The notes beneath the pieces were generated by a model. It worked only from the letters and a program-made list of their open reading frames with translations, had not been told where the DNA came from and searched no databases. From a plasmid: 64,000 nucleotides of DNA. Shown here one piece after another: positions 1 to 64,000 of this stretch; the stretch's first letter is position 1; each line of letters starts with the position of its first letter. The stretch is from sequence record NZ_CP110904.1. One strand, given 5' to 3'. The position numbers were made by a program, and so were the translations under genes.

Positions 1-1
1 T

Positions 2-23
2 GGGGGCACCTCAGAAAACGGAA
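2..23 (+). repeat. Left part (22 bp) of Tn21-type 38-bp terminal IR (IRmer), interrupted by an insertion sequence
   Basis: GGGGGCACCTCAGAAAACGGAA matches the outer end of the Tn21 IR; the remainder AATAAAGCACGCTAAG resumes at 1351..1366. Confidence 0.85.
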
Positions 24-1350
24 TCTATGGTCACTCCCGTTTTTGCAACACCGATTTTGACGACAAGTTGGCTTGCTTGAATCTATCCGGCGTCTGAATG
101 GGATTTTATTCCCGCGCCTCGATGAGTTCCGCGCCTGATGAACCTCCAGAAAATATACGGCTTCAATGAGCCTTTCCGTTTTACAGGTTCCTCAACAGGC
201 CGGTGGGCCGTTAGTATCATCAATATCAGTATTCGCAAAACCAGATGAATGATTGTTTAAACTGGTGTATTTCTGCCTTTATGCTTCGTAAGTTTGCTGT
301 CGCGCCGTCAGTGCCCAGGCTATTCTGGCCAGCTTGTTTGCCAGAGCACAGGTGACGACAAAGTTGCTTTTCCGACACAACAACTCCCTGACCCAGTCGG
401 CCAACTTGCCAGACTGGTGTTCCAGTTTTTGTATGAATACCCTGGCACACTGAACCAACAAAGTTCGGATCTTTTTGTTGCCCCGCTTGCTAATCCCTAA
501 CAATGTCGTCCGACCTCCCGTGCTGTACTGTCGGGGTACCAGCCCTGTTGCCGCCGCAAAGTCACGGCTGCTGGCGTACTGCTTCCCGTCGCCAATCTCA
601 GTTGAAATAGTACTGGCAGTCAGCGTTCCAACGCAGGGAATACTCAGCAAGCGCTGTCCAACCTCATCTTCGTCCAACTTTCGTTTCAACTGAGATTCCA
701 GATCTTTAATCTGCTCAACAAGATAGTGATAATGCTGTTGTAATTTCAGCAGTAACTGGCTGAGATAAAGAGGCAAACTACTGTCCTCAAGAAGGGTACT
801 CAGTCGACTAATAACGGCAGCACCTCGCGGAACGCTGATACCAAATTCCAGCAGAAAAGCATGCATCTGATTAGTTGTTTTCACCTTATCCTGAACCAGG
901 GATTCACGGACACGATGCAGAGCTCGCATTGCCTGCTGAGATTCGGTTCTGGGCTGCACGAAACGCATAGATGGACGTGATGCTGCTTCACAGATAGCTT
1001 CAGCATCAACGAAGTCATTTTTGTTGCTTTTAACGAATGGGCGGACAAATTGCGGTGATATCAGCTTTGGAAAATGCCCTAACTCTGCCAGCTTGCGTGC
1101 CATAAAGTGAGAACCGCCACAGGCTTCCATCGCGATGGTTGTTGCCGGGCATGTCGCCAGAAATTCGATTAGCTTTGGTCGGGTGAATTTTTTACGGTAA
1201 ACGGCCTTCCCACGATGATCCTGACAATGAATATGGAAAGAGTTCTTACCCAGATCGATACCAATAAGCGCAATGTTTTCCATGATGGTTCTCCGAATGA
1301 AAGCCTGTCCTCAGCATAGTACTGGGAAGGAGGGAGTGACCATCTCATTA
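24..1350 (-). mobile_element. IS4321/IS5075-like insertion sequence (IS110 family, IS1111 group), 1327 bp, inserted at the characteristic site inside the Tn21-family IR
   Basis: Exactly 1327 bp separate the two halves of the 38-bp IR; encodes a 334-aa IS110-family transposase. Confidence 0.85.
279..1283 (-). CDS. tnpA: IS4321/IS5075 transposase (IS110 family)
   Basis: 334 aa, MENIALIGIDLGKNSFHIHCQ..., typical IS110-family DEDD transposase. Confidence 0.9.
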   Translation of the reverse strand: MENIALIGIDLGKNSFHIHCQDHRGKAVYRKKFTRPKLIEFLATCPATTIAMEACGGSHFMARKLAELGHFPKLISPQFVRPFVKSNKNDFVDAEAICEAASRPSMRFVQPRTESQQAMRALHRVRESLVQDKVKTTNQMHAFLLEFGISVPRGAAVISRLSTLLEDSSLPLYLSQLLLKLQQHYHYLVEQIKDLESQLKRKLDEDEVGQRLLSIPCVGTLTASTISTEIGDGKQYASSRDFAAATGLVPRQYSTGGRTTLLGISKRGNKKIRTLLVQCARVFIQKLEHQSGKLADWVRELLCRKSNFVVTCALANKLARIAWALTARQQTYEA

Positions 1351-1366
1351 AATAAAGCACGCTAAG
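1351..1366 (+). repeat. Inner 16 bp of the interrupted Tn21 IRmer
   Basis: AATAAAGCACGCTAAG directly follows the IS end. Confidence 0.8.
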
Positions 1367-1796
1367 GCATAGCTGACCTTGCCAGGCCTGCTTCGCCCTG
1401 TAGTGACGCGATCAACGGGCAGGAAACATTCCCCTTTCGTGCATGGCAGGCGCACACGAGTTCAGACAGCACGGTTTCCATGCGCGCCAAGTCGGCCATC
1501 TTCTCGCGCACGTCCTTGAGCTTGTGTTCGGCCAGGCTGCTGGCCTCCTCGCAGTGGGTGCCATCGTCGAGCCGCAACAGCTCGGCAATCTCGTCCAGAC
1601 TGAACCCCAGCCGCTGTGCCGATTTCACGAATTTCACCCGAACCACGTCCGCCTCCCCATAGCGGCGGATGCTGCCGTAAGGCTTGTCCGGTTCCCGCAA
1701 CAGGCCCTTGCGCTGATAGAAGCGGATTGTCTCCACGTTGACCCCGGCCGCCTTGGCAAAAACGCCAATGGTCAGGTTTTCCAAATTATTTTCCAT
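1362..1796 (-). CDS. merR: MerR mercury-responsive transcriptional regulator
   Basis: 144 aa [33 protein letters not shown]... with C-terminal Cys residues; divergent from merT. Confidence 0.95.
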
Positions 1797-1801
1797 ATCG
1801 C

Positions 1802-1832
1802 TTGACTCCGTACATGAGTACGGAAGTAAGGT
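1802..1832 (+). promoter_or_regulatory. mer operator/promoter (PmerT with MerR dyad)
   Basis: TTGACT -35, dyad TCCGTACATGAGTACGGA, TAAGGT -10 with a long 19-bp spacer between merR and merT. Confidence 0.8.
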
Positions 1833-1867
1833 TACGCTATCCAATCCAAATTCAAAAGGGCCAACGT

Positions 1868-2218
1868 ATGTCTGAACCACAAAACGGGCGCGGTGCGCTC
1901 TTCGCCGGCGGGCTGGCCGCCATTCTTGCATCGACCTGCTGCCTGGGGCCGCTAGTACTGGTCGCCCTGGGCTTCTCCGGTGCTTGGATCGGCAACCTGA
2001 CGGTGCTGGAACCCTATCGACCGTTGTTCATCGGCGCGGCGCTAGTGGCGCTGTTCTTCGCCTGGAAGCGGATTTACCGGCCCGTGCAGGCATGCAAGCC
2101 AGGTGAGGTCTGCGCGATTCCGCAGGTGCGCGCCACCTACAAGCTGATTTTCTGGATCGTGGCCGTGCTGGTCCTGGTCGCGCTTGGATTTCCCTATGTC
2201 GTTCCATTTTTCTATTAA
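1868..2218 (+). CDS. merT: MerT mercuric ion transport protein
   Basis: 116 aa [28 protein letters not shown]... Confidence 0.95.
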
Positions 2219-2231
2219 CCAGGAGTTCATC

Positions 2232-2507
2232 ATGAAGAAACTGTTTGCCTCCCTTGCCCTCGCCGCCGCTGTTGCCCCGGTGTGGGCCGCTACCCAGACC
2301 GTCACGCTAGCGGTTCCCGGCATGACTTGCGCCGCCTGCCCGATCACAGTCAAGAAAGCGCTCTCCAAGGTCGAAGGCGTGAGCAAGGTCGATGTGGGCT
2401 TCGAGAAGCGCGAGGCCGTCGTCACTTTTGACGACACCAAGGCCAGCGTACAGAAGCTGACCAAGGCCACCGCAGACGCCGGCTATCCGTCCAGCGTCAA
2501 GCAGTGA
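2232..2507 (+). CDS. merP: MerP periplasmic mercury-binding protein
   Basis: 91 aa with signal peptide and GMTCAAC metal-binding motif. Confidence 0.95.
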   Translation: MKKLFASLALAAAVAPVWAATQTVTLAVPGMTCAACPITVKKALSKVEGVSKVDVGFEKREAVVTFDDTKASVQKLTKATADAGYPSSVKQ

Positions 2508-2542
2508 GCCAGCAAGCCAACGACAACAGCGAGAGCCGCTTC

Positions 2543-2965
2543 ATGGGACTGATGACACGCATTGCCGATAAAACCGGCGCGCTCGGCAGCGTCGTTTCCG
2601 CGATGGGCTGCGCCGCCTGCTTTCCAGCCCTCGCCAGCTTCGGCGCGGCCATCGGGCTGGGCTTCTTGAGCCAGTACGAGGGACTGTTCATCAGCCGCCT
2701 GCTGCCGCTGTTTGCCGCGCTGGCCTTCCTGGCGAACGCGCTGGGTTGGTTCAGTCATCGGCAATGGCTGCGCAGTCTGCTCGGCATGATCGGCCCGGCC
2801 ATCGTGTTTGCGGCCACGGTCTGGCTGCTCGGCAACTGGTGGACGGCGAACCTGATGTACGTCGGCCTGGCCTTGATGATTGGGGTGTCGATCTGGGACT
2901 TCGTGTCGCCGGCGCATCGCCGTTGCGGACCGGACGGCTGCGAACTCCCCGCCAAGCGCTTGTGA
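2543..2965 (+). CDS. merC: MerC mercury transporter
   Basis: 140 aa MGLMTRIADKTGALGSVVSAMGCAAC...; the listed ORF has an N-terminal extension. Confidence 0.9.
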   Translation: MGLMTRIADKTGALGSVVSAMGCAACFPALASFGAAIGLGFLSQYEGLFISRLLPLFAALAFLANALGWFSHRQWLRSLLGMIGPAIVFAATVWLLGNWWTANLMYVGLALMIGVSIWDFVSPAHRRCGPDGCELPAKRL

Positions 2966-4711
<1,746 letters not shown>

Positions 4712-4728
4712 GGACAAGGAGGTGTGCG

Positions 4729-5091
4729 ATGAGCGCCTACACGGTATCGCAACTGGCCCATAACGCTGGGGTGAGCGTACATATCGTGCGCGACTACCTG
4801 GTGCGCGGCTTGTTACGGCCGGTGGCCTGCACCACGGGCGGCTACGGCGTGTTCGACGATGCGGCCTTGCAACGGCTGTGCTTCGTGCGCGCGGCCTTCG
4901 AGGCGGGTATCGGCCTGGATGCCCTGGCGCGGCTGTGCCGTGCGCTCGACGCAGCGGACGGCGCACAAGCCGCAGCGCAGCTTGCCGTGCTGCGCCAGTT
5001 GGTCGAGCGGCGGCGCGCGGCGTTGGCCCATCTGGACGCGCAACTGGCCTCCATGCCAGCCGAGCGGGCGCACGAGGAGGCATTGCCGTGA
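4729..5091 (+). CDS. merD: MerD co-regulator
   Basis: 121 aa [24 protein letters not shown]... MerR-like HTH. Confidence 0.9.
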
Positions 5092-5324
5092 ACGCCCCTG
5101 ACAAACTGCCGCCCGAGACGCGCCAACCCGTTTCCGGCTACCTGTGGGGTGCGCTGGCCGTGTTGACCTGCCCCTGCCATCTGCCGATTCTCGCCGCCGT
5201 GCTGGCCGGGACGACCGCCGGTGCCTTCCTTGGCGAGCATTGGGGTGTTGCCGCGCTCGCGCTGACCGGCTTGTTCGTTCTGGCCGTAACGCGGCTGCTG
5301 CGCGCCTTCCGGGGCGGATCATGA
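5088..5324 (+). CDS. merE: MerE small mercury transport protein (GTG start)
   Basis: 78 aa [35 protein letters not shown]...; start overlaps the merD stop. Confidence 0.85.
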
Positions 5325-5961
5325 CGAGTTCGCAGCCCGCCGGATGGACGGCGGCCGAGTTGGCGCAGGCGGCGGCGCGCGGACAGCTTGACCTGCATTA
5401 CCAGCCGCTGGTCGATCTGCGCGATCACCGGATCGCTGGCGCGGAAGCGTTGATGCGCTGGCGGCATCCGAGGCTTGGCCTGTTGCCGCCCGGCCAGTTC
5501 CTGCCGCTGGCCGAGTCGTTCGGCCTGATGCCGGAAATAGGCGCGTGGGTGCTGGGCGAGGCCTGTCGCCAGATGCACAAGTGGCAAGGACCGGCATGGC
5601 AACCGTTCCGTCTTGCCATCAATGTGTCCGCCAGCCAGGTTGGGCCAACGTTCGACGACGAGGTAAAGCGGGTGCTGGCCGATATGGCCCTGCCCGCCGA
5701 GCTTCTGGAGATCGAACTGACCGAATCGGTCGCATTCGGCAATCCAGCCCTGTTCGCCAGTTTCGACGCCTTGCGCGCCATCGGCGTGCGCTTCGCCGCC
5801 GACGACTTCGGCACCGGCTATTCCTGCCTGCAACATCTGAAATGCTGCCCCATCACCACATTGAAAATCGACCAATCCTTTGTCGCCAGGCTCCCGGATG
5901 ATGCCCGTGACCAAACTATCGTGCGGGCGGTGATCCAGCTCGCGCACGGGCTGGGCATGGA
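5321..5961 (+). pseudogene. urf2: urf2 (EAL-domain protein) truncated at its 3' end by the integron IRt insertion
   Basis: EAL phosphodiesterase-like sequence (QPLVDLRD..EALMRW..); the native frame is interrupted at IRt (5962) and the listed ORF continues into integron sequence. Confidence 0.8.
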
Positions 5962-6084
5962 TGTCATTTTCAGAAGACGACTGCACCAGTTGATTGGGCG
6001 TAATGGCTGTTGTGCAGCCAGCTCCTGACAGTTCAATATCAGAAGTGATCTGCACCAATCTCGACTATGCTCAATACTCGTGTG
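5962..6084 (+). repeat. IRt (25 bp, TGTCATTTTCAGAAGACGACTGCAC) and the adjacent 123-bp class 1 integron tni-end; an inverted copy lies at 12287..12409
   Basis: 25-bp class 1 integron/Tn402 IRt; 123 bp are repeated as a reverse complement right of IS6100. Confidence 0.9.
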
Positions 6085-6102
6085 CACCAAAGCGAGGTGA
6101 GC

Positions 6103-7354
6103 ATGGCGACGGACACCCCACGGATTCCAGAACAAGGCGTGGCCACTCTGCCTGATGAGGCTTGGGAGCGTGCGCGCCGTCGTGCGGAGATCATCAGTCC
6201 GTTGGCGCAGTCGGAGACGGTCGGGCACGAAGCGGCCGATATGGCGGCTCAGGCGCTGGGCTTGTCTCGGCGCCAGGTATACGTTCTGATCCGGCGTGCC
6301 CGGCAAGGCAGCGGCCTCGTGACGGATCTGGTGCCCGGCCAGTCCGGTGGAGGTAAAGGTAAGGGGCGCTTGCCGGAACCGGTCGAGCGCGTCATCCACG
6401 AGCTACTGCAAAAGCGGTTCCTGACCAAGCAGAAGCGCAGCCTAGCGGCCTTTCACCGCGAAGTCACTCAGGTGTGCAAGGCTCAAAAACTGCGAGTGCC
6501 GGCGCGCAATACCGTGGCCTTACGGATCGCTAGCCTTGACCCGCGCAAGGTCATCCGCCGGCGGGAAGGCCAGGATGCCGCTCGTGACCTACAAGGTGTG
6601 GGCGGCGAGCCTCCTGCCGTGACCGCGCCGCTGGAGCAGGTGCAGATAGACCATACGGTCATCGACCTGATCGTGGTCGATGACCGCGACCGGCAACCTA
6701 TTGGCCGCCCGTACCTGACCCTCGCCATCGACGTGTTCACCCGCTGCGTGCTCGGCATGGTCGTCACGCTGGAAGCGCCGTCTGCCGTTTCGGTTGGCCT
6801 GTGCCTCGTGCATGTCGCCTGCGACAAGCGCCCTTGGCTGGAAGGACTGAACGTGGAAATGGATTGGCAGATGAGCGGCAAGCCCTTGCTGCTCTACCTA
6901 GACAACGCGGCCGAGTTCAAGAGCGAGGCCCTGCGCCGGGGTTGCGAGCAGCATGGCATCCGGCTGGACTATCGCCCGCTGGGACAGCCGCACTATGGCG
7001 GCATCGTGGAACGGATCATCGGCACGGCGATGCAGATGATTCACGACGAACTGCCGGGAACGACCTTCTCCAACCCTGACCAGCGCGGCGACTACGATTC
7101 CGAAAACAAGGCCGCCCTGACGCTGCGCGAGCTAGAGCGCTGGCTCACATTGGCGGTCGGCACCTACCACGGTTCGGTGCACAACGGCCTGCTCCAACCG
7201 CCGGCCGCGCGCTGGGCCGAGGCCGTGGCGCGTGTCGGCGTACCGGCCGTCGTCACACGCGCTACTTCGTTCCTGGTCGATTTTCTGCCGATCCTCCGGC
7301 GCACGCTGACCCGCACCGGCTTTGTCATCGACCACATCCACTACTACGCCGATG
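6103..7354 (+). pseudogene. tniA: tniA (Tn402-family transposase) truncated at its 3' end by IS26
   Basis: MATDTPRIPEQGVATLPDEAWERARRR... matches TniA of Tn402/Tn5053 (full length about 559 aa); the frame runs into the IS26 IR at 7355. Confidence 0.85.
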
Positions 7355-8174
7355 GGCACTGTTGCAAATAGTCGGTGGTGATAAACTTATCATCCCCTTT
7401 TGCTGATGGAGCTGCACATGAACCCATTCAAAGGCCGGCATTTTCAGCGTGACATCATTCTGTGGGCCGTACGCTGGTACTGCAAATACGGCATCAGTTA
7501 CCGTGAGCTGCAGGAGATGCTGGCTGAACGCGGAGTGAATGTCGATCACTCCACGATTTACCGCTGGGTTCAGCGTTATGCGCCTGAAATGGAAAAACGG
7601 CTGCGCTGGTACTGGCGTAACCCTTCCGATCTTTGCCCGTGGCACATGGATGAAACCTACGTGAAGGTCAATGGCCGCTGGGCGTATCTGTACCGGGCCG
7701 TCGACAGCCGGGGCCGCACTGTCGATTTTTATCTCTCCTCCCGTCGTAACAGCAAAGCTGCATACCGGTTTCTGGGTAAAATCCTCAACAACGTGAAGAA
7801 GTGGCAGATCCCGCGATTCATCAACACGGATAAAGCGCCCGCCTATGGTCGCGCGCTTGCTCTGCTCAAACGCGAAGGCCGGTGCCCGTCTGACGTTGAA
7901 CACCGACAGATTAAGTACCGGAACAACGTGATTGAATGCGATCATGGCAAACTGAAACGGATAATCGGCGCCACGCTGGGATTTAAATCCATGAAGACGG
8001 CTTACGCCACCATCAAAGGTATTGAGGTGATGCGTGCACTACGCAAAGGCCAGGCCTCAGCATTTTATTATGGTGATCCCCTGGGCGAAATGCGCCTGGT
8101 AAGCAGAGTTTTTGAAATGTAAGGCCTTTGAATAAGACAAAAGGCTGCCTCATCGCTAACTTTGCAACAGTGCC
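7355..8174 (+). mobile_element. IS26 (IS6 family), 820 bp
   Basis: GGCACTGTTGCAAA 14-bp IRs at both ends; no 8-bp target duplication (CGCCGATG vs GGATTGAA). Confidence 0.95.
7418..8122 (+). CDS. tnp26: IS26 transposase Tnp26
   Basis: 234 aa MNPFKGRHFQRDIILWAVRWYCKYGISYRELQEML... Confidence 0.95.
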   Translation: MNPFKGRHFQRDIILWAVRWYCKYGISYRELQEMLAERGVNVDHSTIYRWVQRYAPEMEKRLRWYWRNPSDLCPWHMDETYVKVNGRWAYLYRAVDSRGRTVDFYLSSRRNSKAAYRFLGKILNNVKKWQIPRFINTDKAPAYGRALALLKREGRCPSDVEHRQIKYRNNVIECDHGKLKRIIGATLGFKSMKTAYATIKGIEVMRALRKGQASAFYYGDPLGEMRLVSRVFEM

Positions 8175-8243
8175 GGATTGAATATAACCGACGTGACTGT
8201 TACATTTAGGTGGCTAAACCCGTCAAGCCCTCAGGAGTGAATC

Positions 8244-9149
8244 ATGACCGTAGTCACGACCGCCGATACCTCCCAACTGTACGCACTTGCAGCCCGACAT
8301 GGGCTCAAGCTCCATGGCCCGCTGACTGTCAATGAGCTTGGGCTCGACTATAGGATCGTGATCGCCACCGTCGACGATGGACGTCGGTGGGTGCTGCGCA
8401 TCCCGCGCCGAGCCGAGGTAAGCGCGAAGGTCGAACCAGAGGCGCGGGTGCTGGCAATGCTCAAGAATCGCCTGCCGTTCGCGGTGCCGGACTGGCGCGT
8501 GGCCAACGCCGAGCTCGTTGCCTATCCCATGCTCGAAGACTCGACTGCGATGGTCATCCAGCCTGGTTCGTCCACGCCCGACTGGGTCGTGCCGCAGGAC
8601 TCGGAGGTCTTCGCGGAGAGCTTCGCGACCGCGCTCGCCGCCCTGCATGCCGTCCCCATTTCCGCCGCCGTGGATGCGGGGATGCTCATCCGTACACCGA
8701 CGCAGGCCCGTCAGAAGGTGGCCGACGACGTTGACCGCGTCCGACGCGAGTTCGTGGTGAACGACAAGCGCCTCCACCGGTGGCAGCGCTGGCTCGACGA
8801 CGATTCGTCGTGGCCAGATTTCTCCGTGGTGGTGCATGGCGATCTCTACGTGGGCCATGTGCTCATCGACAACACGGAGCGCGTCAGCGGGATGATCGAC
8901 TGGAGCGAGGCCCGCGTTGATGACCCTGCCATCGACATGGCCGCGCACCTTATGGTCTTTGGTGAAGAGGGGCTCGCGAAGCTCCTCCTCACGTATGAAG
9001 CGGCCGGTGGCCGGGTGTGGCCGCGGCTCGCCCACCACATCGCGGAGCGCCTTGCGTTCGGGGCGGTCACCTACGCACTCTTCGCCCTCGACTCGGGTAA
9101 CGAAGAGTACCTCGCTGCGGCGAAGGCGCAGCTCGCCGCAGCGGAATGA
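8244..9149 (+). CDS. mph(A): Mph(A) macrolide 2'-phosphotransferase
   Basis: 301 aa MTVVTTADTSQLYALAARHGLKLHGPLTV... Confidence 0.95.
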   Translation: MTVVTTADTSQLYALAARHGLKLHGPLTVNELGLDYRIVIATVDDGRRWVLRIPRRAEVSAKVEPEARVLAMLKNRLPFAVPDWRVANAELVAYPMLEDSTAMVIQPGSSTPDWVVPQDSEVFAESFATALAALHAVPISAAVDAGMLIRTPTQARQKVADDVDRVRREFVVNDKRLHRWQRWLDDDSSWPDFSVVVHGDLYVGHVLIDNTERVSGMIDWSEARVDDPAIDMAAHLMVFGEEGLAKLLLTYEAAGGRVWPRLAHHIAERLAFGAVTYALFALDSGNEEYLAAAKAQLAAAE

Positions 9150-10384
9150 GCGAACGTCGATATAGCCCGCTCGCGACGCTGTTCGCGGCGACCTTTCTCT
9201 TCCGGATCGGCAACGCGGTGGCGGCCCTCGCGCTTCCATGGTTCGTCCTGTCTCATACAAAGAGCGCGGCCTGGGCGGGCGCCACGGCCGCTAGCAGCGT
9301 CATCGCGACCATCATCGGCGCGTGGGTTGGTGGTGGCCTCGTCGATCGGTTCGGGCGCGCGCCCGTCGCATTGATCTCGGGTGTGGTGGGCGGCGTGGCC
9401 ATGGCGAGCATCCCACTGCTCGATGCCGTTGGCGCCCTCTCGAACACTGGGCTGATCGCTTGCGTGGTGCTCGGTGCCGCGTTCGACGCACCCGGTATGG
9501 CCGCGCAGGACAGTGAGCTGCCCAAACTCGGCCACGTCGCCGGGCTCTCCGTTGAGCGCGTCTCGTCACTGAAAGCGGTGATCGGGAACGTCGCGATTCT
9601 AGGTGGCCCGGCCCTTGGGGGGGCCGCAATCGGCCTGCTTGGCGCTGCGCCAACGCTCGGGCTGACGGCGTTCTGCTCCGTCCTTGCAGGTCTGCTCGGC
9701 GCGTGGGTGCTTCCCGCGCGTGCCGCTCGGACGATGACCACGACGGCGACTCTCTCCATGCGCGCCGGCGTCGCTTTTCTCTGGAGCGAACCCCTGCTGC
9801 GCCCTCTCTTTGGTATAGTGATGATCTTCGTGGGCATCGTTGGCGCCAACGGCAGCGTCATCATGCCTGCGCTGTTTGTAGATGCAGGACGCCAAGTAGC
9901 AGAGCTCGGGCTGTTCTCCTCAATGATGGGGGCTGGTGGTCTCCTTGGCATTGCCATTCATGCGTCGGTCGGCGCCCGGATATCAGCGCAGAACTGGCTG
10001 GCGGTGGCATTTTGTGGCTCTGCGGTGGGCTCGCTTCTGCTTTCACAGTTGCCAGGCGTGCCGGTGCTGATGTTGTTGGGCGCGCTCGTGGGACTGCTGA
10101 CCGGCTCAGTCTCTCCCATTCTCAACGCTGCCATCTACAACCGCACGCCGCCAGAACTTCTCGGCCGGGTACTCGGCACGGTCTCGGCGGTGATGCTGTC
10201 AGCCTCGCCCATGGTTATGCTTGCGGCCGGCGCGTTTGTCGACCTTGCTGGTCCGCTCCCTGGCCTCGTTGTATCGGCCGTGTTTGCGGGGCTCGTGGCT
10301 CTACTCTCGCTCCGTCTTCAATTTGCTACAATGGCGGCGGCAGCCACAGCCTCCGCCCCAACCCATACAGAAGGTGAACACTGA
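9146..10384 (+). CDS. mrx: Mrx (MFS-type membrane protein of the mph(A) operon)
   Basis: 412 aa polytopic membrane protein, translationally coupled to mph(A). Confidence 0.9.
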   Translation: MSERRYSPLATLFAATFLFRIGNAVAALALPWFVLSHTKSAAWAGATAASSVIATIIGAWVGGGLVDRFGRAPVALISGVVGGVAMASIPLLDAVGALSNTGLIACVVLGAAFDAPGMAAQDSELPKLGHVAGLSVERVSSLKAVIGNVAILGGPALGGAAIGLLGAAPTLGLTAFCSVLAGLLGAWVLPARAARTMTTTATLSMRAGVAFLWSEPLLRPLFGIVMIFVGIVGANGSVIMPALFVDAGRQVAELGLFSSMMGAGGLLGIAIHASVGARISAQNWLAVAFCGSAVGSLLLSQLPGVPVLMLLGALVGLLTGSVSPILNAAIYNRTPPELLGRVLGTVSAVMLSASPMVMLAAGAFVDLAGPLPGLVVSAVFAGLVALLSLRLQFATMAAAATASAPTHTEGEH

Positions 10385-10968
10385 TGCCCCGCCCCAAGCT
10401 CAAGTCCGATGACGAGGTACTCGAGGCCGCCACCGTAGTGCTGAAGCGTTGCGGTCCCATAGAGTTCACGCTCAGCGGAGTAGCAAAGGAGGTGGGGCTC
10501 TCCCGCGCAGCGTTAATCCAGCGCTTCACCAACCGCGATACGCTGCTGGTGAGGATGATGGAGCGCGGCGTCGAGCAGGTGCGGCATTACCTGAATGCGA
10601 TACCGATAGGCGCAGGGCCGCAAGGGCTCTGGGAATTTTTGCAGGTGCTCGTTCGGAGCATGAACACTCGCAACGACTTCTCGGTGAACTATCTCATCTC
10701 CTGGTACGAGCTCCAGGTGCCGGAGCTACGCACGCTTGCGATCCAGCGGAACCGCGCGGTGGTGGAGGGGATCCGCAAGCGACTGCCCCCAGGTGCTCCT
10801 GCGGCAGCTGAGTTGCTCCTGCACTCGGTCATCGCTGGCGCGACGATGCAGTGGGCCGTCGATCCGGATGGTGAGCTAGCTGATCATGTGCTGGCTCAGA
10901 TCGCTGCCATCCTGTGTTTAATGTTTCCCGAACACGACGATTTCCAACTCCTCCAGGCACATGCGTAA
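10384..10968 (+). CDS. mphR(A): MphR(A) TetR-family repressor
   Basis: 194 aa MPRPKLKSDDEVLEAATVVLKRCGPIEFTLSGVAKEVGLSRAALIQRF... Confidence 0.9.
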   Translation: MPRPKLKSDDEVLEAATVVLKRCGPIEFTLSGVAKEVGLSRAALIQRFTNRDTLLVRMMERGVEQVRHYLNAIPIGAGPQGLWEFLQVLVRSMNTRNDFSVNYLISWYELQVPELRTLAIQRNRAVVEGIRKRLPPGAPAAAELLLHSVIAGATMQWAVDPDGELADHVLAQIAAILCLMFPEHDDFQLLQAHA

Positions 10969-11406
10969 ACGGAGGTGTGCAGAGTCCCTGCGGCAGGCGA
11001 CGAACACGACCGTCGTCGATTAGTACCGGTACGGTCGGTGGTATCGAAGTCTTGATCACCACTCAGGTCTACGGCTTACAAATGGTGACCATCCCGATAC
11101 TTGCGTCAGAGCACCGGGCCGATTCTTTGACAGTGAATCACTCCCGTAAGGTTGTGCCGGTGTGGGTGTCCCGGGTCGAGACGATACTCCGCCAATGCGC
11201 CCAGCAAACAACCTGGCCATCGCAGGTGGTGGGGAGCGGTGTGGCGGATGAGTTGGACAAGTTGGTGTAGCAGCACGAGCACGGCGAGATAACATCGCAG
11301 GAGTTCGACATGCTCAAGAGACAGCTGATTGCGAATCGCGATGCAGATTCATAACCCGATTGCGGGTTGGCTTCACTCCACCATCACCGAGCAGACTAGC
11401 ACGGCG

Positions 11407-12286
11407 GGCTCTGTTGCAAAGATTGGCGGCAGTCAGAGGTAGGCTGTCGCTCTGCGCCGATCAGGCGGCTGCTGCGAAATGGTGGTTGAGCATGCCCATG
11501 GCCTCCGTCAGCGCCGAGGGCCCAATGCCAAAAGCTCTCTCCACAAGGCGCACCTCGCCCCTGATGCCGGGCTGCAGGCACCAGGGGCGAGCCTGTCCTT
11601 TGCGCAGGGCTCGCATGACTTCGAATCCCTTGATCGTGGCATAGGCCGTGGGGATCGATTTGAAACCGCGCACCGGCTTGATCAGTATCTTGAGCTTTCC
11701 GTGATCGGCCTCGATCACGTTATTGAGATACTTCACCTGCCGGTGGGCCGTCTCCCGGTCCAGCTTTCCTTCGCGCTTCAATTCGGTGATCGCTGCACCA
11801 TAGCTCGGCGCTTTGTCGGTATTGAGCGTGGCAGGCTTTTCCCAGTGCTTCAGGCCTCGCAGGGCCTTGCCCAGGAACCGCTTCGCTGCCTTGGCGCTGC
11901 GGGTCGGCGACAGGTAGAAATCGATCGTGTCGCCCCGCTTGTCGACTGCCCGGTACAGGTAGGTCCACTTGCCCCGCACCTTGACGTAGGTTTCATCCAG
12001 GCGCCAGCTCGGATCAAAGCCACGCCGCCAGAACCAGCGCAGCCGCTTCTCCATCTCCGGGGCGTAGCACTGGACCCAGCGATAGATCGTCGTATGGTCG
12101 ACCGAAATGCCGCGTTCCGCCAGCATTTCCTCAAGGTCGCGATAGCTGATCGGATAGCGACAATACCAGCGCACCGCCCACAGGATCACATCACCCTGGA
12201 AATGGCGCCACTTGAAATCCGTCATCGTTCCGTCCGTCCAATCTCCGCCAAGCATGCTCAAGCTTCACGATTTTTGCAACAGAGCC
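11407..12286 (-). mobile_element. IS6100 (IS6 family), 880 bp
   Basis: GGCTCTGTTGCAAA terminal IRs at 11407 and 12286; encodes a 254-aa transposase. Confidence 0.95.
11461..12225 (-). CDS. tnp6100: IS6100 transposase
   Basis: MTDFKWRHFQGDVILWAVRWYCRYPISYRDLEEMLAERGISVDHTTIYRWVQ... Confidence 0.95.
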   Translation of the reverse strand: MTDFKWRHFQGDVILWAVRWYCRYPISYRDLEEMLAERGISVDHTTIYRWVQCYAPEMEKRLRWFWRRGFDPSWRLDETYVKVRGKWTYLYRAVDKRGDTIDFYLSPTRSAKAAKRFLGKALRGLKHWEKPATLNTDKAPSYGAAITELKREGKLDRETAHRQVKYLNNVIEADHGKLKILIKPVRGFKSIPTAYATIKGFEVMRALRKGQARPWCLQPGIRGEVRLVERAFGIGPSALTEAMGMLNHHFAAAA

Positions 12287-12409
12287 CACACGAGTATTGA
12301 GCATAGTCGAGATTGGTGCAGATCACTTCTGATATTGAACTGTCAGGAGCTGGCTGCACAACAGCCATTACGCCCAATCAACTGGTGCAGTCGTCTTCTG
12401 AAAATGACA
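12287..12409 (-). repeat. 123-bp inverted copy of the IRt end abutting IS6100
   Basis: Reverse complement of 5962..6084, ending in GTGCAGTCGTCTTCTGAAAATGACA. Confidence 0.9.
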
Positions 12410-12451
12410 ATCCAGTTAGGGTATAGCTCAACCTGACATAGAAGCAAAAAC

Positions 12452-12757
12452 TCAACCACCTTCTACCAACTCTCCGAACAGCTCCTTGACCTTTGTTTTC
12501 GCATCAGCAAGTGCAGTTCTGCCTTGTTCAGTGATGTCATAAACACGCCGTTCACGTCGCCCGGTGCGTTCGTGGCGTGAGGTCAGATAGCCTTTTTTTT
12601 CCAGGCCGTGCAGCATCGGGTACACGGTGCCAGCGCTCATCTCGTAGCCGTGTCGGCGTAGCTCTTCGATGATCCCCAGCCCAAAGACAGGTTCCTCGGC
12701 TGCATGGTGAAGGATGTGCAGGCGGATCAAACCGCCGTAGAGGTCTTTGTCAGTCAT
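12452..12757 (-). CDS. padR: PadR-family transcriptional regulator (chrA-associated)
   Basis: 101 aa, winged-HTH PadR-like sequence. Confidence 0.85.
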   Translation of the reverse strand: MTDKDLYGGLIRLHILHHAAEEPVFGLGIIEELRRHGYEMSAGTVYPMLHGLEKKGYLTSRHERTGRRERRVYDITEQGRTALADAKTKVKELFGELVEGG

Positions 12758-12767
12758 TTTTTGTGCC

Positions 12768-13973
12768 TCACAGAGCGACGCTCAACAGCCACCCAGCTGC
12801 ACCGCTACCGAGGACAACCAGCCACGGCGGGAGCTTCCAGAACATAAGTGCGACAAGGGCAACTAATGCCAAGCCGAAGTCTTGCGGCTGAAAGATGGCG
12901 CTAGTCCATACAGGCTGATACAGCGCGGCCAGCAGCAAGCCGACTACAGCGGCATTGATCCCGGCCAGCGCAGCTTGGATGCCTGTATTGCGGCGCAAAC
13001 GCTCCCAAAATGGCATTGATCCGACGACCAGCAAGAACGAGGGCGCGAAGATAGCCAGCAGACACACAATGCCGCCGATCCAGCCCGACGGGGCGGTGTT
13101 CATCGAGGCACCAAGAAACGCGGCGAACGTGAACAAAGGGCCGGGCACCGCTTGAGCTGCCCCGTACCCCGCGAGAAAGGATTCATTGTTGACCCAGCCG
13201 GAGGGCACCACTTCGGCTTGCAGTAATGGCAGCACAACGTGACCACCGCCGAACACCAGTGATCCGACACGATAGAAGGAATCCACCATTGCCATGGTTT
13301 GACTTGGCATCAGTTCGGCCAACACCGGCAGGCCAATCAGCAAGACAAAGAACAGCGAGAGCCAAAGCACGCCGGCCCGGTGACTGACCGTGATAGGTAG
13401 GGGGTCATGCTCAACAACTTTCGCTGGCTTGAACAATAACCGGCCTGCGATGCCTGCGATAGCAATCACGCCAACCTGTCCCCACGCGGACGGCACAAGT
13501 AAAACGACGCAGGTAGCAATTGCCATGATGGTGACTCGCAGCCCATCCGTGCATAGGTTACGCGCCATGCCCCATACTGCTTGAGCGACCACGGCCACAG
13601 CCACCACTTTTAAGCCATGCAACGCGCCCTGCGAGACGTAATCGCCATAGCTGGAGATGCCGAGCGCAAAAAGGATCAAGGCTATGGCAGACGGCAGCGT
13701 GAAGCCAGCCCAAGCAGCCAGCGCCCCGCTGTATCCAGCCCGAGACAGTCCTACCGCTATGCCGACCTGGCTGCTTGCAGGCCCTGGCAAGAACTGACAA
13801 AGCGCGACCAAGTCAGCATAGCTCCGTTCGGAGAGCCAGCGCCGCCGTGTGACAAATTCGGCGCGGAAGTAGCCCAAGTGCGCAATGGGGCCGCCAAAAG
13901 ATGTCAATCCAAGCCGCAGAAAAATAAGAAAGACCGACCATGGTCTGCTGTCATCGGTAGGGTTATTCGTCAT
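12768..13973 (-). CDS. chrA: ChrA chromate efflux transporter
   Basis: 401 aa polytopic CHR-family transporter. Confidence 0.9.
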   Translation of the reverse strand: MTNNPTDDSRPWSVFLIFLRLGLTSFGGPIAHLGYFRAEFVTRRRWLSERSYADLVALCQFLPGPASSQVGIAVGLSRAGYSGALAAWAGFTLPSAIALILFALGISSYGDYVSQGALHGLKVVAVAVVAQAVWGMARNLCTDGLRVTIMAIATCVVLLVPSAWGQVGVIAIAGIAGRLLFKPAKVVEHDPLPITVSHRAGVLWLSLFFVLLIGLPVLAELMPSQTMAMVDSFYRVGSLVFGGGHVVLPLLQAEVVPSGWVNNESFLAGYGAAQAVPGPLFTFAAFLGASMNTAPSGWIGGIVCLLAIFAPSFLLVVGSMPFWERLRRNTGIQAALAGINAAVVGLLLAALYQPVWTSAIFQPQDFGLALVALVALMFWKLPPWLVVLGSGAAGWLLSVAL

Positions 13974-14128
13974 ACTTTCGCCTTCATGATCTGCAACGAG
14001 TTGATCAATAATAAGCGAAATTCGATAACGAAATTCGATATAAATCTAGAAAAAAATACCTCTATGTGTACTACGCAGTTTTAGCTGTGGCTTTCACAGG
14101 AGCACGCTTACTTACGGCTTAGCGTGCT

Positions 14129-14332
14129 TTATTTTCCGTTTTCTGAGGCGATCCCTAGGAGCTCGGATCTCAGGACGAAGGTCTCCGCGAATGTCCGGTC
14201 GATCCGCGCGACGTCCCAGGCGGGCGTTCCCTTGGCGGACATCCACGCCGCAGCGTCGTGCATCAGCCGCACAACCTCGTCGATATCACCCGAGCAGGCG
14301 ACCCGAACGTTCGGAGGCTCCTCGCTGTCCAT
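14129..14332 (-). pseudogene. orf5: orf5 (GNAT-like) remnant of the integron 3'-conserved segment
   Basis: MDSEEPPNVRVACSGDIDEVVRLMHDAAAWM... corresponds to the orf5 N-terminus; only about 67 codons remain in frame. Confidence 0.75.
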
Positions 14333-14459
14333 TCGCTCCCCTGGCGCGGTATGAACCGCCGCCTCATAGTGCAGTTTGATCCTGACGAGCCCAGCATGTC
14401 TGCGCCCACCTTCGCGGAACCTGACCAGGGTCCGCTAGCGGGCGGCCGGAAGGTGAATG

Positions 14460-15299
14460 CTAGGCATGATCTAACCCTCGGTCTCTGGCGTCGCGACTGC
14501 GAAATTTCGCGAGGGTTTCCGAGAAGGTGATTGCGCTTCGCAGATCTCCAGGCGCGTGGGTGCGGACGTAGTCAGCGCCATTGCCGATCGCGTGAAGTTC
14601 CGCCGCAAGGCTCGCTGGACCCAGATCCTTTACAGGAAGGCCAACGGTGGCGCCCAAGAAGGATTTCCGCGACACCGAGACCAATAGCGGAAGCCCCAAC
14701 GCCGACTTCAGCTTTTGAAGGTTCGACAGCACGTACAGCGATGTTTCCGGTGCGGGGCTCAAGAAAAATCCCATCCCCGGATCGAGGATGAGCCGGTCGG
14801 CAGCGACCCCGCTCCGTCGCAAGGCGGAAACCCGCGCCTCGAAGAACCGCACAATCTCGTCGAGCGCGTCTTCGGGTCGAAGGTGACCGGTGCGGGTGGC
14901 GATGCCATCCCGCTGCGCTGAGTGCATAACCACCAGCCTGCAGTCCGCCTCAGCAATATCGGGATAGAGCGCAGGGTCAGGAAATCCTTGGATATCGTTC
15001 AGGTAGCCCACGCCGCGCTTGAGCGCATAGCGCTGGGTTTCCGGTTGGAAGCTGTCGATTGAAACACGGTGCATCTGATCGGACAGGGCGTCTAAGAGCG
15101 GCGCAATACGTCTGATCTCATCGGCCGGCGATACAGGCCTCGCGTCCGGATGGCTGGCGGCCGGTCCGACATCCACGACGTCTGATCCGACTCGCAGCAT
15201 TTCGATCGCCGCGGTGACAGCGCCGGCGGGGTCTAGCCGCCGGCTCTCATCGAAGAAGGAGTCCTCGGTGAGATTCAGAATGCCGAACACCGTCACCAT
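14460..15299 (-). CDS. sul1: Sul1 sulfonamide-resistant dihydropteroate synthase
   Basis: 279 aa [28 protein letters not shown]... Confidence 0.95.
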
Positions 15300-15640
15300 G
15301 GCGTCGGCCTCCGCAGCGACTTCCACGATGGGGATCGGGCGAGCAAAAAGGCAGCAATTATGAGCCCCATACCTACAAAGCCCCACGCATCAAGCTTTTG
15401 CCCATGAAGCAACCAGGCAATGGCTGTAATTATGACGACGCCGAGTCCCGACCAGACTGCATAAGCAACACCGACAGGGATGGATTTCAGAACCAGAGAA
15501 AGAAAATAAAATGCGATGCCATAACCGATTATGACAACGGCGGAAGGGGCAAGCTTAGTAAAGCCCTCGCTAGATTTTAATGCGGATGTTGCGATTACTT
15601 CGCCAACTATTGCGATAACAAGAAAAAGCCAGCCTTTCAT
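15293..15640 (-). CDS. qacEdelta1: QacEdelta1 truncated small multidrug resistance (SMR) efflux protein
   Basis: 115 aa [30 protein letters not shown]... Confidence 0.95.
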
Positions 15641-15743
15641 GATATATCTCCCAATTTGTGTAGGGCTTATTATGCACGCTTAAAAATAATAAAAGCAGAC
15701 TTGACCTGATAGTTTGGCTGTGAGCAATTATGTGCTTAGTGCA

Positions 15744-15803
15744 TCTAACGCCGGAGTTAAGCCGCCGCGCGTAGCGCGGTCGGCTTGAACGAATTGTTAG
15801 ACA
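15744..15803 (-). repeat. attC (59-be) of the aadA2 cassette
   Basis: Imperfect inverted repeat GTCTAACAATTCGTTCAAGCCGACC...GGCGTTAGAT immediately 3' of aadA2. Confidence 0.75.
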
Positions 15804-16595
15804 TCATTTACCAACTGACTTGATGATCTCGCCTTTCACAAAGCGAATAAATTCTTCCAAGTGATCTGCGCGTGAGGCCAAGTGATCTTCTTTTTGTCCC
15901 AGATAAGCTTGCTTAGCTTCAAGTAAGACGGGCTGATACTGGGCAGGTAGGCGTTTTATTGCCCAGTCGGCAGCGACATCCTTCGGCGCGATTTTGCCGG
16001 TTATTGCGCTGTACCAAATGCGGGACAACGTAAGCACTACATTTCGCTCATCGCCGGCCCAGTCGGGCTGCGAGTTCCATAGCTTCAAGGTTTCCCTCAG
16101 CGCCTCGAATAGATCCTGTTCAGGAACCGGGTCAAAGAATTCCTCCGCTGCCGGACCTACCAAGGCAACGCTATGTTCTCTTGCTTTTGTAAGCAGGATA
16201 GCTAGATCAATGTCGATCATGGCTGGCTCGAAGATACCCGCAAGAATGTCATTGCGCTGCCATTCTCCAAATTGCAGCTCGCGCTTAGCCGGATAACGCC
16301 ACGGGATGATGTCGTCATGCACGACAAGGGTGACTTCTATAGCGCGGAGCGTCTCGCTCTCGCCAGGGAAAGCCGAAGCCTCCATAAGATCATTGAGCAA
16401 TGCTCGCCGCGTCGTTTCATCAAGCTTTACGGCCACAGTAACCAACAAATCAATATCGCTGTATGGCTTCAGGCCGCCATCCACTGCGGAGCCGTACAAA
16501 TGCACGGCCAGCAACGTTGATTCCAGATGGCGCTCAATGACGCTTAGCACCTCTGATAGTTGGTTCGAAATTTCGATGGTCACCGCTTCCCTCAT
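15804..16595 (-). CDS. aadA2: AadA2 aminoglycoside (3'')(9) adenylyltransferase cassette
   Basis: 263 aa MREAVTIEISNQLSEVLSVIERHLESTLLAVHLYGSAVDGGLKPYSDIDLLV... Confidence 0.9.
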   Translation of the reverse strand: MREAVTIEISNQLSEVLSVIERHLESTLLAVHLYGSAVDGGLKPYSDIDLLVTVAVKLDETTRRALLNDLMEASAFPGESETLRAIEVTLVVHDDIIPWRYPAKRELQFGEWQRNDILAGIFEPAMIDIDLAILLTKAREHSVALVGPAAEEFFDPVPEQDLFEALRETLKLWNSQPDWAGDERNVVLTLSRIWYSAITGKIAPKDVAADWAIKRLPAQYQPVLLEAKQAYLGQKEDHLASRADHLEEFIRFVKGEIIKSVGK

Positions 16596-16600
16596 GATGT

Positions 16601-16891
16601 CTAACGGGCGAGGTAAGCCGACCGCAGAATGCGGGTCGGCTTGACCGAAATGTTAGAACCAGAAGCCAAAACGGATAACTTGAATTTGGCGACGGGCGCT
16701 AACCGTGAAAAAACGCTGCGCCACCGAGGCGGCACAGCACTGCAAAAACGATAGCTGCTTGCGCTTGCTACGCAAGGGCTAGAGGCCAAAAAGACTGAAA
16801 ACCTGCGCAGCCCATGCAGGCGAAGCCCGGAAAAAAGGCAAAACAGGCACTGAATAACGCCTGAAAAGCTAAATGCCGTTTGAATAAACAT
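16601..16891 (-). CDS. gcuF: gcuF/orfF gene cassette of unknown function; the ORF extends into its own attC
   Basis: Position between dfrA12 and aadA2 as in the common dfrA12-gcuF-aadA2 array; attC-like inverted repeat at about 16606..16665. Confidence 0.6.
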   Translation of the reverse strand: MFIQTAFSFSGVIQCLFCLFSGLRLHGLRRFSVFLASSPCVASASSYRFCSAVPPRWRSVFSRLAPVAKFKLSVLASGSNISVKPTRILRSAYLAR

Positions 16892-17002
16892 GAGCTAAAT
16901 AAAGCTGGGTTTCAGTGGTGCTAACGTTGGACGTAACGAGAGCCGGAGCGCAGCGGAGGGAACCAAAATGCGCAGCATTTTGGCGTCCCGTTGACGGAAT
17001 GG

Positions 17003-17500
17003 TTAGCCGTTTCGACGCGCATAAACGGAGTGGGTGTACGGAATTACAGCTTGAATGGTTTCGGTTGAGACAAGCTCGAATTCTGTTTCGTTGAGCATTG
17101 GGAAGAAGGCGTCACCCTCGAAGGTTTGATGTACCTCAGATAGAAACACGCCGTGGGCGTGAGGTAGTGCCAGAGTGTATATCTCAGCTCCGCCCGCGAC
17201 GTAGAGTTCATTGCCGAGTTCGGATGCCAAAGCGATAGCGTGCGACAGCGTTGAAACAACTACGCAGCCAGTGGCGCGGTAGTTAGCTTGGCGTGAGATT
17301 ACCAATGTGTGACGGTTCGGTAGAGGCTTGCCGATAGACTCAAAGGTCTTTCGCCCCATGACAACGACTTTTCCCTCAGTGAGTCTGCGAAAAATCTTCT
17401 GCTCACCCGGAATTTTCCAGGGGATATTAGGACCATTGCCAATAACCCGATTGGCTCCCATCGCAGCAACGAGATAAATGCGTACTGATTCCGAGTTCAT
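17003..17500 (-). CDS. dfrA12: DfrA12 trimethoprim-resistant dihydrofolate reductase cassette
   Basis: 165 aa MNSESVRIYLVAAMGANRVIGNGPNIPWKIPGEQKIF... Confidence 0.95.
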   Translation of the reverse strand: MNSESVRIYLVAAMGANRVIGNGPNIPWKIPGEQKIFRRLTEGKVVVMGRKTFESIGKPLPNRHTLVISRQANYRATGCVVVSTLSHAIALASELGNELYVAGGAEIYTLALPHAHGVFLSEVHQTFEGDAFFPMLNETEFELVSTETIQAVIPYTHSVYARRNG

Positions 17501-17512
17501 ATGGCTAACTTT

Positions 17513-17577
17513 GTTTTAGGGCGACTGCCCTGCTGCGTAACATCGTTGCTGCTCCATAACATCAAACATCGACCCAC
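17513..17577 (-). promoter_or_regulatory. attI1 integron attachment site
   Basis: GTCGCCCTAAAACAAAGTTAG (minus strand) directly upstream of the first cassette start. Confidence 0.7.
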
Positions 17578-17644
17578 GGCGTAACGCGCTTGCTGCTTGG
17601 ATGCCCGAGGCATAGACTGTACAAAAAAACAGTCATAACAAGCC

Positions 17645-18658
17645 ATGAAAACCGCCACTGCGCCGTTACCACCGCTGCGTTCGGTCAAGGTTCTGGACCA
17701 GTTGCGTGAGCGCATACGCTACTTGCATTACAGCTTACCAACCGAACAGGCTTATGTCCACTGGGTTCGTGCCTTCATCCGTTTCCACGGTGTGCGTCAC
17801 CCGGCAACCTTGGGCAGCAGCGAAGTCGAGGCATTTCTGTCCTGGCTGGCGAACGAGCGCAAGGTTTCGGTCTCCACGCATCGTCAGGCATTGGCGGCCT
17901 TGCTGTTCTTCTACGGCAAGGTGCTGTGCACGGATCTGCCCTGGCTTCAGGAGATCGGAAGACCTCGGCCGTCGCGGCGCTTGCCGGTGGTGCTGACCCC
18001 GGATGAAGTGGTTCGCATCCTCGGTTTTCTGGAAGGCGAGCATCGTTTGTTCGCCCAGCTTCTGTATGGAACGGGCATGCGGATCAGTGAGGGTTTGCAA
18101 CTGCGGGTCAAGGATCTGGATTTCGATCACGGCACGATCATCGTGCGGGAGGGCAAGGGCTCCAAGGATCGGGCCTTGATGTTACCCGAGAGCTTGGCAC
18201 CCAGCCTGCGCGAGCAGCTGTCGCGTGCACGGGCATGGTGGCTGAAGGACCAGGCCGAGGGCCGCAGCGGCGTTGCGCTTCCCGACGCCCTTGAGCGGAA
18301 GTATCCGCGCGCCGGGCATTCCTGGCCGTGGTTCTGGGTTTTTGCGCAGCACACGCATTCGACCGATCCACGGAGCGGTGTCGTGCGTCGCCATCACATG
18401 TATGACCAGACCTTTCAGCGCGCCTTCAAACGTGCCGTAGAACAAGCAGGCATCACGAAGCCCGCCACACCGCACACCCTCCGCCACTCGTTCGCGACGG
18501 CCTTGCTCCGCAGCGGTTACGACATTCGAACCGTGCAGGATCTGCTCGGCCATTCCGACGTCTCTACGACGATGATTTACACGCATGTGCTGAAAGTTGG
18601 CGGTGCCGGAGTGCGCTCACCGCTTGATGCGCTGCCGCCCCTCACTAGTGAGAGGTAG
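17645..18658 (+). CDS. intI1: IntI1 class 1 integron integrase
   Basis: 337 aa [41 protein letters not shown]... Confidence 0.97.
17732..17761 (-). promoter_or_regulatory. Cassette promoter Pc, PcW variant with TGN-extended -10 (inside intI1)
   Basis: Minus strand -35 TGGACA, 17-bp spacer, TGGTAAGCT (TGN + TAAGCT -10). Confidence 0.7.
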
Positions 18659-18835
18659 GGCAGCGCAAGTCAATCCTGGCGGATTCACTACCCCTGCGCG
18701 AAGGCCATCGGTGCCGCATCGAACGGCCGGTTGCGGAAAGTCCTCCCTGCGTCCGCTGATGGCCGGCAGCAGCCCGTCGTTGCCTGATGGATCCAACCCC
18801 TCCGCTGCTATAGTGCAGTCGGCTTCTGACGTTCA

Positions 18836-18860
18836 GTGCAGCCGTCTTCTGAAAACGACA
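18836..18860 (-). repeat. IRi of the class 1 integron
   Basis: GTGCAGCCGTCTTCTGAAAACGACA is the reverse complement of TGTCGTTTTCAGAAGACGGCTGCAC. Confidence 0.9.
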
Positions 18861-19211
18861 ATGGAGGTGGTAGCCGAGGGTGTGGAAACACCCGACTGCC
18901 TTGCGTGGTTGCGGCAGGCGGGTTGCGACACGGTGCAGGGTTTCCTGTTCGCCAGGCCGATGCCGGCGGCGGCCTTCGTCGGCTTCGTCAACCAATGGAG
19001 GAACACCACCATGAACGCCAATGAACCGAGCACCAGTTGCTGCGTGTGCTGCAAGGAAATCCCGCTCGATGCCGCCTTCACGCCGGAAGGGGCCGAGTAC
19101 GTGGAGCATTTCTGCGGGCTGGAGTGCTATCAGCGCTTCCAGGCGCGGGCCAGCACTGCGACCGAAACCAGCGTCAAACCGGACGCTTGTGATTCGCCGC
19201 CGTCAGGTTGA
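18861..19211 (+). CDS. tnpM: tnpM-like ORF (3' part of the urf2M frame separated by the integron insertion)
   Basis: [65 protein letters not shown]... immediately outside IRi as in Tn21; real expression is uncertain. Confidence 0.5.
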
Positions 19212-19386
19212 GGCATACCCTAACTTGATGTCAGGCAGGGCCGCGCCGCTTCGTCAGAATAGAGTCTGCTTTCCCATTTTTTGACACATGCCCGCGAAGG
19301 TTATAGATTTCAGCCTGACAGAAATGGGCTTTGAGGCACAACGGAACAGAAAGTGCACTTAAGCCGCCTTCAACCAAGGAGACATC
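19212..19386 (+). promoter_or_regulatory. res resolution site region with the tnpR promoter
   Basis: Intergenic region between tnpM and tnpR, at the position of res in Tn21-subgroup transposons. Confidence 0.55.
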
Positions 19387-19947
19387 GTGCAGGGGCACCG
19401 CATCGGCTACGTCCGGGTCAGCAGCTTTGACCAGAACCCGGAACGCCAGCTGGAACAAACCCAGGTGAGCAAGGTGTTCACCGACAAGGCATCGGGCAAG
19501 GACACCCAGCGCCCCCAGCTCGAAGCGCTGCTGAGCTTCGTCCGCGAAGGCGATACAGTGGTGGTGCACAGCATGGATCGGCTGGCCCGCAACCTCGATG
19601 ACCTGCGTCGCTTGGTACAGAAGCTGACTCAGCGCGGCGTGCGCATCGAGTTCCTGAAGGAGGGCCTGGTGTTCACTGGCGAGGACTCGCCGATGGCCAA
19701 CCTGATGCTGTCGGTGATGGGGGCCTTCGCTGAGTTCGAGCGCGCCCTGATCCGCGAGCGGCAGCGTGAGGGCATCGCCTTGGCCAAGCAGCGTGGCGCG
19801 TACCGGGGCCGCAAGAAAGCCCTGTCCGATGAGCAGGCTGCTACCCTGCGGCAGCGAGCGACGGCCGGCGAGCCCAAGGCGCAGCTTGCCCGCGAGTTCA
19901 ACATCAGCCGGGAAACCCTCTACCAGTACCTCCGCACGGACGACTGA
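19387..19947 (+). CDS. tnpR: TnpR resolvase (Tn21 subgroup), GTG start
   Basis: 186 aa serine recombinase, GYVRVSSFDQNPERQ catalytic motif. Confidence 0.95.
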   Translation: MQGHRIGYVRVSSFDQNPERQLEQTQVSKVFTDKASGKDTQRPQLEALLSFVREGDTVVVHSMDRLARNLDDLRRLVQKLTQRGVRIEFLKEGLVFTGEDSPMANLMLSVMGAFAEFERALIRERQREGIALAKQRGAYRGRKKALSDEQAATLRQRATAGEPKAQLAREFNISRETLYQYLRTDD

Positions 19948-19950
19948 CAC

Positions 19951-22917
19951 ATGCCGCGTCGCTTGATCCTCTCGGCCACGGAGCGGGACACCCTGCTTGC
20001 GCTGCCGGAAAGCCAGGATGACCTGATCCGCTACTACACCTTCAACGACTCCGACCTGTCGCTGATCCGCCAGCGACGCGGCGACGCCAACCGCCTCGGC
20101 TTCGCCGTGCAGCTCTGCCTGCTGCGCTACCCCGGTTACGCGCTGGGAACCGACAGCGAGCTGCCCGAGCCGGTCATCCTGTGGGTGGCGAAGCAAGTCC
20201 AGGCCGAGCCGGCGAGCTGGGCAAAGTACGGCGAGCGCGACGTGACCCGTCGCGAGCATGCCCAGGAACTGCGCACCTACCTGCAACTGGCCCCGTTCGG
20301 CCTGTCCGACTTCCGCGCCCTGGTGCGCGAGCTAACCGAGCTGGCCCAGCAGACCGACAAAGGCTTGCTGCTGGCCGGTCAGGCCCTGGAGAGCCTACGG
20401 CAGAAACGACGCATCCTGCCGGCGCTGAGCGTGATTGACCGGGCCTGCTCGGAAGCCATTGCGCGAGCCAATCGGCGGGTCTACCGCGCCCTGGTCGAAC
20501 CACTCACGGACTCGCATCGGGCCAAGCTGGACGAGCTGTTGAAGCTCAAGGCCGGCAGCAGCATCACCTGGTTGACCTGGCTGCGCCAGGCACCGCTGAA
20601 ACCCAACTCTCGGCACATGCTGGAACACATCGAGCGGCTGAAGACATTTCAGTTGGTGGACTTGCCCGAAGGCCTGGGCCGGCACATCCACCAGAACCGC
20701 CTGCTCAAGCTGGCCCGCGAGGGTGGGCAGATGACGCCCAAAGACCTCGGTAAGTTCGAGCCGCAGCGCCGCTACGCGACCCTGGCCGCCGTGGTGCTGG
20801 AGAGCACCGCGACCGTGATCGATGAGCTGGTCGATCTGCATGACCGCATCCTGGTCAAGCTGTTCAGCGGCGCGAAGCACAAGCATCAGCAGCAGTTCCA
20901 GAAGCAGGGCAAGGCGATCAACGACAAGGTGCGCCTGTACTCCAGGATCGGCCAGGCGCTGCTGGAAGCGAAGGAAAGCGGCAGCGACCCCTATGCCGCC
21001 ATCGAGGCGGTGATTCCCTGGGACGAGTTCACCGAGAGCGTCAGCGAGGCCGAGCTGCTGGCCCGGCCGGAAGGCTTCGACCACCTGCACCTGGTCGGCG
21101 AGAACTTCGCCACCCTGCGCCGTTACACGCCGGCCTTGCTGGAGGTGCTGGAACTGCGCGCCGCGCCGGCCGCGCAAGGCGTGCTGGCAGCCGTGCAGAC
21201 CCTGCGTGAGATGAACGCCGACAACCTGCGCAAGGTGCCGGCCGATGCACCCACGGCCTTCATCAAGCCGCGCTGGAAGCCGCTGGTGATCACCCCGGAA
21301 GGCCTCGACCGGAAATTCTACGAAATCTGCGCCCTGTCCGAGCTGAAGAACGCCCTGCGCTCCGGCGACATCTGGGTCAAGGGCTCGCGGCAGTTCCGCG
21401 ACTTCGACGACTACCTGCTGCCGGCCGAGAAGTTCGCCGCACTCAAGCGCGAGCAGGCCCTGCCCCTGGCGATCAACCCGAACAGCGACCAGTACCTGGA
21501 AGAGCGTTTGCAGCTGCTGGACGAGCAGTTGGCCACCGTCACCCGCCTGGCCAAGGACAACGAGCTGCCCGATGCCATCCTCACCGAGTCAGGGCTGAAA
21601 ATCACCCCGCTGGATGCGGCGGTGCCGGATCGGGCGCAGGCGCTGATCGACCAAACCAGCCAGTTACTGCCGCGCATCAAGATCACCGAACTGCTGATGG
21701 ACGTGGACGACTGGACGGGCTTCAGCCGCCACTTCACCCACTTGAAGGACGGGGCCGAGGCCAAAGACAGGACGTTGCTGCTGTCCGCAATCCTCGGTGA
21801 TGCGATCAACCTCGGGCTGACCAAGATGGCCGAGTCGAGCCCCGGCCTGACCTACGCCAAGCTGTCCTGGCTGCAAGCCTGGCACATCCGCGACGAAACC
21901 TATTCGGCGGCCTTGGCCGAGCTGGTCAACCACCAGTATCGCCACGCCTTTGCCGCCCACTGGGGCGACGGCACGACCTCATCCTCCGATGGCCAGCGCT
22001 TCCGCGCGGGTGGCCGGGGCGAGAGCACCGGGCACGTCAACCCGAAGTACGGTAGCGAGCCGGGACGGCTGTTCTATACCCATATCTCCGACCAGTACGC
22101 GCCGTTCAGCACCCGCGTGGTGAATGTCGGCGTCCGCGATTCCACCTATGTGCTCGACGGCCTGCTGTACCACGAGTCCGACCTGCGGATCGAGGAGCAC
22201 TACACCGACACGGCCGGCTTCACCGATCACGTCTTTGCCCTGATGCACCTGCTAGGCTTCCGCTTCGCGCCGCGCATCCGCGACCTCGGCGAAACCAAGC
22301 TGTACGTGCCGCAGGGCGTGCAAGCCTACCCGACGTTGCGCCCGCTGATCGGCGGCACCCTGAACATCAAGCACGTGCGTGCCCACTGGGACGACATCCT
22401 GCGCCTGGCCAGCTCGATCAAGCAGGGCACCGTCACCGCCTCGCTGATGCTGCGCAAGCTCGGCAGCTACCCGCGCCAGAACGGACTGGCCGTGGCCCTG
22501 CGCGAGCTGGGCCGGATCGAGCGCACGCTGTTCATCCTGGACTGGCTGCAAAGTGTTGAACTGCGCCGCCGCGTGCATGCCGGCCTGAACAAAGGTGAGG
22601 CGCGCAACTCGCTGGCCAGGGCGGTGTTCTTCAACCGCCTTGGGGAAATCAGGGATCGGAGCTTCGAGCAGCAGCGCTACCGGGCCAGCGGCCTCAACCT
22701 GGTGACGGCGGCTATCGTGCTGTGGAACACGGTGTACCTGGAACGCGCCACCCAGGGGTTGGTCGAGGCCGGCAAGCCGGTGGACGGCGAGCTGCTGCAA
22801 TTCCTGTCGCCGCTGGGCTGGGAGCACATCAACCTAACCGGCGATTACGTCTGGCGGCAGAGCCGCAGACTGGAAGACGGGAAGTTTCGGCCCTTACGGA
22901 TGCCCGGAAAACCTTAG
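19951..22917 (+). CDS. tnpA: TnpA transposase (Tn3 family, Tn21 subgroup)
   Basis: 988 aa [36 protein letters not shown]...; the stop lies inside the terminal IR. Confidence 0.97.
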
Positions 22918-22950
22918 CGTACGATTTTTTCCGAATTCTGCGGGCTCCCC
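22913..22950 (-). repeat. Right 38-bp terminal IR of the Tn21-family transposon (Tn501/Tn1696-like sequence variant)
   Basis: Reverse complement reads GGGGAGCCCGCAGAATTCGGAAAAAATCGTACGCTAAG. Confidence 0.8.
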
Positions 22951-23462
22951 ATTAACGTCCCTATGGAATTCTCCGATCTTTCCTTCCCGAATGTATTTGT
23001 TAATTCCCGCCACCAATGGCGGTGACTGAACGGTAAATTATGAAAGGTGGCTTCATATACGTCGACGAGGTCCCGACTATTCAAAAAACCCAACCCGGCA
23101 GAGATCACCCACAACTCCAGGTTTTCCGTCGTCCGTAAAATCTCTTTTGCCGTTGACCAGTGATTCCCAGTATAGAGCGATAGGGCGGGTACCGGTGATG
23201 CACTTTGCGACCGTCTTATGGTCGCTGCCCAACTGGCCATAGCCTCTTCAGGTGTCTCTCCGGCCCGGATGCTCAGTTCCGCACGGGAGCCGCACTGGAA
23301 GTGCTTACCTTTGGTACAGGACGTTATTAGGTGTGTAATTCGCGACGCCGTCATTTTGTTGCCCTTAGCCCAATGTGTGCAATCACTGTCTATCAGTCGT
23401 AACAGCCCCTCATCCGTGATAACGACCAAAGAGGAGGCCCGAACAACTATCCCATTATACAT
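22951..23462 (-). pseudogene. Backbone gene truncated at its 3' end by the transposon; the last 11 codons and the stop come from the IR
   Basis: ORF 22914..23462 (182 aa) reads through 22950 into the 38-bp IR (...[11 protein letters not shown]); no recognisable family. Confidence 0.6.
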
Positions 23463-23854
23463 TTAGTCATGCCTTTACTAATAACTAGTTACCACAAAAA
23501 AACCTCGCGAGGTGACGGTGTCACGCTTATTGGCCTTTTTTAGCTCACTTTATGTACTATGGGATTTAATTATCGGTAAATCCCATCGTTCAAATAGCAC
23601 CCCCCATAGTGTAATTGCGGCTAAAACCCTTATTAATCAGTCATGTAACGCAATGGTTGTGCATTCAGGGGATGCGATCGCCACTTAACGGGTTGCGGGT
23701 TGTTGGTCACCCGACATCTGTGTGCTAATCTTTTTCATCATTAGTCACTAGTAAAGGCTTCACTATATATGACGCTACGAGAATTTTTTTAACGAGAGAG
23801 GTGGATAGGCCAGTGAAAATCTCTCAGCCAAAACAGTGGGAAAAGGATCGTGAA

Positions 23855-24667
23855 ATGAGCATGAATTCGCAGCCGGAACTGAAGTTGAGTACCCGTACCG
23901 AACAACTCGCCAGTAGTCGTGATGCCGCTATGCAAAAATTTCTGGACGGCATGACGCTGATTGCCGAAGCCTCAGCAATTTGCGGGTTTTCACTGTTTAA
24001 CAGCAAAATTATGGCCCCTAATGCTTTTGGCCTTCCTGCGTCCCTGGCCGCAAGCATCGAGGAAGGGCGACAGCAAATAGACCGTAAGACATGGAACAAT
24101 CTTTTTGAAGAAACGGGTATTGACCGATTCTGGAATCACAACCAGCGGGCAGAGTTCCGTGAGTCTCTCCGGAACGCTCCGCCAATTGCGTCGTTAACCG
24201 TAATCCGCAGTACATTGCGCCAGGCAGTTGCCATGCGCAGCATTACACTTGCTGAAGGGTTTGTTGATCTGCTATGCCAGCTTGATCGCCGGTATAAAAC
24301 TAATGCCCAGCAATTTGTGATGCCAAAAAAACTGGTACTACGCGGCATTTTTCCCGACTCGAACATGATGAGATATAATGGCTTTTCTCAGGATAATCTC
24401 TTCTATTTAAACGACTTTGAGAATATCGTTTGCATCTGCTCCAATGCAGCAACACCGCCTGTCGGCAGTGGAGTGAACATGTACGATCGGCTTGCTGTCT
24501 TACGGAAAACCGATTTTACGGGTGACATTACCGACCCGAAGGGCTGGAAGTGCCGATTGTTCGAAAATGGTAACGTCCATATCTCAGTTGAGTGTGAAAG
24601 CCTGCATAACGCACTGAATGACCTGATTAGCATTTATTTTGCCAACCAGATCCCGGCCAAAGGATAA
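23855..24667 (+). CDS. Hypothetical protein (about 270 aa)
   Basis: ORF 23801..24667; ATG at 23855 is preceded by AAGGA; translationally coupled to the following coiled-coil gene. Confidence 0.6.
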   Translation: MSMNSQPELKLSTRTEQLASSRDAAMQKFLDGMTLIAEASAICGFSLFNSKIMAPNAFGLPASLAASIEEGRQQIDRKTWNNLFEETGIDRFWNHNQRAEFRESLRNAPPIASLTVIRSTLRQAVAMRSITLAEGFVDLLCQLDRRYKTNAQQFVMPKKLVLRGIFPDSNMMRYNGFSQDNLFYLNDFENIVCICSNAATPPVGSGVNMYDRLAVLRKTDFTGDITDPKGWKCRLFENGNVHISVECESLHNALNDLISIYFANQIPAKG

Positions 24668-24669
24668 GA

Positions 24670-25890
24670 ATGATGACTGACAATGTAAATTTGATGAACG
24701 GGGATGAACAGACAGCGTCCAGTTTAAGTGAAGATACTCCAAAAACGCCCCCTCTAAGCCCCGAGTTACTGAAGAATTCCCCTTACTCGTCAATAGCTAA
24801 GGTTAAATATTTCACCGAGATTGAACAAATCTGCCTCGATAAGAGCATCAGCACCGAAAACCTCGACCAGTTTTTCAAAGCCCACTGGCTGCGGGATAAA
24901 ATGGGGGGGTCTTTTGCCCGGGCTCAGGAGATGCTGGCGGCCTACAAGCAATACGTGGACGAGGTGCCCGAAGAAGCACGCGCGATTGAAATCCCTGACC
25001 AGATTAAAGATGCATTCAGTGATTTTACTGCGTTTATCACCTGGTACTTCCGCTTAAGCTATACGGCTATCCAGAGTGATAGCGTGAAAATTGCGAAGGC
25101 AGAAATTACTCAGTTACGGCACCGGAATGCTGAAATTCTGGAAGAACTGTCACAGTCGAAAGAACAGGCTACAGTCCTGAATAACGAAAAAGTTAACCTG
25201 ATTAACCTGCTGGAGCAGCAGCGTGAACTCTCCAGTAAATTAGAAGATTCACTTCAGGAAGCAGAAGAAACTCTGGCAGGAACTCAAAGTGAATTACAGC
25301 ATGCCCAAAACGAGATCCAGCTTTTACAGCAGACAGTAGGGACACTGAACCAGCAACTGAGTGAGCGCAAACAGGAACTGGCCTCGCAGCAGGAGTATCA
25401 GAAGCAGCTTAATGATGAAAATAAAGCGCAGCAGGTAGAGCTGACCGCCCTCAACAGCCAGAATGAAAACTTACAACGGACCGTGTCTGATTTAAAGTCC
25501 AGTGTCAGTCAGCTTGAACAGGACCTTTCTTCATCACAATCCCATGCCTCTGAATTGAGCTCATCTTTAGCCGAAAAGGACACGGCCCTGACGCTCGTCC
25601 GGTCGGAGCTCTCAACAGCTAAAGGGACGAATGAACAACTACGAGCTGAAGCACAACGCTTAGCTGATGAGAACCTGGTGTCCAAAAAGGTCCAAACAGA
25701 TCTGACAGAAGAGCTTCAGCAGCTCAGGAATCAGATGATGTCCATGGAAGCGACACTCAATGCGGAAAAGACCATTGCAGAGTCTTTACGAGGAACAATC
25801 AAGCAGCTTACCGAAGCTATGACCGGCGTAGTTGCTATCAAACCTAAATCCCCAGGGGCATCAAAACCGCGAAACAAAAAGACGACATAA
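24670..25890 (+). CDS. Hypothetical long coiled-coil protein (406 aa)
   Basis: Residues about 150-380 are heptad-rich and Q/E/L-rich (LQQTVGTLNQQLSERKQELASQQEYQKQL...); the gene starts 3 nt after the upstream gene's stop. Confidence 0.7.
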   Translation: MMTDNVNLMNGDEQTASSLSEDTPKTPPLSPELLKNSPYSSIAKVKYFTEIEQICLDKSISTENLDQFFKAHWLRDKMGGSFARAQEMLAAYKQYVDEVPEEARAIEIPDQIKDAFSDFTAFITWYFRLSYTAIQSDSVKIAKAEITQLRHRNAEILEELSQSKEQATVLNNEKVNLINLLEQQRELSSKLEDSLQEAEETLAGTQSELQHAQNEIQLLQQTVGTLNQQLSERKQELASQQEYQKQLNDENKAQQVELTALNSQNENLQRTVSDLKSSVSQLEQDLSSSQSHASELSSSLAEKDTALTLVRSELSTAKGTNEQLRAEAQRLADENLVSKKVQTDLTEELQQLRNQMMSMEATLNAEKTIAESLRGTIKQLTEAMTGVVAIKPKSPGASKPRNKKTT

Positions 25891-25944
25891 CTGCTCCCGC
25901 CAGGAATTTGCTATAAACTTAAATTCCTGGCGCCCGTAGGCTCT

Positions 25945-26160
25945 TTATCCCGTCCGGAGGAGTTTACGTCCTTCCGATAGCATTTGGCTGATTTTCCCCG
26001 AGTCACTGATCTCAAGAGCATCAACCAGGCTAGTGATCCCGCCAACAGCTTGCTGCTGCGAAATAGCTCCCAGCTTATAGTCATCGAGTACTGCCGCCAA
26101 AAACGCTTTCAGTTTAACCTGTTCACTCATCGAAAGTATGTACGCCATTTTTAACCCCAT
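25945..26160 (-). CDS. Small hypothetical protein (about 67-72 aa) at the end of the dcm operon
   Basis: C-terminal part of listed ORF 25945..26511; ATG at 26160 or 26148, directly after the 439-aa gene's stop. Confidence 0.45.
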   Translation of the reverse strand: MGLKMAYILSMSEQVKLKAFLAAVLDDYKLGAISQQQAVGGITSLVDALEISDSGKISQMLSEGRKLLRTG

Positions 26161-26161
26161 T

Positions 26162-27481
26162 TTAAGGTTGTGATTCGGGTGAATTGTATTTTTTAGCTTC
26201 AGGGAAATGAGGGAGATCCTGGGATTCCGTCTTCTCCGTAGCATCCCAGTGCCACCATCCATAGGCCCCATATTCCTGGTTGTAATACGCCTTCTTAAGT
26301 TCCTTTCGCGCAAGATAGGCTGGTGTCGACATTCCGAAAACCTCCATCGGGAACGGCTTATCACTCCGGGTATCAAGTAAATAAAAATCGGGGAATACAT
26401 CGCTCGCACTTGCGTCATACCGCATAGGCTTAACATAGTGCCGGTGTTCGGCATCCAGTTTACGGGATACAATCGCTTCGTATGAGGAGTCCAGAGGTAT
26501 CCAGTTATCACTCACCAGCATAAGCACTATCTGATGAGCTCGTGCAGAGAGACCTCTAGTGGTCACAGATACGGGAGAGGTAAGTGCAAAAACAACAACT
26601 TTGCCACCATTTTTCCAGGCTGCATATTCCAGTGGGAATCGCCGCTTCACGCTATCCCAGTGCCCGTCTGAGTTAAAGAAGGTAAGGGGCATACCGCCGA
26701 AGTTACGCATAGGAAGAAACTTCAGTGGCTTCTCATGCTTTTCTGCGTCATAGCGCGGCAGTACTGATAGCAGCAGCAGTCGCTTGTCGCTCAGTTCTGC
26801 GGACGACAACAGCTTAACCTGCTCACTGGCCACTTTGCTTTTAGAGTCCGCCACCCCGATAAAGAGATGGTCGCCAATACACGCTCTACCTGATTTGACC
26901 TGCTTTGCGGCGTCCAACATCCGGTAGCGAACCAGCGAATCATTTCGCTTCCCGGCCATATTCGGATACCAGACATTAAGACCGGCTTCAGTCCACAACA
27001 GACTCAGAAGTCCGGACAGGGTCATTGAAGCCTGTCCACCTTCAGGTCGCTGGATTTGGGGCGGGGTAGGAACCTCTGACTTTTCCGGCGGATCTTTCTC
27101 CGTCATGCCTATTCCGAGGCGTATTGACATGGTCCCCTCATTGTTGATGCGTACAACATTGCTGGCATAACCCTTTAACCCCGTATGCCTGGCATCAAGG
27201 TCGAAAAACACGCACGATGGATCATGCTCAGTGCCGGTATTTGCAGCCTTAATCAATATGAAGGTATCACTGTTTGGTAGCGACCGGACGTACAGACGCT
27301 TTGCGCCTTTGCCCCGGCATCCGCAGGTGATAACAGATTTCTGCCCGGACGTGTGGTGTGCTTTCTTTAGGGCCGACTGCCATCCCTTTACATACTCGTT
27401 CTGCGTCTGAAATTCAGCCGAGTATCGTTTCGTGTTTGGTTCGTCATCGTAAGCAATAAATACTGCAAACTTCTGGCCCAT
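26162..27481 (-). CDS. Hypothetical protein (439 aa) encoded downstream of the Dcm-type methyltransferase
   Basis: Long ORF in an operon with the C5-methyltransferase; no motif I can assign confidently. Confidence 0.75.
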   Translation of the reverse strand: MGQKFAVFIAYDDEPNTKRYSAEFQTQNEYVKGWQSALKKAHHTSGQKSVITCGCRGKGAKRLYVRSLPNSDTFILIKAANTGTEHDPSCVFFDLDARHTGLKGYASNVVRINNEGTMSIRLGIGMTEKDPPEKSEVPTPPQIQRPEGGQASMTLSGLLSLLWTEAGLNVWYPNMAGKRNDSLVRYRMLDAAKQVKSGRACIGDHLFIGVADSKSKVASEQVKLLSSAELSDKRLLLLSVLPRYDAEKHEKPLKFLPMRNFGGMPLTFFNSDGHWDSVKRRFPLEYAAWKNGGKVVVFALTSPVSVTTRGLSARAHQIVLMLVSDNWIPLDSSYEAIVSRKLDAEHRHYVKPMRYDASASDVFPDFYLLDTRSDKPFPMEVFGMSTPAYLARKELKKAYYNQEYGAYGWWHWDATEKTESQDLPHFPEAKKYNSPESQP

Positions 27482-27495
27482 GGGACCTCCTGAAA

Positions 27496-27672
27496 TTTAA
27501 AAGACTAATAGCCCAGCCATCTCAATACATCCTGCGCGTTGTACTCTTCCTTCTCACCCAACTCGGAAAAAAACACGTTGATGTCGCTGGCCTCAACGCC
27601 ATGTTTAGCAAGCTCTTGGAGAGCCCTTTGTTTTGTAATAGTAAGATCTTCAGCTGAATCAAAATACGTCAT
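27496..27672 (-). CDS. Small hypothetical protein (58 aa) with a strong RBS; not in the supplied ORF track
   Basis: AGGAGG 6 nt upstream of ATG; MTYFDSAEDLTITKQRALQELAKHGVEASDINVFFSELGEKEEYQRAGCIEMAGLLVF. Confidence 0.5.
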
Positions 27673-27800
27673 CAGTACCTCCTGATGAAGGCGATAACTG
27701 AAGCAGGCTTACTCTTCCTGCCCAGGTTTTATCTGCGTGAATGTTAATATTTTGTGAATTAAACCATTACGTTACCCTGTTAAATCACACAGAAGAATGA

Positions 27801-29228
27801 CTATGATGCCGCTTCAAACTCTCCCTTGAGCCGAGCCGAAACGGCAGTCTCAATACGGCTCCGAAGCAAACTGGCCACGGCCGCAAATACGTCGACGATG
27901 ACCGAATTCCCGAACTGGCGATAGGCCTGCGTATCAGAGACTGGAATGCGAAAAGTAACTTTTCCCGGTTGCTCGAACCCCATAAGGCGGGCACATTCTC
28001 GCGGGGTTAAACGGCGTGGGCGCCTTGCCAAATTGACAGGATCATTAAAGTGCTTTTCGCCTATGCTAAAATCCCATCCCCGGTCTAATAAAATTTCAGA
28101 TCCATCCCGATAATAGCGTGCGCTGAGTGTTCTGCAAACCACTGTTTCTATTGATGAATCTACCAAACCATAGCCAAATCCATTGCCTTTTGCCTGGTGC
28201 TTTTTAGCGTAGTTATAAAGGTATTCCCAGAGTTTTGGAGAAAGGATGTAACGGCTATCGACCTCAGCGTCCAGCAGCTCCCTAAGGGTTGGCCGTCGTG
28301 AAGGATAAAGAGCGGATACACCACTTAGCGAAAAGCCATCATTGAGTTTCAGATCACGGCGGAAACCGACCAGCACGATACGTTCCCGGTGCTGAGGTCT
28401 GAAGTTCTTACCGTCAATTATTTTGGGGTCCTTTGCTCCGTGAGCATCGGAGTCGGCAACATCGTAGCCGAGCTCATCAAGCGCATGCATGATGATGCGG
28501 AACGTATTGCCTTTATCGTGACTCTTCAGATTTTTTACGTTCTCCAGAACGAAAATGGCAGGCTGTTTGGCTCGGATGATCCGGGCAACATCAAAAAAAA
28601 GGGTCCCCTGGGTGTCGCATTCAAAGCCGTGCTTTCGGCCAAGGGAGTTCTTTTTGCTGACACCGGCAATACTGAACGGCTGGCATGGGAAACCTGCGAG
28701 CAAAACATCATGGTCTGGGATGGATGCATCGATAGAAGCATAGGCCTGGTCATCCGAAACATCGGGAAGATTACTGAGTGTAATGTCCCGGATATCTGAG
28801 TTGAAATGGTGCTCAGTCTCGTCACAGTACCAGTTTGCACTGTAAGTCCGTCGGGAGAACTGATTCCACTCACTGGTGAACACACATTTTCCGCCGATGG
28901 CGTCAAAACCACTCCGGAGGCCACCGATCCCAGCAAACAAGTCAATAAATCGGAAAAACTTCTGGTCATAGTCCGCTGGCCGAGAGGGGAGCAACGTTCG
29001 AAGATAACGATATCCTTCCTGGGTGATTTGGCATTCATTAACTGCACCTTTAATCTGGCGAATAAGCGTTCCCCTCGACCATTCGCTGCCGGTTGCAGCA
29101 TTAAGTTGCTCAGCCAAATCCTTCACGTCGTAGATGCTTGCAACCTGCACCAGTAATTTATGGATAGAGGAAGGTGTCTCATCATTAAGCAATGCTGTTA
29201 TTGCAGGCTCAGTTCTATCGTTGTACAT
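27801..29228 (-). CDS. dcm: DNA (cytosine-5)-methyltransferase (Dcm-like) with an N-terminal extension of about 80 aa
   Basis: Motif [16 protein letters not shown], motif [10 protein letters not shown], motif VI ENVKNL, C-terminal QFGNSV. Confidence 0.9.
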
Positions 29229-29450
29229 CCTTACTCCGTGAAATGTGATTAATTTAGGTTCTCAGACTACCACGCGGTGAAAATTCAATTTTTTGTTAAA
29301 GGCCTTTATTTTCATCTCCTGTATTAAAATTTTTATCCACTCAAATTGCCTCCGTTAACAGAAAATCGCCGAGTTTCTAATTGGTACAATAAGCGCGTCA
29401 AATCACACGACTTATTTGTTACTACGAACCATCTAATTCAGGGAGAACGT

Positions 29451-29966
29451 ATGACTCTTTTGAAAAAGTTACTTTTGCCGACATTAATCGTCCTTTTCCC
29501 GGTGGCAACTCTTGCTACCCAATCATCATTTGAAGCGAAAGTGGTAAAAATTATCGACGGGGACACAATCACCGCGCTCGATGGTCAGAATACAAACATC
29601 AAAATCCGCTTGTACGGTATTGATGCCCCCGAAAGTAAGCAGGCCTTTGGACAAAAGGCTAAACAAGCGTTGAGCTCCGCGATTGCTGCACAGAATATTA
29701 CGGTAATAGACCACGGACCTGATATTTACGGCAGGATGCTGGGAACCATTTGGCTTGATGGTTATGACATAAACGCCTCAATGGTAGACAGTGGCTATGC
29801 ATGGGTATACCGGTTTGACGGTAATGCCATCGTCCCAAACTATCTGAAATTCGAAGCTTCAGCGCAGAAAGCAGTTAAAGGCCTCTGGGTAGATCCGAAT
29901 CCCGTTGCCCCCTGGGAGTGGCGCCAGCAAAACCAGAAACCTCAAAAGACGAAAAGCAGGGGGTGA
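29451..29966 (+). CDS. nuc: Secreted thermonuclease (SNase/micrococcal-nuclease family)
   Basis: Signal peptide MTLLKKLLLPTLIVLFPVATLA; SNase-like core IIDGDTI...IRLYGIDAPE...; RBS GGGAGAA. Confidence 0.8.
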   Translation: MTLLKKLLLPTLIVLFPVATLATQSSFEAKVVKIIDGDTITALDGQNTNIKIRLYGIDAPESKQAFGQKAKQALSSAIAAQNITVIDHGPDIYGRMLGTIWLDGYDINASMVDSGYAWVYRFDGNAIVPNYLKFEASAQKAVKGLWVDPNPVAPWEWRQQNQKPQKTKSRG

Positions 29967-29971
29967 CCGCG

Positions 29972-30910
29972 ATGACAAGACAACATCCTTTATTGAAAAT
30001 TGCGCTTAATAACGATGGACATCTTTCGTGGCCAATTTTACCCGGACAAACTCAGCGCTGCCCAACGTGTCTGCGAGACGTTATTCCGGGTCCGGATGGG
30101 GATTTAGTACATCAAGTGGAGGAGGGCGTTAACCCCTGCACGCCATCTGTAGATGTTGTCATTTCAAAGTCGATCATTGAACTCCTCAGCGCAGGTGAGC
30201 GCCTATATGTTAACCCAGTTAAGAACGCGAATAGAACACTGGCCCCATCGTTTATCTTTCTGCACAAAGACCAGCAACTTCGACCATTTATAAATACGGA
30301 CTATCAACCAGCAGGGGCCACCTGGAGAAGTGATAAAGGGAACAGACTTGGTCTTTTCTATATGGATGAGCGAGCGTCTAAAATTAATAAGGACCAGTTC
30401 GATTTTATTGCTGTAATAGACCCATCTACTTTTCAAGCAGAATTTGAGACCTTATGGTCCATGGGCGAATTTGATAACCCCCTTACCGTGTTACAGCACT
30501 CACTGGTTTCAGAGAATATGTCATCTGTCTGGGTGAAATGGCCTGTTAAAAACCTGCAATCGAGGAAAGAATCGGTGAAGTCCGATTACTGGTATGACTA
30601 TTATACACCTCACTACCCAGAGGAGCAGGCAGCTTGCACGGCAACCGTGATTGGAATAGACGGAAATGTATCCGGGGAAACTATTTACATGCTCCAGATC
30701 GCCCTAGACCGGTCGACAGTTGAGTACCAGCTTGTAAAATCGCTAGGGGTCATATTGCTACTGGATAATACGGGAAATTTCGTATCGGAGGCGCAGCCTC
30801 ACTTTGATATAATCATCAAAGCTTGCATCTCGGGCGTCAGAGACTTTGTACGTCAAAATCCTCGAATGCGGAGTGTGGAGCATCAGATTACCAGTGCAAT
30901 GCCTGGTTAG
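29972..30910 (+). CDS. Hypothetical protein (312 aa)
   Basis: ATG 6 nt after the nuclease stop, preceded by GGGGGTGA; no recognised motifs. Confidence 0.65.
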   Translation: MTRQHPLLKIALNNDGHLSWPILPGQTQRCPTCLRDVIPGPDGDLVHQVEEGVNPCTPSVDVVISKSIIELLSAGERLYVNPVKNANRTLAPSFIFLHKDQQLRPFINTDYQPAGATWRSDKGNRLGLFYMDERASKINKDQFDFIAVIDPSTFQAEFETLWSMGEFDNPLTVLQHSLVSENMSSVWVKWPVKNLQSRKESVKSDYWYDYYTPHYPEEQAACTATVIGIDGNVSGETIYMLQIALDRSTVEYQLVKSLGVILLLDNTGNFVSEAQPHFDIIIKACISGVRDFVRQNPRMRSVEHQITSAMPG

Positions 30911-30931
30911 TTAAATCATGAAGGATTTCCA

Positions 30932-31162
30932 ATGACATGCAGCCGGTTGAGTTCTGATTCGATTGACGGGTTCACCTTTTTCATTTCGCCTCACGGTCAG
31001 GGATGTAGACTGTCTGTCGAACCTGAATACCGCCGCAATGGAACACAAAATTTCGATGGCTGGTTCCCTCGATATTACACTAAGCCACAATACGCTAAAG
31101 CAGCATTGACACGGTTTCTTGGGGAACCTGTTAATTGGTTGGATTGTAATGACCATAATTAG
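30932..31162 (+). CDS. Small hypothetical protein (76 aa)
   Basis: ORF with AAGGA upstream, follows the 312-aa gene. Confidence 0.45.
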   Translation: MTCSRLSSDSIDGFTFFISPHGQGCRLSVEPEYRRNGTQNFDGWFPRYYTKPQYAKAALTRFLGEPVNWLDCNDHN

Positions 31163-31225
31163 GGCTTTCAGACAGTTAGCCAACAAAAAAATCTTTAACT
31201 CACCAACAATATTGAGAATTACCAA

Positions 31226-31525
31226 ATGGAAAATCTGGATGTTGTATCAGCGGTAGATTTTTACTTAGAAAAAGCATTTTATTTATTTGGATTCATAATG
31301 TTAGGTATGGCATGGCTTACTTTCCGTGCTGGTTCAACTTATCAGCATTTTAAAAATGCTGATAAGTTAGTCAGTGAAGGTAGAGGATCTTTCTCAAGCG
31401 GTGAAGAACCTGAAATGATCCGGCGACTTAAGTTCCAAACATTGATCTGGTACATTGCTAATTGTGTGGTGTTAGCACTATCCACTATTGTTTTTGGGTA
31501 TCTATTTTATCTACTTCACAGTTAA
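31226..31525 (+). CDS. Small membrane protein (99 aa, two predicted TM segments)
   Basis: Hydrophobic stretches LFGFIMLGMAWLTF and LIWYIANCVVLALSTIVFGYLFYLL. Confidence 0.5.
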   Translation: MENLDVVSAVDFYLEKAFYLFGFIMLGMAWLTFRAGSTYQHFKNADKLVSEGRGSFSSGEEPEMIRRLKFQTLIWYIANCVVLALSTIVFGYLFYLLHS

Positions 31526-31545
31526 TCAAACAAGGAGATATTTTT

Positions 31546-31839
31546 ATGCACGAGAATCAGGCACATCAAATAATTGACGCACTAAGTAAAGATAAGTATA
31601 TCTACATTGCCCTTATGATTTTAGTCATTCACCTCTTGATGAAGCAAGTGAATAAACATCACGATAAGCTTGTAACTTCAAGGCGTATTTATGATGACCA
31701 TAAATCTGGCAAAGCACTCGATGAAACACCAGCCGAAACCTTGACCATGATGAAAAAAAGCTTTATTTCCATCGTAGTTAACTTATTTTCAATTATTAGC
31801 GTCACGGTACTGGCTGCATGTTTTTTCATCTATTTTTAG
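31546..31839 (+). CDS. Small membrane protein (97 aa)
   Basis: AAGGAGA RBS; hydrophobic segments IYIALMILVIHLLM and FISIVVNLFSIISVTVLAACFFIYF. Confidence 0.5.
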   Translation: MHENQAHQIIDALSKDKYIYIALMILVIHLLMKQVNKHHDKLVTSRRIYDDHKSGKALDETPAETLTMMKKSFISIVVNLFSIISVTVLAACFFIYF

Positions 31840-32291
31840 TTCAGTAATGGTACAGATAGTTCCGCTGGTACCTATGGCGGTCTATCTGTATGAGTTTAAA
31901 AAATTTTTCTAGTAACGAAGGACCTAAAATGATTAGGTAAGAACGGGGTAAGCCCGTCCTATGTCCTGGATGGTGATAATGCAGGTTGCCCACAGGAAAA
32001 TCATCATGGAAATCCCAAATCCCAAATCCCGTGCCAGTGCGTAATCCAAGAAGTAAAACGTAACCCATTGATTTATATGTCAAAGCAAGTTTAAAATGTC
32101 ACCTCTTTGTGCAAGATAGAAAGGGCACTTTCAGCCTATGTAATCATATTAATGTGACTGCTGCGTTATCCCACTCAACCAATTAATAAAGCAAAAGTTA
32201 AATATGAAAGACTGGAATAAAAATATAACGAAAACATCTTAATATGGAAATATCTGTGTCAACGGGATCTTTAGTTATTGAATATCTGGTT

Positions 32292-33098
32292 CTAAATAGG
32301 TTCTACATTCAACGGGAAGGGAAACCAAATATCTATATGTTTTTTATAAATACCATTACGTGGCAAACAACAATCTGCATATTTTTTTAAAGAATCTCCA
32401 CATGGACAAATATTTTCTGGCGATAATACTCCATCATGTTCTTTCGCCTTAAATCTCCAGGTCGTAATATTGAAAATTTGATGTGGGGATTGTATGTATT
32501 TGACAACACTAATTAAAGTTGAATAGTTATAATGATCACCATCATTGGAGAAAAAAACACTACATTTGTTAACGGGATTACTAACTATGTCATAAGTAAT
32601 TAATTCAAAATCGATCACTTCATCAAAGCAAAGAACTCCATTATAAAGTTTATTTTTAACATGACCACAATCATTAATAAAACTACGGGTTGTATTACAT
32701 ACTGAACATTTCACTTCTTTTATTATTTCACGAGAACTACCGAAGATTTTATATGGGAATAACGCCTGCCAATTACATACCATTCTCGCTAAGAAGTTAA
32801 CACCATAGAAATTAACCTCAGGCAGAAACTCATTATTTTCTTTAATATGTATTAAATCTATTTCTATCCTTTCAAGTTCTACCCATGCTTCATAAAAATC
32901 ACCTCTTGTAAGTAAATTAATGACTTGAATATATTTTAAATGGGCTAGTAAAATTGTTTTGTATAAAAACAATCTGTTTGATTCATTATTCAAGCTCAAG
33001 GATTGAGCTTTTTTTAACTCAGCATTAAGATAATCAAGAATAGCACTATCTTCTTGAGTAATACACATCCAACGCTTTAACTTTTCGTGAATATTCAT
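32292..33098 (-). CDS. Hypothetical protein with a C-terminal SEC-C metal-binding motif (268 aa)
   Basis: C-terminal CPCGDSLKKYADCC resembles the SecA C-terminal (SEC-C) zinc-binding motif; AT-rich gene. Confidence 0.7.
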   Translation of the reverse strand: MNIHEKLKRWMCITQEDSAILDYLNAELKKAQSLSLNNESNRLFLYKTILLAHLKYIQVINLLTRGDFYEAWVELERIEIDLIHIKENNEFLPEVNFYGVNFLARMVCNWQALFPYKIFGSSREIIKEVKCSVCNTTRSFINDCGHVKNKLYNGVLCFDEVIDFELITYDIVSNPVNKCSVFFSNDGDHYNYSTLISVVKYIQSPHQIFNITTWRFKAKEHDGVLSPENICPCGDSLKKYADCCLPRNGIYKKHIDIWFPFPLNVEPI

Positions 33099-33115
33099 AA
33101 TATCTATATAGATTT

Positions 33116-33562
33116 TTATTTGATTTTGTTAATTACTTTTAAAACATCGTCTACTTTTCCAGAAACAGTGTATTTCACATGTTTTCCTGATTTATTTTTT
33201 TTAATTATAGAGACTTTAACGTCTATATCTCTAGTTCCAAAGTTATCAATTTTTTTCTGAATATAATTTGAAACAAGATTTACTAAAAAAGGTATCATTA
33301 CTGATGTGGCAAAGAAAGTGCCTAACGCTAACGTTATACTGTTTAATTGCAGGTACGAAACACCATTAGAATCTCCGTACACTTTAACATTAGAATGTGA
33401 TTGCTTGGTGAACTGGAAAAAATCCAGTGCATTACCTCCAGTAATTTTTGAACTATCAAAAACGATCGCAATCTCATCATCTTGAGGTTCATATGAAGAA
33501 ATGATTTTTACCTCTTCATCTTCATCACTCATTTCACTCAAAGTAATGGGGTTCATTCTCAA
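33116..33562 (-). CDS. Hypothetical protein (148 aa) with one predicted TM segment
   Basis: ORF 17 nt upstream of the SEC-C gene; hydrophobic LALGTFFATSVMIPFLVNLV. Confidence 0.55.
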   Translation of the reverse strand: MRMNPITLSEMSDEDEEVKIISSYEPQDDEIAIVFDSSKITGGNALDFFQFTKQSHSNVKVYGDSNGVSYLQLNSITLALGTFFATSVMIPFLVNLVSNYIQKKIDNFGTRDIDVKVSIIKKNKSGKHVKYTVSGKVDDVLKVINKIK

Positions 33563-33708
33563 CTCCTTGTTTTATATTTTTACATTCAAATTTTACTATA
33601 CGACTGGTTAATTGCTCCTGTCCAACACACACCAGAGTTCATATGCTTAGCATACAAGGGACCAATGCCAGTAGCGACAGGCTAGTGTGTCAAAAAACCA
33701 CATGAAGA

Positions 33709-35070
33709 TCAATCTCCTGCGGAAAATTTGGCCGCAATTAGTTTCATTGTCCTTTCCATGCCTTGATAAACTGTCGCATCTGTAATGTTTAACCTTGCGA
33801 GTTCCTTAAGTATTCTAGCTTTGTTTCTGATCACTATTTTTTCTACTTTAAACTCTTGCATAGCATCATCAGGGTTTGAAACTAAATCGGGATAAACAGC
33901 ATTATTCCCAAATAATAAGAATGCACCTGACTGTGATGACATCCTTTCATTATTATTTCTTCCTTTAACGAAAATTAACCTTTCCAAATCTGATGGTATA
34001 ATTACATCTTTAAAATAAGGTTTTTCATCTTTAATGTAATGTATGAGTTTTTGACAAGCTTCAGTTTTATTGAAAGCCTCCTTGTCCATTTTACAATCCA
34101 GCTGATCTTTCAGTGTTTGACTTAGCATTGATATATTTGATATGCAACTTACTGTATCAGAGTCAAAGAATTTTATACGATCCCTTTTTGTTTTGAAAAT
34201 AATAACATGTCCATCAACCTCATTTGTATTTTCATTATTACTAATGTCGCAACAAGCGAAATACAGAGCGATTAGTGGATTTGATGTTATATCCAACAAA
34301 CGAGTTGGTAGTCCGTAGTGTTGCATCCTTACTAACTTGTCTAGCATTGTTTTATCATCAACAAACTCAGTTGGCCTTGCTGTTAGGGCTTCACGGACTA
34401 AATTTGATTCACTGTGCAAATGCTTGAAGTTACCTTTTTTGTTTTTCCTGAAAACTGATGGAGCCAACTCGTAAGATACATCAGAATGTCCACGATAAAA
34501 TATTTCTGCATCTTCTTCATGATCTTGTTCTAAAACACGCGCCATGAAACTTTGAACATTATCTATTATTGGGTAGTTATCAACTTCATCAGGAAGTGCT
34601 TCAGTAGGAGGAAGTGGTGTACTTCTTGTCGTTATATTTAGAAGTGCTAATGTTTGATTTAAATCACGTGCTTTTATTCCCCAGTGAGTCCGTTTCAGCC
34701 CATATGCACCTAATTCTAAAGCTGTTTGATATAACTCTTTGTTTATCACTACGACATCATCTTGTGAGTGAGTGATTCTGAAATCAAACTCAACATTTTT
34801 GTTAACTGTTCGTAGATTTGAAATTACACCAAGTCGCAAAGTAATGTATTCAACATTGTCTCGGGAATAAAGTTCTGACATAAAAAGCGTAGGTAATTTC
34901 TCAATATAAGATAATGCTTTATCATTCAAAGGCGTTAACTTCAACCGGATGTCATCAGAGGTGCCTTCTAACATACGTGATATAGGAAAATCACAACTCC
35001 CACTAACCCGTTCATACATGGGCCAATGTTCAAAATAGTCAGGTTCTCCGCCCATAATTAGATTAAACAT
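33709..35070 (-). CDS. FRG-domain protein (453 aa)
   Basis: EIFYRGHSDVSYELAPSVFR and MQHYGLPTRLLDITSNPLIALYFAC resemble the FRG domain; AT-rich. Confidence 0.7.
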   Translation of the reverse strand: MFNLIMGGEPDYFEHWPMYERVSGSCDFPISRMLEGTSDDIRLKLTPLNDKALSYIEKLPTLFMSELYSRDNVEYITLRLGVISNLRTVNKNVEFDFRITHSQDDVVVINKELYQTALELGAYGLKRTHWGIKARDLNQTLALLNITTRSTPLPPTEALPDEVDNYPIIDNVQSFMARVLEQDHEEDAEIFYRGHSDVSYELAPSVFRKNKKGNFKHLHSESNLVREALTARPTEFVDDKTMLDKLVRMQHYGLPTRLLDITSNPLIALYFACCDISNNENTNEVDGHVIIFKTKRDRIKFFDSDTVSCISNISMLSQTLKDQLDCKMDKEAFNKTEACQKLIHYIKDEKPYFKDVIIPSDLERLIFVKGRNNNERMSSQSGAFLLFGNNAVYPDLVSNPDDAMQEFKVEKIVIRNKARILKELARLNITDATVYQGMERTMKLIAAKFSAGD

Positions 35071-35083
35071 TAAAACTAAATCC

Positions 35084-35887
35084 TTATATTTTACTTAATG
35101 AATTATTTACAATCCAATCAATTGCGCCAGAGGTGCGAATCCAAGGCTTTATATTATGATTCACATAATAAATGGCTTCATCCATTCCACCTAACGTGAT
35201 ATATCCACTGTTAGACTTGATCTGTAATCTGCACTTCGATAACAAGCCGGGGATGTGTCTATTAGAATCAATCGCAGCTTTAGCGATATCATCGGCATCC
35301 GGGGATGACTGTCGGTAGGCGAGTAGGGCGCGTGTATACTGAAAAAACGAACGCATATCCCCAGGATAATCGTCCAGTAGCAAGGCCAGATCATCCACCA
35401 TTTCAAGCTCAAGGTAATAGTTCGCTAATAAATGACGAATCCCCTGGTTATCGTTCGGGTTGAGCTTCAGCATTTCGCGGCTATGAGCCATAGCCGGATA
35501 AAAATTACCAGACTCCCATAAGGCCTCAGCCAAAGCTGCTTTTGCTCTCATATATGGACGTGTTTCGACAAATCCCCAGAAACGTCCTGCGAACTCCTGA
35601 AAATCCTCGCCAAGTGCAATGCTGGCTGCGTACAAAGCAGTCTCCAGCTTCCCGATTTTTGACTCAGGAGGTTCTTGAGATATCTCGCAGTAGAATGAGT
35701 ATGCGTCAGCACAGAGCGGGGATTTCTTGATAGCTTTTCTGATGAGTTTCAGCACAACTTCCAGGTCATCATTTTCCCAGGCATCGAACATGAACTCCTG
35801 AGCCGCAACCAGATCTAGATGTAATTGCTCAGAGCTGACAGCAGTTTTATACAAATCAACGCGCTTTGTAGTCGGGAATTTAATCAT
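35084..35887 (-). CDS. Hypothetical alpha-helical (TPR-like) protein (267 aa)
   Basis: Long ORF of moderate GC; no confident family call. Confidence 0.65.
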   Translation of the reverse strand: MIKFPTTKRVDLYKTAVSSEQLHLDLVAAQEFMFDAWENDDLEVVLKLIRKAIKKSPLCADAYSFYCEISQEPPESKIGKLETALYAASIALGEDFQEFAGRFWGFVETRPYMRAKAALAEALWESGNFYPAMAHSREMLKLNPNDNQGIRHLLANYYLELEMVDDLALLLDDYPGDMRSFFQYTRALLAYRQSSPDADDIAKAAIDSNRHIPGLLSKCRLQIKSNSGYITLGGMDEAIYYVNHNIKPWIRTSGAIDWIVNNSLSKI

Positions 35888-35902
35888 CTCAAGTATCCTT
35901 TT

Positions 35903-37318
35903 GGGGACTCACTGTTCCGGTACTTTGCAGCACTGATGGTCGATTCTATCGCTTTGAACTTGCCACAAACAAGCTCGGGTCTGCCAGAACGGGATTGATA
36001 GCCCGGAGCTGTTCCTGGATGCGCACCTGAGCCTTACGGCTGGGCGATTTTTTGCTTCGTTCCCGTTTGCCTTCGCTTTCCCGCTCATCCTGTTTTACCT
36101 GAGCCAGTCGGAGTACAGTCCCGAGACGTTTGTTATCAACAATCTGCCCCTGGTCGACACAGGCCAGCTTATCAAATGCCTGGCACTTAAGGCTCCGGTG
36201 CCCATAGAGGAAGGCGAGGGTGCCATCGGGATAATCCAGTACTTTAATTTTTTCACCGGCAAGACGGCTATTTTCTTCTGTGGTGTCCATGAGATAAAGG
36301 ATCTTATCGTACTGGAAGGTCAGTGATTTCGACACGGTACGAACATCATGCCAGGCAAAGATGTCTCTTAATTCATCGGGGCTTTCCTGCACCGGACGAT
36401 GCAAATCTTTGGGGAACTTAGCCGGTCGTGAAAACCGGCTGTTAAAGTCAGCGATGAAAGTGGCAAGCCAGGCATTTGCGGCCTCAATGCCGGTTATACC
36501 TTCCAGACGCATTTCTTTGATCAGCCGATCCTGAAGTGTCTGATTCGCACGTTCCACGCGGCCTTTAGCTTCAGAGCTGTTGGCACAAATAAGCTCGATT
36601 GCCAGGTCATAAAGCACACGTCCGAACTGGGTAACGGTGGTATTGCGTTTCTCCGGACCACTGACGCGAAATATTGCGTGTTTGTCACTGTACAGCGATA
36701 CCGGCTTCCCATGCTGCTCGATGTATTCCCGGGTTGCCAGCATGTAGTCAAAGGCTGTTTCTGACTCGCTGAACCGCAAATGCATCAGACGCCCGGTGGC
36801 ATCATCGATAAAGACCAGCAGGCAGCATTTTGGCGCACGGCCTTCAAACCAGTCATGGTGGGAGCCGTCGATCTGGATAAGTTCACCCAGACAATCACGC
36901 CGATGTCGGGGTTGATAAACCCGTGACTTACGGCGAGCATGCGGGACCCAGAGTCCGTCAGACGTCATCCAGTTGCGGACGGTCTCGATTGAAAGCCGGA
37001 TATTATGGCGCTCTCTGAGTTTTTCTGCGGCCAGTGTGGGCCCAAAGTCACTGTAGTTTTCACGTATCAGCGTGAGTACTCGTAGTTTGAGAGATTCGGT
37101 CAACCGGCGGTTGCTGGGCTGGCCGCGTTTGCGGCTGACAAGTCCTTCAGCACCAGAAACTCGGTAACGATTGATAAGTCGTTGCGCCTGACGTTCTGAA
37201 ATGCCAAGCTGTGATGCTGCATCACGACGGCGTAGACGCTTTTCACAAACTGCCTGTATCACCGGTAGGCGGTGGATCTCTTTATCTGACATGGTCACCA
37301 ACATGCGTTGAGTCCCTT
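35903..37318 (-). mobile_element. ISNCY-family (IS1202/ISKpn21-like) insertion sequence, about 1.4 kb; boundaries approximate
   Basis: Imperfect terminal IRs GGGACTCAC / GGGACTCAAC at 35904 and 37316; a single transposase ORF fills the element. Confidence 0.6.
35946..37292 (-). CDS. ISNCY-family transposase (HTH + DDE integrase core)
   Basis: MSDKEIHRLPVIQAVCEKRLRRRDAASQLGISERQAQRLINRYR... then a DDE/rve region. Confidence 0.8.
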   Translation of the reverse strand: MSDKEIHRLPVIQAVCEKRLRRRDAASQLGISERQAQRLINRYRVSGAEGLVSRKRGQPSNRRLTESLKLRVLTLIRENYSDFGPTLAAEKLRERHNIRLSIETVRNWMTSDGLWVPHARRKSRVYQPRHRRDCLGELIQIDGSHHDWFEGRAPKCCLLVFIDDATGRLMHLRFSESETAFDYMLATREYIEQHGKPVSLYSDKHAIFRVSGPEKRNTTVTQFGRVLYDLAIELICANSSEAKGRVERANQTLQDRLIKEMRLEGITGIEAANAWLATFIADFNSRFSRPAKFPKDLHRPVQESPDELRDIFAWHDVRTVSKSLTFQYDKILYLMDTTEENSRLAGEKIKVLDYPDGTLAFLYGHRSLKCQAFDKLACVDQGQIVDNKRLGTVLRLAQVKQDERESEGKRERSKKSPSRKAQVRIQEQLRAINPVLADPSLFVASSKR

Positions 37319-37503
37319 AGAATTGCATTCAGTTTAGCTTACTCTAAGGTGACGTTTCTATCTGGATAAAAAGTGACATTACTAAATGGTTCTAACATTA
37401 TAAGTGCGTATAACGTGGATTATGTTAACCCAAAAACGTTTAATTGTAATGGATAGTCGAGTTGGGTATACTTTCGGGAAGTACTTCAATTCATAATATA
37501 CCC

Positions 37504-38028
37504 ATGACTGAACTCGTTGAAAGTAAGCTGTGCCGAAAATGCAAGACTCTGAAGAGCTTGTTAGACTTCGGAATTGACCGTAAAAGTAAGGATGGCCATA
37601 AGACTCGCTGCCGCCAGTGCGTAGCTGGCGAAAACCGGTTGTATAAATTGAATAACCGCAATGTAGTCAATGCAGCCAAGAACCGGTATCGTCAACGCCA
37701 TACCGCCGAAATGGCCGACTATATGCGTTTGTATCGTGCCAGGGTCCGTGGAAGCCAGCTGGCTGACCGCCACCGTCAGCACCTGGAGTTTCACAAAGAA
37801 GTGAATATTCAGCTTCAATTTAGGCTCGGAGCCATCATGGCCTCTCAGTTACTTCAGAATGACAAAACTATAGAGATTGAAAAGTTACTTTTAAAGTACC
37901 TTAAATCGCCTGAATCTGCTTCCGGAAGAAAGGCTCTTAATGAAGCTAGGGGAATCGCTTTCAGAGCGAAAATATCATATGAGGCGTTCAATACTCTTTT
38001 GAATACATTGAACAGATCACGAATTTAG
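37504..38028 (+). CDS. Hypothetical Cys-rich (Zn-ribbon-like) basic protein (174 aa)
   Basis: CRKCKTLKSLLDF...CRQCVAGENR paired CxxC motifs; start taken at MTELVESK. Confidence 0.55.
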   Translation: MTELVESKLCRKCKTLKSLLDFGIDRKSKDGHKTRCRQCVAGENRLYKLNNRNVVNAAKNRYRQRHTAEMADYMRLYRARVRGSQLADRHRQHLEFHKEVNIQLQFRLGAIMASQLLQNDKTIEIEKLLLKYLKSPESASGRKALNEARGIAFRAKISYEAFNTLLNTLNRSRI

Positions 38029-38132
38029 ATGCCCCGTTAGTATAAATCGTGTTTCTAAAGGCTTTCGTATGTTTAAAAAAGGAAAAAGCTTAATAGCTTT
38101 TAGTGATTAAAATTACTATGCAGGCGAAATAA

Positions 38133-39773
38133 ATGAGCAGATTTTATGATTTCAATGCGTTAGAACTAATGGAAATGGCCCCCATATCTATCTTCAGTCG
38201 TAACAAAAATACTGAGATTTTCCTGGATGATCAATTATTAGAGCAGGAACGTCGCCATTGCCTGTCGGTTCATATTTTTTGCAGAAAGCTCGAAAGATTT
38301 GAAGAAGAATTTAACAGCAATAAAAGTTCCAGAAATCGCTTGGTTAAGTTCCTTGAATCACAAGAATGCGATTTTATCTATGATATAGCTAAAGAGTGGT
38401 CATCTTACAATTTACAAAAAGTTCCTCAAAGCACAACTTATACGTACTTGAAAACACTTGTCGAACACATCAACGAACTCAAAAGTAAGTTTGGCATTAT
38501 GAGTTATGCCACTTATCACAACAATTACATTCATAACTTAATTACGACAATCAATGAAAACCTCGTAAATATTAATTATGATTTATCCCTTATTACATCA
38601 ACAAAGCGAAATTGGAATCTTTATCGAACTGAATTCGGACTAATTCTAGCGAACGGGATTAGGAAAGTATTACTTATTGATAAATTAGAACATTTGAAAA
38701 ACAAAGATCTTAAGCCGGGACTTATTTTCTTCATTACAACGCCAGTGTCACAAGATGTCTTGCAGGATTTATTTTCACGTCACCAGCCTTACATTATGAT
38801 TTATAGGAATGAAAAAGGCATTATAAAAACAGTTGAACCACTTCATCTGCTTACCGATGCTCTTTATGAAATCATTTCACTGGCTTCAAATATTAAAAAT
38901 AAAGACTCAATGTTCTTTGAACCTAAAAATAAGTTAACCTCTATTATTGAAGAATTGTTTGAGCTCCAGAACCTTTTTGAAGAATACATGCGCCAGAGTT
39001 TTATGCAGGTCAGATTAAGTGAAAGAAACACACAATATATATATAATAAAATCAGATCACTTAAACATCAAGCCAATCATCTTGAGTTTGGAAATACAGA
39101 AAAAATACGGACGCTCGCTTTTAAACTAGGTGTATTAGCTGATTCATTTAATAATTACGATGTTAAAAGCAAGACAATCGACCTTCTGCCTAATACTATT
39201 TTCACTGGCATTCAGAACATTACCAGCAACAGTAATTTGTATCGTGTGAAAAACGACATTCTGTTTTATGAAAATAACCTTACAGCATCATTATTAACCT
39301 GGTTGAAAGCAAGCCTTGAACTTAAAAAGTTTATGGTGGTCCAGGAAGATCAGATCGCAAACGGGCGAAGTGATATTTCTATTTTCTCTTCAGGTGTGAG
39401 AGTTTGCATTATCGAATCCAAGTTAATACAAGAACATTCCACCGAAGTGCCAATAAAATCTGTAATAACAAAAGGAATATTTCAACTTTATACAAAGTAT
39501 TCAGACTCTGTTGCTCAGTCATTTATCGTTCCGCCTGACCTATATCTGGTGTTATTCTGCTTTGACCATAAATTTGTGAATATTCGTAAACACACTGAAT
39601 CAGCGCTTGAAGACTACCAAAAAGAAAACAGAAATATTAAACTTGAAATGATGCACAGCACCCATCATCAAACCATACGCTTTAGCTTGCGAGAGTCTGG
39701 CGGAATATTTGCGGATAAAGTCGTTTATATTAACTTAACTATAGCAAATCTCAGGACAAAGGATAAAAATTGA
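38133..39773 (+). CDS. Hypothetical protein (546 aa), very AT-rich; possible C-terminal PD-(D/E)xK-like motif
   Basis: Long ORF of about 31% GC; RSDISIFSSGVRVCIIESKL fits a D-x14-E-x-K nuclease pattern (weak). Confidence 0.7.
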   Translation: MSRFYDFNALELMEMAPISIFSRNKNTEIFLDDQLLEQERRHCLSVHIFCRKLERFEEEFNSNKSSRNRLVKFLESQECDFIYDIAKEWSSYNLQKVPQSTTYTYLKTLVEHINELKSKFGIMSYATYHNNYIHNLITTINENLVNINYDLSLITSTKRNWNLYRTEFGLILANGIRKVLLIDKLEHLKNKDLKPGLIFFITTPVSQDVLQDLFSRHQPYIMIYRNEKGIIKTVEPLHLLTDALYEIISLASNIKNKDSMFFEPKNKLTSIIEELFELQNLFEEYMRQSFMQVRLSERNTQYIYNKIRSLKHQANHLEFGNTEKIRTLAFKLGVLADSFNNYDVKSKTIDLLPNTIFTGIQNITSNSNLYRVKNDILFYENNLTASLLTWLKASLELKKFMVVQEDQIANGRSDISIFSSGVRVCIIESKLIQEHSTEVPIKSVITKGIFQLYTKYSDSVAQSFIVPPDLYLVLFCFDHKFVNIRKHTESALEDYQKENRNIKLEMMHSTHHQTIRFSLRESGGIFADKVVYINLTIANLRTKDKN

Positions 39774-40243
39774 GAGACACAATGGTAACAGTGAATAACA
39801 CACCTATACATCTCTCTGACCTTAATGATGCCTTTTTAGCGGTAGACAGTGCAAAGCTGGAATGCGATGGGCATACTTTAATGCTCAGCCATGCCTTGAT
39901 GGAGGCTAAGATCCCACATCTTCGCTTCCTTGGGAAAGTTACCGTTAAGGGATGTGATTTTGTGCTCCCCCCCCACTTATGGTTGCAAATCGACGGCTTC
40001 ACGGTGGACTACCGCCTCCGGATGTGGATTAACCTTTTCTGTGGCCCAGATAAAGCCTCAGGGGCGCCCCATGGCATTTTCAGCAGCCTTCATTACCCGA
40101 AGCATCATTATGAACCACTGAGGCCAGCACCGTGTAATCTACTAGCCCCAAATCTGCTCGATTTAATTACCGATGGATTCGCCTCAAAAATCTGCATCCC
40201 GGAATCTACGTTGGCATGGTATTCGACAGGACAAATGAAATAA
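39770..40243 (+). CDS. Hypothetical protein (157 aa) overlapping the preceding gene by 4 nt
   Basis: ATGA start/stop overlap implies translational coupling; markedly higher GC than its partner. Confidence 0.6.
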   Translation: MRDTMVTVNNTPIHLSDLNDAFLAVDSAKLECDGHTLMLSHALMEAKIPHLRFLGKVTVKGCDFVLPPHLWLQIDGFTVDYRLRMWINLFCGPDKASGAPHGIFSSLHYPKHHYEPLRPAPCNLLAPNLLDLITDGFASKICIPESTLAWYSTGQMK

Positions 40244-40463
40244 TGTTATCCGGTAAATAGTAGATAACTCCGGTCGTTAGGAAAATTGGCTTTGATAGGG
40301 TTACTTCAGTTCTTTTAGCCACGACTTTCTTTCAAAGGATGAATGTGAAAATATTCCCGTTTGAGGTTCAAAACTCTATAGCCGTTTTGAACCATCTCAG
40401 ATTGTAATTTTACCATCGAGCTCTTACTGGCGAAGGTTCCAATGGTGAATGCGGTAAATCTGC

Positions 40464-40649
40464 TTAACGGAACCATTCCGGATGTCGCATACGATCAGCT
40501 TTAATAACTTGCGTGTTCAATTCAATGACTTCCGTCGGTGTTAAAATTAAGGCATCTGGATTCGAAATTAATGGTCGTAGAACCACCTCCCCTTTTTTAT
40601 CATCTTTAGAACCGTAGATATTAATTAGAAAATGCATGCGTTGATTTAA
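40464..40649 (-). pseudogene. 3' remnant (61 codons) of a gene disrupted by IS5
   Basis: Listed ORF 40464..40739 is chimeric: its first 30 codons lie within IS5; native part ...MHFLINIYGSKDDKKGEVVLRPLISNPDALILTPTEVIELNTQVIKADRMRHPEWFR. Confidence 0.6.
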
Positions 40650-41845
<1,196 letters not shown>

Positions 41846-41920
41846 TTAATTCTGATTGACTTACCGGTGATGCTGCCAACTTACTGATTTAGTGTATGAT
41901 GGTGTTTTTGAGGTGCTCCA

Positions 41921-42196
41921 GTGGCTTCTGTTTCTATCAGCTGTCCCTCCTGTTCAGCTACTGACGGGGTGGTGCGTAACGGCAAAAGCACCGCCGGACA
42001 TCAGCGCTATCTCTGCTCTCACTGCCGTAAAACATGGCAACTGCAGTTCACTTACACCGCTTCTCAACCCGGTACGCACCAGAAAATCATTGATATGGCC
42101 ATGAATGGCGTTGGATGCCGGGCAACTGCCCGCATTATGGGCGTTGGCCTCAACACGATTTTACGTCACTTAAAAAACTCAGGCCGCAGTCGGTAA
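41921..42196 (+). CDS. insA: IS1 InsA
   Basis: 91 aa [43 protein letters not shown]... Confidence 0.95.
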
Positions 42197-42618
42197 CCTC
42201 GCGCATACAGCCGGGCAGTGACGTCATCGTCTGCGCGGAAATGGACGAACAGTGGGGATACGTCGGGGCTAAATCGCGCCAGCGCTGGCTGTTTTACGCG
42301 TATGACAGGCTCCGGAAGACGGTTGTTGCGCACGTATTCGGTGAACGCACTATGGCGACGCTGGGGCGTCTTATGAGCCTGCTGTCACCCTTTGACGTGG
42401 TGATATGGATGACGGATGGCTGGCCGCTGTATGAATCCCGCCTGAAGGGAAAGCTGCACGTAATCAGCAAGCGATATACGCAGCGAATTGAGCGGCATAA
42501 CCTGAATCTGAGGCAGCACCTGGCACGGCTGGGACGGAAGTCGCTGTCGTTCTCAAAATCGGTGGAGCTGCATGACAAAGTCATCGGGCATTATCTGAAC
42601 ATAAAACACTATCAATAA
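42115..42618 (+). CDS. insB: IS1 InsB (frameshift partner of InsA)
   Basis: 167 aa ORF in the +1... overlapping frame within IS1. Confidence 0.85.
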
Positions 42619-42642
42619 GTTGGAATCATTACCGACCACGGC

Positions 42643-43443
42643 ATGGATAACAAGATGCAGTGTAAGACTGCGAGATCTTCATGGTCCAATCCAATTCTGA
42701 CATGCTTTGAGTCACCCTCGTCAGATGATAAAATATGGAAAATTTATCTAATTCAAAAAGGGCTGCTTGTGGATAATTCATTTCGTGCAGAAATAAAGGT
42801 TCTTTCCGTTTTCGACTTTGATGGAACTCTTACCCGACATGACAGCTTTATCCCCTTTTTGCGCTTTGCCTTCGGTAACAGTGTCTTCACCCGCCGGTTG
42901 GTTAAACTCGCTCTTCCTACCCTGCGGTGTTTGAGTCGCAAACTAACTCGTGATGAACTCAAAGAAATTTTAATATCAACGTTTCTCACTGGTATCGAGG
43001 AAAAGTGGGTCAAGGAGAAAGCTGAAGCCTATTGCAACCTTTATTGGGGGCGTCTGATGAGAGCATCAGGCCTATTGGCCGTGGCAACGGAAGTTTCTAA
43101 CAATGTTGAGGTGACACTCTGCTCAGCCTCACCGAGGCTTGTACTTGCTCCGTTTGCTGAACGACTGGGGATCAAGCTCATCGGTACAGAGCTGGAAAGC
43201 GTTAATGGTATCCTGACCGGGCGCATTACAGGGCACAATTGTCGTTGCATACAGAAAATTAACCGGCTGGAGTCTATTTACGGACCATTAGATCAGTATC
43301 ATCTTCGAGCCTGGGGGGACACTCGGGGCGATTATGAATTGCTGGCAGCCGCCAAAGATGCCCACTGGCGGCACTTCCATCCTCGTTGGGACAGAAAAAA
43401 AGCTTTTATACACCGCTTAAAAAAGGAGTCGTTCAGGGTCTAA
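42643..43443 (+). CDS. HAD-superfamily hydrolase (HAD-IB/phosphoserine-phosphatase-like); N-terminus possibly altered by the adjacent IS1
   Basis: VFDFDGTLT motif I, downstream Thr/Lys/Asp motifs; the ORF starts 10 nt after the IS1 end. Confidence 0.7.
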   Translation: MDNKMQCKTARSSWSNPILTCFESPSSDDKIWKIYLIQKGLLVDNSFRAEIKVLSVFDFDGTLTRHDSFIPFLRFAFGNSVFTRRLVKLALPTLRCLSRKLTRDELKEILISTFLTGIEEKWVKEKAEAYCNLYWGRLMRASGLLAVATEVSNNVEVTLCSASPRLVLAPFAERLGIKLIGTELESVNGILTGRITGHNCRCIQKINRLESIYGPLDQYHLRAWGDTRGDYELLAAAKDAHWRHFHPRWDRKKAFIHRLKKESFRV

Positions 43444-43473
43444 AATCGCACAACATGAACGTTTTAAATAATA

Positions 43474-45129
43474 CCTAGATTCTACGTCAGTACTTCAAAA
43501 AGCATAATCAAAGCCTTGATAAATATGCATTCCTTCGAAATTCAGCTTTCACCCATTGGGTGAAAGAAAAGTGCTCAAAAATATGTTAAATTATCAGCTT
43601 TTATGACTCGATATATGGTAAAATAATAGTAAGAAAAGTAGTAAAAAGGGGTTCTAATTATGATTAATAAAATTGATTTCAAAGCTAAGAATCTAACATC
43701 AAATGCAGGTCTTTTTCTGCTCCTTGAGAATGCAAAAAGCAATGGGATTTTTGATTTTATTGAAAATGACCTCGTATTTGATAATGACTCAACAAATAAA
43801 ATCAAGATGAATCATATAAAGACCATGCTCTGCGGTCACTTCATTGGCATTGATAAGTTAGAACGTCTAAAGCTACTTCAAAATGATCCCCTCGTCAACG
43901 AGTTTGATATTTCCGTAAAAGAACCTGAAACAGTGTCACGGTTTCTAGGAAACTTCAACTTCAAGACAACCCAAATGTTTAGAGACATTAATTTTAAAGT
44001 CTTTAAAAAACTGCTCACTAAAAGTAAATTGACATCCATTACGATTGATATTGATAGTAGTGTAATTAACGTAGAAGGTCATCAAGAAGGTGCGTCAAAA
44101 GGATATAATCCTAAGAAACTGGGAAACCGATGCTACAATATCCAATTTGCATTTTGCGACGAATTAAAAGCATATGTTACCGGATTTGTAAGAAGTGGCA
44201 ATACTTACACTGCAAACGGTGCTGCGGAAATGATCAAAGAAATTGTTGCTAACATCAAATCAGACGATTTAGAAATTTTATTTCGAATGGATAGTGGCTA
44301 CTTTGATGAAAAAATTATCGAAACGATAGAATCTCTTGGATGCAAATATTTAATTAAAGCCAAAAGTTATTCTACACTCACCTCACAAGCAACGAATTCA
44401 TCAATTGTATTCGTTAAAGGAGAAGAAGGTAGAGAAACTACAGAACTGTATACAAAATTAGTTAAATGGGAAAAAGACAGAAGATTTGTCGTATCTCGCG
44501 TACTGAAACCAGAAAAAGAAAGAGCACAATTATCACTTTTAGAAGGTTCCGAATACGACTACTTTTTCTTTGTAACAAATACTACCTTGCTTTCTGAAAA
44601 AGTAGTTATATACTATGAAAAGCGTGGTAATGCTGAAAACTATATCAAAGAAGCCAAATACGACATGGCGGTGGGTCATCTCTTGCTAAAGTCATTTTGG
44701 GCGAATGAAGCCGTGTTTCAAATGATGATGCTTTCATATAACCTATTTTTGTTGTTCAAGTTTGATTCCTTGGACTCTTCAGAATACAGACAGCAAATAA
44801 AGACCTTTCGTTTGAAGTATGTATTTCTTGCAGCAAAAATAATCAAAACCGCAAGATATGTAATCATGAAGTTGTCGGAAAACTATCCGTACAAGGGAGT
44901 GTATGAAAAATGTCTGGTATAATAAGAATATCATCAATAAAATTGAGTGTTGCTCTGTGGATAACTTGCAGAGTTTATTAAGTATCATTGCAGCAAAGAT
45001 GAAATCAATGATTTATCAAAAATGATTGAAAGGTGGTTGTAAATAATGTTACAATGTGTGAGAAGCAGTCTAAATTCTTCGTGAAATAGTGATTTTTGAA
45101 GCTAATAAAAAACACACGTGGAATTTAGG
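43474..45129 (+). mobile_element. ISEcp1 (IS1380 family), 1656 bp
   Basis: IRL CCTAGATTCTACGT at 43474 and IRR ACGTGGAATTTAGG ending at 45129. Confidence 0.9.
43660..44922 (+). CDS. tnpA: ISEcp1 transposase
   Basis: 420 aa MINKIDFKAKNLTSNAGLFLLLENAKSNGIFDF... Confidence 0.95.
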   Translation: MINKIDFKAKNLTSNAGLFLLLENAKSNGIFDFIENDLVFDNDSTNKIKMNHIKTMLCGHFIGIDKLERLKLLQNDPLVNEFDISVKEPETVSRFLGNFNFKTTQMFRDINFKVFKKLLTKSKLTSITIDIDSSVINVEGHQEGASKGYNPKKLGNRCYNIQFAFCDELKAYVTGFVRSGNTYTANGAAEMIKEIVANIKSDDLEILFRMDSGYFDEKIIETIESLGCKYLIKAKSYSTLTSQATNSSIVFVKGEEGRETTELYTKLVKWEKDRRFVVSRVLKPEKERAQLSLLEGSEYDYFFFVTNTTLLSEKVVIYYEKRGNAENYIKEAKYDMAVGHLLLKSFWANEAVFQMMMLSYNLFLLFKFDSLDSSEYRQQIKTFRLKYVFLAAKIIKTARYVIMKLSENYPYKGVYEKCLV

Positions 45130-45202
45130 TTTCATTCTGGCGACGTCCGTATTTGCCTTTCGGAAGCATAAAATCGGACGCGTTGTGGCTCGCTTCAGGT
45201 AA

Positions 45203-46132
<930 letters not shown>

Positions 46133-46178
46133 TAGCGGAAACGGAATGGGGAAACTCATTCCGTTTTTGTTTATCGCC

Positions 46179-46424
46179 TTAGACGGCAAAAGTGCTGTCG
46201 CCCACCTGCGCTTGCGCATACCAGGCCATAAGCTCCGTGGTTCCTGGTTCTCCTTCCGCTGGAGCCCAGTGCGCATAGTCATCGGCAGCCACGGGTTGAT
46301 AGCCACCGTGTTTTACTTCAAAAATTATGCCACCGGTATCCAGCGACAGCACGGCATGCCAGGTTCCTGCGGCCATCTCCAGCACCGTACAGGTTTCCCC
46401 TAATATACCGGGGCTAGCTTTCAC
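46179..46424 (-). pseudogene. orf477: orf477/wbuC-like cupin gene remnant typical of ISEcp1-blaCTX-M transposition units
   Basis: 81-aa ORF MKASPGILGETCTVLEMAAGTWHAVLSLDTGGIIFEVKHGGYQP... directly 3' of blaCTX-M. Confidence 0.6.
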
Positions 46425-46522
46425 AGTTGTCCATGACCAGTGTTTGGCCGTTGATACCTTTAAGACCCAGCTGGCTGGGTCTCTCGCCAGAGCCCTCTAA
46501 TTAAGCTTTATCAGGAAGCAAG

Positions 46523-47764
46523 CTAAAGGATATTTAACCTTTTTGTTTCATCTATCCACGGTCTAAATTCTTCCAGTAAGTTATCGTATAATTTTTCATC
46601 GCTGATAGAGCCGAAGTCATCCATTGCAAAGAAATGGGTGTTATCAACGCGGCGGTCTGTAAAATCATCCAGGTTTTTCAGGATTCCGTAGCTAGATCCA
46701 CCGAGGCCGACAAATTTCCAGAAGATCGGGAAGTTGGCTGAGCGCCGGATAGCATTCTTAATTGCTCCGGTCTTGCTTATCCCGCCATCGGTAATAAACA
46801 CTATGTAAACCGGGATTTTTGAGTCTTTGAAGTAGTCGACAATTTCTTCCATTACCGGTGGTTCATTGTTAGTCCCACCAAGCCCCGGCAAATTTTCCCA
46901 GGCTGAACGCTTTCCGGATCCACGAATGGTCTGAATGTAATCGTCAAGGTTATCCAGAGTGACATTTGGATACTTCTTATGCTTCTCTCCAAAGCCCCAG
47001 ACATCCATTTCGCCATCGTCATCGAACTGGGCGGCAAGGACGGCGATGCGATCCAGCACGGACTGAACGTTACCCTTACTGAACTGGCCACTCATTGAGC
47101 CGGACGCGTCAAGAACAAACGCAACTGCTGCCTCCAGGGTTTCCAGTTTATTTTTAGTGAGGCTGACTGAGGCCTTTTTAGCGAGACTTACAAGTCGCGG
47201 AGATTTTGTTTCGAGCTTCTTTTCCAGACTGATACGAGCAGGTTGTGCTGGCTGCGGAGCTGTCTGTGCAACATCAACACCATAACTCATCGCCAGGGGC
47301 TCAAGCCCACCGTTGAAACCGAGGCCAAGCGCCCGTAGCTTCCAACTGCCGTTATGGCGATACACCTCCGCCACGATAATAGCTTTCTCGCTGCGCCCTG
47401 CTGTTTCGGGATCAAACGATGCAATACCGGAGGCCTGCAAATTCAGATTCTGCAAGCCTGTAATAGTATCGCTTCCGTCTATCACGAGGGTTATGGCGAT
47501 TTTCTGAACAGCCGAGGAAACGCGGTTAAGATCAATATGTACGCTTGATTGCTGCGTCCCTGCCGTCAGTTTTAAAGCCCCCTCCGGTGAACTCAGGTTA
47601 TTGAAAAAGATGAAATCGTTATCACCGCTCACCTTACCTTGTGCGTTGAGCATGAAAACGCAGGTGTCGGGTTCGCCGTTAAAACCGGGACGTACCGGGT
47701 ATCGCAAATTAAGAGTGACTGATGATGAAGATAGAAGGATATTTTGACCTGACTGTAATTGCAT
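46523..47764 (-). CDS. terF: TerF (TerD-domain plus vWA-domain tellurite resistance protein)
   Basis: 413 aa; N-terminal TerD-like domain and C-terminal vWA-like region FVLDASGSM. Confidence 0.85.
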
Positions 47765-47779
47765 GACTCTGTTCCTTGT

Positions 47780-48430
47780 TTAGTAACCGTAGTCTCTGCC
47801 ACCCTTTACCCGGGTTCTGGCCTGAAGTGCTGAAATACACTCATCGCGCTTTTGCTTGTTCGAAAAGTTGATGCGTCGGGATCCGAAATCACCATGGATA
47901 TAGAAGTTGACACCTTTCTCGCGTGTGATATTCGATATTTTTCGAATCTCAATGCTGTCTTGCTCACCCATCCTGCTCAGAAACTTGAGACGAAGCCAGT
48001 CACCCAATCCCATATTGCCTAAATCTGCTGGAAGAATTATCGTTCTGTCATTGTCGTTAAAAATTATACCGAAATATTCTATGGCGATGCGTTCCGCCAT
48101 TTTTTTCATTGGCCAGATCATTACAAGTGGATAGAGAACGAACATAACTCTTGCTATATAATGTGATATTTCTGGCGATACAAATTTGACGGGAAGCGCA
48201 CTGAGTTGCAGAACGAGCACTGCTGAAACCACAATAACTGCGATAGAGGCACTTAACGTTTTAAAAAGGACGCCAATATCATATACACGTTGAATGTTGG
48301 GGATAGCTGAATATTTTCTTTTTAGCTTTCGGTAGAAAAACATCCCGAATATCAGAAACGGCAGGAACACAAAAAAAGCCACAATAAAAAGTAGTATTAC
48401 TGCTGAACCATCATCTTTTTTCTTTGCCAT
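47780..48430 (-). CDS. Hypothetical membrane protein (216 aa) between terE and terF
   Basis: N-terminal TM segments AVILLFIVAFFVFLPFLIFGMFFY; AT-rich compared with the flanking ter genes. Confidence 0.6.
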   Translation of the reverse strand: MAKKKDDGSAVILLFIVAFFVFLPFLIFGMFFYRKLKRKYSAIPNIQRVYDIGVLFKTLSASIAVIVVSAVLVLQLSALPVKFVSPEISHYIARVMFVLYPLVMIWPMKKMAERIAIEYFGIIFNDNDRTIILPADLGNMGLGDWLRLKFLSRMGEQDSIEIRKISNITREKGVNFYIHGDFGSRRINFSNKQKRDECISALQARTRVKGGRDYGY

Positions 48431-48444
48431 GTGCTAACACCTAT

Positions 48445-48470
48445 AAAAAACCCCGGTGACAGCACCGGGG
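48445..48470 (-). terminator. Rho-independent terminator downstream of terE
   Basis: Minus-strand hairpin CCCCGGTG-CTGT-CACCGGGG followed by TTTTTT. Confidence 0.7.
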
Positions 48471-48488
48471 TTGAGTTTATTTTTATTA

Positions 48489-49064
48489 TTAAATATTCAC
48501 GCCGTGCTGGGTTGCCAGTGCAGATAACCCGCCAGCAAAGCCCTGGCCGACAGCTTTAAACTTCCATTCAGCGCCATGGCGGTACAGTTCGCCAAAGACC
48601 ATTGCAGTTTCGGTTGAGGCGTCTTCAGACAGATCGAAACGAGCAATTTCCGCGCCGTTGTCGTTGTTGTACACGCGCATGAAGCTGTTGCTCACCATGC
48701 CGAAGTTTTGTTTACGCGCTTCTGCATCATAGATGGTAACGGCAAACACCAGTTTTTTGATGTCTGCTGAGACTTTGGTCAGATCGATTTTGACCTGCTC
48801 ATCGTCGCCGTCGCCTTCACCGGTACGGTTGTCACCCTGGTGCTCTACCGCGCCATCAGGACTGGTTTTGTTATTGAAGAAAATGAAATGGGCATCTGAC
48901 AGCACTTTACCGTCTTCGCCTACTGCAAATACGGAAGCGTCCAGGTCAAAACCCTGACCGTCGGTTACACGGGCATCCCAGCCCAGGCCAACCATAGCGA
49001 CATTCATGGTTGGTGCTTCTTTGGTCAGAGATACGTTGCCGCCTTTTACGAGAGAAACTGCCAT
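48489..49064 (-). CDS. terE: TerE tellurite resistance protein (TerD family)
   Basis: 191 aa [32 protein letters not shown]...; GGAG RBS upstream of this ATG. Confidence 0.9.
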
Positions 49065-49133
49065 TTTAAGCTCCTGCAAACAGTTGAATTAGGGCTGAAT
49101 AAACAGCCCCGGATAAGAAAAGTAACTTTTCGA

Positions 49134-49712
49134 TCAGGACGCGTTAATACCGTACTGAGCACATACAGATGCCAGACCACCAGCATAACCCTGGCCTACT
49201 GCGCGGAATTTCCACTCACCATTGTGACGATACAGCTCGCCAAACAGCATGGCGGTTTCAGTGGACGCATCTTCGGTCAGATCGTAGCGAGCAACTTCAG
49301 TCTGGTTATCGTCATTTACCAGGCGAATAAACGCACCGGATACCTGACCAAAGCTCTGGCGACGAGCCTGAGCATCGTGGATAGTCACAACGAAAATGAT
49401 CTTGTCAACTTCAGACGGGACGGCGTCCAGTTTAATTTTCAGCGATTCATCATCACCATCGCCCTCACCGGTGCGGTTATCGCCGGTGTGCGTTACGGAA
49501 CCGTCGGATGACGTCAGGTTGTTATAGAAGATGAAATCTGAATCGCCGCGCACTTTGCCGTTTGCGGCCAGCAGGAATGCTGAAGCATCCAGGTCAAAGT
49601 CCTGACCGTCTGTTGAACGCGCATCCCAGCCAAGGCCCACCAGGACGTTTTTCATTGACGGAGCTGCTTTACTCAGGGAGACGTTCCCGCCTTTAGAAAG
49701 AGAAACACTCAT
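49134..49712 (-). CDS. terD: TerD tellurite resistance protein
   Basis: 192 aa [48 protein letters not shown]... Confidence 0.95.
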
Positions 49713-49760
49713 AAAATAACCTCTTCGATTAGTAATTGTTCAGGTTAACACTTCAGGGGA

Positions 49761-50801
49761 TCAGCTCCCCTTTTCCTCAGATTCAGGTTTGCCCGGGAAC
49801 ATGACGCTTGCGAGAATGCCCAGCGCCAGAACACCCAGTACAACATACAGGCTGGTTGTCGCCGCGATGCTGTAACCATGATGCCAGATGTGATCGGTCG
49901 CATTCAGGCCCAGTTTTGCCGCGATAAAGAACAGCAGCACGATAACGGCCTTCTCCAGATGAACCAGGTACTGTTTCAGTGCCTCAAGGACAAAGTACAG
50001 AGTACGCAGGCCCAGGATAGCAAACATCATGGCACTATAGACGATAAGCGGTTCACGACTGACGGCAATGATTGCCGGTACCGAGTCAAACGCGAACATG
50101 ACGTCCGAGAGTTCAACCACAGCCACACACAGGAACAGCGGGGTCGCATACAGCGCCGCTTTTTTACCACGGCCAATGGTGACATCGCTGTTTTCTGGTT
50201 TCGCCAGTTCGGCATCCACTTCCTTCTGGTTAAGCAGGAAGGCATGCCCTCTGAGCTTCGGCCAGATAGGGAAGAAGCGTTTAACCATGCGGTAAGCCAG
50301 ATGCTGGGAGTAATCCTCAATTTCATCATCGTCATCACCGCTTTTAAGCATCATGACCGCCGTCCAGGCAACGATAATAGCGAAGACAACTTCAACGTAC
50401 GGCCCCAGACTCAGCAGGCTCGTACCGATGGCGACAAAGATGCCCCTGAAGACAATGGCACCAATGATCCCCCAGTAGAGAACACGGTGGCGATAACGAT
50501 CCGGAACGGCGAACCAGGAGAAGATGGCCATCATGACGAACAGGTTATCGACCGACAGCACTTTCTCCAGCGCATAACCCGTGACAAACAGACTGGCAAC
50601 CTCAGCACCGTGGTGGATATAGAGGAAACCGGCAAATGCCATCGCAACCACAACCCAGAATACGGACCAGAGCGCCGCACTCTTCAGCGAGATTGGCTTG
50701 TCATCACGGTGCATAAACAGGTCAATAAAGATGGCACCGACTGAAAGCGCAATAAAAACAATGACCGTTTCAGTCGGGAAGCCGATGTGTGTGGAAACCA
50801 T
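49761..50801 (-). CDS. terC: TerC integral membrane tellurite resistance protein
   Basis: 346 aa polytopic TerC-family protein. Confidence 0.9.
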   Translation of the reverse strand: MVSTHIGFPTETVIVFIALSVGAIFIDLFMHRDDKPISLKSAALWSVFWVVVAMAFAGFLYIHHGAEVASLFVTGYALEKVLSVDNLFVMMAIFSWFAVPDRYRHRVLYWGIIGAIVFRGIFVAIGTSLLSLGPYVEVVFAIIVAWTAVMMLKSGDDDDEIEDYSQHLAYRMVKRFFPIWPKLRGHAFLLNQKEVDAELAKPENSDVTIGRGKKAALYATPLFLCVAVVELSDVMFAFDSVPAIIAVSREPLIVYSAMMFAILGLRTLYFVLEALKQYLVHLEKAVIVLLFFIAAKLGLNATDHIWHHGYSIAATTSLYVVLGVLALGILASVMFPGKPESEEKGS

Positions 50802-50823
50802 ATTTTACCCTTAGGGATGTGGA

Positions 50824-51279
50824 TCAGAGGCCAAATTCAGCCGGGTCGAAGCCCAACGCGATAGCGATCTCGCGGGAGGCCAGTTTCTCGTCCTGATCGA
50901 AGTTACCGTCACTTTTTGCAACGGCAATACCAACACGTAAGGCCAGCTGAGCGGCCTCAGGCTGATCTTTCAACGCCAGGATGTATTTCATGGTTTCGCC
51001 CTTGCCGATTTCAACATCGAAATCGAAGCTTGAAACCAGTTTATTGAAGAACTCGATCACCTCATTGGTATCGAATACCTTCAGCTCTTCTGAAGAGCGA
51101 AGAAAGCCCATCATTTTCTGCTTTTCTTCCGAACTCACGCCGTCACTCGATACGGCAATACGGGCACATACAGCAACGGTACCGTGCATAAATTTTTTGT
51201 TTTTGAAACGGCCAACCTGGCGGGTCAGTTCGTCCCGGCCAGAGTTAATGGCACCTTTTACCTTGTCGAAAAAGCTCAT
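50824..51279 (-). CDS. terB: TerB tellurite resistance protein
   Basis: 151 aa MSFFDKVKGAINSGRDELTRQVGRFKNKKFMHGTV...; the listed ORF has a non-native N-terminal extension. Confidence 0.9.
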   Translation of the reverse strand: MSFFDKVKGAINSGRDELTRQVGRFKNKKFMHGTVAVCARIAVSSDGVSSEEKQKMMGFLRSSEELKVFDTNEVIEFFNKLVSSFDFDVEIGKGETMKYILALKDQPEAAQLALRVGIAVAKSDGNFDQDEKLASREIAIALGFDPAEFGL

Positions 51280-51301
51280 ACCTGTTTCCTTTGTTGCTGT
51301 G

Positions 51302-52459
51302 TTATTTAGAACCGGCGCTCCAGCGAAATCCCCAGCCAAATGCCCGGTCCATTTCGTCCTGGCCTTTGAAGTACTGGTTAATTCGCTCGACTTTAATTGC
51401 ACCGTTTTCGTTTACGAGTCTGGCAATGGCGCACAATGTGCGACGGTTTTCACCTTCGGTCAGGCGGGTCTCAATGGGCGGTTGATCCGGCACATGAATA
51501 GTGACCACACCATCAGTCTTGTCCCAGCTGGGAACACCTTCATAAATAAAGGCGTAAATCAGCACTTCGCGGATATGCTTCCATTCACGTCCATTGATAT
51601 GCAGCCACTCGCCGTCTGATACATCACCCGTCCGGTCATCTCCCTTGAGCTGAACATACGGTTCATCGCGATAATCACCGAATGCATTACCGAGCGCCTG
51701 AATGACCGATTTATACCCGTCCTGAAGCTCAACAAAGGCCCCCAGATCCAGGTCGATTCCTTTGGAGCCGAACATGCCTGCAAAGCCGGATTTGCCGCTG
51801 CCTCGGTGCCAGTTCAGGTTGATCCGGATTTCACCGAAGTTATCCCGTTTGGTCAGGCTGATTGCAGGCTTCTCTTTTGTCAGCGATACCTTGCTCAGGC
51901 TGATTTTTGTCTCAACTGGCGGAGGGGTTACAACCGGAGGAGTCGGGGCTGCGGGAGCAGGTTCGTCGGCAATATTTACGCCGAAATGCTCTGCCAGCGG
52001 TTTAAGTCCACCGTTGAACCCCTGCGCAACAAAGCGGAATTTCCAGTCATTATTACGACGGTAAAATTCACCCAGAATTAAGGCTGCTTCCTGACGGCCG
52101 CTCAATTCGACACTGCCGCTAACCAGGCCGGTAGCCCCTTGCTCCACGTCGATGGAAAGATTACGAAGACCGGACACCGTCTGCCCACCGTCACAGGTCA
52201 CGGTGAACGCAATTTTTTGGACATCAGGTTTCAGCCGGTTGAGCGCGACAGTAAAGGTTGAGTACTGGCCTTCACTGACCAGGCTGACGGTACCATCATC
52301 GTTACGTGGCTGACCATAGAACACCATGTCCGCATCACCCTGCACCTTCCCGTCGGCATACAGGCGAAACGCCGAAGCATCCACCTGGCCGCCCGAGGTG
52401 ATCCGGACCCGCAACTCCTGGGCTGGAACGGGGGCATTGCCCCCCGGCGTCAGGTTCAT
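51302..52459 (-). CDS. terA: TerA tellurite resistance protein (tandem TerD-like domains)
   Basis: 385 aa. Confidence 0.9.
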   Translation of the reverse strand: MNLTPGGNAPVPAQELRVRITSGGQVDASAFRLYADGKVQGDADMVFYGQPRNDDGTVSLVSEGQYSTFTVALNRLKPDVQKIAFTVTCDGGQTVSGLRNLSIDVEQGATGLVSGSVELSGRQEAALILGEFYRRNNDWKFRFVAQGFNGGLKPLAEHFGVNIADEPAPAAPTPPVVTPPPVETKISLSKVSLTKEKPAISLTKRDNFGEIRINLNWHRGSGKSGFAGMFGSKGIDLDLGAFVELQDGYKSVIQALGNAFGDYRDEPYVQLKGDDRTGDVSDGEWLHINGREWKHIREVLIYAFIYEGVPSWDKTDGVVTIHVPDQPPIETRLTEGENRRTLCAIARLVNENGAIKVERINQYFKGQDEMDRAFGWGFRWSAGSK

Positions 52460-53040
52460 TAGCGGATAACCGCTGAAACGATATCGGAGTGCATATCGTC
52501 AATTGTGCGGCCGCGACAGGCATGGCCAAGGGCGGTAAAGTCCCAGTTGCCGTTATTACGGCGCAGCGAAGAAATAACGATCCCGGTATGTGAGCCCTGC
52601 TCAGTCAGCTTGTAGCGAGCCAGCTCTTTGCCGGTTTGATCGACAACGCGGCAGAACGCGTTTTCGACGTCATTGAACGACTGACCACGGAAGCTGTTTA
52701 CCGTAAACGCCAGGTATTCAACGTTTGCAGGCAGTCGGGAGAGGTTGACCTTAATCACTTCATCGTCACCGTCACCCTCACCGGTCAGGTTATCGCCACT
52801 GTGCACAACAGCGCCGCAGGTGGATTCCAGTTTGCGGAACCAGATGGTGTCAATTGTTTTACCGGTGCTGTCCATTAATACGCAGCCAGCATCGAGATCG
52901 ATTGAGTCGTTGCCTCCAAACAATCCTCCAAGAAGACCTTTTTTCTTAACCGGATCCCAACCGAGACCGAAATGAAGCTGGCTTAATGCAGATGATTCTT
53001 TGCTGAGTGATACCGTCTGGTTCTTAACTAATGAAACCAT
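52459..53040 (-). CDS. terZ: TerZ tellurite resistance protein (TerD family)
   Basis: 193 aa MVSLVKNQTVSLSKESSALSQLHFGLGWDP... Confidence 0.9.
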   Translation of the reverse strand: MVSLVKNQTVSLSKESSALSQLHFGLGWDPVKKKGLLGGLFGGNDSIDLDAGCVLMDSTGKTIDTIWFRKLESTCGAVVHSGDNLTGEGDGDDEVIKVNLSRLPANVEYLAFTVNSFRGQSFNDVENAFCRVVDQTGKELARYKLTEQGSHTGIVISSLRRNNGNWDFTALGHACRGRTIDDMHSDIVSAVIR

Positions 53041-53361
53041 ATTTTATTCCTTAAAATGGTAATGACCGAGACAATCAAAGGGTTGTTTATTAACTGACGA
53101 AGAAAATCATATCATGATGAAGTTCTCTGACAAGGGAAATTTTGGTAGTTTTCTGTAAAAACACAAAAAGAAAATCTTTTCAGGGTGTTAATTTTCTATG
53201 TTTAATTTAAATATCAATACTTTATCGGGAATCCAAAAAATACTGACTCACTCCATAACCACAGAAGTTATTAATCATATTATGATTGACATGTAGCTTA
53301 GACACTCATAGACTCACTTCTCAATCATAAATTTGCATGGCGTTCCGGATAATTAAAAAAA
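53041..53361 (+). promoter_or_regulatory. AT-rich divergent intergenic region between terZ and the ter-linked biosynthetic cluster
   Basis: 321-bp AT-rich spacer between divergently oriented operons; individual promoters not mapped. Confidence 0.4.
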
Positions 53362-54420
53362 ATGAACAAGAAAATTTGGTTTATGGAAGGTTTATCCTCC
53401 CAGCGAGATATTATTCAGGGGGTAAAATCATTTGCACAAAAAAATAATTTTGCCATTACCGTTTTTGCCTCCCACCGTAACGAAAGAAATGAAATCCTTT
53501 CCGTTGCCGATTATTCTTTGACTGAACCTGAAGATCCTCAAAAACGTCTCCAGTTTATTCAGGAAACCATTCAGACCTACGGCATCCACCATATTCATAC
53601 TGGCCGTAACAGCCAGTGGTTTGAAGAACACCGTTCAGACATTGAATCGACCGGTGCCACCCTTACTACCGGTGCAACGAGCGTCGACTGGTTAACTCTG
53701 GCTGACGAAAAAGTTACTTTTGCTCAGTTTATGGAGCAAAAGGGACTCCCGGTTGTACCATCCTGGCGGGTGAATACGCTGGCAGAATTAAAGACACACC
53801 TCGCGTCCCCGCCGTTCACTGACAGCCCGGTATGCGTGAAGCCGGTGACGGGTATCTATGGCATGGGATTCTGGCGCTTTGATGACAGTGCTTCGCCTAT
53901 GGCCGTCTTTAATCATCCCGAACATCGTCTGGTCAGTCCGCAACAGTATATTGCAGCAGCATCAGCTGCTGAGTCGTTTAAACCCCTTGTTTTGATGCCG
54001 TACCTGCCAGGCCCGGAATTTTCCGTCGATATCCTCGCGGATAAGGGCGAAATACTCGCAGCCGTGGGACGCCGTAAGGAAGGGGCTATCCAGTATCTGG
54101 TAAACGAAGGTAGCGCCTGGGAACTGGCGTGTGACTGCGCCCGGGTTATGAAGGCCGACGGGCTGGTGAATGTTCAGACGCGAAACGATGTGAATGGCAA
54201 CCCGGTGCTGCTTGAAACCAACATGCGTCCGTCAGGGGGGGTGGGTTATACCCTTCACAGCGGGGTGAACCTTCCTGGGTTATTTGCTGCCTTTAAGCTC
54301 GGTCTGATGTCTGAAGATATGGTGCGCCAGAGCGCTAAAAACACCTTTTCTCCGGTTGCGGTGAGATCCATTACGGATGTAATTGCATACCCGGAATCAC
54401 TCTCTAACCTTTTGAATTAA
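53362..54420 (+). CDS. ATP-grasp enzyme of the ter-linked gene cluster
   Basis: 352 aa; ATP-grasp-like core (...LMPYLPGPEFSVDIL..., ...LLETNMRPSGG...). Confidence 0.7.
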   Translation: MNKKIWFMEGLSSQRDIIQGVKSFAQKNNFAITVFASHRNERNEILSVADYSLTEPEDPQKRLQFIQETIQTYGIHHIHTGRNSQWFEEHRSDIESTGATLTTGATSVDWLTLADEKVTFAQFMEQKGLPVVPSWRVNTLAELKTHLASPPFTDSPVCVKPVTGIYGMGFWRFDDSASPMAVFNHPEHRLVSPQQYIAAASAAESFKPLVLMPYLPGPEFSVDILADKGEILAAVGRRKEGAIQYLVNEGSAWELACDCARVMKADGLVNVQTRNDVNGNPVLLETNMRPSGGVGYTLHSGVNLPGLFAAFKLGLMSEDMVRQSAKNTFSPVAVRSITDVIAYPESLSNLLN

Positions 54421-54423
54421 GGC

Positions 54424-55572
54424 GTGTTTATGTCTGATAACCTCGAAGATATGATTTATCGCCGTACCCTCTCATGCGGTACGATTCAGGTAATCCGCGA
54501 TCAGGGTGAAGTTTCGCTCGATGACCTGTTTGATATCGCTGAAAGACGTAACCCGAAACGCGCCTTTCTGTTTGTCAGCAAAGTACTCGGCAGGCACATT
54601 CCCGTGCCACCCTCAGTCATGCGGCAGGCCTACAGACAGCTTGCCAGCCAGTTCCCCTCAACGCTAACAGGGCCCGTACTGTTTATCGGTATGGCTGAAA
54701 CCGCCGTTGGGCTTGGGGCCGGTGTGTTTGATGAAGTGCGCCACCAGCATCGTGAATCTGTATATCTGACCTCTACCCGTCACCCGGTTGATGGCACGTT
54801 GCTTTGCGAGTTCAAGGAAGAACACAGCCACGCCACTGATCATCTGATCTATCTGCCAGATGATGAAGATAAAAGACGTCGTGTTACCAACGCGCGAACG
54901 CTGGTTTTGATTGATGACGAGGCAACCACCGGTAATACCTTTATTAACCTGCTTTCTGCCCTGCGTAATACCGGCAAGCTTCAACATATTGAACAGGTTA
55001 TCGCCGTTACGCTTACCGACTGGAGTGGCAAAGCCTTGTCCGAGCGCAGCACCTTACCCGTCACTTCTGTTTCTCTTGTAAGCGGTCAGTGGGGATGGAC
55101 CACATTACCAGATGCACCGGTCCCGGACATGCCAAAAGTCAACGTAACTTCACGCGGAGAATGGGACATCCAGGGGAAACAGTCATGGGGTCGACTGGGG
55201 ATGCTCGCACCTGCGGCCGATCTCGGCCATGAGGTTTCCGTCCGCAAAGGGGAGCGTGTTCTGGTTCTCGGGACAGGGGAATTCGTCTGGGAGCCGTTCC
55301 TGCTTGCAGAACGGCTCGAAGCTGCCGGGGCAAAGGCATTTTACGGTTCGACTACCCGCTCCCCTATCGCCGTTGGTTATGCCATTGAGTCCGCCATTTC
55401 CTTTACGGATAACTACGGGCTGGGCATCCCCAATTTTGTCTATAACGTCGCCCACCAGCAGTTTGACCGCATTCTTGTGTGTACTGAGACACCCGCAGAA
55501 AGTATTGACGCGCAGCTTCTTAAGGCGCTGGCTGAGGTTGCGCCCGTCGTGGAGATTGTTACCTATGAATAA
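54424..55572 (+). CDS. Phosphoribosyltransferase-like protein, ter-linked
   Basis: 382 aa; PRPP-binding-type motif VLIDDEATTGNT. Confidence 0.7.
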   Translation: MFMSDNLEDMIYRRTLSCGTIQVIRDQGEVSLDDLFDIAERRNPKRAFLFVSKVLGRHIPVPPSVMRQAYRQLASQFPSTLTGPVLFIGMAETAVGLGAGVFDEVRHQHRESVYLTSTRHPVDGTLLCEFKEEHSHATDHLIYLPDDEDKRRRVTNARTLVLIDDEATTGNTFINLLSALRNTGKLQHIEQVIAVTLTDWSGKALSERSTLPVTSVSLVSGQWGWTTLPDAPVPDMPKVNVTSRGEWDIQGKQSWGRLGMLAPAADLGHEVSVRKGERVLVLGTGEFVWEPFLLAERLEAAGAKAFYGSTTRSPIAVGYAIESAISFTDNYGLGIPNFVYNVAHQQFDRILVCTETPAESIDAQLLKALAEVAPVVEIVTYE

Positions 55573-56338
55573 ACCCGTTGTTCTGAGCGACCTTGACGAC
55601 ACGCTCTTTCAGACCCGTCGTAAAATGGTGGACGAGCTGGCCCTGGAGCCATTCCGTACCGGTGCCGTTGATCGTACCCTGAATCCACGAAGCTTTATGA
55701 CGGAAGAACAGTCCATGTTAGTGGACTGGCTTCTGGAGCAGGCTGAACTCATTCCCGTTACCGCACGGGGAACTGAAGAAATCAGCCGCGTACGGATCCC
55801 TTTCCACTCCTGGGCAATCACCACGCACGGGGCCGTCATTCTCACGCCTGAAGGCAACCCCGACGAGGAGTGGAAGGCCCATATGCTCGGCCAGCTGGCT
55901 CCCTATCAGGAAAAGCTGACATCGATGCAGCGACTGATCACTGAAATGATGGACGCAAAAGGGATTAATGCCTGGGCAAGACTGAACTTCGAATACGGTG
56001 AAACGGCGGTTTATATGGTGATGAAACACCGGGACAGCACACGCCTCGATGAGCTCACTGCTATTGCTGATGAAATTGAAAAGGTGTTCTCAACGGAAGG
56101 TTTCTACATCCATCGAAACAGTAATAACGTAGCCTGGCTCCCCACGCCGGTTGAGAAGGGGCGAGCTGTCAGTTGGCTGCTCGAAAAGCTTCGCGCTGAG
56201 CGCGGGGTTTTCCCCGTAATAGGTCTGGGTGACAGCCTGAGCGATCACCGTTTTATGAAACTGTGCAGCTGGTTTGGCATTCCGCGACAGAGTCAGTTTG
56301 CAGAGGCCATTTCACAGCGAATTTTTGGAGAAGAATAA
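55565..56338 (+). CDS. HAD-family phosphatase, ter-linked
   Basis: MNKPVVLSDLDDTLF motif I; start overlaps the upstream stop (ATGA); the listed ORF has an upstream extension. Confidence 0.75.
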   Translation: MNKPVVLSDLDDTLFQTRRKMVDELALEPFRTGAVDRTLNPRSFMTEEQSMLVDWLLEQAELIPVTARGTEEISRVRIPFHSWAITTHGAVILTPEGNPDEEWKAHMLGQLAPYQEKLTSMQRLITEMMDAKGINAWARLNFEYGETAVYMVMKHRDSTRLDELTAIADEIEKVFSTEGFYIHRNSNNVAWLPTPVEKGRAVSWLLEKLRAERGVFPVIGLGDSLSDHRFMKLCSWFGIPRQSQFAEAISQRIFGEE

Positions 56339-56339
56339 A

Positions 56340-57419
56340 ATGCAGCCACATGAAACATTCGCTGGCTCATACCAGCCCGGTGACGTGGAGTTTCTGCTAA
56401 AGCCGGTAGTCATTGAGATGACGCCGGTTGAGCAAAAAGAAGAGCTGATTCAGTCCGGAAAGAAACATTATTCGGACATGCTTAGCCAGGAGCCAGCACC
56501 CACACAATGGCATCTTGATTTGTTTCACCGGGCGCTGGATCGGGGGGCAGACCGGCTTGCAAAAGAAGTCACGCAGCTCGCTATTGCTCTGGTCGAACGC
56601 TTCGGTGATGAGCCCATCGTTCTGGCCAGTCTTGTCAGGGCAGGTGTGCCCCTCGGCGTTATGCTGCACCAGACCCTGCGTGATATGGGGAAAACCTCAT
56701 GGCATTACGGCATCAGTATCATCCGGGATCGCGGAATTGACAGTACAGCACTTGACGTCATTGAAGAACGACACGGTACCAGCGGTATTGTGTTTGTTGA
56801 CGGATGGACAGGTAAAGGTGCAATTACCGGAGAGCTTGTACGCGCACTAAAAGATCGCCCGGGCTATCCTGAGCAGCCGCGACTGGTTGTCCTGGCGGAT
56901 CCCTGTGGCTGCTCCTGGCTTGCTGCCAGTGATGATGACTGGCTCATTCCTTTTGGCATCATGGGTGCGCCGGTATCAGGCCTGATCTCCCGGTCAGTAT
57001 GGTCCTCTGAAGGATTACATGGGTGCATGGTTTGCGAGCATCTCAGTGAATTCGAATGCAGCCGGATGCTTGTCGATACCGTCGCTCATTTCCGTAAGAA
57101 GTTAACACCGACATCCCTCGCTCCCCTGAGCTGGAATACGGAGTCAGCCCGGATCTTATGGCAGACAAGTCGCGACGTTATCGCGTTCCTGGCCGATGAA
57201 TTTAAAGTGGACAGCGTCAATCGTATTAAACCCGGTATTGCTGAAGCAACCCGGGCTGTATTGCGTCGGGTACCGGACCATATATTTGTGCGTTCTATTG
57301 ACGACCCGGACGTTGCCTTGCTTGTAGGGCTTGCTCGTGAAAAGGGAATAGTTGTTACAGAAATGGGGGGAACCCTCGGCCAGTATCGGGCTGTAACCAT
57401 TATCAAGAAGGTACTCTGA
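56340..57419 (+). CDS. Phosphoribosyltransferase-domain protein, ter-linked
   Basis: 359 aa; IVFVDGWTGKGAITGEL PRTase-like motif. Confidence 0.65.
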   Translation: MQPHETFAGSYQPGDVEFLLKPVVIEMTPVEQKEELIQSGKKHYSDMLSQEPAPTQWHLDLFHRALDRGADRLAKEVTQLAIALVERFGDEPIVLASLVRAGVPLGVMLHQTLRDMGKTSWHYGISIIRDRGIDSTALDVIEERHGTSGIVFVDGWTGKGAITGELVRALKDRPGYPEQPRLVVLADPCGCSWLAASDDDWLIPFGIMGAPVSGLISRSVWSSEGLHGCMVCEHLSEFECSRMLVDTVAHFRKKLTPTSLAPLSWNTESARILWQTSRDVIAFLADEFKVDSVNRIKPGIAEATRAVLRRVPDHIFVRSIDDPDVALLVGLAREKGIVVTEMGGTLGQYRAVTIIKKVL

Positions 57420-58375
57420 TGAAAAATCGTCTTTCTCCCTGGAATCTGGGAGCCACGCTATACATGCCTGCAACACGGGAAGATATTGCTGATGCCGTCC
57501 TGCATGGGAAAATCCCGGGTTTGCGCTCTCTGGTAATTTGCCTTGAGGATGCTGTCAGTGAAGCAGACATCCCCATCGCCCTCAAAAATCTGGAGCACCT
57601 GCTGCACGAGCTCAGTAACAGCATGCGTAGCCTGGGTAAAAATGACTGGCCTCTGGTGTTCATTCGCCCCCGGCATGCCGACATGGGCAGATGGTTAAAA
57701 GCGCATTATGATCTTTCCGCTGTCGACGGGTTTGTGTTGCCGAAATTTACCCTCAGTTCGTTAGCTGAATGGTGGGATATCATGGGCGGGACTCACCTGT
57801 GCATTATGCCAACGCTGGAAACAGAAGACGTCTTTGACGTGGCTCAGATGCGGGAGCTGGCCACCCGTCTGGTGGAACATCCCTGCCACGACCGCATTAT
57901 TGCGCTTCGAATCGGCGGCAACGATCTTATGAACGTTGTGTCGCTTCGCCGTCCCCGGGACCTGACGCTGTATGACAGCCCGATGGGCTACGTCATCAAA
58001 ATGCTCGTTTCGGTCTTCGGCCCGCGTGATTTTGCCCTGACCGCGCCCGTATGTGAGCATATTGACGATCATGCCGTAATGGCCAGAGAGCTGGCTCTTG
58101 ATATGGCACATGGGCTTGTTGGGAAAACGGCCATTCACCCGGGTCAGATAGAGGTCATTCAAAACGCGCTGATGGTCACTCAGGGTGAGCATTCTGACGC
58201 TCTGCGGATCCTGAACTCTACCCAGGCCGTGTTTAAGTCGCAGGGAGCAATGTGTGAACCCGCCACACATCGCCGCTGGGCGGCTGGCATTCTGGACAGA
58301 GCTCGTTTTTATGGGTTACAGAACGAGCAAAGCGCTGATGGAATCAGATTACTTACCGTGACCCAGCATCATTAA
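57419..58375 (+). CDS. HpcH/HpaI aldolase / citrate-lyase-beta-like TIM-barrel protein, ter-linked
   Basis: 318 aa; start overlaps the previous stop. Confidence 0.65.
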   Translation: MKNRLSPWNLGATLYMPATREDIADAVLHGKIPGLRSLVICLEDAVSEADIPIALKNLEHLLHELSNSMRSLGKNDWPLVFIRPRHADMGRWLKAHYDLSAVDGFVLPKFTLSSLAEWWDIMGGTHLCIMPTLETEDVFDVAQMRELATRLVEHPCHDRIIALRIGGNDLMNVVSLRRPRDLTLYDSPMGYVIKMLVSVFGPRDFALTAPVCEHIDDHAVMARELALDMAHGLVGKTAIHPGQIEVIQNALMVTQGEHSDALRILNSTQAVFKSQGAMCEPATHRRWAAGILDRARFYGLQNEQSADGIRLLTVTQHH

Positions 58376-58385
58376 GGAAATCATA

Positions 58386-59594
58386 ATGGGGTTCAGGTTC
58401 AGAAAGTCGATCAACATTATTCCTGGTGTTCGCCTCAACCTGAGTAACGGTGCACCGAGCCTGAGTGTCGGGCCGAGAGGTGCTTCCGTTTCTTTTGGAA
58501 GCCGGGGGACCTATGCCAATCTGGGCTTGCCCGGTACCGGGCTGAGTTACCGTACCCGGCTTGACCGGGCCGCGCGTTCCGGAGGTGGGAACCGGACGGC
58601 TACCGACCCGGGGCTCAGACAGGCGCTTGAGCAGGAAGCCGCTGATCTCATGTCAGCGGTGACCGCAATCCGTAATATTCACGAGCTGACGCCGGATCCT
58701 AAAACAGGCATCAGCTGGGCAGAGCTGGAAGCTGTATACCTGCATAACAGAACGTCGCCTTTTCAGGTTCCGGCACCGGTGCGTCCAGAAAAGCCAGACT
58801 ATCTTGCATTGCCGGAAAAGCCTGCCGAGAGCGAAGGCATTAGTTTTCTGGGTAAATGGTTTGAATCGGAATCAGCTAAAGCTGAGCGCCACGCCGAAAA
58901 TCTTCGCCGGTGGCAGCAGGAGCTGATTGATGTGGAGCGTGAGAATACCCTTCGACAGCACCGGTACCAGCAACAACGGACGGCCTGGGCCGAACAGTAT
59001 GCAAACTGGAAGTTTGAGGCTGAAGAACATGAAAAACGGCTCGCCACGGCTCAGGCAGATGCCCGGCAGCAGTTCCGGACAGACGCCGCGTTTTTCGAAT
59101 CATACCTGGCGGGTGTGCTGGCAGAAACTGAATGGCCGCGTGAAACGCTTGTTGCATTTGAAGTAAAGCCGGAGCTATCAGCAGTCCTGCTGGACGTTGA
59201 TTTAGCTGAGATTGAAGATTTCCCTGATAAGATTTACGGCGTTAATGCCCGGGGCACGGAGCTGACGGAAAAAGCCATGACGCAAAAAGCCGTACGCGAA
59301 AACTATGCCCGCCACGTCCATGGCTGCTTGTTCCGCCTGGTCGGTATCGTTTTACATACGCTACCTTTCGACAACGTGATTGTGTCAGGCTTTACGCAAC
59401 GGGTCAGTAAGCGGACCGGCTATCTGGAGGATGAGTATATCCTGTCCTGCAAATGCACTCGCAGCCAGATGTCGTCAGTAAATTTTGCAGGCATAGAACA
59501 CATTGATCCGGTTGAAGCGTTAGGCGATCACCCTGTTATTCGAAAGATGAGCAGTACCTTCATTTTTCAGCCTATTGAACCACTAACCCTTTAA
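58386..59594 (+). CDS. DUF4236-like protein (402 aa)
   Basis: N-terminal MGFRFRKSINIIPGVRLNLS... characteristic of DUF4236; central Q/R-rich helical region. Confidence 0.6.
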   Translation: MGFRFRKSINIIPGVRLNLSNGAPSLSVGPRGASVSFGSRGTYANLGLPGTGLSYRTRLDRAARSGGGNRTATDPGLRQALEQEAADLMSAVTAIRNIHELTPDPKTGISWAELEAVYLHNRTSPFQVPAPVRPEKPDYLALPEKPAESEGISFLGKWFESESAKAERHAENLRRWQQELIDVERENTLRQHRYQQQRTAWAEQYANWKFEAEEHEKRLATAQADARQQFRTDAAFFESYLAGVLAETEWPRETLVAFEVKPELSAVLLDVDLAEIEDFPDKIYGVNARGTELTEKAMTQKAVRENYARHVHGCLFRLVGIVLHTLPFDNVIVSGFTQRVSKRTGYLEDEYILSCKCTRSQMSSVNFAGIEHIDPVEALGDHPVIRKMSSTFIFQPIEPLTL

Positions 59595-59611
59595 GCAGGC
59601 TAAATCTTACG

Positions 59612-60079
59612 ATGCAATTAAATACCAGACAGGCCCGGATTTTTAAGCTTGCCAACTTACTGGGCACCGGCAAGCCCGTTTCCGCTGCCGACATTATAAC
59701 CAGTCTGGAATGCTCAGAGCCGACATTAACCCGGGCCCTCAAAGAGCTACGCGAGTCATATTCTGCGGAGATCAAATACAGCAAGGCAGGTCATTCCTAC
59801 CATCTCGTTAATCCGGGCCAGCTGGATAAAAAGACCCTTCGCCGGATGAATGAAGCGCTCGCACAGAATGCTGAACTGAAAACCGGTGAGTCCACAGGGA
59901 AGGTCGTACTCGATAAGGATAAAAAAACAGCCGTGTCATTATCGCTACGCATGCGGATTTTAAGAAAAATTGACCGTCTGGCTGCGCTGAGTGGCTCGAC
60001 CCGAAGTGAAGCGGTAGAGAAGCTGGCTCTGCACTCCGTTGATGAACTGATAAAAGAATACAGCGCTAAAAAGTCCTGA
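59612..60079 (+). CDS. terW: TerW (predicted winged-HTH regulator of the ter region)
   Basis: 155 aa MQLNTRQARIFKLANLLGTGKPVSAADIITSLECSEPTLTRALKELRE... Confidence 0.8.
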   Translation: MQLNTRQARIFKLANLLGTGKPVSAADIITSLECSEPTLTRALKELRESYSAEIKYSKAGHSYHLVNPGQLDKKTLRRMNEALAQNAELKTGESTGKVVLDKDKKTAVSLSLRMRILRKIDRLAALSGSTRSEAVEKLALHSVDELIKEYSAKKS

Positions 60080-60543
60080 CGCTAAATCTCAGACCGGGGT
60101 GAAAACCCCGGTTTTGTCATATTTCACCTCTGTATCTGCGTGACGGAGTTTTGATCTATTCTCCTCCCGCAATGTCAGCAGCGCCTTTCTGCCTACAAAA
60201 CCTGGTGTCTTGACATCCTCTTGTGCTACACATCAATCTTTGGGCGTTTTACACTCCATTCATGCAGATCTGTGATGTATGATGAATTTCATACATAAGA
60301 CAGTTTATTTTTGCCCGAGTTTTTTCAGAAATCTTATATTCCAGTCCGGTCTGAATTATTTTTCTGTTGATAAGAGGCCATTCACATGTCGGTAATTCAA
60401 TGGTGGTTAACTTATTTCTTTAATGCCGCTTCTGAGTATTTAATCTCCACCCGACAGATGTCGTGCCGTTTTATCAAATCAACAAACCCTGGCCTCTTCC
60501 TGAAACTACTCTCCTCTTCCGATCTCTTAAGAAGGAATTACAT

Positions 60544-61182
60544 TTGAGACGCTTACCCGTATATCTGCTACTCGACACGTCCGGCTCTATGCACGGAGAG
60601 CCTATCGAAGCGGTTAAAAATGGCGTTCAGACGCTGCTTACCACGCTGAAACAGGATCCGTATGCACTCGAAACGGCTCACGTGTCAGTGATCACCTTTG
60701 ATTCTTCAGCCCGACAGGCAGTCCCCCTGACAGACCTCCTGAGTTTCCAGATGCCAGCACTAACAGCCAGCGGCACCACGTCTCTTGGCGAAGCGCTTTC
60801 CCTCACGGCCAGCTCCATTGCCAAAGAAGTACAGAAAACGACGGCTGACACTAAAGGTGACTGGCGTCCCCTTGTATTCCTGATGACGGATGGAAGTCCG
60901 AATGATGACTGGCGTAAAGGCCTGAATGACTTTAAAGCCGCCAGAACCGGCGTTGTTGTGGCATGTGCAGCCGGGCATGATGCCGATACCAGCGTCCTCA
61001 AAGAAATCACTGAAATCGTGGTTCAGCTCGATACAGCTGACAGTTCGACGATTAAAGCTTTCTTTAAATGGGTCAGTGCGAGCATTTCGGTAGGCAGTCA
61101 GAAAGTGGAGTCCAGCAAAAAAGAAGTGATCGGTCTTGAAGACCTGCCACCGCCGCCGCCAGAAGTAAATGTGGTCTTATAA
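60544..61182 (+). CDS. terY: vWA-domain protein (TerY family); likely TTG start, with an alternative upstream ATG at 60463
   Basis: TTG-RRLPVYLLLDTSGSMHG parallels the MRRLPVY.. starts of the two downstream paralogues; AAGGA RBS 8 nt upstream. Confidence 0.7.
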   Translation: MRRLPVYLLLDTSGSMHGEPIEAVKNGVQTLLTTLKQDPYALETAHVSVITFDSSARQAVPLTDLLSFQMPALTASGTTSLGEALSLTASSIAKEVQKTTADTKGDWRPLVFLMTDGSPNDDWRKGLNDFKAARTGVVVACAAGHDADTSVLKEITEIVVQLDTADSSTIKAFFKWVSASISVGSQKVESSKKEVIGLEDLPPPPPEVNVVL

Positions 61183-61204
61183 TTTTATTAATTAAGGGGA
61201 TGTC

Positions 61205-61846
61205 ATGTCTGTCAGTCTGAGCAAAGGCCAGGGCGTAAGCCTGAAAAAAAATGAATACGATCTCTCGTCCGTTACTATCGGCCTGGGTTGGGATATTAAT
61301 GAGGAAAAGAAAGGTTTCCTCGGCGGGATCTTTGGTAAAAAAGAAGAAGAATACGACCTTGATGTGATCGCTTTCCTGTGTAATTCAGCCGGAAAGGTGA
61401 CCGATCTCGGCAATGTGGAAAATGGTAAACCAACGCTTGTGAATGGCGATATCATCTTTTTCAACAGCCTTCGCCATAAGTCAGGCAATATCTGGCTGAC
61501 GGGCGATAACCGAACCGGAGCCGGTGACGGTGACGATGAGCAAATTATTGTGCGCCTGAATTCCCTTGACGCTCAGTACGAGAAAATTGTGTTCATCGTT
61601 CAGATCTACAATGGTGAAAAGCTCCAGCAGCACTTTGGTAAAGTTCAGAATGCCTTCATCCGGGCAGTAGATGCCCGTAATATTGAAATGGCACGATTCG
61701 ATCTTTCTGGCGGACCCGCCTTCGCCAGCCAGCGCTCCATGGTCTTTGCCGAGCTGATACGCGAGGCTACAGGCTGGAAACTCAGGGCAATTGGTGAGCC
61801 TTCAGAATCAGATTCGTTTGTCTCGCACCTGAGGAATTACATGTGA
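61205..61846 (+). CDS. terX: TerX (TerD-family protein)
   Basis: 213 aa [30 protein letters not shown]...GDNRTGAGDGDDE. Confidence 0.85.
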   Translation: MSVSLSKGQGVSLKKNEYDLSSVTIGLGWDINEEKKGFLGGIFGKKEEEYDLDVIAFLCNSAGKVTDLGNVENGKPTLVNGDIIFFNSLRHKSGNIWLTGDNRTGAGDGDDEQIIVRLNSLDAQYEKIVFIVQIYNGEKLQQHFGKVQNAFIRAVDARNIEMARFDLSGGPAFASQRSMVFAELIREATGWKLRAIGEPSESDSFVSHLRNYM

Positions 61847-62484
61847 TGCGCCGCCTGCCTGTTTACCTTGTTATCGACACATCCGGCTCGATGCGCGGTG
61901 AGTCAATCCATTCCGTTAACGTTGGAATTCAGGCGATGCTTAGCGCTCTTCGCCAGGATCCCTACGCCCTCGAAAGCGTTCATATCTCCATTATCACCTA
62001 TGACAATGAGGCGCGTGAGTTCATTCCTCTCACGCCGCTGGAAGACTTCCAGTTTTCTGACATCGTTGTGCCAAGCGCAGGCGGGACGTTCACCGGTGCT
62101 GCCCTTGAATGTCTGATGCAGTGTGTTGAACGGGATGTACGTCGCTCAGATGGTGATACCAAAGGAGACTGGCGTCCTCTGGTATTCCTGATGACTGATG
62201 GAACCCCTTCTGATGCCCTGGCGTACGGTGAAGCGGTAAAAGCGATTCGCGGCCGGGGATTCGGATCCATCATTGCCTGCGCCGTTGGTCCTAAAGCAGG
62301 CCATGAGCACTTAAAACAGCTCACCGATAAGGTTGTGTCTCTGGAGACGCTAGATTCAACCGCGTTTGCAGGTTTCTTTAAATGGGTATCGGCCAGCGTG
62401 TCTTCCGGCAGCACAAGCGCGGGGATCAATAACGGAACTGATACCCTTCCCCCTCCTCCACCAGAAATCCAGCTGGTGCTCTGA
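61843..62484 (+). CDS. terY: vWA-domain protein (TerY family), second paralogue
   Basis: MMRRLPVYLVIDTSGSMRGESI...; shares the C-terminal FFKWVSASVS and PPPPE motifs with the first copy. Confidence 0.85.
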   Translation: MMRRLPVYLVIDTSGSMRGESIHSVNVGIQAMLSALRQDPYALESVHISIITYDNEAREFIPLTPLEDFQFSDIVVPSAGGTFTGAALECLMQCVERDVRRSDGDTKGDWRPLVFLMTDGTPSDALAYGEAVKAIRGRGFGSIIACAVGPKAGHEHLKQLTDKVVSLETLDSTAFAGFFKWVSASVSSGSTSAGINNGTDTLPPPPPEIQLVL

Positions 62485-62569
62485 CAGACAGAAAGGTGCT
62501 GCTTTCCGGGCAGCACCTTTCTGTACAGCAACGTTTTCTGCTGGCCGTACCAGCCGTACGAGGAAAATT

Positions 62570-63610
62570 ATGAGACGCCTTCCCGTGTTTTTTGTCCTGG
62601 ACTGTTCAGAGTCCATGATTGGTGAAAACCTGAAAAAAATGACTGATGGTCTGCAAATGATCGTCGGAGATTTAAGAAAGGATCCACACGCACTTGAAAC
62701 AGCCTGGGTTTCGGTAATCGCATTTGCCGGTGTAGCCCGTACGATTGTACCTCTTCACGAAATTGCCTCGTTCTACCCTCCCCGCCTTCCCGTTGGCGGC
62801 GGTACGAGCCTTGGGGCCGCATTGCGTGAGCTGACCGTGCAAATTGATACCCAGGTCAGAAAAACCACTCATGAGGCTAAAGGCGACTGGAAACCCGTCG
62901 TGTACCTCCTTACCGACGGACGTCCGACTGACGACACAACCGCAGAAGTGAAGCGCTGGAAGGATCACTACGCGAGTAAAGTGAATCTCATTGCCGTTGG
63001 CCTGGGGCCGTCAGCGGACCTGAATATCCTGCGGCAACTGACAGAGAATGTCATGCTGTTCACCGAGTCTCAGGAAGGGGACTTTACCCGCTTCATCAAA
63101 TGGATCACGGCTTCGGTTACGGCGCACAGCCGCAGCGTCGGGGACGACAAACAACCTGAGCTCAGCCAGACTGAATACATAGTCCGGCTGGCCAAGGACG
63201 AGCCAGTAAAAGCGTATGACGAAAACTGCGTTACGCTTACCGGCCGTTGCAGCAAGACCCGTCGTCCGTACCTGATGAAGTATGAACGGCCACCAGCAAG
63301 GGTTTCCGGGCTCGATTTCAGCCTGAACCTGAACAGCTTTAATATTGCCGGATGCTATCCCATCGATGAGGACTATTTTGCGTGGTCAGATGCCACCGCT
63401 ACCGGTTTGCAGGTAAATACCAGCGAACTGCATGGCGTACCGGGTTGCCCCCACTGCGGTAATGCCAGTGCGTTTGCCCTGTGCTCATGCGGAAAGTTGC
63501 TGTGTATTGACGGCCCGGATGACGTGATCTGCCCGTGGTGTGAAACAGGCCTGTCATTCAGCAATGATGGCGGAAACACTAACTTCGACGTAAACAGAGG
63601 GAGAGGTTGA
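62570..63610 (+). CDS. terY: vWA-domain protein (TerY family), third paralogue with a C-terminal Cys4 zinc-ribbon-like module
   Basis: MRRLPVFFVLDCSESMIG...; C-terminal CPHCGN...CSCGKLLC...CPWCE. Confidence 0.8.
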   Translation: MRRLPVFFVLDCSESMIGENLKKMTDGLQMIVGDLRKDPHALETAWVSVIAFAGVARTIVPLHEIASFYPPRLPVGGGTSLGAALRELTVQIDTQVRKTTHEAKGDWKPVVYLLTDGRPTDDTTAEVKRWKDHYASKVNLIAVGLGPSADLNILRQLTENVMLFTESQEGDFTRFIKWITASVTAHSRSVGDDKQPELSQTEYIVRLAKDEPVKAYDENCVTLTGRCSKTRRPYLMKYERPPARVSGLDFSLNLNSFNIAGCYPIDEDYFAWSDATATGLQVNTSELHGVPGCPHCGNASAFALCSCGKLLCIDGPDDVICPWCETGLSFSNDGGNTNFDVNRGRG

Positions 63611-64000
63611 TGTCGCAAAATGCTTTACTTGAAGAGAAGATTATCCGCTTAGTTCTGTCTGAGCTGGGCCACCCTGTTGAAGGTGAGCGGATTTTACTTC
63701 TATCGCAGGACCCATCCCTTACCGAAGAAATTATGCGGCTTAAAGAGCGGATTGAGAGCCTTGCACAGGGTTTATCTGCGCGGGTTAGCGAAGGTGATAA
63801 CGACGCAGAGATTGCCGCCTCGTCAGCATCCAGTCTTTCCGATCAGCAACAAACGGTCGTAAGTGTTGCTGATAACCCGGGCATTGACGCTACCGATACA
63901 CCATTACTGCAACCCCTGCCAGAAAATGTACCTCATCCTCCGTTCTGGAAGCTGATGCCTTATTACGAATTTGATAAACCAGCACAGAGGGAAGACGAAA
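63610..64000 (+). CDS. Hypothetical protein, 5' partial view (the ORF continues beyond the window end)
   Basis: ATG overlaps the terY stop, GGGAGAGG RBS, open frame to position 64000. Confidence 0.5.
   Translation, partial: MSQNALLEEKIIRLVLSELGHPVEGERILLLSQDPSLTEEIMRLKERIESLAQGLSARVSEGDNDAEIAASSASSLSDQQQTVVSVADNPGIDATDTPLLQPLPENVPHPPFWKLMPYYEFDKPAQREDE

Follow-up and report, generated by a model that had tools for sequence, protein, structure and literature searches.

A probable backbone cargo slot of pNDM-CIT-type plasmids with a candidate stand-alone PD-(D/E)xK nuclease gene

Three co-oriented plasmid genes between insertion sequences, encoding proteins of 174, 546 and 157 amino acids, raise the question whether they act together as one accessory or defence module. 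A preliminary description had proposed such a three-gene module, built around an obligate two-component unit of the second and third genes. The locus lies in a stretch of 64,000 nucleotides from sequence record NZ_CP110904.1 (the window), which belongs to a conjugative resistance plasmid of the pNDM-CIT type (IncHI4/IncHI1B; 100% identity match). Judging from sequence comparisons, we consider it likely, with a probability of roughly 60%, that the locus is a pNDM-CIT-type backbone cargo slot holding a stand-alone candidate defence nuclease, and not a three-gene system. The slot would be bracketed by two backbone genes, one for a Zn-ribbon protein (174 aa) and one for a protein of transglutaminase/papain fold (157 aa), and its content in this plasmid would be the low-GC gene for the 546-aa protein, the presumptive stand-alone nuclease.

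Plasmid context and insertion sequences

The Zn-ribbon gene occupies positions 37504..38028, the 546-aa gene 38133..39773 and the 157-aa gene, counted from a TTG codon, 39770..40243, all on the plus strand. The three open reading frames are real genes under purifying selection, with dN/dS values of 0.09-0.29 against diverged homologues. On the left, ISLad2 of the ISNCY family (35890..37399, minus strand; GenBank annotation, left end approximate) contains an ISNCY transposase gene (35946-37304, minus strand; NCBIfam transpos_ISNCY_2 / NF033594, 2.7e-152). Its right end was mapped to 37399 by alignment to the ISKpn21 copies of pNDM-CIT. The intergenic leader of the Zn-ribbon gene (37400..37503, plus strand) is backbone DNA, and a block of about 31 bp at 37398-37428, present in one copy in the window, is conserved in other IncHI loci (L008/9, L012, L019 and L020; 90-96% identity by blastn-short).

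On the right, annotation and tblastn identify a gene remnant of backbone or accessory origin (40464..40649, minus strand) that is cut by IS5 and whose intact counterpart in pNDM-CIT encodes 192 amino acids. The 91-aa open reading frame listed at this position extends into the IS, and only its residues 31-91 match pNDM-CIT by tblastn. The remnant is followed by ISKpn26 of the IS5 family (40650..41845, minus strand; annotation), with terminal repeats at 40650-40665 and 41830-41845, and by an IS1 copy (41866..42633, plus strand) with its left inverted repeat at 41866-41888. The plasmid backbone is syntenic with that of pNDM-CIT, and homology starts again at 42634, after IS1. The layout given in the preliminary description (three co-oriented genes, ISNCY to the left, IS5 and IS1 to the right) thus agrees with the open reading frames and IS coordinates.

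The flanking of the three genes by these IS, which are of three unrelated types, is incidental. Flanking IS vary between plasmids: in pNDM-CIT the locus is surrounded by a different set of IS, and in a Salmonella Stanley plasmid no IS was called adjoining it. The flanking IS are described in PMC6140695 as independent insertions accompanied by adjacent deletions. A composite transposon was ruled out, as no pair of the same IS surrounds the cargo. We also considered whether the Zn-ribbon gene could be a passenger of the ISNCY element, like the 210-aa open reading frame beside ISKpn21. The two show no similarity, and the IS stops 104 bp upstream of the gene. No Rfam families or tandem repeats were found in or around the locus, and a promoter and terminator scan of the locus performed no better than on shuffled sequence.

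Two backbone genes and the probable slot between them

The Zn-ribbon gene belongs to the IncHI backbone. Homologues with 76-77% identity are found in L018 and L019, both of which are devoid of the 546-aa gene. Its GC content is 45.0% and its dN/dS 0.12-0.26. The two CxxC pairs reported earlier for the 174-aa protein are indeed present (C10/C13 and C36/C39), and residues 6-96 match PHROG 2340 'endonuclease' (2.2e-12) and PHROG 1035 'endonuclease VII' (1.2e-9). There was no Pfam match, including Endonuclease_7 and HNH, no PDB sequence or profile match and no match in PADLOC-DB v2.0, and by eye no clear H-N-H triad could be discerned.

The 157-aa gene is part of the MOBH plasmid backbone. Its family occurs in 2,235 PLSDB plasmids, IncC plasmids among them, and most of these lack any homologue of the 546-aa protein. 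The 157-aa protein is of transglutaminase/papain-like fold and has an invariant Cys-His-Asp set in the canonical order, the putative triad being C28 (39863-39865), H65 (39974-39976) and D76 (40007-40009). Enzymes suited for comparison are the transglutaminase-like/papain-fold Cys-His-Asp proteins LapG, protein glutaminase, arylamine N-acetyltransferase, SseI and TglA. Searches of Pfam, NCBIfam, PADLOC and PHROG returned nothing significant, and the PDB gave no sequence or profile match. As an uncharacterised backbone enzyme shared by over 2,000 large conjugative plasmids, the protein merits a study of its own.

In a window of 51.7% GC, the 546-aa gene stands at 33.9% and the 157-aa gene at 47.8%. 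The value of about 47% previously given for the latter was right, and the low GC of the former was also correctly noted, although about 31% was an underestimate. The contrast reflects different histories, of cargo for the 546-aa gene and of backbone for the 157-aa gene, and this agrees with the different origins suggested before.

The relation between the two genes deserves closer scrutiny. Their overlap had been read as ATGA. In fact, the sequence is TTGA: the stop codon of the 546-aa gene is TGA at 39771-39773, and AAGGA, which resembles a Shine-Dalgarno sequence, stands before the TTG at 39770. The first ATG of the 157-aa gene (39782, for a protein of 153 aa) comes 8 nt after this stop, and RefSeq places the start at a GTG at 39791. 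Four diverged IncHI lineages have the two genes side by side and in the same order (identities for the 546-aa and 157-aa proteins of 100/100, 81/86, 67/65 and 36/51%), and in two or three of the four, L020 and pMY490-mcr-9 among them, the genes overlap by 4 bp. Because of this adjacency and the frequent overlap, the genes are probably co-transcribed on IncHI plasmids, and the same observations leave room for a facultative functional link, which may exist. They are also the observations that speak for a multi-component defence or toxin-immunity module, in which the 157-aa protein, with or without the Zn-ribbon protein, would regulate, modify or neutralise a 546-aa nuclease.

We regard such a module as improbable, as the distribution of the genes argues against it. 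Compared with the 2,235 plasmids carrying the 157-aa family, only 65 PLSDB plasmids carry the 546-aa family. Off plasmids, relatives of the 546-aa protein occur alone: in none of 13 screened non-plasmid loci did the flanking sequence contain a homologue of the 157-aa or the Zn-ribbon protein. The pairing of the two overlapping genes is therefore not conserved across genomes, and neither an obligate pair nor a module of all three genes is supported. The Zn-ribbon gene is not a constant neighbour either, its place upstream of the 546-aa homologue being taken in L006 and L027 by small open reading frames that are unrelated or only 33% identical. Conversely, the Zn-ribbon and 157-aa genes are retained in other IncHI plasmids with unrelated genes between them, namely a minus-strand gene of 308/314 aa, a gene of 134 aa or one of 629 aa. 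Most IncHI relatives lack the 546-aa gene and have the slot filled by other genes. Since the place between the Zn-ribbon and 157-aa genes holds unrelated genes elsewhere, we interpret it as a cargo slot and not as part of a three-gene system. The 546-aa gene would then be independent of the downstream 157-aa gene, though probably co-transcribed with it on IncHI plasmids. The bracketed slot offers a practical handle on more cargo genes of unknown function, and if the defence reading of the 546-aa protein is true, the 308/314-aa, 134-aa and 629-aa genes become further defence candidates.

Domains of the 546-aa protein

The 546-aa family is very rare: a set of 1.84 billion proteins contains about 67 representatives, and pattern scans for subgroups retrieved just 4 loci from genomes and 4 from metagenomes. 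The window protein itself had no Pfam match at E <= 0.1 and nothing significant in NCBIfam, PADLOC or PHROG. Its sole PADLOC match was a weak one to LmuA (E = 0.0049, 13.6 bits, residues 358-436, in part within the N-terminal region). Its relatives do reach a known family: 30 of 49 aligned members match PF08011 (PDDEXK_9, clan CL0236; best 4.3e-9), and in 3 of 10 tested members the score exceeds the gathering cut-off of 25.5 bits (32.6, 27.9 and 27.0 bits). In distant members the C-terminal domain covers most of the profile (positions 19-101 of 105), and the E...D...ExK...Q signature is invariant in the family, whereas the window protein stays below any reporting threshold. As the latter has no significant profile match, the assignment of its C-terminus (39270..39773, plus strand) as a PD-(D/E)xK nuclease domain of the PDDEXK_9 type is made by transitive homology.

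Conservation agrees with this assignment. Across 49 homologues with 17-81% identity, residues E380, E405, G411, D414, E428, K430, Q451 and Y456 are invariant. E405 (39345-39347), D414 (39372-39374), E428 (39414-39416) and K430 (39420-39422) are presumed to be the metal-binding and catalytic residues. The motif RSDISIF...IIESK, which had been noticed as a weak nuclease-like pattern, is present, and the invariance of three of these residues bears the observation out. The secondary structure predicted for the C-terminal domain is alpha-beta-beta-beta-alpha-beta, and the AF2 model has a pLDDT of 66.7. PDB sequence and profile searches with the family yielded coiled-coil or helical noise only.

The N-terminal region of about 379 residues (38133..39269, plus strand) is predicted to be helical with a small alpha/beta segment. 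E28 occurs in all of 49 sequences, and R23 and D32 each in at least 90% of them. Searches of Pfam and NCBIfam with these roughly 380 residues gave no family match, and no Walker A/P-loop was found, as the preliminary description had said. In Pfam architectures, PDDEXK_9 is usually located C-terminal to a predicted AAA-ATPase domain; the 546-aa protein differs in having an N-terminal region devoid of a P-loop and of any family. The statement that none of the three proteins belongs to a recognisable family is accurate for this region, but not for the PDDEXK_9-like domain, the transglutaminase/papain-like fold of the 157-aa protein or the N-terminus of the Zn-ribbon protein, with its matches to phage 'endonuclease VII-like' PHROGs. 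Literature searches covering PDDEXK_9, the protein accessions and IncHI hotspots brought up no account of the genes of the locus.

Neighbourhoods and comparison with defence systems

The surroundings of the 546-aa relatives make a defence or accessory role plausible. Homologues adjoin Gabija-like and Mrr_cat genes, one lies directly upstream of QatABCD, and one is separated by 2.5 kb from the reverse transcriptase of a type XI retron. In three loci the homologue follows downstream of hsdR and overlaps ygjP, and Olokun or PDC-S20 is found in the vicinity. Two homologues reside in prophages. In the window, a PDC-S15 (FRG) gene is found about 3 kb upstream of the locus, and in sister plasmids the same region contains Shedu and PLD-like genes. 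Several homologues have no defence genes around them: none were identified in the L015 and L032 loci, and in L030 the homologue is located between GntR/aminotransferase and cytochrome bd genes. The earlier suggestion of a candidate accessory or defence module thus remains plausible for the 546-aa gene, but does not extend to the three genes together.

IS1 or IS5 has interrupted the gene repeatedly, in many plasmids that are otherwise intact. Low GC, patchy distribution and IS disruption form the pattern expected of costly accessory cargo. A role in the biology of the plasmid or mobile element itself, as a nuclease for recombination or resolution or as a selfish addiction nuclease, appears very improbable. 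PD-(D/E)xK domains are also found in recombination and repair enzymes, and the family is carried by conjugative plasmids, by prophages next to an integrase and by lone islets. However, there is no consistent linkage to transposase, integrase, replication or transfer genes, the gene is dispensable, as its disruption shows, and it is absent from most IncHI relatives, which have other genes in the slot.

Returning to the preferred reading of a stand-alone defence nuclease, we infer that the 546-aa protein would provide immunity or exclusion as a single gene. Its N-terminal region would recognise a cue from the invader or a DNA feature, or restrain the nuclease, and the C-terminal domain would then cut DNA. 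In the window and in the annotated homologue loci, no methyltransferase call directly adjoins the gene; the closest is a cytosine methyltransferase of the backbone, at a distance of about 9 kb. A type II-like restriction-modification system was ruled out, as no cognate methyltransferase gene adjoins. For the same reason, self DNA would be spared either via triggered activation, as in Shedu, or because the nuclease acts specifically on modified DNA, as type IV restriction does.

In Shedu (SduA), one protein with variable N-terminal sensor domains acts as the defence nuclease (bioRxiv 10.1101/2023.08.10.552793, 10.1101/2023.08.10.552762). The 546-aa protein likewise unites a C-terminal PD-(D/E)xK domain and a large variable N-terminal region in one polypeptide, its family is also found in defence-island or mobile-element contexts, and by analogy it may work like Shedu. 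Membership of Shedu is not supported, as the protein has neither an SduA_C/DUF4263 (PF14082) nor a PADLOC SduA match at E <= 0.1; the same searches detect a true Shedu gene in the same region of the L012 sister plasmid (SduA, 1.7e-115). More generally, the locus matches no known or candidate system of PADLOC-DB v2.0, the weak LmuA match being the only hit for the 546-aa protein and nothing being found for the other two.

The second route to self-sparing corresponds to a constitutive restriction endonuclease, modification-dependent (type IV-like) or sequence-directed, with DNA recognition by the N-terminus, as opposed to a triggered abortive-infection effector. Similarity to type IV Mrr/McrBC and to the HsdR N-terminal nuclease consists in the PD-(D/E)xK core, the missing adjoining methyltransferase, the presence of Mrr_cat and hsdR among the neighbours (with the gene at the 3' end of hsdR-ygjP clusters) and weak matches of 4 family members to HSDR_N. 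In contrast, the window protein matches neither Mrr_cat nor HSDR_N nor a GTPase/helicase, profile and PDB searches detected no known DNA-binding or modification-reading domain in the N-terminal region, and the contexts fit an abortive-infection-type effector equally well. We consider this version unlikely, and it is a sub-case of the stand-alone defence nuclease and not a true alternative to it.

A more specific proposal, which we put forward tentatively, is that the 546-aa family constitutes an undescribed single-gene anti-phage or anti-plasmid system, in which a novel N-terminal sensor free of an ATPase is joined to a PDDEXK_9-type nuclease, and that it is carried by multidrug-resistance IncHI plasmids in a dedicated cargo-exchange slot upstream of the conserved transglutaminase-like backbone gene. 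If the protein is a working defence nuclease, it would represent a new N-terminal architecture among single-protein nuclease defences. Widespread carbapenemase-carrying IncHI plasmids would then give their hosts immunity to phages or plasmids, with a bearing on plasmid persistence and phage therapy. A tblastn search of 50,697 phage genomes found no homologue, and scans of viral contigs recovered a single one, at a prophage end.

The locus and its insertion sequences

All three plus-strand ORFs of the preliminary description were confirmed: a 174-aa Zn-ribbon ORF with two CxxC pairs (37504-38028), a 546-aa ORF without Walker A motif, as described (38133-39773, 33.9% GC), and a 157-aa ORF starting from TTG (39770-40243, 47.8% GC). 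With dN/dS values of 0.09-0.29, the three ORFs are under purifying selection and thus real genes. The initial observations were largely right, except that the 546-aa and 157-aa genes overlap in TTGA, not ATGA. The first ATG of the 157-aa gene is at 39782, and the RefSeq start is a GTG at 39791. The GC contrast indeed reflects parts of differing origin, since low-GC cargo (the 546-aa gene) is flanked by backbone genes with a GC content of 45-48%.

Two Citrobacter freundii plasmids, pCF_324-2 and pP10159-4, match the region 37400-40300 at 100% identity. About 40 further large conjugative pNDM-CIT-type plasmids (typed IncHI1A/IncHI1B, MOBH), from Citrobacter, Klebsiella, Enterobacter, Salmonella, Leclercia and Pantoea, match it at 99.8% or more. 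The pNDM-CIT-type backbone has been named IncHI4, and local differences between pP10159-4 and pNDM-CIT have been attributed to ISLad2, ISKpn26 and ISKpn34 insertions with adjacent deletions (PMC6140695).

The insertion sequences (IS) reported around the locus are present, with ISLad2 (ISNCY; right end 37399) on the left and ISKpn26 (IS5; 40650-41845) and IS1 (41866-42633) on the right. As the three are unrelated, and in other plasmids the IS around the locus differ or none is called beside it, the flanking is incidental. A composite transposon was ruled out on the same grounds.

Distinct ISNCY elements are found just upstream of the locus: ISLad2 in the window (37395-37400), ISKpn21 in pNDM-CIT, and others in pECO-109b, pMY490-mcr-9 and pKP64477b (sites among the loci fetched for comparison, numbered L: L002, about 11996; also L021, L027 and L029). 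ISLad2 and ISKpn21 adjoin the identical nucleotide, which suggests a preferred ISNCY target or swapping between IS copies. A block of about 31 bp just past the junction (37398-37428, beginning with the last two IS bases) is 90-96% identical in diverged IncHI loci (L008/9, L012, L019, L020), lies at varying distance upstream of the gene slot discussed below, and may serve as a site for regulation or recombination. On the right, IS5 interrupts at 40650 a gene that encodes 192 aa in pNDM-CIT; what remains of its 3' part is a 91-aa ORF (40464-40739, minus strand), the first 30 codons of which come from IS5.

A variable slot between backbone genes

The proposal of a three-gene or two-component unit is at odds with the distribution of the genes. 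By tblastn, the 157-aa family is present in 2,235 of 72,556 PLSDB plasmids (IncHI, IncC, IncFIB/HI1B, and those of Vibrio, Aeromonas and Providencia), the 546-aa family in 65. The 157-aa gene belongs to the backbone of large conjugative plasmids. No 157-aa family member was found in the 13 fetched non-plasmid loci with a 546-aa homologue, from Pectobacterium, Pseudomonas, Pseudoalteromonas and metagenomes (11 diverse queries).

Other IncHI lineages keep the Zn-ribbon gene (or a fragment) and the 157-aa gene with different genes between them, either an oppositely oriented 308/314-aa gene (L010-13 and L019; 5939-6883, minus strand, in L011) or a 134-aa gene (L018, 676-1080). Further lineages keep the 157-aa gene without a detected Zn-ribbon homologue, and have upstream of it a 629-aa gene (L007, 5027-6916) or several small genes, one of them DpdC-like (L008). 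Where tested, Pfam and PADLOC gave no family for the 308/314-aa and 629-aa genes.

Adjacency of the 546-aa and 157-aa genes, with order kept, was seen in four diverged IncHI lineages: the window, a Salmonella Stanley plasmid (81% and 86% identity for the two proteins, respectively), L020 (67% and 65%) and pMY490-mcr-9 (36% and 51%), the last two also with a 4-bp overlap. This is consistent with a long stay in the slot and probable co-transcription, and does not overturn the distribution data. We conclude, with a probability of roughly 0.8, that the three genes are independent of one another. The earlier interpretation was therefore wrong on the multi-gene unit, but right on the nuclease motif and the possible defence role considered below.

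The 546-aa gene is dispensable and was repeatedly inactivated in sister plasmids. IS1 after codon 418 (about 39386, past RSDISIF) breaks it in a variant with 280 database members, whose 426-aa product ends in GDAANLLI, the translated IS1 inverted repeat. IS5 truncates it at about codon 361 (about 39215) in at least five plasmids, and another IS5 insertion was found in a K. grimontii plasmid.

In the 157-aa family, C28, H65 and D76 are invariant, with C28 at a helix N-terminus and H65 and D76 on two consecutive strands, which is the order of a canonical triad. The transglutaminase/papain-like assignment is at the fold level only, and the protein is a putative enzyme. This backbone gene is also conserved in IncC (L028, 3974-4582, pBK13048-1) and IncFIB/IncHI1B plasmids (L029, 4983-5492), making the uncharacterised family a candidate enzyme of very wide occurrence on plasmids.

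Over its N-terminal 90 residues, the Zn-ribbon protein matches the phage PHROGs 'endonuclease' (E = 2e-12) and 'endonuclease VII' (1e-9), with no match in Pfam or PDB; a catalytic role is no more than possible. Some GenBank records (e.g. CP078021, pECO-109b) annotate an 85-aa ORF (37561-37818, minus strand) and leave out the Zn-ribbon gene. The plus-strand dN/dS of 0.12-0.26 and the PHROG matches favour the Zn-ribbon gene.

A rare family with a predicted nuclease domain

The 546-aa family is coherent but rare. A word-indexed search of 5.8 billion proteins gave only 8 clusters, and searching 1.84 billion cluster representatives exhaustively with a profile gave 67 matches, about 40 of them full length (520-570 aa). 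Pattern scans identified 4 loci in 185,579 species genomes; another 4 came from JGI metagenomes, and one viral contig was also matched.

The weak PD-(D/E)xK pattern noted in the C-terminus gained support when 49 full-length members, which share 17-81% identity with the window protein, were aligned. Eight of ten invariant columns fall in the C-terminal 170 residues (E380, E405, G411, D414, E428, K430, Q451, Y456) and include a textbook E...D...ExK...Q signature. Pfam matched no model in the window protein itself; PF08011 (PDDEXK_9) was matched by 30 of the 49 members (best E-value 4.3e-9), and 3 of 10 singly examined members exceeded its gathering score, covering profile positions 19-101 of 105. 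By this transitive homology, a PD-(D/E)xK nuclease domain is highly probable. An AF2 model (pLDDT 66.7) predicts helix-strand-strand-strand-helix-strand over the C-terminal segment. Structural confirmation failed, due to the poor full-length model, with which searches returned mostly helical matches.

The N-terminal region of about 380 residues matched nothing, and contains a conserved R23/E28/D32 motif. The protein is a single-protein PD-(D/E)xK candidate whose novelty lies in this region.

Possible defence role and gene neighbourhoods

Relatives of the nuclease gene are often found in the company of defence genes, an association that agrees with the suggested defence role. In Pectobacterium, a Gabija-like AAA_15/AAA_21 and UvrD pair lies on one side and an Mrr_cat protein on the other. 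The metagenomic homologue in L024 is directly upstream of a complete QatABCD system, and the Pseudomonas viridiflava homologue is 2.5 kb from a type XI retron reverse transcriptase. Homologues in L014 and L022 are within prophages (one adjoins an integrase), and that in L005 is amid toxin-antitoxin genes. In L017, L025 and L026, the homologue is the last gene of an hsdR cluster, with Olokun or the PDC-S20 KAP NTPase nearby. The hsdR-ygjP-nuclease order is conserved in these Pseudoalteromonas-type loci (8182-10675, 54-2547 and 6176-8651, respectively), with hsdR directly upstream of the YgjP-like metallopeptidase gene and the nuclease-family gene overlapping the 3' end of the latter by 8 bp.

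No defence neighbours were identified in L015 and L032. L030 is a counter-example to the defence-island pattern: its homologue (9001-10629, 43% identity) is inserted alone among housekeeping genes, with a GntR/aminotransferase gene on one side and cytochrome bd oxidase genes on the other, and neither mobile-element nor defence genes were called within 9 kb.

Patchy distribution, low GC, mobile-element sites, defence-gene company and dispensability are together typical of defence cargo, by association only, and a stand-alone immunity or exclusion nuclease is the best explanation; the chances of a defence role are about even. In such a protein, the N-terminal region would sense or gate, and the PD-(D/E)xK domain would cut DNA. 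Since no adjacent methyltransferase is linked, self-sparing would depend on triggered activation, as in Shedu (bioRxiv 10.1101/2023.08.10.552793), or on the selective cutting of modified DNA, as type IV restriction enzymes do. Pfam and PADLOC tests did not place the protein in Shedu or any PADLOC system.

About 3 kb upstream of the nuclease locus, within 33709-35887 (minus strand), a gene for a 453-aa FRG-domain protein matches PADLOC candidate PDC-S15 (1.7e-99). A TPR protein adjoins, and farther upstream are SecC-motif and 146-aa genes. The variable region thus has a second block of cargo (about 31933-35890), which is present in the window and pP10159-4 and absent from pNDM-CIT and the Salmonella Stanley plasmid. 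Sister plasmids have Shedu and PLD-like genes in the corresponding region.
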